A DNA stretch of 64,000 nucleotides, taken from positions 372,001 to 436,000 of the forward strand of contig OZ037765.1 in the NCBI GenBank assembly GCA_964035545.1, read 5' to 3'. This document shows positions 1-64,000 of this stretch, piece after piece. Source of the DNA: Bugula neritina (taxonomy: Eukaryota; Animalia; Bryozoa). A program made the translations under genes and the position numbers. Position 1 is the stretch's first letter; the number at the start of each line of letters is the position of its first letter. The notes under the pieces are model-generated. The model did not search any database. It was not told where the DNA came from and saw only the letters and a list, made by a program, of their open reading frames with translations.

Positions 1-3000
1 TGCAATGTGAGATGCTGTAGGAGAGGCACTTCAACGCAAAAGAGTATATTACCATAATATAGCGTATAATATGATATAATATATCGTATAATATAATATA
101 TCGTTACATAATAATATTATTCAGAAGCTGCTGTCACTCGTACAGCTGACAGCTACTCACCTGGTGACTGACAGCACCCAGCAGGTAGTTGCAGGTAAGC
201 TATTATTCATGTTCCTTACTTCTAGTGAAATAAGCAGCATATATAAAGGCATCTTACTTTTTATATTATTTCTTCTACTGTTTTGCAGAAATACTATTGA
301 AATACTCTTTTTACAACTGCATGTTTATGTAGAGTATGATCTAGCTGTTACGCAGTGAATAACTTTGGTAGGAGATATATTATTGAGTTAGTTGAAGTTG
401 TAATTACATGCACATGGTAGTCCAAAGAGTGTTGGTGTCTTCAAATACTTTTTAAATAGAGAACTGCAATAACTAAATTAGCAGAGTCTTTCTGTCACAT
501 GAATATTTTTAAGAAATTTACAAAAACCTAAAAGAGTAATTAAAGGACTGTGAGCTGCAGATATTAAACACTACAAACATGAATTACTCAGTAAATGTAG
601 TGCTATAGTATAGTAGACAGTATAGTTAATAGTACATCATGTATGACTGTGTACTATACTACGTAGTACTAGTATATACTGGCCTGTCCAGGTGAATGAC
701 GTAATACTATGTGGGAGGTAGAGTAGGAAACAATATGCACTGTGCCAATTTTAAACTGCATTGGATTGTAAAGAATTTGAAGGAAAAAAGTAAAAAAGAT
801 ATCGAAACTGGTTTATGAAATTGTAGCCACCTTTCAAGTACCAACAATATCAATTTAGATTTAGAAATAGACAAAATTATTTAAAGACAGAGTTAGGTCC
901 TGGGGCTAATGTGTAACATGTATAGGGTGGGTTTAGAAATGCTCCTTAATAACAGAGTAGGTCCTCCATCCATTCAGAGTGCAGAGGTAACTTGGATAAT
1001 ATAGCTTATAAAATAAAATAAATTGATGATAAATAATTGTCTATGTAAAAGAGACCCAAAGGAGTAATAAGACGTGATGCAAGATTGTAATAACAATTAG
1101 TGAGCATTGCAATTGTTAAACTTGTATGCTCACTAATGACGTTCTTGAAAGGTCAGCAATGAGGTGGCCGACAGCAGTTAGCTAACAGCTGTGCTGTCTC
1201 TCCACTCCACTCACGGCAGCAGGTATATCTGGGCTCGTCTCTCAGCCAATCAGAAGCTACATGGCTGTTTCCAAAAGCTGTTTGTTGTGTTTAGAGATCA
1301 ATTTTTACAAAATACTTTTTTGTATTTAATCCAGCTGCAAATCTATAGCATACTGAGTGTAGCTCAATAACATGCAGCGTGAGTTTATTGCAGTATAACT
1401 ATAATATAACGTAATTACAGTATAATATTATATAGTATAATATAATATTATGTTATAATTACAGTATAATATAATATAGCATAAAATAGCATAATATGAT
1501 ATAATACAACATAGTAATATACAATACAATATATAGTATAACACAGCATACTATAATATATTACAGACTAATACAATATATAATATAATATACTGTAATA
1601 TGGTATAAGGTAGTACGCTATCATGATATAATAATATATATCTTGTTATTCATCTCTATATATATAAATGAATAATTTAATTTTTAGCTACAACATGGCT
1701 GATACAAATGAGTCAAGACTGACTATTCAATTCACACTCCATTAGTTCTAATAAAATTCATTTATAATAATATTTTAATCATCGAAATTAAACCAACCAT
1801 AAAACGTAATGAGTCATAAACAGCTGGCAGCTTGCCAACTAACTGTTTTCTTCAACACAGGTGAGGGCGTTATACCCCCTCCCGTACTACACAACTATGG
1901 TGATGGGTACAGGGTCTTTAGTCCAGTGCTGTATTTCATCCAATATACTGAAGTTATGATTGTAACAGAATAGAAAACAGTTTTATAGTTTCTGAAATGA
2001 TTTTTCATCAAGCAAATTTGGTTAATTCAGTCACAATATTTTTAAAGGTAGAACTCTAGACTTTCGAATTATCAGAAAAGCATTCTTTGCTAAAATCAAT
2101 AGCCACTAATAGTTCAATAACACATTTATTGCTACTTCTTAAGGCTGTAGAATTCATAGCAATTATTCTAAAGATTTTCCATGAACACTGAATGTAATGT
2201 CGCAACTCTAACAACATTAACATTAAATTAAGTGATTTTAATTTATTATGTTGCTATTAGGCAGCTGTGAGCATGACCTGAATAGACCTGCACTTACCTA
2301 CACTTACCTACACTTACCTAGATTACAGTGACTTACTTTAATTGAATATTACATAACAAAGGCAGCATTGACTGGTGAAAAGCTTTCCACAATCACTTGA
2401 CAGCTGCTGCTACTGCCACTAAAACTAATTATGTAATTCCTTTTCACTGCAATTCATTTCTTTATTAAAACATTATCAAACAACTTAGAGTATATTAGAC
2501 AGAGCATACCTAAAAGGTGTGTGAGCTTGACCCTGAGTGCTCAAGTAACTCGGGGAGTTGTAGGCGCTGTATAATTCATTCAATAGACTCTGCAAATCAT
2601 AGTATAGAGTCCTAGAATTTAGACTAAAGCATAAAATTGGCTCAACTAAATTATTTATTGTTTTTGTGTTATTAAAATATTTTTGTATTGATTAGAATTT
2701 TAATAATAACTATTTTAACAAATATTTTACCAGAATCATTGTGATATTGTTTTTGTTTTATGCATCAAAGCAGTTTAGTTTCTGCATGAAATATTGTCTT
2801 TTTAGCTCTCAAATAGCTAATAGTTTGGCTGTTCCTAAATGTCATGTTGTGTACGTGAAAAGCTTTATTGCAGACCAAAACTGAATAGCGTTGAAAGCTT
2901 ACAGTTAACCTTCCTTTAAACATTGTCATTGATAAATGCACTGCCATTAGTACAGCGTTATGTAACGTAAATATCTAAAATTAACAAAAAAGTACTGAAG

Positions 3001-3481
3001 AAATAGCTTTGCTATGCCTTATCTTAGCAGTCCGCCAGTTGAGTGAAATAAAGTGTAACATGTAATATAAAATGTTTTACCATTAGTCAAATAAGTCGCA
3101 GTAATTTTTTATAACACAAGTTTAATTTTTGAAAAGGAAGTTATTAATGGCCTATACAATGAAGAATGTATTGTGTAGATTATAAATTATATATAGAACA
3201 TAAAACATAGGGTGTAGAGTGTACAGAGTATAGAGTAGATAACATAGAGTGTATAGTAGGTAGAGTAAAGAGTATATAGTATAGAATAGATAATATAAGG
3301 TATAGATATATACAGCCAGCTCAGCTAATTAACAAATTTCAAGCTTCATTTATAAACTCTTCAAAAGTTTGATATATTTTCTGTCTGTTGACCTTTAGGA
3401 GAGAGAAAATATGTTTCCTGTTAATATTTTGTTAAATAATGTAAATGATTTTTGTGTATTTATAGACGGAGACTGAGAAAC

Positions 3482-4813
3482 ATGGCTGCCAACTCTTCTA
3501 CGGGGAATGATACCCTAGCACAGCTCGCCAACCTGACCATCAACATGTTTGAGTGTGACAACGAAATCGATCTCAACGATGTATACATGAAGCATATTCC
3601 AGCTGCACTGACCACCAGTAAAATTCTCTCTCCAATATGGTGGAGCATCGGAATTGTGGGTAACATCCTGGCACTTCTGGTCTGGCTGCAACCGAAGATG
3701 AGACACAGTTCGGGGTTCTATTTAGCGGCTCTAGCAGTCTCGGACATCATCTTCCTGGTGTTCCGCATGGTGTACGAGATACATTACATCTACAACAAGG
3801 ATCTACTTGACAAGCAGGTTCTGTGTCAGTGGTTCCCTATCTCCTTCATGTCTGTCCAGATATTATCCCCCTTGTTTGTCCTGGCGTTTACTGTCGAGAG
3901 ATATCTGTCTGTGTGCCACCCGTTCCGTATGGTGAACCTCCACCAGAGTAACCACAAGGTCACCATGCTAGTCATCACGGGGCTCACCTTCCTGGCCTTT
4001 GGTCTCAGTGCCATACAAGGCTACTTCTTTACAGTAGAAGACGGTATCTGTAACATCAGACTAGTTGTGAGCACGTCCGGCCTGCTCGCCAGATACTCCT
4101 GGACTACGGAGATGCTAGTTTTTGCTGCGGTCCCGCTAACTATTCTCTGCCTGAATGTCTTAGTGATTCTAGAAGTCCGTAATATATCTAATCTGGAGAA
4201 ACAGAACATGAGAATAAAGAGTATTGATCAGAGATCCACCACACTAACTCTTCTAGGAGTTTCTTTCTACCTCATCCTAACCATCTTCCCTGTCACCATC
4301 ATCTTTGTCCTCTACAACACCTACGGTGACAAGAAGCTGAACCTAAACCTCTGTCTAACTGACGAAGAGATCAATAACGACGCGGCCTGGCAGTCACACC
4401 TCAGATACACAAGTTTTAAGATCCTTATCGAGGCAATCTGCCAATCTCATCACATGATCAACTTCTTTATTTACCTGCTGATGGGGAAGCAATTCCGAGT
4501 GCAACTTCGCGAGATGGTGATAATGTTCTTCTGCAAGAGGAAGCTGTCGCATGTGGCAGTCAACACTAATGGTCTCTGTAACGGCACGAGGACAACCAGA
4601 GCTAGCGTGTCCTCCAACAGAGGAAGTATCGGGCGCGGTCGGCTGAACGGAGTTGTCAAATGCGAGACAGATCAGTGTAACAATGAGAAGAATGGGAGTT
4701 GTGTGTACCACGTGGGCGAGATAGAAGCCGACAGTCATATAATCTCTAACAACGCTGCCAATATGAAACTGCTGACTTGTGAGGAAGAGTCTGAGGTAGA
4801 TCTGAATGACTGA
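3482..4813 (+). CDS. Class A (rhodopsin-like) 7TM GPCR, FMRFamide/sex-peptide-receptor-like peptide receptor group
   Basis: Single-exon ORF with 7 hydrophobic segments: GIVGN (TM1), LAALAVSD (TM2), FTVERYLSVCHPF (TM3, ERY), VPLTIL (TM5) and INFFIY (TM7). The first ATG is at 3482, just after a tttatag acceptor (3464-3465), so the track's 3452 start is intronic. Confidence 0.9.
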   Translation: MAANSSTGNDTLAQLANLTINMFECDNEIDLNDVYMKHIPAALTTSKILSPIWWSIGIVGNILALLVWLQPKMRHSSGFYLAALAVSDIIFLVFRMVYEIHYIYNKDLLDKQVLCQWFPISFMSVQILSPLFVLAFTVERYLSVCHPFRMVNLHQSNHKVTMLVITGLTFLAFGLSAIQGYFFTVEDGICNIRLVVSTSGLLARYSWTTEMLVFAAVPLTILCLNVLVILEVRNISNLEKQNMRIKSIDQRSTTLTLLGVSFYLILTIFPVTIIFVLYNTYGDKKLNLNLCLTDEEINNDAAWQSHLRYTSFKILIEAICQSHHMINFFIYLLMGKQFRVQLREMVIMFFCKRKLSHVAVNTNGLCNGTRTTRASVSSNRGSIGRGRLNGVVKCETDQCNNEKNGSCVYHVGEIEADSHIISNNAANMKLLTCEEESEVDLND

Positions 4814-7668
4814 TTGATGGATATGAAGTGGATGACTTTATTACATTCCTAGTCCGGTTAGGCTGGCCGCACGATCAGTATACTCATGTATTGTACCTCA
4901 AAAGATAATTATGCGTTATAATTTATTAGACTTCCCTTTTGTTATAGCTAAAATAAATTTGTATATATTTTGTAAAAATGATTGTTCATATAATAATGTT
5001 ATTAATATTTTAATTTAGTGAAAACAATTAATGTATATATTGATTCATAAATATTTATTACATTTAATATCCTGCCAACTATTTGAATCACTTTTCATTT
5101 CGTGTCAATATTTTGTGAAAACATTTCCTATTAATAGCCACATAAATTTTATTATTTATTTTCTATGAGCAGTAAAATGATTTATTATAATTATATAAAT
5201 AAACTAGTGTGAATATTGCATCACATAAAGGAATGTGTAAAGCCAACATCAGTATATACAACCGCAGAGCACACACTGTTGAAGTCTTGCTACTGAATAT
5301 ACAGTCTCAAATTGCTACGAGATCTTCTAACTATTTGTAAAGTGAAAACACTAGTCAGTCATACAAATATTATACTGGTTATGCATTCATGACTTTGTGA
5401 AGATTAAATCTCAATCTTCCATTAAACTAAAAACGTTACGTTAGACTCTGAGGAAACTCTTTGTGTAGTTCATTACAAAATCTCATGTTTTGTGAAAAGA
5501 GAAAATATTTTTAGATGTAAGAATATTATTTCAACGTCTTGCTTGCTGAATGAGCCAAGGCATGTCTCTGTAGCCACTGGAATAACGGAGCTTAGAAACA
5601 AGCAGTTATTAGGAAAGTTGGTTTCTACATGCACACTGTTGTTCTATAAGAAAACTAGAAAATAAATTAATCATAATATTATGAAAAATTATAAATCATA
5701 TTTACATCTCATCTCATATTTCTAATTGTTGTAATTTCTTAAAATAATAAAATAAGAACTATAATTATAATATTTTAAACATTCAATTTATGAATATTAT
5801 GCTGAGATAGTTGCACTATAATATTATATATATTTTACCCACACGCATTTTCTGCTACTAAATTGGTATATGAGCCTGAGTCTATATATAGCTTCAGGTC
5901 CTAAGTCTATGAGAGAGTGAGATGTCTATCTCGCAGTACATATTATAAGCCTGTGTACTGAGCAGCAATATAAGCTTCATTAGCTTATCAGCAAAACCAT
6001 CACTGTGACAATGTCACTGATTCCAAGTGTCAGTTTTATGAATGAAAGTTTTAGGAAATCACTCTACAAAAGTTGAGACTTTGCAGCAGACGATTAAAGC
6101 AAATCTGCACTTCGTAGTCATCAATAATTATCTATTGTGCATAGAAGACAACTTCCACTGGCAAACACTAATTTATAAAAAGCTATTTTTAGCTGGTAAT
6201 GTATACATGACTTTCACCTAGCTGTCACAACTATAATACTAATGACTCACTAAGAGAATAATGATGAGTTTACTAAAAGCATTCCTTATAAAGATAACAC
6301 AACTTTACAATAACACATGGAAAGCATTGAGAAGGGAATGTGATACGAAAATCTATCAGATAAGATGGAATCAGAGCATGTAGCGTACAGGTGAGGTAAA
6401 TACTACAGTGTCAGGTAACAGAGGTGATGTACAGTTCATTGGTTAATGTGAATAAGTGAAAGGTGTTTAGTAATAATAAAGAATGTTTCGTTGAATTTCT
6501 TACAATATAATAATATTTAATTCTGTAATACCTGTTAGATCCCATATAGCTACTGTATAATATATACTCTCTACTAATACTAGATCCTAGCTACTGTATA
6601 ATATACCCTCTACTAATACTAGAAAGTCAATGTTGTAACTGTTTGTGATTGTCAGTCAAACTGTTTTGGTTTTAAACGCATAAAAACACATAAAAATGTA
6701 ACAAAATAATAAATGCATAGCAACTTTAATGTTATATACAATATTGAATAATAACAACAAGTGGTATAGAACAGTTGAAAGTATAATATACTAAAGTACA
6801 TGCTAGGTAAATAGACCTCCTCTCTCACCCCTCTCTCACCCCTCTCCCCCCCCCCCCCCCCAGAATATTTACTCATGTAGCCTCTTCAGGCGTACGGAGT
6901 CAGTTAGAATGAACAAGTTTCATGTGGAGGAGACAACTTAAAGTACTTCATATCTGTATTTATTGCTGGTCTTGTATACTGCTATATTACTATATTACTA
7001 GAAGAGCAAATGAGGGCTTACACTGGTTGTGGAAACATTAGACAGGGGGGGAATAACTTCAGATACTATGCATATCCAGCGGGGGGATAACTTCACACTA
7101 TTTGAAGAGAAATATCACTGTGTAACATGCAGATGAATCGAATATGACAAACTCAAGTAGTATTAATGCTAGCAAAAAGTCCTCAAATACTCACCCAGTA
7201 TTTCTACAGTGTCTCAGTCTAAATCCCTCGCTCTAGCACCAGGTCAAGGTCAAGTTGTAGTTTAAGAATATGTGAGCTCTGAGATTTAATATAACACTGT
7301 CTATAAATAAGATTTTACTTTGGTTTTGAGAGTAATACAGACCAATAGAAAAGTACTGAGTATAAAGGTGCTTGTATAATAGAAGAGCGAAGTTGAAAAT
7401 GATTTTAACATTTAATATCCAGTCCAATAAAATTTAAAACGCCGACAAAGATGGAAAGACTATACTGACATGAAATGCCGGACTTTAAATTGGCAAGCCA
7501 GGCTGAGATAACTGATTGAGCTTCGAACTACATATACTAGTTTCAGTTGTTTGGGCCAGGCTAAAAACAGAATAATATTAAATGTAGCATAAAATTGCTA
7601 ACTCTTATTATGTTACCAAAATTTAATATAGCAGTAAATCACAATAAATCGACTTTATTTTAAATATT

Positions 7669-7962
7669 GTGTGTGTGCTGTGTGTGTGCTGTGTGTGTGC
7701 TGTGTGTGTGCTGTGTGTGTGCTGTGTGTGTGCTGTGTGTGTGCTGCGTGCGTGCTGTGTGTGTGTGTGTGTGCTGTGTGTGTGTGTGTTGTGTGTGTGC
7801 TGTGTGTGTGCTGTGTGTGTGTGTGCTGTGTGTGTGCTGTGTGTGTGCTGCGTGCGTGCTGCGTGCGTGCTGCGTGCGTGTGTGCTGTGTGTGTGCTGCG
7901 TGCGTGCTGCGTGCGTGCTGCGTGCGTGCTGCGTGCGTGCTGCGTGTGTGCTGCGTGTGTGC

Positions 7963-7998
<36 letters not shown>

Positions 7999-8011
7999 CG
8001 TGTGTGTGTGT
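7669..8011. repeat. Compound (GT)n/(GTGCTGT)/(GCGT) microsatellite
   Basis: Visible directly; it explains the Cys/Val and His/Thr ORFs in all frames. Confidence 0.95.
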
Positions 8012-8280
8012 GATGTTTAAAGTAGATGCAGTATATATCATTACACAGATTCTTATTGAATTACACAACTATAAATACATTCCGGGGTTCAATACACAAA
8101 CACAAGCCATCAGTATACTTGACTGCCCTTCAAAAGATTATCTTCTTTGAGCATTTCAATAAAATGCAAGTCAATAAGTAAGAGTATCCAGTAGCAGTTG
8201 CCAAAGTAGACTCTAAACTCAAGTAATCAGTTACATAATGCAGAAGGAGGAAAGTGCAGGCTATATTCTACTGGGTAGTT

Positions 8281-8338
8281 ACACCTGTGACCTGTGACCT
8301 GTGACCTGTGACCTGTGACCTAATACCTGCGACCTGTG
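8281..8338. repeat. 7-bp tandem repeat (ACCTGTG)n
   Basis: acacctgtgacctgtgacctgtg... upstream of the ankyrin ORF. Confidence 0.85.
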
Positions 8339-8577
8339 TGATGGAAGATTTCTTGAAGGTATAAATTAATACTAAGTCATTTTAAAAATAAGATTTAGAA
8401 ACATTGAAATAAACTATATTTTCCAAAGCAAAATATTCCAAGAACAGGAAAAAAAGCAAAATTCTGTGGTCTGGACATTTCTTTTATATAAACTTTGTCA
8501 TCCATTGTAAAATTCTTATAACTGGAGCTAAATGAACTCTTGGAGAGAAGTGTAGTATATATATGCAGTGAAATAGA

Positions 8578-11500
8578 ATGAATTTTACGCCATTTAGCGA
8601 AACAGAACTGCACAGAGCCAAAAATAGAAGGGCAGCAAAACTTGCTGTCGAGTCAGTCATACCAGAAAAACAAAAAGACTTCATCTTATGTAATAATGAA
8701 GCTTGGTGCACAGCTTTACACACAGCTGCTGGGAATAGTAGAACCGATGTGGTGGAGTATCTCTGTAAACTCTGTCAAGATAGTGATGAACTGATACTAA
8801 AAAAAGATTGTTATGGTAAGACAGCGCTACACCATGCTAAAACTCGAGACGTAGCCGAAGTACTCGTATCATCAGTCACATTTGAAAGGCAGAGAGAATT
8901 TATATTATCTTGTGACAAGAATGATCGTACAGCCTTGCACGCAGCTGCTAGTGAGGGTAGAACAGATGTAGTGGAATATCTCTGTAGATTACTTCCACCT
9001 GATGATGAACTAGTACTTAAGAAAGATAGGTATTACGGTGGAACAGCCCTGCATTATGCTGCGAATGAAGACATAGCCAAACTACTTGTATCATCAGTTA
9101 CACCGAAGAGGCAGAGAGAATTTATATTATCTTGTGACACAAAACAGCGCACAGCTTTGCACGCAGCTGCTAGTGAGGGTAGAACTGATGTAGTGGAGTA
9201 TCTCACCAGGTTATACCCATCTGATGATGAACTAATACTAAGCAGATGCTGTCACGGTTGGACAGCGCTTCATTATGCTAGGAATAGAAAGATAGCAGAG
9301 TTACTTCTGGAATCAGTCTCACCAGATGTGAAGAGAGAACTCGTTTTCTGTGTTGATGAAGACGAGTGTACAGCATTGCATGCAGCTGCAACTAGTGGCA
9401 GAACTGATGTGGTGACGTATCTCTGTGGATTATATCCAAACAATGATGAACTGGTGTTAAAGAAAGACAGTTATTTTAGAAGAACCGCGTTGCACTTTGC
9501 TAAGAATGGAGAGACAGCAAAAGCCCTAGTAGAAGCAGTTAGTCCGGACAAGCAGAAAGATTTTATATTCTCCCCAGATAAGGAGTTATGTACAGCACTG
9601 CACGTAGCTGCTTCATACGATCGGCCTGGGGTAGTAAAATATCTGTGTCGCCTGCCTCCTTGTATTAGCGCTGACCTTCTACTAGCACAAGATGCCGGCA
9701 GCCACACGCCTCTACATAATGCCTCCAGTGGAACTGTTGCTCTGAAACTTCTTTCCTTCCAAGAGCTTTCTGCAATAAGCAAAGTATTGGTAGCAGAAGA
9801 TGATAGAGGTAACACATGTATGTTGTGGCTATGTCAGCAAGGGCAACACGGTGCTTTGAGTGAACTCCTTCAGTTTGTAGAGGAAAGCTATGACTCACAG
9901 ATATTGAAGACTCATATACGTAAACGTAATAAATTGGGTCAGAATATATTGCACCTTGCTGCCTTGTCAGCATCTCTTGACGAGCTATTTGATGTGCTGC
10001 AAGATTACCTGCACCTAATGGATGTCAAGGACATGATGCATCCAGATATATATGGCAATACGCCAATACATTATGTTGCTGCCAAATATAACGTCGGCAT
10101 TTTCACTAACTTAATTCTACATCTTCCCATGTCAATAAGGCAAGGCGTTCTAGGTTTACCAAACATACAAATGACCGACTGCAAAAAAATAATAAAAACA
10201 AAATCGTTCCATAAATCATTTTATTTTCATAAAATACTTTGCAATAGAGAAGCCCCAAATATGTTTGAAACGCTCAAGGTTTTAAAAGCTGGATTGTTTT
10301 CAACCCACACAGACTATCGTGATAGCGTGTACAAGTTTACGGAGAATATTCTCAAAGTACTAAAATATTGCTTGAATGAATATTCGCTGCTGGACTCTGC
10401 TTACACGACGTCACATACTCTGTTCTCTTCGGCTGTGGGTGCACAGCACGCTTTTGTTTCAGCAACTCAGAGAAGCCAAATGCAGGCAGAAGAGGTAAGT
10501 ATATGATAGAGAGAAGAGGTAAGTATATGATAGAGACAAGAGGTAAGTATATAGTAGAGTGAAGAGGTAAGTATATGATAGAGAGAGAAGATGTAAGTAT
10601 CTGATAGAGAAGAGGTAAGTATATAATACAGAGAGAAGAAGTAAGTATACGATAGAGAGGAAGTAAGTCTATAACACAGAGAAGTGCTTTGAGTCTGGCT
10701 TAATTATTTTTATAATTCATGAAGTAAATAACATATGGTTGAATGATATTAACATATTTACCAGTAATAGAACAATACAATAGATCTCTATAGTATAGGA
10801 TGTATTGGATCTGTATATACCATAGAGAGTGTTGGAGGATGATGTCATGTGCATCGTAATAGACATGAGCAGAGTTCACCAACCTAAACAGGAAACAGCC
10901 CAGAATATTCTCAATGATATGGATCAGCCCAGCTACAGTGCTAAACCTAAGGCATAGTTCATCATAGTATAATAGCTATCATACTATTATATATTATTAT
11001 ATTAAATATACCATGTGTCAGCAGGTAGCTGTCATATATGTCATGTGTCAACAGGTAGCTGTCATACATGTCATGTGTCAACAGGTAGCTGTCATACATG
11101 TCATGTGTCAACAGGTAGCTGTCATACATGTCATGTGTCAACAGGTAGCTGTCATACATGTCATGTGTCAACAATTAGCTGTCATATATGTCATGTGTCA
11201 ACAGGTAGCTGTCATATATGTCATGTGTCAACAGGTAGCTGTCATACATGTCATGTGTCAACAGGTAGCTGTCATACATGTCATGTGTCAACAGGTAGCT
11301 GTCATACATGTCATGTGTCAACAGGTAGCTGTCATACATGTCATGTGTCAACAGGTAGCTGTCATACAAAGCTCTGTGAAAGAATCTGAGTCAAATCTCA
11401 CACCACCAGGTCCTGACTATCTGATAATCTCAGTGAAGTATGGCTCAGAAAACTATGAAAGGTGAAGGTTACATTATATCCATCACATTATCATTCACTA

Positions 11501-13559
11501 ACGGCAGTCATTAACTCTAAAAATTTATAATAATAGCATAATTATTGTTGTATAACGTTTGTTATAACAGCAAATATGCAGATATAAGAAAGCATGACTC
11601 GATGCACTCGCTGGTTACTGAGTTCACAAAGGATCCTAATGTGAGGAAAGTTACTGTAAACTCAACTCTAAACAAGAAGTACACCAGGGACAATATTGAC
11701 CACAATGTGTCTGAGATAGGCAGAGTAGATAGCAGTGATAGGCACAGTCCATCGGTTAGGGAAGGAGTGAGACTTTTTGATGAGAGTGGCAATAATGAGC
11801 TGGAGTATTCTCAGAAACTGTTAATCAGTAGCGAGACAAGAGGGAAAGCGCTGATAATCTGTAACCAACATGAGTCTAAGCCAGGAATGACAGCCAAAGA
11901 ACTGGCTACTGTTGCATCTCGAAAAAAAGCGCTCAAAACCTGTGAAACTGTTTTCAACCAGTATTTTGGTTTTGAGGTACTGTTAAAAAAATTTAAAGCA
12001 TGCTTCCTCAATTTGAAAGTTCTATTTAGTACGTCTGGCGTTTAATTTGCTTTCTTTCTGAAAGCTTGGCCTAGCTATGTTTAGCTTTATGACTTTGCCT
12101 TTTGGACAATGTAATTCATTTTATTAGGTGGTGAGCAGAGTTGATTTATCAGCAACAGAAATTCTAAACTCCATTTCACAATTCTCCGCATCTTCTGATC
12201 ATGGATTGATGGCAGCCTTAGCAATCTTCTCACATGGATCTCAAGGTCAAATCATGGGAGGTGACGGCTATTCGCTATGTTCAGTACAGGATATTATTAA
12301 TTCTTTCAACAGCGGAGCTGTCCAAAGCATCCCTAAAGTTAGTTTAATTTCTCTTTTGAATTCTTGCCAGAAGTAGATTTTAATAAAGAAACTGATAGAA
12401 CTGATGAGAAAGCAGTTAGAACTTGTTTGGCTATTTAATTATGCTGCTGAATTTAAATGCAATACAGTTTTATTTTATAAGCATTGAGAACTGTAGGTAA
12501 TATAAATCATGCAATAAGTCTTTATTATTTCATTTAAGTTTAGTAAAATGTAAGCAAGGTAATATATTCTTCACAAAAGATTCATCATTGCACAGCATAA
12601 TTCTTAGCAAAAATGACATGAAATTTATTGAGCGCTTTCAAGGAAACTTAAGCATATGCGCTCCTGGTGCTACAGGTTTTTATATTCTCTTATTTTCACT
12701 TTCATAAGAATTTGGTGTAGAAATTTACTCTTGAGTCAACCCAATTTTGACCGCAACTAATTGCTTACTAATTTATTTGTAGTTGCTTCTCCTGTCTTGC
12801 TGTCGGGGAAACATTTTACGAGAATTCAATAGAGCTCCAGACAGCTTTGAGTCGAGTACTGAATTCCCATGGCCGGAGAATGAGGTGACACTCTTATATC
12901 AACCAATCAGAAAGGTGATGGATGAATCCTTTAAAAAAAGGAAATGGAGCGAAACGGCTTTCCCAGTTCTAGAAATTCCAGTCGACTGTTACTTGATGTT
13001 TTCTACTCTGCCAGACAGCAGGTAAATCTTCAAAATATTCTCCGAGATTGGCTCTGTTATATTGAAGATCTCCCTCTTAAAAACACTTCTCCATGCATTC
13101 CTTCTACTAGTTACTAGCAGATAATACTTCTCTATAGATTACCTCTACTGGTTAGTTACTAGCAACCTGTTTCAGGTATTGTGGGTACTTTTTATCTCAA
13201 GGTCTAAACGGGAGCTTATGATTAGCTGCTTACTAAATCACTTGAGAGAGATGACAGGTGGATCCAGAAGTGGACTGGTTACCCCTACCACCACTACATC
13301 TGACGTCATTGCATTACAGACGGACAGAGCAACACTGAGGGATGACTCTGTGTTACGAAGCAATACTAACTCCGTGTCTACTAGCAGTAGAAACAATCCT
13401 GTAGTCAGAGTAGAGTTGCTTAATTTACTCACAGATGTAGCTGGAATTATGAGGGAAATATCCAGGTCAACACAATATGCTAATCTATGTTATACTACTG
13501 ATAGAAACAGTAAACAGATTTTTCTTGACATGCTGACACCTAGCGCTGATATATGCTGA
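8578..13559 (+). CDS. Ankyrin-repeat / caspase (peptidase C14) fusion protein, multi-exon
   Basis: Inferred exons: 8578-10494 (ANK array, repeated TALHxAA), optional 10826-10951, 11355-11461, 11571-11976 (GKALIICN...YFGFEV), 12128-12337 (AIFSHG, ends IPK), 12783-13021 (LLLLSCCRG, DCYLMFSTLPD) and 13202-13559 (p10-like, ends KQIFL...stop). Phases are mutually consistent with GT-AG sites, except that the optional exon needs a GC donor. The ANK-to-caspase linkage is inferred from phase compatibility. Confidence 0.75.
10488..10670 (+). repeat. ~24-bp tandem repeat containing the 5' splice site (GAAGAG|GTAAGT)
   Basis: About 8 copies of gaagaggtaagtatatgatagaga, starting at the end of the ankyrin exon. 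Confidence 0.9.
11012..11368 (+). repeat. 30-bp tandem repeat containing a 3' splice site (CAG|GTAGCT)
   Basis: About 12 copies of gtagctgtcatacatgtcatgtgtcaacag; the last copy runs into coding sequence (VAVIQSSVKE). Confidence 0.92.
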
Positions 13560-13675
13560 CACCTAGCTCTGATACAAGTTGATACCTAGCTCTGTTACAT
13601 GCTGATACCTAGCTCTGATACATGTTGACACCTAGCTCTGATACATGTTGACACCTAGCGCTGATACATACTGAT
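13528..13675 (+). repeat. ~21-bp tandem repeat overlapping the caspase stop codon
   Basis: tgacacctagctctgatacatg-like units begin inside the last codons (MLTPSADIC*) and continue into the 3' UTR. Confidence 0.8.
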
Positions 13676-16600
13676 ATTTCAGAGTCATAATTATTTATCT
13701 AATTAAATAAAATAACGGAGTATTTGATTCATACAATTTGTTGCAAGCAGTGAAACTTTCAGGAATAATAATGGGCAGATTGAAATTATTGTTTAATTTT
13801 TATTTTTACATCAATAAACAATAATGTACAATTCTACCCATTGCTACATTATATTATAAAATATAATATTATGATTCGTTGATCAGTTAGAGAAAATAAC
13901 TATTTTCAAAATTAAAGTTGCATTTATTCTACAATACAAATAGAAAAGCACCAAAAATTTACAAATTTACTGCAACAAGTACACATTTCAATTGAAGTTT
14001 AAACTGAAAACCAGAGTTCAAGGTCAATAGAATATTTCATTACTGCTCTTGGCAGCTCTCTCCAGTGCCAAGTCAAACTGCCTATCCAGTTTCGAAGTAT
14101 CCTTTTTAGCGTTTTTCTCCCCAACTTCTTTTTGCTATAAAATATTAGATATTTTTTACAATTTTTTAAGAACTGGTAAGAATATGGCACAATCAAATAC
14201 ATGACTGTTTGACACATACACCATGATGTCACAGTTTGGTGATCTGAGCAATGTGCTATTCAGTTTATTTACCTTTGGCTTAGGACTATAATATAACTTA
14301 TTAATGCAATAATATGGTAAAATAGGCAGCTATATATTATAACTTTAAAATTTATCTAATATGCTACTTCAGATAATCTTGTGGAAATACTTGATCAAAC
14401 TTCAAAGTAGCAACTAAGAGTAGATGTAGTAGCGGAATAAGAGAATAATACTTAAAATAGGAACATGATTGGCCATATCATAAGGTAATCACATAGAAAG
14501 GAAGAAAATATGGCAGAGAAAGCATATAAATTCACAGCAGAAGAATTGACAGCCAGAAAGACATCTTAGTTACACAATTTACAACAAAAATAGTAAAATA
14601 ATTGAATAGCCAGTGAAGAGGAAACTGCGTGAAAAGAGCCTCACAGTTAGTTTAAGGTCACACTTTTCATTTTCTGGCTCTTTGCCAGGTGCTTTATGTT
14701 CTATATGAACAATGTTCCACTGATAGCTCGAACAGGTTGAATGTCACAGGAACAAAAAAAATATGAAAAGATAAAGAAACTTATGTTCTCCAATATACTT
14801 TTTTATTTTTTTCAAAAGCCAATTCATGTTTAAGTTATAGCTTGTTGAAAAACATAGTCCCCCTTCCACATTCTTTTCAATTTATACGCTCCTGACTTGT
14901 TATTGTGTCTCAATATGCCTTGTATTTGAGTGCTTGTTAGTCTCGCTTCACTAACTTTGCCTATACTTCACAAGTGCCAGTGCTGCTGGCTCAAAAGCTA
15001 AATGTTATAAACTGTCAGCTAAAACCCAATCTTGTATTCCTAGGTTGGTTGGCCTAAATAAAACAATAGTCAAATCATGATTTCATGTTTTAAAAATTTA
15101 CTCTATTCTAACCTGCTGCCTAGCTATAGTTCTATTTTTGATGTATAATTACAAAATTTGTGATACATTTTTTTGGCAACCATGTGATTTATAAAATGCA
15201 GTAATGGTACTTATAATATTATATTATTATCATTATAATATATTATATAGTATTATGTGTGTTTTTATTATACTGCATAATATCTATTTTATTATTGTTG
15301 TTGTGCAAACAAGTGCAATTAACCTAGTTTTCAAAATGTACCTCTAAATTATCAGAATATCAGTTTAGATATGTTCATGCTTTGTAAGGTAAACCTAAAA
15401 AAAGAGGCTGTATTCCCAAAGTAAAGGGTGTTGAACTATGAACTATATTAGATTAGCCACTCTGCTACCAAGTGCATCAGTATAATATTATATGAATAGC
15501 TCTGATGCTTTGTCTCCGGTGGCTGGCTGCGATATGATAACTTGGCCAACTTCCAAGAGTTTAAAATTGGCGCAATTATTCAAGAGGTTACATACTGCAC
15601 AGAGCTAGCAGTGATAGTAACCTTGCTATCGGCTGTACTTATTACAACTGCCAGCATATAAGCTGCATTGTAGAATGCCGTTGGGGTAGGCTAGTAAAAC
15701 CAAATTCTGCTCTCTAATATACCTTAGACACAATGCAGCAACATAATTGTTCGTTTCAAATTACATTGCCACCCTTACATGAGCTGTGGGCTTCATAAAG
15801 ATTCATATGATTAGAGATTTATGCTATAGGCTAGCTATGATGAAAAGAAAACACCATTGTCAAAGTTAACTTCAAGTATGTTGTTTTCCAGAAACTCAGT
15901 AATGTCCATTTATATCTCTCGCATACAAATACTTATGTAATAGCATACAGTTTAAGTTTTATTTTAGAGCACATCTGCAAACTCTACAATAAGAGCTTGC
16001 TTTACCAGTCTATTTCAGACCTGTTTTTGTAGTTAGTAATACGCAAGCTACTTATTTTTAAACTTTTGGGTTATTTGTTCAAAACCATTAGCTTTGCTAG
16101 TAACCCGAGACTATTGCAACAGTTGACTGCTATCAACATGAATTGACAGCCTAATAATTATAACCCATTTGCACGCAAAATATTTATGTACTCATAGTTA
16201 CTCATATAGTTGGCAATTTATTAACGATGACTGCGTGGTCCAGAGGTTAAAGGCGTCAGCGAGAAGCTGGTTGGTCATGGTTCAATCCTATTATGCTGCA
16301 TTTTTTTTTGTCAATTTATGCAAATCCTACGCATGTATAATAAATATGGCTATAATTGTAAAGTTTTTTTTAACTTTTGTTCAACAGTAAGACAACATAC
16401 ATGCATAATACTTAGCTACTGAACACTGGGCTAAACTTTAAATTGATCTTATAGAATACAATGTACTTAAAATAATCATATGTGAATTAGAGAAACTGGA
16501 AGTACAACTGCTGCACTATAGACAGACCTTTACTGACAAGACTGCAAAGTGAAGTGATTTAGCTGAAGAAATTAACTCTGCCAAACAAACAAAGAATTAT

Positions 16601-17590
16601 GTTGTGCTGAGGCATTGTCAATAGATTGTAACATAGTGAGATGATTCAGCTAAGTGCTAATGTAAAACAGGGAACATTATATTGGCAGAAATCCAATAGA
16701 TTGCCAATTTGTGCGAGAGGGTACTATATGTTATTGTGATAGCGCAGAGCGGCAAACGTACTAGGAATGTTATAATTAGTCACAGGAGCGTAGCTAGAAC
16801 CACCATATGAAGAATTTAGATAATTGCAGTGAAACTTGCAAAATGGTGTATGTTTTTACCAAATTGTGAAGAGCATAAACAGAATTTCAAAAAACAAAGA
16901 AAGTATATTAGAGAAAACATATTAAGGAATGTCAAGTTTAACTTTTAGACTTTATAAAATGAATCCCCTGTGCTACAGCAGTGGAACATGGAGGGTGTAA
17001 AATTTTACTTATTATGCAACAACTTTCTCAGAAAATTTTTTATTGAAAAATTAAAAAAGTATATGAAAGAGGAATGCAAGAGCTATCTTTTCATGTAAAA
17101 TTTGTTAATGTGAGACAAAAACTGTTCGAGCTATCCCCTGGAAACCGTTTATATATAACATAAAGCAGTGCCTGAATGTGGAAAGTAATGACCTTAAACT
17201 AACTGTGCTTGACCTCTCAAGAGTGCTAGCATGTAGACACCAGCCAGCTACAACAGCCTCTAACCCACCTGATCTACAAGTTAGTAGATGATGGCCTTGA
17301 GCTCTACAAGTTGTAACATTTACTCAACTAGTAACAATATTCACATGTCCACTGGCGTGGCGAAGTTAGGGGCAGAAAGACAGTAAATTCATCAAAACTT
17401 ATCTTTCATATCACATGTTGTAAACAGAATGTTTAAGTTAAACTGAAGAACTCTAGAAAGCTCTTGGTTACAGTAACTAAATAAAATTATTGTTTGAAGA
17501 AAAGTACCACTGGTTATACTGAGATGAATGAACAATGTGCACGTTATTAGCCTGTAGACTACAATTCCACGTTACGGTACGAACACTCAC

Positions 17591-20500
17591 AGCGGCACTC
17601 TCCAGAATGAGTAGGTTACTCAGTCTTTTTACTTCAGTCGTGTCATTCAGCAGCTTAGCCTGTGTTTCTCTAAAGTACTTAGCCCGCTTGTTCTGTTGAA
17701 TAACAAAATGGCTGTGTTGTGCAGAAGATGACTTGATGTGTCTACAAAACAGAAACACTTTGATTTTTATTCAAAATTTACTAAAATTGGAAAAAACTAG
17801 CTCCGTGCACTTTGAATATTATAAGAATAGAATTATTATATGCTGTGATTTTGTCATAATAAATAAAAAGCCAATAAACTAGCTAGTAGTAATTTAAGTA
17901 CTTATGAATTCCTTTCTCGATGTTTCTAATAGTTTTGTAGGTGTCTTTGATAACATCCTTGTATGTTGGGGCATTCAATGGGGGCAGATTCTTCATCTCA
18001 CTCCGCCGCACATTGACCTTTTGACCTGCATCCACGTCTAAGTTCTTCATTTTTAAGTAATGAGATACGAGGGGGCACGACCCCCGAACGTCAAACAGTG
18101 ATGTCACCATATCCGCACCTTTACATGCCGGGTGTGACTGAAACAGCAGATGGTATAGAATATTCTAGAAGTTGTTATAAGTTAGTAAATGCTGTGAGTT
18201 GACAACTATAACATACTTTACTAGACACTCAAATTTACTTGATTTTACGGCACGTAAAATAAATGGCCATTCACTTCAAAAATCTCCCTCAAACTCACTT
18301 CCATTTGATTATTCAAATTAACAGTCTTAGAGGTAGCCTTCCTTTTAGATAGACTTTTCTCATAGGTTTTAGATACAGAGCGTGTGGGGACGCCACTCTC
18401 CTCCTCAATCCCATCTAGAGCTGGATTAGTCTCTGAGTTCAAGGTCAGTCTACTTGGTACAGCCTCCTGCACTGGTGTCAGGACTTTAGTGATTGCCACT
18501 GCAGCTGTTGGTACACAAGATCAGCATTGTGAGCTCTCAGTATGTTGAGTGAAGGGAATATTACCAGCCAATCAGCTTTCCTATGAGTCATGCACAATGA
18601 CACAAGCAGTTGTTCCTGCTATGCCTGACTTATAGCTACTAGAATCACACAATCAATTTGATAAAGTATAACTGCGAGTTCATTACTCCAGAGTAATACT
18701 GGTAATTACCTCCCCGGTGATTCAACAAACTTTTCTTAAAATACACAAATGTTGTAGATGGTTTAGTATTTTAGTAGTTTAGTACCATAAATAGAAATAT
18801 ATTATAGCAAAAGTATGAATAAAATTAAATTAGCATTTCACCTATAAGAAACTGTTCTATAAAATAAAAAGCTACATGTAAGCGAGAAGTTATATGAAGC
18901 AGCATATTGACAGCACTGTTTACCTTTATGCCATCTTATACGTGACGAATTTTTTAGTTTGTCAGTTTTAATAGCTTTACTGCTGCTATTTTGATCTTAA
19001 AAATACATCAGTAATTAATAAAAATCAACATAAATTTAGAAATTGTCTTTTCCTGATTTTTGACTTAATATACCATTCTACAGTGAACAATATGTGCAAA
19101 GTTCCTAAACAGCTTGTCAAGATTAGCCATACAACTACGTTTAGCAATGCTCCTATAACTACAATCACATATTCAAGTTGGGGGTCCACATGCCCACCCT
19201 TAGTGAAGTTACCTGGAGGTCTAGGATACCGAGGCTTGTGCTGTGCGTCTGCTACTGAGTCAATAACTAGACTGTTGTCCTCAGATCTGGAGGACTCGGA
19301 GCCGAGAGTCTTGCCGGGCTTACTCCGCAAGGTATTGTGGGAAGTGGCCCGGCTGACTAAACTCATCTCTGAGCCGTACTTCCTCAGCCCCTTCTGAGCC
19401 ACACTCATGGCGTCTATGGCAGACAGCCAATCATCTGCAGCCACCGAGGCATTCTTTGACTCTGGAGGTACAAATAAGAATTAAAATAGTTCATTAAGTA
19501 GATTTCAACTCCTAGTGTCAATTAGACTTGGCTATAGTTTATTAACTCTAACAGACCTTTGGCTGGGGCCTTCCCCATTGCAGCCTCTCTCTTTTTCCCA
19601 GCGGGCTCAAGATCGGGACTCCATTTTAGAAATTTTCGAGGAGCTGGTACAATTCCTGGTAAATAAAAATTACAGTCAAAATTAAATCATAGACATAATC
19701 ATGGTACTATTACCACCGCTGCCGCCGCCACCACCGCCAACAACAAGCCCACGAATGTACTGAATATTGAAAGTAATGTAGTCATACAGTCACAAATCAT
19801 GAACTAACCTGTCATCCATTCAAACACAATTTGAAGCAGAAACTCCTTAAAGTCATCATTAAACTGTTTGTAAGAGTCAGGGAACGTCTCGGTAAATGCT
19901 ACGTAAATAGACTGAGCCATCAACTCAGGGTACACCTACACGCAATACGCAGGTAAATATTTAGTATATGCAAAATTAGATCATTCATAACTATACATTA
20001 AACTCTCACAAGTTAGCACTCACATTAAACTACGACTCACTTTAAACTACGACTCACATTAAACTAAAACTCATATTGAATTAACACTCACAATGAGTCA
20101 ACATTCACAATGAGTTAACACTCACGTTAAGTATGGCCTCCTTGTACTGATAGGATTGGATGTGAATAAGAAACTTGACAAAATTATGTGATACCCTGTT
20201 GAAAAAACTTGGCTGAGCATTTTTCTGAGTTGAAAACTTCTCAAGAAAAATCCACCAGTAAATATCCTACAAACGAATCACAAATGCTTATGATGAGTAC
20301 GACAATGAATGATTGTGAGTAACAGTTAATAATTTACAAGTCATGATGAACAATACTAGTTAGTAAGTCATAGTGACAATCTGCCATGGTCAATGATTAC
20401 TCATTAATTTTTATTTCCTTACATTTACTTTACGTTTCACAACTTTGAGAGAAAGTTGACCGATATGAAAACTAGTCAATTATTAATACAGAAGAACTGC

Positions 20501-21714
20501 TGGTAAAAGAACTTCACTATCAAACGGCTGTAGATTCCTACCAGTTAGCAAGAAGTGAAAGTCAAACTTGTTAGAGATTTTTGATACTGCCCTGGGAAAT
20601 GTTGAGACTAAATAACTACGCAGCAGAAAAACTGCTAGCTGCAGGTTAGTAACTATTACCTGCAGTATTGACTGTGACATCAATGAATAGACAACTCTAG
20701 TAAACTCCTCATCAAACTGGGCTACCTACAGCAGTATAATATAAGACTACATTGTTCACAACACATCATATGCACATATCTCTACGACTACGAGCTAGTA
20801 ATTTCAGTAGAAACAGATAACACAAAGCAAACTAATAGTTCGCATACACTGTATTGCTTGAGAGTTTGAATGAGAGCTACTAGATATAAGACTTCATGTA
20901 CGACGTAAGGTGATGAGCAGAATATCTCCTACCTTACGTCTGCGGCCATGTTGAACCTGAATGACCTTGTTAAAGATCTCGGAGGTCGTGACATGGTGGG
21001 GGAGAGCGGTCAAAGCTTTGGACTTAAAGCCGGGAAAGGTAAACAACTAAAACAGGAGAGGATAAATAATAATGCATAAAGGGGGTAGAAACAACATGTC
21101 ATCGGGTAAAACTAATATTATTTGATAGAATCTAGTTTTAAACAGGAGCACACAACTGCTACTTGACTTCAACAAAACTCTGCCAATAGCCAACTGATAT
21201 TGAGGTAACAATAAGTCAGAGCCTACAAGTAGGACGGTAACTAAGGCTAATTAAACAGTGTGGAACTCACCTCTACGAATTTAGGCTTAGCTCCACTCGT
21301 TTCTGCGCTTTTTTTCCTATCCACCTTTTTTGCCTGCATAAATAAATATGAAATATCACTATGAAAGTTCGCACAATATTTTCAACTTCTTATATTGCGT
21401 AAGTTAAGGTATGACAATGTAAAATGCATAATAACTCAATTTCACATTACTAAACAAATGCATGATAACTCCAATATACAACAGAATAACACCTACAATA
21501 ACAAATGTTACATGCTGTTGCTCGTCAAATATGTAGAGCAGAAATATACCAATTCATTTTATATGCAACTCACACCATTGTTTACAAATTATCAGTTTAC
21601 CAGCCACCAGAAGTGAACTATTTAGTCTCAGGCCAGCTGACAGCACACAGCCTACCTTCATTGATATCTTATGAACATTCTTTATTCTCTCTGGTGCTTG
21701 TCCCACAGCTATAA

Positions 21715-21803
<89 letters not shown>

Positions 21804-24561
21804 AAATAAAACTATATAAGACATAAAATACTGGTGGTGTGCATGAATAGTGCGACTGATAGAGAAAGTGCTACAGCTGCAGGGAAAGAAATAATTATAT
21901 AAAAGATCTATAACTGTAAAGAAATGAATATGACTTTGAATAAAAGGTGTGATAAAATTTATTAGCAGACGTAAAGTCACTTGACTCGTTGATTTAAAAT
22001 TGACTAAATAGTCGGGTTCAAAAAGAAACTACAAATAAACTAAACTTTCGGGTAGAATCAACAACTTTACCATAAAAATCTGTATTTAAACTGGTAAAAT
22101 TTCTATCTAATTTTAAAAATTGACAACTCTTTTGGAAAAGTAACATGAACAAAAGGGAGTTATCTGCCCAATAGCCGTGATGAGGGAAAGCAGTGGAGTA
22201 CATATGAAGCTGCATAATGTATAATAGACAGGAGCATCTACTATACAAATAGTTACCTGGTGAATAGAAAACACTGAAGGGGTCCTCTATATATACAGCA
22301 ATTGTATTGTAAACAAACTTTAGCAGCTTAAAATGAAAGTTGTGAAAATAAATTATCAGTTATTGTTTCATTATTCACTAGCTTATGAATTCATCAAAGA
22401 TACAATATTATGTCAATATTCTATTAATCTGAAACATACAAATATCCTTCAATAATACAGTACTCACATAATACAATAGTGAAATAATAAAATAATTATA
22501 CAATAAAGTAATACAATATTATAATAGATATTTAGAGAAACGGCTTTGTACCTGAATGAATAGAGTAGACTCCACTAAAAGCCTGGATCTCCGCAATTTC
22601 CCTCTCTGAAACAGTGAATCCAATTAATCTTATTAGGTAATATTTTTCCAATTTTGAGACACAGTAATAGAAATATATAAAACCTTGCTTCCTGACATAT
22701 CTCAGCAAGGTTCAATTAGAATTACCTCCTTGAAAAGGAGAAACTATAAAAATTGAAACATGTTTTAGTAATTAATAATTACACTTTGATGTGCTTGTTT
22801 GATAAAAAATGAAAAATAAAGGTGTAAAGCAAAATATAAGACAAGCTGAACATGAAGCAGCTAGCTGAAAGGAGAAGAAAGAGATGAAACAAACTGTGAT
22901 TAAGGCATTACATATTTATTTTCTCTGTTATTCCTTTTTGAGCTATTTTAAACTTAATTTTAATAATAATTTCAAGAGTCTGGTATTATGCAAAATACTA
23001 GCATCCTAAATATATTCTATAAAAAGCTTCAAGTTTTAAATGTAAATTAATTATTTACATTTATTTTTGTTTTTGAATCACTGCAATCTCTTAGAAGTAC
23101 ACAATCTTACGAGGAACTCTACGAACTTCAACTCCTGTCTAATTTGATGAGAGATAGAAGGAAGAAAACTCTTATAGAGCCATTTAACTGACCACAAGAG
23201 TTCACAACAGAACAAAGCAGATTAAACAAGTGACAGAAATAAACTGCATACTTACCATCTTGCTCTTTGATCTGCGCCTCAAATTTAACTGTGTTTAATG
23301 AAAATAATTTGAATAACTAAATTATCAAAATTAATACAAAAACCGAAAATCTCACAGGTTATTCTTTATGATAAATGCTAATACTAAAATACTTTTAGTC
23401 TTTGATAACTATTTTTTCAACTTTATACAAGAAAACAAAAATGATACTTTTTAATTAACCCCTTGATAAAATTTCATTCGCTGATCCTCACTAAATCAAG
23501 TTTAACAAAAAACATACTCATAATGAGTGCACCATCCAGTTATCAAATACACTTTCTTAACATATAAATTAACATCTCTTTTCTATCTAATGCAGAGAGC
23601 ATGCAAAGTGTTGAGCAGTTTTAGAGAAGCTAGAAACTTCAGATTTACAAAAAAATCAAAGTACTTAATTTTATGATAGTTATGCTATATCTGCGTCAAA
23701 GTTACTTGATCACTTACTCACTCAATCAATCAAACTCATTCATTCACTCACTTTGCTAAAATTAAAAACATACTAAAAAAATTTAAAAGTATTATATATC
23801 AGCCAAAAGCTGCAATTGCTAAACTACCTCTTCTTTTATGCTTGGCAGAAGTGTGTGTGCTTCCATTATCTGGAGTAAAAGGCATAACAGTGGTAGTGTC
23901 TTCGTGTTCACTTAGCCGTGAATCAAACACGAGTTGAGTGTACTCTTGAAGACTCTTGTCTAGCTCTCCAATTTTTTTACTTACTTGAGCCATGGTTCCA
24001 ACCAAAAACGCTACGATAGGGTGGTCAAAGAAGTTAAGAAGCACAATGGGAATAATTCGGTAACAATAAACTAAATATATCTAAAATAACATGAATTTTC
24101 ATTTTAAAAAGAAGGATTATCTGATAACCATAATCGTAATTATTATGAGCATGTATTAAAAACATTAGTTCGTGCTGACTGCCAGCATAAACAACACTAA
24201 AGAATTTAATAACAAAACTAATAATAAGACTATAACTATTTGACCAACAATACGGTTAGTGACTGCCATTATCGCCATCACTATGAGTATGACTATCACT
24301 CTGAGTATGAGAGTATCAGTTAGTGTTAAAGTATGAGTATCACTATCACTATCAGTATCAGTTTGAGTTTGACTACCAGCATTACTTTGGCTCTGTAGGC
24401 TAGAATGTTTGTGTAAGGATACGAGATTTTTTTTCTTGTTTAAGTACCACATCTTCTTTTCTTTTGCGAAGCTCTTCCCGAGTTAGAAGCTCGCCGTCTT
24501 CAAACAAGTGCATAGGAGAAGCAATTGCATTATACTTGCTGGGATCAACTTTACTAGCCAT
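17591..24561 (-). CDS. FAM227A: FAM227A-like protein (FWWh domain), multi-exon; 3' end not resolved
   Basis: Exon 1 is 24423-24561 (MASKVDPSKYNAIASPM) and exon 2 is 23828-24010 (PFLVGTMAQVSKKI). Further exons: ~20933-21046 (LFTFPGF..LP), 20126-20266 (DIYWWIFLEKF..FFNRVSHNF), 19809-19935 (YPELMAQSIYVAFTETFPDS..FEWMTG), ~17902-18137 (SHPACKGADMVTSLFDVRGSCPLV) and 17591-17741. These motifs match my recollection of FAM227A (DSFWW, SHPACK..FNIYGKSPL). The terminal exon lies somewhere below 17591. Confidence 0.8.
21720..21801. repeat. (AT)n microsatellite
   Basis: About 40 uninterrupted AT units next to a FAM227A acceptor. Confidence 0.97.
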
Positions 24562-24969
24562 TTTGCATTTTGACGAACGACCTTGGCACATATGCTACTA
24601 TAGTAACTAGTCTTTAACAAATCAAAACATCGTTTCGAATTCAAGTCTGACAATAAAAGTTAAAAAAAACTTGAATTTAATAAAATTTGTAAAAATTAAA
24701 ATAATATTTTTATTGTTTAATAAACAATATTTTTAGTTTTTTGTTCAATTTTTTTTAAAATTATTCTATGCTAAACCAAATATAAAATTAGCTTTGTTAA
24801 CATGGCCGAAGTTGTAAACAAATTGCTAGGCAAAGGTTTATTTCAAATTGTCGTTCGTGCAGTAGCCTACAGTGATAACAAATATAGTTGTTAGCAGCTG
24901 TGTTTTTTTAGTTGTATGCGATATTTATTGAGTTTGTATTTAAAAACTTTTGTAATACAAACAAAGACC
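24562..24969. promoter_or_regulatory. Putative bidirectional promoter between FAM227A and Chibby
   Basis: Only ~410 bp separate the two divergent ATGs, with an A/T-tract-rich core. Confidence 0.6.
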
Positions 24970-26665
24970 ATGCCTTTTGGACCATTTGCTAAAAAGTTCT
25001 CGCCGAAAAAGCCTGGTCCTCGAAAAGCTGTATCACTCTCGACTTTGCAAAACCTTGATAGAGAAACTTTACAGCGTGAGCTTACTCCCGATGATGTTGG
25101 CCAAAAAATAAAAATTAATTTAGATGGCAACAGAATGTATTTTGATGGAAAAGATTGGGTTTCAGGTAAAAGAACCCTGCTCAACTTCAACTCATTAGTG
25201 ACTTTGACACCCTTAAGTTATAAGTTGTACTTGAAATTAAAACTTGGTCGCTCAGTCATTTTTATCATCATGCTTACCTGTCATTAGTAGATTTAAAATG
25301 CTGAAACTTTAATTCGCACTTCAATGACAATCGTAGAATTGAAAGTAAATTGTTGAATTGGCATTGAAATTAAATGATTAATACTAATAGTTTATATTTA
25401 TGAGTATTAAATTCAATATGAATATGTTTAGTAACTCAAACGTGTATTTGGCATTTTCATTTTATGTTCCTTTTAGAAATCATGTATTGTTACTGATTTG
25501 CAAAAGTGAATTACTCTGCTCATCTACTATTTTGCTAAATAGTTGTTTGCTCTTGTGAAAGAATTGAGAATTTGAAAAACACACTCGTGTTTTAGATGAA
25601 ATTAACAACTACAGACACATTAGAAAATCAATCTATTTGGTCTTTTCTGTTAGTGCACTTTAATGCAGTAATTGTTCTTATTTTAGCTACAATCAAAATG
25701 CATTATAGAAATAACTACTATCAGAGTATATTATAGTACCTATGATCTGTAGCCACTATACACTATGACTTCAACTTGTATGACAAAACCAGAATATTTA
25801 TGTTGGGAACCACTAGTAGTCTAAGTCACACTGTGTGTTAGTTTAGTATTTATTTTGACTTAATTGTAGAAAGTGGTAACAGTGGAGTCTCTCAAAAGGA
25901 ACTCAACAGTATTAAACGTTCCAACGAGAAACTGAAAGAAGAAAATAATTTGTTGAAGTTTAAACTGGACATCTTACTAGATATGGTACCAGATCTCACT
26001 CTAAATTATCAGTATAGGCACTTCTCACTCTTCAACTTGAATGGTTCTATAATCAGCTCTAAGTTAGGGGTGAATGAGTGCAGTAGTTTAGGATTCTCGA
26101 GTTTGGAGCTTCAATAAGCTTAGGGCCACACAGGGCTTTTTTTTGCATTTACACCACAAGTAGAAAAGGTGTCCACTGTACAAGAATTTCATGCGCTGAG
26201 ATTGCTGAACGACAGTGCAAATATTTTCTGTCGTCGTTACTTAATTGGCTGGCTTATTTATCGAGCCCACTTTTCTTCAATGCTATGAATTACAGGCGTT
26301 GAAAATGCTGAAGGATTCAGTGGACACCTCTTTCTACTTGTGGTGTAAAGTTTCGTCTGCGAAAATGCGCCCGTGTGGCCCTACGCTAAACCTCAACCCA
26401 AAACTCGAGTACTCTAAACTACTGCACTAACTCACCCCTAACTAGGAGGTGATTCTAGAACCATTCATTCAACTCAGCAGTAACATGGAAACTGGTGAAA
26501 TAATTGCTGCTTGCATCATATTGCTACCAAATATAATATTTGAGTTGGAGTTGTTTTCCCATTTAGTTGACCAAGTCCACAGCCGAGCAGCATTTGCAGC
26601 AGAAGATGATTGACGATTTGAAGGTCATGGTTAGAAGCAAAACTCCATCAAAATCAAGAACTTAG
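24970..26665 (+). CDS. CBY1: Protein chibby homolog (beta-catenin antagonist / basal-body protein)
   Basis: Exons 24970-25165, 25870-25985 and 26567-26665 give MPFGPFAKKFSPKKPGPRKAVSLSTL...DWVS|ESGN...LKEENNLLKFKLDILLDM|LTKSTAEQHL...*, matching the Chibby signatures FSPKK..RK..SLS and EENNLL..K.DILLDML. Confidence 0.93.
26038..26467. mobile_element. Outer MITE-like element with ~70-bp imperfect TIRs and 7-bp TSD (TTCAACT), in Chibby intron 2
   Basis: tgaatggttctataatca...gtgcagtagtttag on the left pairs with ctaaactactgcac...tgattctagaaccattca on the right. ttcaact is directly repeated at 26031-26037 and 26468-26474. Confidence 0.75.
26118..26386. mobile_element. PIF/Harbinger (Tourist)-like MITE nested in the outer element
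   Basis: TIRs gcttagggccacac... / ...gtgtggccctacgc, with subterminal aaggtgtccactg / cagtggacacct. Flanked by TAA on both sides (26115-26117, 26387-26389). Confidence 0.8.
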
Positions 26666-27149
26666 GAGCACCTTGTAGGAACTTAGTCAGCTATGGATGT
26701 CAATTGTCCACTGTAAACCCAGGAATTTCCCTCATTCGTCTCTACTTAGCTCAGAATGGTGTAGAAGAACTCATTTTATGCCCTCTCCCCCGTCTAAAGA
26801 TGAAGAGTAACCAAGACCTCAGGCAATTTTCTTGTACTGCGCATCACTTCTAATTTCTTTAAATTATAACTGAGAATTTTCATTGTTATAAGACTGTGCT
26901 CACTAATGACAATTTTCATTGAACTTATATATATTTATTATTCAAAAACTTGCTGTACAATACCCTTTTATATTGCTGGAGAAATGAAATATTAAATAAT
27001 GATGTGGATATGTAGAATTAGACATATGTTAAGTGTATTGAGGAATATATGCATTCATAGCCAAAGATAAATTAGTGAAGAGCCCCAATAGAACAATTAC
27101 TACAGAAACGTAATCAGGTAAGCACACACAGTAGCAGCTAAAGTTACAC

Positions 27150-27268
27150 CACGCCCACAGGCAGGGCCCACAGGCAGACGCCCACAGACAGGCGCCCACA
27201 GGCAGGACCTACAGGCAGCGCCCACAGGCAGCACCCACAGGCAGCGCCCACAGACAGGCGCCCATAGA
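27150..27268. repeat. GC-rich ~12-14-bp repeat (GCCCACAGGCAG) in the presumed GRB2 3' UTR
   Basis: About 9 degenerate copies. Confidence 0.8.
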
Positions 27269-27641
27269 CGTGAAGTAAATAAGAAAAGTGCTTTAAATAT
27301 GAGCATAGATACATGGGTTGTAATCATTCGCAGTGATTGCTTTCAAACTTTATAAACGTGAGTGGAAAAATATCAAATCATGAAACTCGGCAGCTGTAGT
27401 CCTAGCAATAGGTAGTAATAGTATAGTAATAAGTAATAGTGTGTATTGATGGTACACTTCTACTCAACAGTAACCTTCTCTAGCACAGCTCTCCACCGCT
27501 GCCAGCTAGTCATCATTGGCTGGTCGTAGGAAGGACTGCAGTTATAGAAGGCAATGTTGACACCCGTTGACACCAACTGATGAGAGTTACTGGTTTAAAG
27601 GAGGATGCGTAGAGAGGATGTAGAGGAGGACTTGAAGAGGA

Positions 27642-30474
<2,833 letters not shown>

Positions 30475-31071
30475 ATCCTATGAGTATAAGTAGTCAACTG
30501 TCCAATGAAATGCGAGGTTAGAGTTAACTGGCCAATGAAATGCAGTCTACGAGATTTACCGCTATGAGAAGGAAGATAAGAATTCCCCTAAAACACACCA
30601 ACATCTCATATGTATGAAATTGGAGACTGAAAGGGGGAAAGAGTAGCACAAACTTCCTTGCTACTAATAATTCCTAAAATGGATTTTTTATCACTTTGTA
30701 AAACAAGACTGCACATAAACTCTGTGTGGTATTATATGTGTTTTATAAGGTTACATAATACTTTCTCTGATATATTGTAGACAGCATACTGGATATAATA
30801 TTTAGTTGTGTACAGAAAGGGTGATTAGCATGAGCAAGTTTCATGCTCTCATATAATCATAGGAATTTCCATATGAATTAACTTCCTTTACACTGTGACC
30901 TGACTCCATGGATATATACTATATGCTATTTATAGAGTATACTACACTAATATACATACTGTAGTGGTTTACGGGTTAGATGAGGTCAAACTATGTACTT
31001 TGTATTGGGGACACCAGCCTGAATGGAGATATAAACATCTAAATACCAGTATAATACAGGTACCAGCTACC

Positions 31072-31659
31072 ACCAGTTATACTGTATACTAGTTATACTG
31101 TATACCAGTTATACTGTATACTAGTTATACTGTATACTAGTTATACTGTATACTAGTTATACTGTATACTAGTTATACTGTATACTAGTTATACTGTATA
31201 CCAGTTATACTGTATACCAGTTATACTGTATACTAGTTATACTGTATACTAGTTATACTGTATACTAGTTATACTGTATACTAGTTATACTGTATACCAG
31301 TTATACGGTATACTAATTATACTGTATACCAGTTATACTGTATACTAGTTATACTGTAAACTAGTTATACTGTATACTAGTTATACTGTACACTAGTTAC
31401 ACTGTATACTAGTTATACTGTATACTAGTTATACTGTATACTAGTTATACTGTATACTAGTTATACTGTATACTAGTTATACTGTATACTAGTTATACTG
31501 TATACTAGTTATACTGTATACTAGTTATACTGTATACTAGTTATACTGTATACTAGTTATACTGTATACTAGTTATACTGTATACTAGTTATACTGTATA
31601 CTAGTTATACTGTATACTAGTTATACTGTATACTAGTTATACTGTATACTAGTTATACT
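31072..31659. repeat. 16-bp minisatellite (TATACTAGTTATACTG)
   Basis: About 36 units upstream of the GRB2 ATG, probably in a 5' UTR intron. Confidence 0.95.
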
Positions 31660-31792
31660 ATTACAACTTGGAATGGTTTTGAGTCATTTTTAATATTTAA
31701 AGTAAAATGAAATGCTTTATAATCTGACAAAACAAGTAGTGAAAAAGGAAGAGTAGTTCCAAGTTTCAGTATCAATCAAATCTGTCAACTTA

Positions 31793-32234
31793 GCCTAGGG
31801 CCACACTGTGCCTATTTTCGCATGGGAACATTTAAACCACAGGTAGCAAAGGTGTCCACTGTAGCGTCAGTGATGCGGGATAAATAAAGCTTTTATTTTT
31901 AAACCGCACTCGCTTTTAATAAAACTACTGGAATATAGCATTAAAATAAAAGAATTGGGCTTGCTAAATAATTACCAGCCAATTAGAGACGATTCGCACT
32001 TGCGTTGAGAAAACATTCTGAACGCAAGTGCGAATCGTCTCTAATTGGCTGGTAATTATTTAGCAAGCCCAATTCTTTTATTTTAATGCTATATTCCAGT
32101 AGTTTTATTAAAAGCGAGTGCGGTTTAAAAATAAAAGCTTTATTTATCCCGCATCACTGACGCTACAGTGGACACCTTTGCTACCTGTGGTTTCAATTTT
32201 AGCATGCGAAAATACGCACATTGTGGCCCTAGGC
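31793..32234. mobile_element. PIF/Harbinger-like MITE forming a near-complete palindrome
   Basis: TIRs gcctagggccaca / tgtggccctaggc, TTA flanks on both sides (31790-31792, 32235-32237). 31834-32006 is the reverse complement of 32021-32193. Termini are the same as those of the 26118-26386 element. Confidence 0.88.
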
Positions 32235-35200
32235 TTAGTATTATGACTATGAGATTTTTTTAAATAATGTAAATGATGTAATAATACTAATAGTCATTTA
32301 CCATTTTATTATATTGTATTCAACATTATGATTATGGTTGAGATAACAATTATATTCGCAAAAGCGTAATACATAAAATCATATTCATAATACTTTAAAT
32401 CCAATTGCAAAAAGGAAAACTAGATATTGGTATTAAGTATTACATAAAGTTAAACATGTAAACTTTCTACAACTACAAGTAGTATTACAGAATCTCTATC
32501 AATATCATAATGATTATATTTGCTTTCATCATTTTTAGTTTAATGTTAAATTCAATGGAAATATCAAACTCGGTTTAATTTTGAGATTAATGTATGAGCA
32601 TCACTATTTTATACCATTTAAATTTAATGAAGTTGATAACTAATAGCATTACTAGTACTAGTAAAATGAAAATGACAAAAATTATTTAATAATAAATCTT
32701 TGCCTAATATTTTTATTTTCGTGTTGAAACTCAAACTTGGGTAAAACTCAAAGTACAGAAACACGTAAACGCCAAACGGTAAATACTGAATATATTATTT
32801 ACTATTACTAGTAGTAGTACAATTACTAGCAGTATAAAATTTTTAAATGATGTCAAAACATCCTTTTGAATTTTCTAATTTTATTCACTGTTTATTGCCG
32901 ATTAAAATTACCGATTAGATTTACTTTTAGCCTTTAGGCTTTAGGTGTTTAGTGATATGCTCTTGTATTTCTACTCAACTTCAAGTTAAACTTGCAACAT
33001 CAACAGTAACAGACAACAGCATTTAAGAGCTAGACTTTAACTTTAAGTTTCAGTTTGGAGTTACTCAGTTACACTAACACTTACACTTACTGTTAGTGTT
33101 AGTAACTACTAACTTACAGTTACACTTTGACTTTGACTTGGCCTTACCGTTACTATTAGTAGCAGCAATGAGTTTTAACAGGTATATAGCCTACATAAAT
33201 TATTGTTCAAAATATTGAGTTAAAAGTATGCTTTTTAATGAGTAACACAAGAAATTCCCAACGTTTATTGAATGGTTGCTGAATCAGAATCACAACAATT
33301 TTTTAGGGAAGTCACTTTCCACCATCAGTGAAACTGTAACATAAATACGCTCCGATTTCAAACCGTATATTTGACAACTAATGACCAACCCACAAAATCG
33401 AGCGCAAATGTACCACTATTTCTGTACAACCGCAAAATGACTTTATTTAAATTATAAAAAATTATTTTATTTATGTAGATTATGCATTTTTATTTCATGC
33501 ATAAAATTAATTTTAAATTAATTTTTTTGTAATTATAATCAGTACTAGCTTTGTATTGTACTAATGTTGGTATAAAAGGGGTACAAGTTACTTTACACTT
33601 TTGAGCGAATATAATGGAGTTGTCTATAAATTAAGTATAAACAAGCCCCTACAATCTGACCAATTGCTATGGGAAACAGAGGACTATGTTTTCATTTGTT
33701 ATTCTTCAGATTTACGAATCGGCATAACTAAGCCCCACTATTGTTATTTAAAAACGTGAAAAACTTTGCTGCAAAGTAAAACTAACCTTTGAGCTTGTGC
33801 ATCAAAAGCAACGTTTCTGCAACTTATATACTATTTATTACTTATATACTTACCAATTTTGCTATTCGAATCCCTGCCTTGTAAGGCTTGAGCCCTAAGA
33901 GTAAAAGCTTTATCAGTTTATGATACCTGATACTGGTTGTTGTAGTAATACTAATACCAACATTCGCTTGTTCTGTAAATATTAAATTTTATATCAATAT
34001 GAATATAAATTATGAAATAGATTAAGAATATAAAATTAAATTATTAATTAAAATATGAATTAGAATATCAATATGAATGTCATAACTCATAAGTTAAGGT
34101 TAGGCTGAAAAGGGATCATATTTGTATTGACCTAATCCAAATGTTACTCTCAGGCTGAGATTTATCACTTAGTCTTATGGACTACTGTGTTCTTTTTGCC
34201 TGTATTATTTATTGATTTTGATTGCTTGGTAGTTTTTAGTTGAGACATGTCGATGTTGTCTCAACACTGGACCTCCCTAGAGGGAAGAAGGGGTGTGCCG
34301 CATATTGAAAATAAGTTGTCAGTACTTGGACAGTAGTCCAAACAATGTTAACATTCTTGCGCAGATTAACTTAACAGGCTAACTAGCCTGTCTGTGTGTG
34401 ATTTACAGTTATGGACTGTTCTGGAAAAGTCATTCAATCAGTGCTGATCCTCATATCTCTTATCGTTCTTGAGAGAAAACTATAAAGATATCCATTCTTG
34501 TTTGCTCTCACTAATCTGGGAAGTCCTGAAACCTGAGATCGAGTCTGTACAGTGTTTAAATTTCTTAAGGCTTAAAGTTAATCACCTAAATTTTATTGGA
34601 ATCAAAAATATGAATATTATTATTTATTTAGGGAATAATATATAGTTCAATATTTACTTATTAGTTATTACTATTAATGTTAGTGTTACTGTTAGACCTA
34701 ATCAATATCATAATGTAGGTATAACTAAATTCTTATAAAATAATCATATTTGTATAATAATAATGTTATTATCATTATACTTAATTTATGATGATAAATT
34801 ATTGTAAAATAAGAATTATTCATGTTATATGTACCTTAAAGTTAATCTAAATTATAAAGTGGCTGTTAGCGTCATATTGACAGGAAGTTTAACTTTAATT
34901 CTTAAGATTTCTTGAAATTACTGAAGCTGTTGATACATTTGTTTTTATGGTTTCTTCATAATTTTGGCATAGCCTTCGCCTTGCCCCTATCTCTAGTAAT
35001 TGTCTACTTCTGGTATAGAACACGTGTAATGCATGTGTATAAATAAAGTGAATGATGATATACAATATAAATGTATTTATACATAGCCTCTAGTAAATGT
35101 TGCTTTGTAGTAGAATCCCATAATTTTACTTGCAAAGCTATATTTGGTTCATAAACTATTGATGTATTTCTTGAAAGTGAATGTAAATTGTTTAATGTTT

Positions 35201-35237
35201 AGAAAGACTGATGTAGTTGCTAGCGTCAGCTTCAGCT

Positions 35238-38200
35238 ATGCCGTTAACCTCCAACAAACAAGAGCCTGGCGGGCAACTTCTGGCGAAGAAACTAGTCCTT
35301 TGTGGATGTGCTTCTACAGTGGCTGAAACTGGTTAGTATGACAACTCCCAGTTTAGTTCATTAGTTGGAATACCTGACTGGAATACTTCTGCTGAGCATA
35401 TTCAGTAGTAAGATTAAATTTGCAATTAAACTGGAGTGTTCAAATGGTATTATAATTCCATAGCAAATTTTAAAGTTTATAAATTAGTAGGTTAGCAGTT
35501 GTCCACCCTTCTATGTTTAAATGCTTGACTTCCTCCAACTTACATAATTATTGTACCTTGTTATGTTTAGAGAAATATACTTATTGTGATGGCCAAGACA
35601 AGGCAAGTATGGCAGACACATTATTAGTTTTAGAAAAGCAGCTAAAACTTTTCATTAGTATTTTCTGAACCTGAGGCTTGGTTCATGCAGAAACTTAGTC
35701 TAATATTTATACTAAGAGTTATCTCCACCTCATTAGTATCTTATTCTCTCTACAGTCACATTCCCGCTAGATCTGTTCAAAACAAGACTACAACTACAGG
35801 GAGAATTAGCCGCGTCTAGTCATGCTGCCGCTACTGGTGCTGCCGCTACTGGTGCTGCCGCTACTGGTGCTGCCTCCGCTGCTCCGAGGAAAGGCATGCT
35901 GTCTGTAGCTCGTAGCATAGGTCAGTTGGTTTTCTATTCTAGTGAATCACTGCTTATACTGAAGGTATTTCACTGAACATATTAGACAGTTTGTTTCTTT
36001 CAAACTAAATTCTAAAGTATAATCTACCGAAACGTTTAAAGACGAGTTTGATTTAATATTAGATGATCCATTCATAAGAAACTCTTATATTATGTAACAC
36101 TTGATCTATTGTTAGAATCAGTGAATATCAACCCTAGGATAATATAAACTAGATATAGGAGATAGAAGACCTGCTACTCAACTGACTTCTAGTCTAGTTA
36201 TCTGTCATGTCGCACATTTATTATTGATCTCTTCAACTCTTTCATGACATATAGAGGTGAAATTATATATGTGACAATTTTAGTTAAATTTATATGTGCT
36301 TTTATTTTCACAGTGGTGGATGAAGGCTTTTTTAAACTGTGGAAGGGGTTGTCTCCCGCCCTCTATAGACATTACAGTGAGTGTGTTTTACATATGATAT
36401 GTGTTTATATGTGGAAATATGATGCTGTAGTATACACTGTGTCACTGTAGCATACACTGTGTTACTGTAGTATACACTGTGTTACTGTAGTATACACTGT
36501 GCCTCTGTAGCATACACTGTGTTACTGTAGTATACACTGTATCACTGTAGTATACACTGTAGTATACACTGTGTCACTGTAGTATACACAAGTGTCAGAA
36601 TGATAGTCTACGAGATGGTGAGGGACAACATCCTGGCCAGTAAATACAACAAAGATGGCAGATTTCCTGTTTGGTAAGAGTTTATCTACTATATACTATA
36701 ACACAGCTCTACTATATACTATAACACAGCTCTACTATATACTATACTCTACTATATACTATATACTCTACTATATACTATAACACAGCTCTACTATATA
36801 CTATATACTCTACTATATACTATAACACAGCTCTACTATATACTATATACTCTACTATATACTATATACTCTACTATATACTATATACTCTACTATATAC
36901 TATATACTCTACTATATACTATAACACAGCTCTACTATATACTATATACTCTACTATATACTATATACTCTACTATATACTATAACACAGCTCTACTATA
37001 TACTATATACTCTACTATATACTATATACTCTACTATATACTATAACACAGCTCTACTATATACTATATACTCTACTATATACTATATACTCTACTATAT
37101 ACTATAACACAGCTCTACTATATACTATATACTCTACTATATACTATATACTCTACTATATACTATATACTCTACTATATACTATATACTCTACTATATA
37201 CTATATACTCTACTATATACTATATACTCTACTATATACTATAACACACCTCTACTATATACTATAACACACCTCTACTATATACTATATGCTCTACTAT
37301 ATACTATAACACACCTCTACTATATACTATAACACAGCTCACCTTAGCTCTACTATTAGCTACGACATAGACATTCACCTCTGTAGCTTTTTGCAGGCAG
37401 TCAGCCATGTGTGGGCTGTTGGCGGGAGGGTTCGGTCAGTTTCTGGCAAGCCCGGCTGACCTGGTGAAGGTAAACATACAGATGGAGGGGAAGAGGAAGC
37501 TGGAAGGACTTCCTCCCCGGTAGTAAACTACTTTATCTCGGTTTCTAAACAATAGATTCATAGTTGCCCAGTCAACACACAGGTTAGCTGAGGTACTGTA
37601 GCTTCTCTTTGAGTTGTAGTGAAGTTTCCTCTAGCTTAGGGTCTCAAACCGCAGCAGAGTTTAACTTATTTACGCTCTAATGTGCGCATTTCTCTGCCTG
37701 GGTGTTGTAGTCCTCATGCTATACGTATTCATTATATTATTACTATGTCAACATGCGCACACTCACCGTATGGTAGAATAGTAATATAATGGCATAGCGA
37801 TACTCGAGCTCATAATATGGTGATGTCACAGGTTCAAAAGCCCAGCCCACGCATTCAAAGTCATTTACCAACAGAGAGGAGTAACCGGCCTGTGGAAGGG
37901 GTGTGTCCCCAACGTGCAGAGAGCTGCGCTCGTTAACTTAGGAGGTAAGAAAAGACTGCGTAGTGTATCTAGTGTGTTTATACAGTTGCTATGACTTCAA
38001 CATTGACATCTACTGTTCTCTGTAGATCTCACTGCCTACGACTCAGTGAAGAAGTACTTACTTAGAAACACATCTCTAGAGGACAATTGGCTCTGTCACT
38101 TTCTCAGCAGGTAAAATCTGCAGTTCCTTTAATTTACCTGCATGACGTTCATCCTCCTCTCTTAGAATACTCATTCCGCCTGCATCAGTTTTATGTTTTT

Positions 38201-38849
38201 GAAATGCTGTTTGACACATTTCCGTTGCCATGATAATGGGACATGTTGTATCTGCGCACCATGAAGGTATGTCTATTTCCTTTACTACGATTCAGCTGCT
38301 GCTCGGGAATGGTTGCTGCCACACTCAGCTGTCCCGCTGACCTAGTTAAAGCCAGAGTAATGAATCAGCCTCACGACGAGAAGGGAAAAGCTCTTCTGTA
38401 TCGAAACTCCGTTGACTGTCTTGTTAAAACAATTAGAAATGAAGGGTTCTTTGCTCTGTATAAGGGATTCTTGCCCTGCTACATACGAATGGTGAGTGGT
38501 ATACTATACGTCTGCTTCTACTATATAATATACTATACGTCTGCTTCTACTATATAATATATTATACGTCTGCTTCTACTATATAATATATTATACGTCT
38601 GTCTCTACTATATACTCTACGTCTGCTTCTACTATATATTATATTATACGTCTGCTTCTACTATATAATATATTATACGTCTGCTTCTACTATATATTAT
38701 ATTATACGTCTGCTTCTACTATATATTATATTATACGTCTGCTTCTACTATATAATATATTATACGTCTGCTTCTAGGGTCCATGGTCACTGCTATTCTG
38801 GATGTCATACGAAGAGATACGAAACTTAGCTGGAGTGTCAGGATTTTAG
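35238..38849 (+). CDS. UCP4: Mitochondrial uncoupling protein 4 (SLC25A27-like carrier)
   Basis: Exons 35238-35331, 35756-35920, 36314-36376, 36583-36673, 37397-37519, 37832-37944, 38026-38110, 38296-38491 and 38778-38849. It has three carrier motifs ([24 protein letters not shown]) plus the UCP4-typical [24 protein letters not shown] and [15 protein letters not shown]. Confidence 0.95.
36425..36589 (+). repeat. 20-bp repeat duplicating the UCP4 exon-4 acceptor (CTGTAG|TATACAC)
   Basis: tatacactgtgttactgtag units; the last unit supplies the real AG and the first 7 exon bases. Confidence 0.9.
36685..37340. repeat. Two-unit composite minisatellite (CTCTACTATATACTATATA / CTCTACTATATACTATAACACAG) filling UCP4 intron 4
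   Basis: 19-bp and 23-bp units interspersed, starting ~11 nt after the donor at 36674. Confidence 0.93.
38500..38777. repeat. ~29-bp minisatellite (TATACGTCTGCTTCTACTATATAATATAT) filling UCP4 intron 8
   Basis: The final unit ends ...gcttctAG, which is the acceptor. Confidence 0.92.
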
Positions 38850-39421
38850 CTAGTACTAACTCGGGACGCCCTCACAACCTCTCCAACATCTGTTCCCAAT
38901 CATGTGACCAATACAACACACAGCAGATGTTTAGTATTCCGTTCATAGACTGTTGAACTGTATCACTGCATGTTTTACCATTTTTACTAAATAACTCATT
39001 TCTACCTCGTTAGGCAATAGTAAAAGGTAGCCAGTTTGTAGCAATATTATATAGTTGATAACATAGGATATTATATAGTTGATTACATAGCTATACCCCT
39101 TATTAGATGTTACTTGTTTTTATCAATCTATTGTTGAATCAGTTTGAGTTATCAGTAAGGCTGCTATGAACTGAGTATATGTGTACACACGGCTCCGTCT
39201 AACATATATCTTACTATACACATGTGTAGGCTGTGCCAACCATCTTGGATTCCAAATTATTTTTAATTGTGCAAACGCAATTTCGCAAATTGTTATATCA
39301 CCAATTTAGATTTTATTTCAATAGATGATATTTTAAAGAAATATAAATAAATGAATTTGAAAAACTAGCACTAACAAAGTTTAGTAGTAATAAAATATAT
39401 TCTGAATATAAAGTTCTGAGC

Positions 39422-42400
39422 TTAGTCATCGCTGTCACTCAGCACCCCCGCCCTTTTCTTCTTGCCGGAGAGAGCCCTGGCTATGGTTATGTGATCATCA
39501 TCCGACTCTGATGAGTCAGAGTACGTCTGCGTAAGAGCCGTGGCCGGAAATGAGTCTGAAACACAACGTCTGCATCTCAGTGGTGGATCCAGGAATTTGG
39601 TTTGTTAATCAAATGTGAATCAAACTTGATGAAAAAACACAAAATAACCAGCAAAAAGTGATAAAAAACTAATATTCTGTTGGCCTTTCCTAGTTGGGGT
39701 ATTTCATATTAGAGTTGTCCTCTCTACTGTATATAGCCTAGCAACAAGTGCTTTCATTGGTAGTTTGTAATGGTAGCACTAACCCTTTCAGCTACAACAT
39801 CGCTATGGCCACAGCTTAGTATACCTGTTAATATACACAAACTAGATAAACTATTAGAATCTAACCAAACTGAACAGGGGGCTGTTTTCCCTCGGCATTT
39901 GAATTCTCGTTTGTATCCATCCTATCCCCTTCACCAGTCACTGGCTCCGCCCCTTGAGAGAGTAACTCGTCTGCAGGCATGTGGGAGTTGTCCACCTTCC
40001 TTCTCTTTCTGAGACTTGGAACTGAAGAGACTCTAGAGGTGTCCAGAGTTGTGTTCTCTTTGTCACCTTCTGAGTCATAATCAGTACAGTTCAGATGCAA
40101 ACAACTCCAGTCATGGAAAGATAACTCCAGTATAACAAGTTTGCTTAGCTCAATTTTATTTAATTTCTAGTAGAAACTCAACGTACATAAAAACAATAAA
40201 GCAAACTTTTGATTAAATTTTACTTTCTTATTTAGTGCAACTGAGTACCAAAATCAATTAATGTAATATTTATATCTACTACAAGGCAAAACCTCAAGTG
40301 ACATCTTACAGAAGAAAACTTTTAGTTCAAGTCACATGAAACTCACAAAAAATATCTCTACTCAATTTTCGATTTACTCTAGCCAATTTAGATTGAGTGC
40401 CATATAATAGCATAGAGCAGAGGCTACATTATTAACTTACATGAAACACAAAGTCTACTAAGTGGAGAGATAACTCCCACTATCAGGAGGTCTACTACTA
40501 CACTAACCTGAATCACTGTCACTCTTAGACTCAGTTCCAGCCCTCACTCGCCCCTTCCTTGCAGTCCCTGTGTCTAGTTTAACTCCACTGTCACTACACA
40601 GAGTTCAAGGTATAAAGTACCACCAAGTTGTGAGTTAGTGTGATATACTCGAGAGTTAGTGTGATATACTCGAGAGTTAGTGTGATATACTCAAGAGTTA
40701 GTGTGATATACTCAAGAGTTAGTGTGATATACTCAAGAGTTAGTGTGATATACTCAAGAGTTAGTGTGATACACTCAAGAGTTAGTGTGATATACTCAAG
40801 AGTTAGTGTGATATACTCAAGAGTTAGTGTGATATACTCAAGAGTTAGTGTGATATACTCAAGAGTTAGTGTGATACACTCAAGAGTTAGTGTGATATAC
40901 TCAGGAGTTAGTGTGATATACTCGAGAGTTAGTGTGATATACTCAAGAGTTAGTGTGATATACTCAAGAGTTAGTGTGATATACTCAAGAGTTAGTGTGA
41001 TATACTCAAGAGTTAGTGTGATATACTCGAGAGTTAGTGTGATATACTCAAGAGTTAGTGTGATATACTCAAGAGTTAGTGTGATATACTCAAGAGTTAG
41101 TGTGATATACTCAAGAGTTAGTGTGATACACTCAAGAGTTAGTGTGATATACTCAAGAGTTAGTGTGATATACTCAAGAGTTAGTGTGATATACTCAAGA
41201 GTTAGTGTGATATACTCAAGAGTTAGTGTGATACACTCAAGAGTTAGTGTGATATACTCAGGAGTTAGTGTGATATACTCGAGAGTTAGTGTGATATACT
41301 CAAGAGTTAGTGTGATATACTCAAGAGTTAGTGTGATATACTCAAGAGTTAGTGTGATATACTCAAGAGTTAGTGTGATATACTCAAGAGTTAGTGTGAT
41401 ATACTCAGGAGTTGGTGTGATATACTCAAGAGTTAGTGTGATATACTCGAGAGTTAGTGTGATATACTCGAGAGTTAGTGTGATATACTCGAGAGTTGGT
41501 GTGATATACTCAAGAGTTAGTGTGATATACTCGAGAGTTAGTGTGATATACTCAGGAGTTAGTGTGATATACTCAAGAGTTAGTGTGATATACTCGAGAG
41601 TTAGTGTGATATACTCGAGAGTTGGTGTGATATACTCAAGAGTTAGTGTGATATACTCGAGAGTTAGTGTGATATACTCAGGAGTTAGTGTGATATACTC
41701 GAGAGTTAGTGTGATATACTCGAGAGTTAGTGTGATATACTCAAGAGTTAGTGTGATATACTCAGGAGTTAGTGTGATATACTCGAGAGTTAGTGTGATA
41801 TACTCAAGAGTTAGTGTGATATACTCAAGAGTTAGTGTGATACACTCAAGAGTTAGTGTGATACACTCAAGAGTTAGTGTGATACACTCAAGAGTTAGTG
41901 TGATATACTCAAGAGTTAGTGTGATATACTCAAGAGTTAGTGTGATATACTCAAGAGTTAGTGTGATATACTCAAGAGTTAGTGTGATATACTCAAGAGT
42001 TAGTGTGATATACTCAGGAGTTGGTGTGATATACTCAAGAGTTAGTGTGATATACTCGAGAGTTAGTGTGATATACTCGAGAGTTGGTGTGATATACTCG
42101 AGAGTTAGTGTGATATACTCGAGAGTTGGTGTGATATACTCAAGAGTTAGTGTGATATACTCGAGAGTTAGTGTGATATACTCGAGAGTTGGTGTGATAT
42201 ACTCAAGAGTTAGTGTGATATACTCGAGAGTTAGTGTGATATACTCAGGAGTTAGTGTGATATACTCAAGAGTTAGTGTGATATACTCGAGAGTTAGTGT
42301 GATATACTCGAGAGTTGGTGTGATATACTCAAGAGTTAGTGTGATATACTCGAGAGTTAGTGTGATATACTCAGGAGTTAGTGTGATATACTCGAGAGTT

Positions 42401-45400
42401 AGTGTGATATACTCGAGAGTTAGTGTGATATACTCAAGAGTTAGTGTGATATACTCAGGAGTTAGTGTGATATACTCAGGAGTTAGTGTGATATACTCGA
42501 GAGTTAGTGTGATATACTCAAGAGTTAGTGTGATATACTCAAGAGTTGGTGTGATATACTCAAGAGTTAGTGTGATATACTCAAGAGTTAGTGTGATATA
42601 CTCAAGAGTTAGTGTGATATACTCAAGAGTTGGTGTGATATACTCAAGAGTTAGTGTGATATACTCAAGAGTTAGTGTGATATACTCAAGAGTTAGTGTG
42701 ATATACTCAAGAGTTAGTGTGATATACTCAAGAGTTAGTGTGATATACTCAAGAGTTGGTGTGATATACTCAAGAGTTAGTGTGATATACTCAAGAGTTA
42801 GTGTGATATACTCAAGAGTTAGTGTGATATACTCAAGAGTTAGTGTGATATACTCGAGAGTTAGTGTGATATACTCAAGAGTTAGTGTGATATACTCAAG
42901 AGTTAGTGTGATATACTCAAGAGTTAGTGTGATATACTCAAGAGTTAGTGTGATATACTCAAGAGTTAGTGTGATATACTCAAGAGTTAGTGTGATATAC
43001 TCAAGAGTTGGTGTGATATACTCAAGAGTTAGTGTGATATACTCAAGAGTTAGTGTGATATACTCAAGAGTTAGTGTGATATACTCAAGAGTTAGTGTGA
43101 TATACTCGAGAGTTAGTGTGATATACTCAAGAGTTAGTGTGATATACTCAAGAGTTAGTGTGATATACTCAAGAGTTAGTGTGATATACTCAAGAGTTAG
43201 TGTGATATACTCAAGAGTTAGTGTGATATACTCAAGAGTTAGTGTGATATACTCAAGAGTTAGTGTGATATACTCAAGAGTTAGTGTGATATACTCAAGA
43301 CTTAGTGTGATATACTCAAGAGTTAGTGTGATATACTCAAGAGTTAGTGTGATATACTCAAGAGTTAGTGTGATATACTCAAGAGTTAGTGTGATATACT
43401 CAAGAGTTAGTGTGATACACTCAAGAGTTAGTGTGATATACTCGAGAGTTAGTGTGATATACTCAAGAGTTAGTGTGATATACTCAAGAGTTAGTGTGAT
43501 ATACTCAAGAGTTAGTGTGATATACTCAAGAGTTGGTGTGATATACTCAAGAGTTAGTGTGATATACTCAAGAGTTAGTGTGATATACTCAAGAGTTAGT
43601 GTGATATACTCAAGAGTTAGTGTGATATACTCGAGAGTTAGTGTGATATACTCAAGAGTTAGTGTGATATACTCAAGAGTTAGTGTGATATACTCAAGAG
43701 TTAGTGTGATATACTCAAGAGTTAGTGTGATATACTCAAGAGTTAGTGTGATATACTCAAGAGTTAGTGTGATATACTCAAGAGTTGGTGTGATATACTC
43801 AAGAGTTAGTGTGATATACTCAAGAGTTAGTGTGATATACTCAAGAGTTAGTGTGATATACTCAAGAGTTAGTGTGATATACTCAAGAGTTAGTGTGATA
43901 TACTCAAGAGTTAGTGTGATATACTCAAGAGTTAGTGTGATATACTCAAGAGTTAGTGTGATACACTCAAGAGTTAGTGTGATATACTCAAGAGTTAGTG
44001 TGATATACTCAAGAGTTAGTGTGATATACTCAAGAGTTAGTGTGATATACTCAAGAGTTAGTGTGATATACTCAAGAGTTAGTGTGATATACTCAGGAGT
44101 TGGTGTGATATACTCAAGAGTTAGTGTGATATACTCGAGAGTTAGTGTGATATACTCGAGAGTTAGTGTGATATACTCGAGAGTTGGTGTGATATACTCA
44201 AGAGTTAGTGTGATATACTCGAGAGTTAGTGTGATATACTCAGGAGTTAGTGTGATATACTCAAGAGTTAGTGTGATATACTCGAGAGTTAGTGTGATAT
44301 ACTCGAGAGTTGGTGTGATATACTCAAGAGTTAGTGTGATATACTCGAGAGTTAGTGTGATATACTCAGGAGTTAGTGTGATATACTCGAGAGTTAGTGT
44401 GATATACTCGAGAGTTAGTGTGATATACTCAAGAGTTAGTGTGATATACTCAGGAGTTAGTGTGATATACTCGAGAGTTAGTGTGATATACTCAAGAGTT
44501 AGTGTGATATACTCAAGAGTTAGTGTGATACACTCAAGAGTTAGTGTGATACACTCAAGAGTTAGTGTGATACACTCAAGAGTTAGTGTGATATACTCAA
44601 GAGTTAGTGTGATATACTCAAGAGTTAGTGTGATATACTCAAGAGTTAGTGTGATATACTCAAGAGTTAGTGTGATATACTCAAGAGTTAGTGTGATATA
44701 CTCAGGAGTTGGTGTGATATACTCAAGAGTTAGTGTGATATACTCGAGAGTTAGTGTGATATACTCGAGAGTTGGTGTGATATACTCGAGAGTTAGTGTG
44801 ATATACTCGAGAGTTGGTGTGATATACTCAAGAGTTAGTGTGATATACTCGAGAGTTAGTGTGATATACTCGAGAGTTGGTGTGATATACTCAAGAGTTA
44901 GTGTGATATACTCGAGAGTTAGTGTGATATACTCAGGAGTTAGTGTGATATACTCAAGAGTTAGTGTGATATACTCGAGAGTTAGTGTGATATACTCGAG
45001 AGTTGGTGTGATATACTCAAGAGTTAGTGTGATATACTCGAGAGTTAGTGTGATATACTCAGGAGTTAGTGTGATATACTCGAGAGTTAGTGTGATATAC
45101 TCGAGAGTTAGTGTGATATACTCAAGAGTTAGTGTGATATACTCAGGAGTTAGTGTGATATACTCAGGAGTTAGTGTGATATACTCGAGAGTTAGTGTGA
45201 TATACTCAAGAGTTAGTGTGATATACTCAAGAGTTGGTGTGATATACTCAAGAGTTAGTGTGATATACTCAAGAGTTAGTGTGATATACTCAAGAGTTAG
45301 TGTGATATACTCAAGAGTTGGTGTGATATACTCAAGAGTTAGTGTGATATACTCAAGAGTTAGTGTGATATACTCAAGAGTTAGTGTGATATACTCAAGA

Positions 45401-48400
45401 GTTAGTGTGATATACTCAAGAGTTAGTGTGATATACTCAAGAGTTGGTGTGATATACTCAAGAGTTAGTGTGATATACTCAAGAGTTAGTGTGATATACT
45501 CAAGAGTTAGTGTGATATACTCAAGAGTTAGTGTGATATACTCGAGAGTTAGTGTGATATACTCAAGAGTTAGTGTGATATACTCAAGAGTTAGTGTGAT
45601 ATACTCAAGAGTTAGTGTGATATACTCAAGAGTTAGTGTGATATACTCAAGAGTTAGTGTGATATACTCAAGAGTTAGTGTGATATACTCAAGAGTTGGT
45701 GTGATATACTCAAGAGTTAGTGTGATATACTCAAGAGTTAGTGTGATATACTCAAGAGTTAGTGTGATATACTCAAGAGTTAGTGTGATATACTCGAGAG
45801 TTAGTGTGATATACTCAAGAGTTAGTGTGATATACTCAAGAGTTAGTGTGATATACTCAAGAGTTAGTGTGATATACTCAAGAGTTAGTGTGATATACTC
45901 AAGAGTTAGTGTGATATACTCAAGAGTTAGTGTGATATACTCAAGAGTTAGTGTGATATACTCAAGAGTTAGTGTGATATACTCAAGAGTTAGTGTGATA
46001 TACTCAAGAGTTAGTGTGATATACTCAAGAGTTAGTGTGATATACTCAAGAGTTAGTGTGATATACTCAAGAGTTAGTGTGATATACTCAAGAGTTAGTG
46101 TGATACACTCAAGAGTTAGTGTGATATACTCGAGAGTTAGTGTGATATACTCAAGAGTTAGTGTGATATACTCAAGAGTTAGTGTGATATACTCAAGAGT
46201 TAGTGTGATATACTCAAGAGTTGGTGTGATATACTCAAGAGTTAGTGTGATATACTCAAGAGTTAGTGTGATATACTCAAGAGTTAGTGTGATATACTCA
46301 AGAGTTAGTGTGATATACTCGAGAGTTAGTGTGATATACTCAAGAGTTAGTGTGATATACTCAAGAGTTAGTGTGATATACTCAAGAGTTAGTGTGATAT
46401 ACTCAAGAGTTAGTGTGATATACTCAAGAGTTAGTGTGATATACTCAAGAGTTAGTGTGATATACTCAAGAGTTGGTGTGATATACTCAAGAGTTAGTGT
46501 GATATACTCAAGAGTTAGTGTGATATACTCAAGAGTTAGTGTGATATACTCAAGAGTTAGTGTGATATACTCAAGAGTTAGTGTGATATACTCAAGAGTT
46601 AGTGTGATATACTCAAGAGTTAGTGTGATATACTCAAGAGTTAGTGTGATATACTCAAGAGTTAGTGTGATATACTCAAGAGTTAGTGTGATATACTCAA
46701 GAGTTAGTGTGATATACTCAAGAGTTAGTGTGATATACTCAAGAGTTAGTGTGATATACTCGAGAGTTAGTGTGATACACTCAAGAGTTAGTGTGATATA
46801 CTCGAGAGTTAGTGTGATACACTCAAGAGTTAGTGTGATATACTCAAGAGTTAGTGTGATATACTCAAGAGTTAGTGTGATACACTCAAGAGTTAGTGTG
46901 ATATACTCGAGAGTTAGTGTGATATACTCGAGAGTTAGTGTGATATACTCAAGAGTTAGTGTGATATACTCAAGAGTTAGTGTGATATACTCAAGAGTTA
47001 GTGTGATATACTCAAGAGTTAGTGTGATATACTCAAGAGTTAGTGTGATATACTCAAGAGTTAGTGTGATATACTCAAGAGTTAGTGTGATATACTCAAG
47101 AGTTAGTGTGATATACTCAAGAGTTAGTGTGATACACTCAAGAGTTAGTGTGATATACTCGAGAGTTAGTGTGATACACTCGAGAGTTAGTGTGATATAC
47201 TCAAGAGTTAGTGTGATATACTCAAGAGTTGGTGTGATATACTCAAGAGTTAGTGTGATATACTCAGGAGTTAGTGTGATATACTCAGGAGTTAGTGTGA
47301 TATACTCAAGAGTTAGTGTGATATACTCAAGAGTTAGTGTGATATACTCAAGAGTTGGTGTGATATACTCGAGAGTTAGTGTGATACACTCAAGAGTTAG
47401 TGTGATATACTCAAGAGTTGGTGTGATATACTCAAGAGTTGGTGTGATATACTCAAGAGTTAGTGTGATATACTCAAGAGTTAGTGTGATATACTCAAGA
47501 GTTAGTGTGATACACTCAAGAGTTAGTGTGATATACTCAAGAGTTAGTGTGATATACTCAAGAGTTGGTGTGATATACTCAAGAGTTAGTGTGATATACT
47601 CAAGAGTTAGTGTGATATACTCAAGAGTTAGTGTGATATACTCAAGAGTTAGTGTGATATACTCAAGAGTTAGTGTGATATACTCAAGAGTTAGTGTGAT
47701 ATACTCGAGAGTTAGTGTGATATACTCAAGAGTTAGTGTGATATACTCAAGAGTTAGTGTGATATACTCAAGAGTTAGTGTGATATACTCAAGAGTTAGT
47801 GTGATATACTCAAGAGTTAGTGTGATATACTCAAGAGTTAGTGTGATATACTCAAGAGTTAGTGTGATATACTCAAGAGTTAGTGTGATACACTCAAGAG
47901 TTAGTGTGATATACTCGAGAGTTAGTGTGATACACTCAAGAGTTAGTGTGATATACTCGAGAGTTAGTGTGATATACTCAAGAGTTAGTGTGATATACTC
48001 AAGAGTTGGTGTGATATACTCAAGAGTTAGTGTGATATACTCAGGAGTTAGTGTGATATACTCAAGAGTTAGTGTGATATACTCAAGAGTTAGTGTGATA
48101 TACTCAAGAGTTAGTGTGATATACTCAAGAGTTAGTGTGATATACTCAAGAGTTAGTGTGATATACTCAAGAGTTAGTGTGATATACTCAAGAGTTAGTG
48201 TGATATACTCAAGAGTTAGTGTGATATACTCAAGAGTTAGTGTGATATACTCAAGAGTTAGTGTGATACACTCAAGAGTTAGTGTGATATACTCGAGAGT
48301 TAGTGTGATACACTCAAGAGTTAGTGTGATATACTCAAGAGTTAGTGTGATATACTCAGGAGTTAGTGTGATATACTCAAGAGTTAGTGTGATATACTCA

Positions 48401-51400
48401 AGAGTTAGTGTGATATACTCAAGAGTTAGTGTGATATACTCAAGAGTTAGTGTGATATACTCAAGAGTTAGTGTGATATACTCAAGAGTTAGTGTGATAT
48501 ACTCAAGAGTTAGTGTGATATACTCAAGAGTTAGTGTGATATACTCAAGAGTTGGTGTGATATACTCAAGAGTTGGTGTGATATACTCAAGAGTTAGTGT
48601 GATATACTCAGGAGTTAGTGTGATATACTCAAGAGTTAGTGTGATATACTCAAGAGTTAGTGTGATACACTCAGGAGTTAGTGTGATATACTCGAGAGTT
48701 AGTGTGATACACTCAAGAGTTAGTGTGATATACTCAAGAGTTAGTGTGATATACTCAAGAGTTGGTGTGATATACTCAAGAGTTAGTGTGATATACTCAG
48801 GAGTTAGTGTGATATACTCAAGAGTTAGTGTGATATACTCAAGAGTTAGTGTGATATACTCAAGAGTTGGTGTGATATACTCGAGAGTTAGTGTGATACA
48901 CTCAAGAGTTAGTGTGATATACTCAAGAGTTAGTGTGATATACTCAAGAGTTAGTGTGATATACTCAAGAGTTGGTGTGATATACTCAAGAGTTAGTGTG
49001 ATATACTCAAGAGTTAGTGTGATATACTCAGGCAGATAAATGCACTCTATAGTACATACTATAGCATATACTATAGTACATACTATAGCATATACTATAG
49101 TACATACTATAGCACATACTATAGTACATTCTATAGCACATTCTATAGCACATTCTGCAGTACTGTGACCTCTCACCTGTCTGATGAAGAGTCGTCTGAA
49201 CTGAGAAACTCTTTACTTTTAGGAGGTCTGAAAGAGAATAGATAAAGTATTCAACACATATTTCAGTCCCATACATAAATAAATCTGAAACATTACATCA
49301 GGAAGTGAAACTCAACTGACCTTTCAAGTTCCATGCTATCTTTAGCTGCGGGTTTTCTTCTTTGTGTTGCCTTAGGTTTGGCATTCGCAGCTACAAAGTG
49401 AAACATCGGAGTGATATAGTCATAATATCATATCAAAAACTCACAGCACGATATACTATATCATAGGTGTGATATATATCATTAGCTTGTAGTATTTAGG
49501 TAATCATCACGATGTATGAATTTAAAGGCAAACATTTTTATCGGACCAGTTTGATACTTTAGCAAGCTGTAAATGAGTCAGTATAACGACTAGTCATAGA
49601 TGAGTCAACTTTTCTCATTTCTCAAGTGTTGACTCTGTCTAACACTTCATTGCATGCAATGCCAGGCAAGAGATGAGAACCCTACAGCACTATCCTGTTG
49701 TATAACTCCAGCTGTGTACCTAGCTGTCAGGGGAGGCATTCTTCAGCTGTATAGAAATAACACAGCACTTGTTGCTGTAACTTGTTTGTCGAATGTAAAA
49801 TAATGAAATGTAGAGAACTACAATCAACTCTGTGAGAGACAAACTCACCTTTCTTCTGCTTCCGGCATTTTCCGTTCCTTGAAGCACTTGCTGAAGGGAT
49901 GTTGTACTGCAGATCTAGTCTAGGGAACTCCCCTCCACTCTCTGGATCCAAGGCAGCGTCCAGCTGACGGAGGACGTCCGGACTCAACTCGAGGGAAATT
50001 CTCCAGAATTGCTCCTGCAAAGACACAGCGTAAACCGATGACATCACAGCTACCAATCACAACCGTAACCTCGGTATTACAACGAGCAGCAGACTTCCTG
50101 ACCCACCTGCTCATCCACAGGGGGGTTAACTCCGACAGTATATAGAAACTTCTGGAATACTGCATTCTGCAGAGCAACTTCACATTCCTCCATGAGTGGA
50201 ATGAGGGGCGTGGCTTCCGGCTCTTCGTCCTCTGAAAGCAAACAGCCAATGAGACGTCAGTACAACACTACAGCAGACGACATACTATATACTACAGCAG
50301 ACTATATACTAAATACTACAGCAGACTATATACTACAGCAGACTATATATTATATACTACAGCAGACTATATACTACAGCAGACTATATACTATATACTA
50401 CAGCAGACTATATACTAAATACTACAGCAGACTATATACTACAGCAGACTATATATTATATACTACAGCAGACCATATACTACAGCAGACTATATACTAT
50501 ATACTACAGCAGACTACATACTAAATACTACAGTAGACTATATACTATATACTACAGCAGACTATATACTAAATACTACAGTAGACTATATACTATATAC
50601 TACAGCAGACTATATACTAAATACTACAGCAGACTATATACTATATACTACAGCAGACTATATACTATATACTACAGCAGACTATATACTATATACTACA
50701 GCAGACTATATACTACAGCAGACTATATACTATATACTACAGCAGACTATATACTATATACTACAGCAGACTATATACTAAACACTACAGCAGACTATAT
50801 ACTATATACTACAGCAGACTATATACTATATACTACAGCAGACGACATGCTAGACCCACCATCTTCCCTGTCGTCTGCAGTTCTATTGAAGCTTCTCCTC
50901 AGCCAGTTTAGACTGAGTTCCATGGAAGGCATTTCCCTCAACTGTAAGAGTAGCTCTAGAGCGTCCCCTCTCTCCAGTCCACTGAATGGATGGGTGGGTG
51001 CTGAGACTAGCTCTGTATCACTTTCCTCTTCAGAACTGCTAGAATTACCTGGTAAATACGATACCAGATCTGATGTGATGGTAGTAACAGGAAGTCTAAC
51101 TGCTGGTTTAACTTCCTGTTAAGTTAATTATCCGCTGAAGGACGATTTGAGTTACACCAATAGAATAACAAGTGATGTGTATATTAGTCAGTAACGCCAT
51201 TCAACTGGATTTAAACAGCACAAATAGGTTACAAGAAACTTCGTTAGAACCAGCTTGTAGACCAGCAAAATATTTAATATAAAATACAATGAGATGCAAA
51301 TAAAAATAACAAATTGTGTATAAGATTCAATATAAACGGTGAAAGGATGATGAAACATATAAAACTAACAAGTTATTATGTAATCAAGGAAAGCATCACT

Positions 51401-54400
51401 CACCTAGTTACGCAGTATTCTCACGTTGTGACACTGATATGTATTACTGAGTACACCTGCACACACGTGTAACAACACATCCTGTGAATAAATCTCACTC
51501 ACAATGATACCAGAACTCACTCACCTCCACTGCTACTTCCAGCCTCTTTTTGAAGTGACTTTCGTTTCCTCTTCTTTCTGAGCAGCTTACGATCTTCCAC
51601 AAGCCCGAGTTCTACCAGCTTGTTGACAATGTGTCTGCGGGGCCGGTCCAGTTTCAGCATGATCTCTCCAGCCACATCTACAGTGAGCTCTACACTACAG
51701 TGAGCTCTACACTACACACTGAGCTCTACACTACACTGAGCTCTACACTACACTGAGCTCTACACTACACACTGAGCTCTACACGACACACAGTGAGCTC
51801 TACACTACACTGAGCTCTACAATACACACAGTGAGCTCTACACTACACTGAGCTCTACACTACACTGAGCTCTACACTACACACACTGAGCTCTACACTT
51901 GTGCTAAGACAGAACAAACAACTCCAAGCTACCTAATACTAAACACCCTCTGACGTCTAGAGCTGTGAGTATAGTTAGTAAGTGGTAGATCCACACAAGA
52001 TAATGTAGAGATCAGTGTGAGCGAAGTCTACTCACCATCATCGTGTTGGTGCATCTCATAGAGAGTACGGAGCTCCTCTACAGCCTCCTCCGACCACGTC
52101 TGTCTGTTTGTCTGTCTGCCGGAGATGCCCTTCTTGAGCTGTTTAGAGTTGGTGACGAGATCCATGAGTATGAGTTGGCGCACCACCTGCCTTCTGGTTC
52201 TGGAGGTGTCTATCAGGTGGGGGAGGATGTTGTCCACGATATCACCTGTACCGACACATGTGTAACCACATTACTGTACGGACACATGTATACACACATT
52301 ACTGTACGGACACATGTATACACACATTACTGTACCGACACATGTACACACACATTACTGTACGGACACATGTACACACACATTACTGTACCAACACATG
52401 TATACACACATTACTGTACCAACACATGTACACACACATTACTGTACGGACACATGTACACACACATTACTGTACGGACACATGTATACACACATTACTG
52501 TACCGACACATGTATATACACACATTACTGTACCAACACATGTACACACACATCACTGTACCAACACATATATACACACACCTTCGCCGTCTTTATGCTC
52601 CTCATAAAGTTGCCTCAGCTCCATTTCCTGTTCCTCCGTCCACAAAATCTTCCCAGAATTCTGAGCGGATTGAGACTTGTAAGTGCCGTAACCGTCTACT
52701 ATTTCTATACACTCTTTGGCATTCTTCCAGAACAGCATTTCCACGTAGACTTTGGGGGTCTGGCAGAATATAACAACATAATATAATATAATAATTATAC
52801 AACAATAATATAACATCATAATAATATGATATCACAATAATATAATACATTGGACAGCAGTTGTGTTATAAATAGTACAAAACACCACTTAACTGAGTGA
52901 TAATGAAAATTAACAAACTTAATTGAAATAATTCAACAGCAATTAAGTTACACCAACAAGAACAAATTTAGTTACTTAAATTATTAATAATAAAACTGCA
53001 AAATATAATTTGTCATCTAAATAATTTGAAAATATGACTCATGTGAATATAGAGAAAGGGGATAAGTTGACTCGTGAACTATTTGTATTACAGAATAAAC
53101 GTAACTGTACCAGAAAATAATATATAAAACTGTGATACAGATCTACAACTCTAAGCCAATGTCTATATTTAAATATAGAATTCGCTTAAAGAAACAGGAA
53201 ACAGGATGTGAGACTGAACAGACAGACAAACCTTCTCGGCACACTTGAAGAACTGACGGAGTACGTAAGTGGCGAAGGTCTTGAGTTCGGCAAAGTGGGA
53301 GGTTTTTGTTGAGTCATCGTTGAATATCTTCTGGAAGGTTCTGAAGACGGAGAGTTGGAAGAGGAGAGCCACCATCCCGTTCTAAATAAGTTCTCAGACT
53401 ACTATACCTGCTATACTCAGACTACTACACCTGCTATACTCAGACTACTATACCTGCTATACTCAGACTACTATACCTGCTATACTCAGACTACTATATA
53501 CTCAGACTACTATACCTGCTATACTCAGACTACTATACCTGCTATACTCAGACTACTATATACTCAGACTACTATATACTCAGACTACTATACCTGCTAT
53601 ACTCAGACTACTATACCTGCTATACTCAGACTACTATACCTGCTATACTCAGACTACTATACCTGCTATACTCAGACTACTATATACTCAGACTACTATA
53701 TACTCAGACTACTATACCTGCTATACTCAGACTATTATATACTCAGACTACTATATACTCAGACTACTATATACTCAGACTACTATACCTGCTATACTCA
53801 GACTACTATACCTGCACAGCAATACGGTGCAGCATCTTCACGATGCAGTGGTTGGTATGCACGTCGTTGTTGCGGTACAGAGTCAGCAACAGAGTGTAAA
53901 CCTGCACCACTTTGGGGGAGGAGAAGGTCATGAGAAACTTCCGGAAGTCAAACTCCAACTCTTGTGTCACTTCCTGCTCCTCGACTCCTTCCATTTCCTC
54001 CTCCAACACCTCATCACCTGAGAGTAGCGCTATATCATTATATTTTATTATTACATTATATTACTATATTATATCACTATATTACTATATTATATTATTA
54101 TATTACTATATTATTATACTATATTACTATATTATATTATATTACTGTATTATACTATAATTATTACTATACTACGTACCGTAATCATCTCCCTCCACAT
54201 TGTCATTACTCTCAGTTTGTCCCCGAGACAGATCTGCTAGGAACACCTCTCTCAACAGCTGCAGACGTAAATAGTTGTGCTGATACATAACTTAGTAAAT
54301 AGTAGTCAGTTATTAACTGATACATAACTTAGTAAATAGTAGTCAGTTATTAACTGATACATAACTTAGTAAACAGTAGTCAGTCTTTCACTGATACATA

Positions 54401-57400
54401 ACTTAGTAAATAGTAGTCTTTCACTGATACATAACTTAGTAAACAGTAGTCAATTTCAAAATGGTTACACGACTTTTTATCTCTCGTATTTAATGAAAAC
54501 GTACATAAACTTTAATGATGAAACTGTTGAATATATACACTACTGTGTTGGTAAGCTGATCTAGTAGGGAGGAGGGTATTCCACCCCGACCTACGGAACA
54601 GGAAACCCTGTCTACCCACAATGCACTCACCATGAACTCATCCTCAGCCGAGATGTCGGGTGCACCAAACTCTCCATTGTCAGGCCACACCTCCCTGGCA
54701 GCTCGTAGAAGAGCTATTGCCTTGGTACACTCAGATGAGTGTAGAGCTGTGTATATAGACTTGACACACCCCAGCCTGCAACAAACAGACGGTAAATCAA
54801 ATCTACTTCAACACTACTTCCTGTACACATCATTTCCTGTGACACCTCACTTCCTGTACACATCACTTCCTGTGACACATCACTTCCTGTACACATTACT
54901 TCCTGTGACACATCACTTCCTGTACATATCACTTCCTGTCCACATCACTACCTGTACACATTACTTCCTGTGACACATCATTTCCTGTGACACACCACTT
55001 CCTGTACACATCACTTCCTGTGACAATGCCTGCGAACTCACTAGTGAAGGTTCACCCAGTTAGAAGCAAACAGACAGAACATTATATTATACAGCAGTGA
55101 AACAACACATAAATTCATGACATCATAACATAAATTCATGACATCATAACATAAACTTATGACAACATAACATAAACTCGTGACATCACAGCACACACCT
55201 CTGCTCATCAATCGAGACCTCAGAAGTGGCATCAAACGGAGTGACATCATCGCTCACAACTTCCTGTACGTCTTGCAGAAGGTCAGAGAGTTCATCTGAC
55301 AGGATGTTCCACTTTTCCTCCAACTCTTCCTGTGAATGTTGTGGCGTCTCCGTGGAGACCGGAGTATTTGCTGCTTTCCTCCTCTTCACCACCTTCCTTT
55401 TCCTCTGCACCAGCACCTTCCCCTGAGTGGCACACCACTTCTCCATGGCTCTGACGTAGATGTGGGTGGTCTCTACCAGGTCCTTGGCGTACAGCCTAGT
55501 GAGTATGATGTGATTACTACTAGTACTACTACTACTAGTACTACTACTAGTAGTAGTAGTACTAGTACTAGTAGTACTAGTACTAGTACTACTAGTACTA
55601 CTACTACTAGTACTACTACTACTAGTACTATTACTAGTACTACTACTACTACTACTACTAGTACTACTACCAGTACTAATACTACTACTAGTAGTAGTAT
55701 TAGTACTGGTACTACTACTAGTATGACGACTACTACTAGTACTACTATTAGTACTACTACTAGTACTACTACCACTAATACTACTACTAGTTCCACTACG
55801 GAGACAAACCACAAGATAGCATACAAACATTAAGTTATATATAAGCAATACGTAGGCTCTAAGCCACACCCACTTTGAGTTACGTGTGTTGTTGAACTTC
55901 TTGAGGAGGAAGGGAAGCAGGTCTCGGTACTCCTGCATGTAGAACACATTCTGCTGAATCACCTTAGCACTGTTCCTAACCTGGAAGCTCGCGGAGTTGG
56001 ACATCGCCTGCAGCGTCTCCAACAACTCCTTGAAGGTTCTCAGGGCTAAGTGTAGTCTAGTGAATACAAACGCAACGTAGTGCTGCAGCTTCCATCAATT
56101 GGACTGCTAAAGAGACGCTCAGACTCTACTGACTGGATGGCACAATGACAGAGTTTAGTGCTGAAATGTTTTCTAGCAACAAAATCTTCTCTAATTTATT
56201 CAACATATATTTTCTGTGGAAAGTTACAAGAGTTGCAACAAGTTAACATACAAATAGTATAGACCGTTGCAGCCCTACACGGCGCCAAGCTCACCTCTTG
56301 GCCCAGATGATGGCGTCTTTCCTGTCGACCATCATCATGTCGAGGTGGTTGAGGAGAATTCGGTAGACGTAGTTGAACTCCTGAACCGTAACCGTCTCTC
56401 TCACCAGCTCCACGTCAAAGTGGTAGAGTCGCTGGAACTGCATGAAGAATCTTGTGCTCCAGAGGTAGTAAGTTTCATCGTTCTCCTGACTACTCTCTCT
56501 CTCCAACGCACTCTACCATACGGTTAATAGAGTAGACTGAGTGACTATACTATACAGTCAATAGAGTAAACTGAGTGACTATACTATACAGTTAATACGT
56601 GTCCAACTAGCATACAGAGTACACAGGGTACGGCTGCATAGCCTCAGTACCAGGTGTAGCAGACAAGACGGGACGTACCTTCACCGCCCTCATCAAGGGG
56701 TTGTAGCAGTTCTTAATGAACTCAACACAAAACTCCTTGAGACACACTCTGATAGAGAGAGTAGATCTTCGACTGACCTCTTCACCTGTGAGATAAATAC
56801 ATACAGAGTACTACACACAGAGTACTACACACAAAGTATAACAAAGTATGATATAATGTACAATGCATCACCTTCAATAGGCTGCCTGTTTTTGGGTGTC
56901 TTGCGAGATTTCTTTCCCACGTCAAAAGAGTGCTGTTTGACTTCAGAAAGAGGCTTGTGGTAGATGACGTCTTTATCACTGATAGACTTCATTCCCTTCA
57001 CAACAAAAGTCCCACCAAACCTCGAGTGTCTACATGTAGCATATACGTCTGCATGTAGCATATACGTCTGCATGTATTATATACATCTGCATGTAGTATA
57101 TACGTCTGCATGTAGTATATACGTCTGCATGTAGTATATACATCTGCATGTAGTATATACGTCTGCATGTAATATATACGTCTGCATGTAGCATATACGT
57201 CTGCATGTAGCATATACGTCTGCATGTAGCATATACGTCTGCATGTATTATATACATGTGTATATAATATACACGTCTGCATGTAGTATATATCCACTCT
57301 ACCTCGTAGTCAGTCTGAGAAGCTGTGACTGCTTCTTCGCTCTCTCCATGTCGGTTATCCTGGCCAGCTCCTGCTCGTCTCTCTCTTTCTCTCTACGGCT

Positions 57401-59484
57401 GCGAGAAGCACCGGCAGACGACAGCTGTTCAGGTGTCTGATCTCTAAATATAAGAGAAATTATCTCCAACACGTGGATAGCAAACCTCCTCTCATCATCT
57501 GATGAGGCGATGTAGAGGATAAGTTTGTCCAGACCCGTCTGGTGCATCTGCCAAACGATCTGGTCGTGAGTGCTTGCATCATCATCAGTTCTCAGTCTGT
57601 CTACGTCTGTAGCGGCAACGTGGAGGATGTTACGCAATAATACCAGCAGCCGCTCTATCAGCACATTCTGGTCTTCACTTCTCTCTTCCCAGCTCTGAAA
57701 TCAGATAAAATCACAATGAGTCTTCAGTCAGTTAGTATTCACTCAGTTAGTATTCACTGAGTTAGTATTCACTCAGTTAGTATTCACTCAGTCAGTATTC
57801 ACTCACTTAGTATTCACTCAGTTAGTATTCACTCAGTCAGTATTTACTCAGTTAGTATTCACTCAGTTAGTGTTCACTCAGTTATTATTCACTCAGTTAG
57901 TATTCACTCAGTTAGTATTCACTCAGTTAGTATTCACTCAGTTAGTATTTACTCAGCTAGTATTCACTCAGTTAGTATTCACTCAGTTAGTGTCACTCAG
58001 TTACTGTTCACTCAGTTAGTATTCACTCAGTTAGTATTCCCTCAGTCACTGTTCACTCAGTTAGTATTCACTCAGTTAGTATTCACTCAGTTACTGTTCA
58101 CTCCGTATCTGTCCACAGAGCTGATATAACTTCAAGCTCTGGGGTAATCATAGAGTGAATTGATATAGGAGACAAATATGTGAGTGTATAACAGCAACTC
58201 CAGTTATACACTGTATCCGGTCTCCATGCCAACCAGTAAACAAACTATATAAGGCAAGTCGTAGTAACAGCTGATACTTAATAGTCAGTTGGTTCACTTG
58301 ACCTTGACACTTACCAACTCCAGGATATAAGCCAACTTCTCCGATACGACTTTGAGAAACTGTTCATTCACAAACGCCTGTAGAAATGAGTTGCAAATTA
58401 GTTTAATGTAAACTAGCGTACAGATTCTACTTTTTCTATCATGACAATGTCGGAAACGGCAAAATCAAAACAAACGCAATAACAGAGAGCATTCTTAGCT
58501 TATATTTAATACTACTATTCCATCTGGAATTGGTTAGTTAGTTGAAGAAACTTGAGGTCTCCCCACTGCTACTTCACACACCTGTTTATACTCCTGGAGA
58601 TATTCCTCCACCTGGATGTAGCAGTGCCGGGTGCTCTGGTCTTGTGGCACTTCATTCTTGAACACAATCCTGGCAGGTTGAGTCAGGTTCATCAAGCACC
58701 TGCAGGCGGTGTCAAGAAGTCTAACTTATAACAGCACAGCAGAACATAACAGATCACTGATGTCTAAAGAGTCTACTACTATAAAGTTATCAAATAAACT
58801 TTTAAAGAGAACTGCAGGGCAATAAAGCAATAAAGCGTAAGTAACGGAGAGTAGAGAACGGTAAACAACTTCAATCGCTACATGAGCAGAAATGACGCAC
58901 CTGATGGTGACCTCAAAGAGCTCTTCGTCAGCGCTGCCATAGTACACAATGAGAGGAATCAGGTCTTCCTGTAGCACCTGAGCTTGACCTAAGAACCTCC
59001 TGATGTTACACGTCTCATTCTCTCTCCGCAGGGACTTGATTAGGTCTTTTACACAGTCTAGACAATGCAACAGGTATACTATGCTATAATATATACACAT
59101 GTATACTATGCTATATATTATACTCAGGTATGCTATGTATACTCATGTTAGTTAAACTCATGTTAGTTATACTCATGTTAGTTATACTCTGTGTTAGTTA
59201 TACTCATGTTAGTTATACTCATGTTAGTTATACTCATGTTAGTTATACTCTGTGTTAGTTATACTCATGTTAGTTATACTCATGTTAGTTATACTCATGT
59301 TAGTTATACTCTGTGTTAGTTATACTCATGTTAGTTATACTCATGTTAGTTATACTCATGTTAGTCAAACTGAATACACACCAACTGCGTCTTGCTCTCT
59401 GATATAATCACCATTGTGAAACTTCCCAATTCCATTAGCTATAGATTGCAGCTCAGTGTAAATCAACTTCCCAGTTTGAGTCAT
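39422..59484 (-). CDS. TIMELESS: Protein timeless homolog (TIMELESS/timeout, replication fork protection complex)
   Basis: Inferred exons, 5' to 3' on the minus strand: 59382-59484, 58901-59057, 58582-58699, 58315-58377, 57303-57694, 56872-57029, 56679-56785, 56295-56512, 55874-56056, 55199-55495, 54631-54775, 54180-54258, 53812-54017, 53232-53381, 52582-52759, 52036-52245, 51525-51677, 50860-51048, 50107-50231, 49849-50014, 49321-49390, 49177-49227, 40508-40593, 39866-40069, 39422-39555. Motifs: [62 protein letters not shown] and the C-terminal PARP-binding-like EQFWRI. Confidence 0.95.
40632..49031. repeat. 21-bp satellite array (GAGTTAGTGTGATATACTCAA) x400 inside a TIMELESS intron
   Basis: 8400 bp with unbroken 21-bp phase, as confirmed by the two uninterrupted ORFs. 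It lies in intron 40594-49176. Confidence 0.98.
49045..49155. repeat. 12-bp repeat (ACTATAGYACAT) between the 21-bp array and the donor
   Basis: About 9 units. Confidence 0.85.
50265..50843. repeat. TACTACAGCAGACTATATACTATA minisatellite filling a TIMELESS intron
   Basis: 17-24-bp units occupying most of intron 50232-50859. Confidence 0.93.
51678..51898. repeat. CTACACTGAGCTCTACA minisatellite abutting a TIMELESS acceptor
   Basis: Begins exactly at the acceptor (ct at 51678-51679). Confidence 0.9.
52246..52581. repeat. ~29-bp minisatellite (CATTACTGTACGGACACATGTATACACA) filling a whole TIMELESS intron
   Basis: Spans acceptor to donor; each unit carries GTACAG on the minus strand. Confidence 0.92.
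53393..53816. repeat. 23/16-bp minisatellite duplicating a TIMELESS donor (GCAG|GTATAG)
   Basis: ctcagactactatacctgctata units fill intron 53382-53811. Confidence 0.92.
54280..54452. repeat. ~36-bp repeat (CTGATACATAACTTAGTAAATAGTAGTCAG)
   Basis: 5 copies near the acceptor at 54259. Confidence 0.88.
54813..55024. repeat. 16-17-bp minisatellite (ACATCACTTCCTGT)
   Basis: About 13 units, most containing ACTTCCTGT. Confidence 0.9.
55514..55799. repeat. (TAC/TAG)n trinucleotide-type tract in a TIMELESS intron
   Basis: Gives the Ser/Thr and Val/Leu ORFs. Confidence 0.9.
57028..57292. repeat. 19-bp minisatellite (TACGTCTGCATGTAGYATA) filling a TIMELESS intron and mimicking its acceptor
   Basis: On the minus strand the units read CTACATGCAG|AC; the real acceptor is CTACATGTAG|AC. 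Confidence 0.92.
57726..58103. repeat. 15-bp minisatellite (TCAGTTAGTATTCAC)
   Basis: About 25 units in intron 57695-58314. Confidence 0.93.
59140..59365. repeat. 15-bp minisatellite (TACTCATGTTAGTTA) in the first coding intron of TIMELESS
   Basis: About 15 units starting ~16 nt from the donor at 59381. Confidence 0.93.
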
Positions 59485-62000
59485 GCTAACTCCTACAGAA
59501 AACTACTCTAGCTCAAACCAAGTAATTCAGTGTCATAAGTGTATAAAGTGTATAAATATATCCTTGGCCTTAGTGCAGGCGCGAGCAACAATTTTCCAAG
59601 AGATGGTTCTGATTATGTTGATTAACTAACTTCTTTTTTGTCAAAGCAAAGAATCTTTTGTTCAACATATCAATATTATTCAATAATAAATAATAGCGTA
59701 AGTGATATATACTTATGACATTTTGATTACCAATTACTCAAAACAGAACATAAAAGATTTGAAACCATGCAATTTATTTCGTATTAGCAGTTGGTCCGCA
59801 ATATTTTAGTTGAACTCATAATCACTGTACAGGTCTTGCCACATGGAGCATAAGTTCCCTTGCAAAATTGTGTGCAGTGGAAGCTTATTAAGAAAATAAC
59901 CTGCCACACACAATACATATATTGACAGCAGTAGCAAAACTCGACTGACCAATTGTATCTGCTCATGATTTTATTATCTAATGCTCTACATACTTTCATT
60001 TTGAAATCTCATTTACAATTCTTTTGATTAAAACTAAAATGTAAAAAGTATTAGATTGATATTCATTTTTCACTATCACCATGACCATCACCATGACAAT
60101 CAGTGTGACTATCAAGTATCAAATTCAAATGAATAATAACTAAATAAAATGATTATAATAATCCTAATCATAATGATAATATTAATAATGATAATCAAGA
60201 ATGATTAAGTCTAGGACTAATGAGTTATGAGTTGATAACTTTAATTTATCAGTATTACTGAGTTACTCTTAGACTCTAAGTTAGAGTTGGTGCCACATTT
60301 ACTGCAAATGTTTGACTCAGAATTAGACTTAGAGTTACTGTTAATGTTTCAGTTTGTGTAGGCCAGGGGCACGACTTGTCAATCAGTATCACTCAAAGTC
60401 AAACTCAAAGTCAATCAGAATCACTCAAATCTCAATCATTCAATTTCAATGTGAATGTTTAATTGTTTAAGTCAAAGTCAAACTGTAGCGACTTTAAGTA
60501 AAAAAAAACATAAATATGAAGTTGAACATCAATTATTTATAAGAACAATTTATCAAATTAACTTCATTACTGCATAATATAAAATTACTATAACTATTAG
60601 ACACTTGTTGAGTTCTTAGGACATAGTTATAGAGTTGATCACAATTCCCGCCACTGAAACGAAACTACGGAGTGTTGGTGTGAACACATTCCGAACTTCT
60701 CGCCCTTCTACTGATATTTGTGTTTATCTCGAATCGCGGCAAAACTGATCTTTATAGCCTGCGATTTTATTACATAATGTCTTGTCATATTGTATACATG
60801 TTTGATACGCCTCTTTAATTTCATCAAAAACGGCGTACAGCCCATCATGTTCCGCTGTGCTCAAATTGGGTTTTCCTCAAGTAAACGGCAGTCTAATTAC
60901 ACTTTACTCTTTCCCAAAAGCAAATAAATTTTCTAATTACAAGTTTTGATTGCCTTTTTCACGTTGAATTTCTTCCAGCTAAACTCAAGTTTTAAGTCAT
61001 GAAGCTCGAGTAATTTATATTCCTTGGTGATAACTGAAAAAAGCTGTGTTTGTGTACACTTACAGTAACTGTAAGATTAAGACAAGAGTGACACTCGCAC
61101 TAACAGTCACCAGGACTCACAGTGAACGTGACTATCGTTGAACTCGAAGTTGAGGGCATACTGATACTCTTAAAGTAAAAGTGATTGTAAATCAGACACC
61201 CTCAAATTACATCAACTTACATAGTAGACGTAATAGTCAACTTTAATGTGACACTGACAGTTTAGACTTGGACTAATTTAGGCTAAGTCCGAGGGCAATC
61301 TTTTTTGGAAGAGTCGCTGTAACTTAGCAAGTAAGTAATCAAAATTATGAAAATTATTCAATTTAAATCAAAATAAAAGTTTGATTATGCTTTCAGCACA
61401 ATTAGTAACTAATATCATTAGTGTTAGTATTGCTATCAGCGCTAGTATTACATTTACTATTACTATTAGTATTACTATTAGTATTAATAATGTTATTCAA
61501 TTATTATCGCATTTAGTTCATTTACTAGTACTTGTAGTATTACTATTATTATTAGTAATAGCAGCTACTATCAGTTAACAACCCATCTATTCATCTTGTT
61601 TGCTTCAAAGTTAAAACATAAAATAAAAGTATTCACATATGCCTATGGCCTTTGGGTGTATTGCGCCTATTGATTTTATTTGTAAATGAATTTAGTATAT
61701 ATATAATTGTTATATGTATTGGTATTATTAAATTTAATACAAATATTTTAATAACTCAATTACGAAATTATCATTATTACTGTCATTTCACAATATCTCA
61801 TTTACTGATTGCTATGTGTATTTTAATAATGTTGTCTAATTGTAGCCGTAAGTAGTACTATTATTATTAGCCTGTTACATGAACTATGATATCTGTGTTG
61901 GGTATTCATTGTTAATTTCCATCCTTGTGTTTCAGTCAACCAACCAATCATACGAAAGCAGTTGACAGAGAGCCGGCATCTGATTGGATGATCCTAAAGG

Positions 62001-64000
62001 ATGACCGAGATGCAGCAGGATGAGGGGGAGTGGATCAAGGAGATGAAACTTGGCCAGGGGGGTTTTGGTCAAGTCTACCTCTTTAAAAACACGGTATTGT
62101 GACTTGTATTACATAGACACATGATGTTAAGGAAGCATCTAATATCAGAGCGTATTAAAGTATTGGCTGTGAAGTTGTCTATAATTACAAATATACACTA
62201 TTTCTGGTTCTTGAAATAATATCCTTTACCCTTCTTGACCATGTTGCACAATATTCTAATGATAATAATTTACGTTTAGTACAATAAAATAGGCAGGTTA
62301 CATGTGAAAGTCTCTAAATACACTTTTTACATCATGAAGTTTGTTATTTACTCTTCTTTCATAAGAAAGTTCACAAATGCCAAGAATTGTTTCCTGATTT
62401 TGTTATTGTAGGAACACAGTCTAACATTTCTAATGTAGGAACACAGTCTAACCTTTCTAATGCTGAAAAAATGCCAAACAACTTTGAACTTCAATCTTGT
62501 TTTCATTTTGTTTTTGTCGTGAAGATTTATAACAAAGCGATAGTATACAGTTGTATTCTTTAAAACTACTCTATCAGCCAATCAAATAGAAGATTACTTA
62601 GTTTATCAGCCAATCAAATAAATGATTACTCAGTTTATTATTTGCTGTTGTTTAGAGGTCAGGGGAGCAAATAGCTGTGAAGAAATGTGGAGCAAACAAT
62701 GAGCTCTCCACTAGAATGAGAGAGAAATGGGATGCTGAGGTAGAGATCATGTCTAGAATCAATCACGACAACATAGTCCGAGCCCTGCCAACTCCAGCCC
62801 AGTTTCTCCCTCAGGCCAACGAGCCTCCAGCCCTGATTATGGAGTACTGCTCAGGGGGAGACCTTCGTAATGTGAGTTATTAGTTAGTAGTGTGAGTTAT
62901 TAGTTAGTAGTGTGAGTTATTAGTTAGTAGTGTGAGTTATTAGTTAGTAGAGTGAGTTACTAGTTAATAATGTGAGTTATTAGTTAGTAGTGTGAGTTAT
63001 TAGTTAGTAGTGTGAGTTATTAGTTAGCAGTATTGAGTTATTAGTTAGTAGTGTGAGTTATTAAGATGAGATTAGAGGCTGATCTATCATAGAATAAATA
63101 TTAATTTATGAACTCGGTTAACCAGAAAGTCTGCAATTTATAGCGTAGTTTTGTAAAAGGAGGATATATCTAGCTGTACTTTAGTGTTGGAGGTAATAAG
63201 GCGTGGCCCACCCTAACATAAAGCTACACTTATTTCTGAATCATAGCAATTCTAGCCATAAGTACTTAAATTTCCTTCTAGTTGCCGCCTTAAATTCAAC
63301 TCAACTGATTGATTGCTAAATGATTTATTTACCAACTGTTGTTTAGGTGATTGTGTTTAATGCATCACGGTATTTAGTGAGTTAATAATTGGGATTTCCC
63401 GGAACTACCAGGAAGTACTGCATAGGGTGTAGTGCCGTATACATTTAAATGTGATACAAGGAAATATATACTCTACTATTTGAGATGTTCCTGTACTGCT
63501 TGCTGTCAGTCTATTTGCCAACTGGAGCCAGTCGTTCATATTATTACAATATCATTGGCTTCTCTTGACACCCTGTTTATATCAATACATTGTATCTTTT
63601 GACCATATTAAATTTAATTTGAAATTACTATTCCCTTGTTTAAATAAAAAAAAGTTCTAAATGGAATCAATGAATTTCATCAACAAATTTGTTGACATGC
63701 AGCCAATGTTTGAGGGAATGAGTTGAAACGACACTGGCGCAATTCAGGGTTTATTTTATTGTATTATATATTCTTCTATTATAACTGTTTCGTTATATAT
63801 CTTGTACTATATACACTATGTTATGTATATTATATTCTCACATGTTAACGTGTTGCAGTTGCTGACAAAGACGCCGTGTGGAATGAAGGAGTCTTCACTA
63901 CGCTGGCTGGTCAGTAACATAGCTAAGGGAGTCGAACATCTACACTCTCTCAAGATCACTCACAGAGACTTGAAGCCTGAGAACATAGTTATAGCTAGGA
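62001..64000 (+). CDS. IKK: IkappaB kinase (IKK alpha/beta family), 5' part; continues beyond the window
   Basis: Exons 62001-62093 (W..EMKLGQGGFGQVYL), 62656-62871 (IAVKKC..W..EVEIM..NHDNIV..MEYCSGGDLR) and 63859-64000 (CGMKE..LHSLKITHRDLKPENIV). These are IKK-type kinase N-lobe motifs. Confidence 0.9.
62871..63062 (+). repeat. 20-bp tandem repeat duplicating the IKK exon-2 donor (T|GTGAGT)
   Basis: About 9.5 units of tgtgagttattagttagtag, beginning at the last exon base. Confidence 0.93.

Follow-up and report, generated by a model that had tools for sequence, protein, structure and literature searches.

Caspases in which an N-terminal ankyrin-repeat prodomain stands before the p20/p10 caspase domain instead of a CARD or DED are known as ANK caspases; they were first noted in Schistosoma, and the name is applied to proteins of parasitic flatworms and of one annelid, Alitta virens (Genome Biol Evol 2024, PMC11463336). 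The ANK-caspase clade was described as monophyletic, sister to the DED caspases and specific to parasitic flatworms, with no bryozoan in the sampling, and a caspase with a ROC prodomain was reported in the annelid Owenia (PMC11463336). No report of ANK caspases in bryozoans was found in the literature searched. The DNA analysed here, referred to below as the window, is a stretch of 64,000 nucleotides of Bugula neritina (assembly GCA_964035545.1, contig OZ037765.1, positions 372,001 to 436,000). With a probability of about 0.72, positions 8578-13559 of the window constitute one seven-exon gene of this bugulid bryozoan, predicted to encode about 14 ankyrin repeats and a divergent caspase of MEROPS family C14A, with no death-fold prodomain.

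All searches were carried out exon by exon; arithmetic and the junction codons served to verify the phases. The corrected model (Table 1) comprises seven exons (A, X, B, C, D, E and F) lying colinearly on one strand (+) over about 5 kb. The phases are all compatible, and the predicted product is 1120 aa long with exon X included, or 1078 aa, with the reading frame kept, if exon X is skipped. From the N- to the C-terminus, the protein would begin with an array of ~14 ankyrin repeats and continue with a conserved linker module, about 120 residues long and composed of the exon A tail, exons X and B and the beginning of exon C; a variable spacer and then the divergent caspase domain would follow. 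A preliminary description of this DNA had joined position 10494 to 11355 or 11571; the first junction is in frame, the direct junction with 11571 is out of frame, and exon X had been missed. A start of exon F at cag/G (13175/13176; the slash within a motif marks an exon boundary) shifts the frame and leads to a stop after 15 codons, and position 13202 (ctcaAG/G) was taken instead.

Table 1. Predicted exons of the ankyrin-caspase gene and tandem repeats at its boundaries (positions in the window).
Feature	Position	Strand	Description	Basis
Exon A	8578..10494	+	start codon and ~14 ankyrin repeats	ORF, Pfam
Exon X	10826..10951	+	42 codons, phase 0 to 0, ends ..KPK	
Exon B	11355..11461	+	35 codons + 2 nt; phase-0 start; end AG/GT	
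Exon C	11571..11976	+	linker motif, spacer, putative first caspase strand and helix 1; phase-0 donor GAG/GTACTG	
Exon D	12128..12337	+	70 codons, p20 core, phase 0 to 0, ends ..IPK	
Exon E	12783..13021	+	SCCRG, putative inter-subunit linker, p10-like strand VDCYLMFSTLPDS; end AG/GTAAAT, 2 extra nt	
Exon F	13202..13559	+	1 nt + 118 codons + stop; p10-like C-terminal part	
24-bp minisatellite	10488..10684	+	~8 units	Tandem Repeats Finder, sequence
30-bp minisatellite	11012..11368	+	~12 units	Tandem Repeats Finder, ORF 11013-11465
23-bp minisatellite	13528..13674	+	~6 units	Tandem Repeats Finder, sequence

The ankyrin ORF (8578-10506) encodes 642 aa and is rich in ankyrin repeats (Pfam Ank_2, E 9e-53; Ank, E 9e-45). 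The earlier proposal of an ankyrin exon of about 640 aa with a phase-0 donor is borne out, exon A having 639 codons and ending in the phase-0 donor GAG/GTAAGT at 10494/10495. Five double-repeat units of 74 aa and about four more repeats extend to residue ~555, and a conserved, non-ankyrin helical tail is located C-terminal to them. In the AlphaFold model of residues 400-639 of exon A (pLDDT 78), the chain is ankyrin-like to residue ~555 and of low confidence beyond it; the model comprises ankyrin-like repeats and a long helix and no six-helix bundle, which rules out a cryptic death fold in the exon A tail. At E<=1, Pfam gave no death-fold hit (CARD, DED or Death domain) for either exon A or exon C, and the view that the prodomain is not a death fold agrees with both results.

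The same exon series is colinear at 18 other loci examined in the genome, at some of which exons fell outside the examined stretch or were too diverged for a match. Such a recurrence is far beyond chance. Exon B was found at 16 genomic loci, each adjoining an ankyrin ORF and caspase exons; exon C has 19 genomic matches, every one beside an ankyrin ORF; exon E is present at 19 loci, none of them away from an ankyrin ORF, and the 22 matches of the exon F profile, which correspond to ~20 genomic loci, all lie within the ankyrin-caspase family. About 20 such genes form a family, to which this gene belongs as a singleton; the family is a lineage-specific expansion, as had been surmised, and its ankyrin exons range from ~600 to >3000 codons. 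The B. neritina 'TRPA1' gene (L022), considered as a relative, also encodes ankyrin repeats but is unrelated, and no caspase lies downstream of it.

It is distinctly improbable that the series represents two adjacent genes duplicated together, namely an ankyrin protein ending at 10504-10506 and a separate short-prodomain caspase, the transcript of which would begin between 10507 and 10826 or within exon X. Such a division would agree with the in-frame stop of the ankyrin ORF, situated three codons past the donor, and with P0146, a gene model in the published B. neritina assembly that splices X to B to C and starts downstream of the ankyrin ORF; however, the X-B-C splicing of P0146 fits the one-gene model, P0146 is located at the edge of its contig, and none of the paralogues has an equivalent of its first exon. 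A nearly invariant Met close to the end of exon X, in a ..N-D-M-D.. motif, would also suit a separate caspase gene, but the part of the exon upstream of this Met is conserved as protein, and the exon opens directly at its pyrimidine-rich AG acceptor, without a start codon in most copies. Exon X shows 38-54% amino-acid identity across 15/15 close loci, and its length (always 126-129 nt) is in every case a multiple of three, with a phase-0 start equal to the phase-0 donor of the ankyrin exon.

Both exons X and B are internal, with the acceptor at a homologous position and conserved phases (0-0 and 0-2). For exon B, which contains a conserved IAVIQSS...PPGPDYLILSVKY module, this acceptor position is common to 14/14 paralogues, none of which has an ATG at the exon start; a stop lies directly upstream in 7/14 of them, and a usable start is present in 0/14. 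The ankyrin ORF, in turn, possesses a consensus phase-0 donor one to five codons ahead of its stop in 10 of the 15 loci. The distance from the ankyrin stop to exon X, just 95-370 nt in 9/15 loci, likewise speaks against two genes, and the 322 nt of the window, for the most part minisatellite, leave little room for a second promoter. A fused protein was not found on record, as would be expected of two genes: searches with ankyrin ORFs and, exhaustively, with the exon C profile returned genomic ORF fragments only and no protein combining ankyrin repeats with Peptidase_C14, a result made uninformative by the length limits of the searches. Because the exon order is conserved, the exons are internal, the phases match and the spacers are very short at ~20 loci, it is most likely that the ankyrin array and the caspase are encoded by one gene.

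The exon X donor is AAG/GT at every locus but the window, where it is AAG/GC, and it is GT in the near-orthologues L026 and L027, which differ in this exon by one non-synonymous and four synonymous substitutions. The exact isoform at exon X is uncertain because of the GC donor. Several gene boundaries coincide with minisatellites. The intron-1 donor is repeated in every unit of the 24-bp minisatellite (AGAGGTAAGTA...), where the first copy alone precedes the in-frame stop; the 30-bp unit consists of the exon-B acceptor and the 14 nt at the start of exon B, whose reading frame is open across all units; and the 23-bp minisatellite starts within the last codons and spans the stop codon. A GC donor confined to the window, together with an intron-1 donor, an exon-B acceptor and a stop region each lying within a tandem repeat, might point to a decaying copy, that is, an unprocessed pseudogene of a functional family with disturbed splicing. 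Such decay is very improbable, since all seven exons are open, the splice sites other than the exon-X donor are intact and the skipping of exon X is harmless to the frame. GC-AG introns are functional in animals. Besides, the repeats at two of these boundaries, the intron-1 donor and the exon-B acceptor, occur in a near-orthologous relative as well, with at least two units of the 24-bp repeat in L015.

The near-orthologous contigs (L015, L016 and L025-L027) are genomic DNA; their colinearity with the window through the introns rules out cDNA. Their identity to the window is 92-96.5% in exons (96.5% for exon B) versus 80-89% in introns, and no splice site between the donors of exons B and E, these two included, is lost. 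The dN/dS ratio is 0.28 for the ankyrin exon A compared with L015 and 0.22 for exons B-E compared with the near-orthologue, values that also argue against a pseudogene; both the ankyrin and the caspase exons are under purifying selection. There was no sign of diversifying selection in the ankyrin exon compared with the orthologue, and its ratio of 0.28 does nothing to favour a fast-evolving sensor at the window copy.

The caspase motifs quoted in the preliminary description are all present on the + strand of the downstream exons: ALIICN in 11571-11976, SHG in 12128-12337, MFSTLP in 12783-13021 and PK/LLLLSCCRG across the exon junction 12337/12783; the last exon is helical and p10-like. The complete caspase fold deduced from them is supported at the level of motifs, and a statistical match was obtained for exon D alone, which scores 31.2 bits with Pfam PF00656 Peptidase_C14 (cut-off 21.4) over profile positions 44-128. 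The profile of exon D also matches CED-3 (E 1.2e-9), caspase-2 (E 4e-6) and caspase-9 (E 3e-4). For the remaining exons, no sequence match accompanies the motifs: neither exon C nor exon E alone gave a caspase match with Pfam at E<=10 or with PDB profiles, exon F gave none with the PDB profile, and the hhalign comparison of exons C, E and F with a canonical caspase that the same genome encodes in a single exon returned short expected strands only, below significance. It appears that the sequence is identifiable as a caspase in exon D only, that exons C, E and F are assignable at the motif level, and that the p10 half is strongly derived.

The SHG motif of exon D (codons 12230-12238) is aligned to the SHG of CED-3, and the predicted catalytic His (codon 12233-12235) is invariant in 12 paralogues. 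The predicted catalytic Cys (codon 12801-12803) is placed right after ..IPK, as expected for the caspase pentapeptide; in alignment A3 the Cys, the Arg and the Gly of this pentapeptide do not vary among 12 paralogues. In the window the pentapeptide is SCCRG, the usual one being QACRG; the Gln position is occupied by Ser in 10 of the 11 aligned copies and by Cys in L012, and the Ala position by Cys, Ala, Tyr or Ser. In exon C (alignment A1, 11 paralogues) I95, C97, N98 and R117 are invariant, and the first caspase strand reads KALIICN. Exon F contains a long Thr/Ser-rich insertion (alignment A4), and its acceptor, ...ag/[AG] TCN AAR with a Lys or Arg junction codon, is found at 13/13 loci; in the window the E/F junction codon is AG+G, Arg.

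The unusual pentapeptide, the Thr/Ser-rich insertion and the failure of Pfam, PDB and profile comparison to detect exons C, E and F as caspase would be in line with a fused gene whose caspase-like part is inactive, a pseudo-caspase scaffold resembling cFLIP that would form an adaptor or decoy with the ankyrin array. This is improbable, because His, Cys and Arg-Gly are invariant among 12 paralogues of just 45-63% overall identity, whereas among ~20 copies of a dead enzyme some should lack the catalytic dyad, and because exon E carries 8 synonymous differences versus 1 non-synonymous from the near-orthologue.

Returning to the reading of one gene encoding a divergent caspase, some details of its substrate preference can be proposed. 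The caspase S1 pocket for Asp involves Arg179, Gln283 and Arg341 (caspase-1 numbering). The candidates for its basic residues are the invariant exon C Arg before strand 2 and the Lys/Arg of the E/F junction, which were placed by spacing with no significant alignment, and the Gln is replaced by the Ser of the pentapeptide. The retention of these basic residues suggests that an acidic P1 preference is kept; strict Asp specificity is uncertain because of the Gln-to-Ser change.

The start of exon C carries a conserved linker motif (..VNSTLNKRY..) followed by the variable spacer. The intron phases of X, B and the start of C (0, 0, 2) are the same as those of exons D, E and F, and the last residues of exon X and of exon D line up flush with the exon ends (..KPK and ..IPK; hhalign E 0.009); the other two exon pairs gave no significant match in hhalign, and the module has neither the catalytic His nor the Cys. 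These features hint faintly that the module may be a degenerate half-caspase in cis.

Caspases are normally wired to death-fold adaptors, and initiator caspases are activated by induced proximity. From this mode of activation and the architecture of the gene, we infer that the ankyrin solenoid may take the place of CARD or DED as a surface for recruitment and regulation, and that arrays which associate with each other, or which bind a partner or ligand, would place caspase domains near one another and so switch them on by induced proximity. Each protein would be a one-chain sensor-protease, with a plausible role in immunity, in allorecognition or in the regulated death of cells in the colony. 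Purely by inference, the array could sense a ligand or hold the protease autoinhibited. It is a tentative and, on balance, unlikely proposal that bryozoans independently built and expanded NTPase-free one-chain sensor-proteases, in which variable ankyrin arrays bind pathogen or allogeneic ligands and the half-caspase in cis gates a caspase with rebuilt P1 specificity; if true, it would mean an innate-immunity or allorecognition system of a design uncharacterised in any animal. To our knowledge, immunity and allorecognition in bryozoans, a colonial phylum, are almost unstudied. A large caspase family on long, length-variable ankyrin arrays would represent a different way to switch on a death or immune protease, and the window copy, being compact, intact and under purifying selection, is a practical candidate for further study.

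Among well-known caspases, the CARD initiators CED-3, caspase-2 and caspase-9 are the best matches of the p20 core exon D, and the predicted bryozoan protein shares with them a long N-terminal prodomain, suggesting activation by recruitment. It differs from them in that no CARD or other death fold was found (exons A and C), the Gln of QACRG is changed to Ser, and the C-terminal half is too diverged for alignment. Active and dead caspase-like domains are paired in proteins of the caspase-8/cFLIP type, and the repeated phases and the matching ends of exons X and D recall this pairing; the other two exon pairs and the missing catalytic residues set the bryozoan module apart from it. With the ROC-prodomain caspase of Owenia, the bryozoan protein has in common a non-death-fold domain fused to a caspase, although the N-terminal domain is a different one.

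The ankyrin-caspase architecture is already known as a kind. The preliminary description had allowed that its proposal would fall if this architecture were common and already characterised; ANK caspases had indeed been named earlier in flatworms and Alitta virens, but they are functionally uncharacterised there (PMC11463336). Like them, the bryozoan gene has, at the level of the gene model, an ankyrin prodomain N-terminal to a caspase in one protein, and the flatworm, annelid and bryozoan forms are all lophotrochozoan and functionally uncharacterised. In contrast to the single type of flatworms, the bryozoan has ~20 paralogues with ankyrin exons reaching >3000 codons, a linker module of its own (X, B and the beginning of exon C), the SCCRG pentapeptide, and a p10 half that finds no relatives beyond its own family. 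The exon C and F profiles match bryozoan fragments only, which fits a separate origin from the flatworm proteins, these being compared by description. The bryozoan family would widen the range of ANK caspases past flatworms and one annelid, and the statement that they are flatworm-specific (PMC11463336) would need revision.

The ankyrin part of the candidate gene is an open reading frame at positions 8578-10506 of the plus strand, encoding 642 aa of ankyrin repeats (Pfam Ank_2, E 9e-53; Ank, E 9e-45). Near its end it carries the sequence GAG|GTAAGT (10494/10495), which lies three codons 5' of the frame's own stop and is therefore a phase-0 donor. Short open frames with the caspase motifs quoted in the preliminary description follow downstream on the same strand. 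Since the frame, the Pfam ankyrin match, the donor and the caspase motifs are all present on the plus strand, the core observation of an ankyrin exon followed by caspase exons is confirmed. The model comprises seven exons, A, X, B, C, D, E and F, with intron phases 0, 0, 2, 0, 0, 2. Its predicted product has 1120 aa, or 1078 aa with X skipped, and the frame is kept in both cases. The gene model proposed earlier was essentially right in architecture, except that exon X had been overlooked and that comparison with paralogues moves the start of the last exon to 13202.

Exons of the candidate ankyrin-caspase gene and the minisatellites associated with it (window positions)
Feature	Position	Strand	Remarks
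Exon A	8578-10494	+	ankyrin exon
Exon X	10826-10951	+	126 nt, between exons A and B
Exon B	11355-11461	+	
Exon C	11571-11976	+	
Exon D	12128-12337	+	p20 core with the catalytic His
Exon E	12783-13021	+	catalytic Cys
Exon F	13202-13559	+	p10-like C-terminal part
24-bp minisatellite, 8 copies	10488-10684		copies the intron-1 donor
30-bp minisatellite, 12 copies	11012-11368		copies the exon-B acceptor and the first 14 nt of exon B
23-bp minisatellite, 6 copies	13528-13674		spans the stop codon

Exon X is kept in all 15 close loci at 38-54% amino-acid identity; it is 126-129 nt long everywhere, follows a phase-0, pyrimidine-rich AG acceptor and ends in ..KPK. Its donor in the window (10950-10957) reads AAG|GCATAG. 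The near-orthologue has AAA|GTATAG at this place, and each of the 14 paralogues AAG|GT. Judged by this comparison, the GT-to-GC change is recent, and because of it exon X may be either spliced via the GC donor or skipped in frame in the window copy. In 13 of 13 loci, two bases (AA or AG) are left over at the 3' end of exon E, and the single base that completes a Lys or Arg codon comes from exon F, after ..ag|. An exon F starting at cag|G (13175/13176) was rejected, as its frame meets a stop.

The ankyrin array and the caspase would belong to a single fused gene, a reading to which we give a probability of about 0.85 on the basis of comparison among loci. Exons X and B are internal in every copy, with an acceptor at the homologous position; their conserved coding sequence is opened by no start codon and, in half of the paralogues, is immediately preceded by a stop. 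The sole conserved coding exon upstream of X is the ankyrin frame, which in 10 of the 15 loci has a consensus phase-0 donor one to five codons before its stop, in agreement with X, which also begins in phase 0. Ankyrin stop and X are 95-370 nt apart in 9 of the 15 loci (322 nt in the window, mainly minisatellite), and there is therefore little space for a terminator, a promoter and the first exon of a separate gene. Comparison with genomic contigs of a relative (about 91-94% identity) puts both halves under purifying selection: the ankyrin exon has a dN/dS of 0.28, exons B-E one of 0.22. The exons are 92-96.5% and the introns 80-89% identical to these contigs, which preserve the donors of exons B and E and every splice site between them.

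Two observations count against fusion and would fit separate genes. No database protein joining ankyrin repeats and Peptidase_C14 was found for the bryozoan family, and the sole annotated model, P0146 (published B. neritina assembly), joins X to B to C by splicing and begins downstream of the ankyrin frame. This 126-aa model (GCA_010799875.2, contig VXIV02001913.1, 7276-11565) lies at a contig end, its first exon is without a counterpart elsewhere, and it represents a fragment of an ankyrin-caspase gene. Pieces of an ankyrin frame lie immediately upstream of it, followed further out by the exon F of another copy. It seems that the family is under-annotated in the published assembly. The gene is real, and the architecture first described is very probably correct in essentials.

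The window is C1:372001-436000 of a 216-Mb assembly, and its nearest named relatives, together with a gene module in common, indicate a bugulid bryozoan. This assembly was searched with the ankyrin exon and single caspase exons; searches of the window gene product were likewise made exon by exon. Peptidase_C14 gave at least 177 exon-level matches in this genome, a very large caspase expansion. There were 19 matches to exon C, and homologues of exon B at 16 loci, of exon E at 19 and of exon F at about 20, every one of them directly downstream of a same-strand ankyrin frame. The colinear exon series is common to 18 retrieved loci (L001-L014, L018-L021), with exons of some copies outside the retrieved stretch or too diverged for a match. 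The ankyrin frames range from about 600 to more than 3000 codons, one copy on contig C6 having 3025. Most members lie on contig C8 in two tandem clusters, at 7.33-7.59 Mb (at least nine copies) and 8.69-8.71 Mb (two copies); single copies are found on C1 (several), C2, C3, C4, C6 and C9. The window gene is a compact, singleton member on chromosome C1.

On one side it is flanked by an intronless GPCR gene and on the other by unrelated sequence. The upstream neighbour is an intronless 453-aa frame (3452-4813, plus strand) of the rhodopsin-type family (Pfam 7tm_1, E 1e-20), and a Roco-caspase gene lies a few kb away. An SH2 domain match (E 3e-5) in a minus-strand open frame at 28036-28647 probably marks an exon of another, unrelated gene. 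The 21-bp satellite at 40632-49030 (8.4 kb, about 400 copies, 96% matches) accounts for a strong local GC skew of 0.4-0.46 and for spurious 2800-codon frames on both strands.

All three minisatellites of the gene are placed exactly at its boundaries. The frame of the 30-bp array is open throughout; splicing to acceptors further upstream would therefore lengthen the product by 10-aa units. In the relative, here ~92% identical, the donor repeat is present in contig L015, and the 30-bp array of contig L026 is seemingly about four units shorter. A (TG)n-rich microsatellite (7668-8016) lies about 560 bp 5' of the start codon. Contig L015 lacks about 142 bp immediately 5' of the ATG (8435-8576) and has a pyrimidine-rich ..CAG 4 nt before the ATG; an intron may be present in the 5'-UTR.

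Exon D alone exceeds the Pfam Peptidase_C14 cut-off (31.2 vs 21.4 bits), and its profile matches CED-3 (E 1.2e-9) as well as caspase-2 and caspase-9. Paralogues that are just 45-63% identical all retain the His of the SHG motif and the Cys-Arg-Gly that follows ..IPK|. In canonical caspases the Gln of the active-site pentapeptide contacts the P1 Asp. The window pentapeptide is SCCRG, and the Gln position is occupied by Ser in 10 of 11 aligned copies and by Cys in locus L012. The expected places of the two S1 arginines are taken by an Arg of exon C that is invariant and by the Lys/Arg of the E|F junction, an assignment made by spacing and not by significant alignment. By Pfam, PDB and profile comparison, no caspase match was obtained for exons C, E and F; exon F contains a Thr/Ser-rich insertion, and its profile matches are confined to the bryozoan family. 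Motif order thus makes the complete caspase fold claimed initially plausible, while domain matching reaches exon D only.

No death-fold domain was detected by Pfam in exons A and C. An AlphaFold model of exon A residues 400-639 (20-sequence alignment, pLDDT 78) shows an ankyrin solenoid to about residue 555; beyond it come a stretch of low confidence and one long helix, and a six-helix bundle is absent. A conserved family-specific module is formed by the tail of A, by exons X and B, and by about the first 40 codons of C; its intron-phase pattern is that of exons D, E and F. The ends of X and D align end to end (E 0.009), and the other two exon pairs are not significant; a degenerate half-caspase in cis is only a lead. 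In loci L011, L014 and L012 (P0126, P0136, P0133) the exon-C spacer, which separates the linker motif from the caspase, holds long peptide repeats, acidic (..EERETDD..) or rich in Ser/Gly/Pro, in varying number; the window spacer is short.

From this observed anatomy we infer that the ankyrin array most likely replaces the CARD/DED prodomain as a surface recruiting or holding the protease, which would most likely be activated by induced proximity. Direct sensing by the array is possible. The ankyrin exon of the window copy is under purifying selection. Ankyrin-prodomain caspases, called 'ANK caspases', are known from parasitic flatworms, first in Schistosoma, and from one annelid, Alitta virens; they were termed unique to those lineages in a study with bryozoans outside its sampling (PMC11463336). 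No paper on bryozoan ANK caspases was found in the literature searched. The kind is already named, and the bryozoan gene is a variant new within it.
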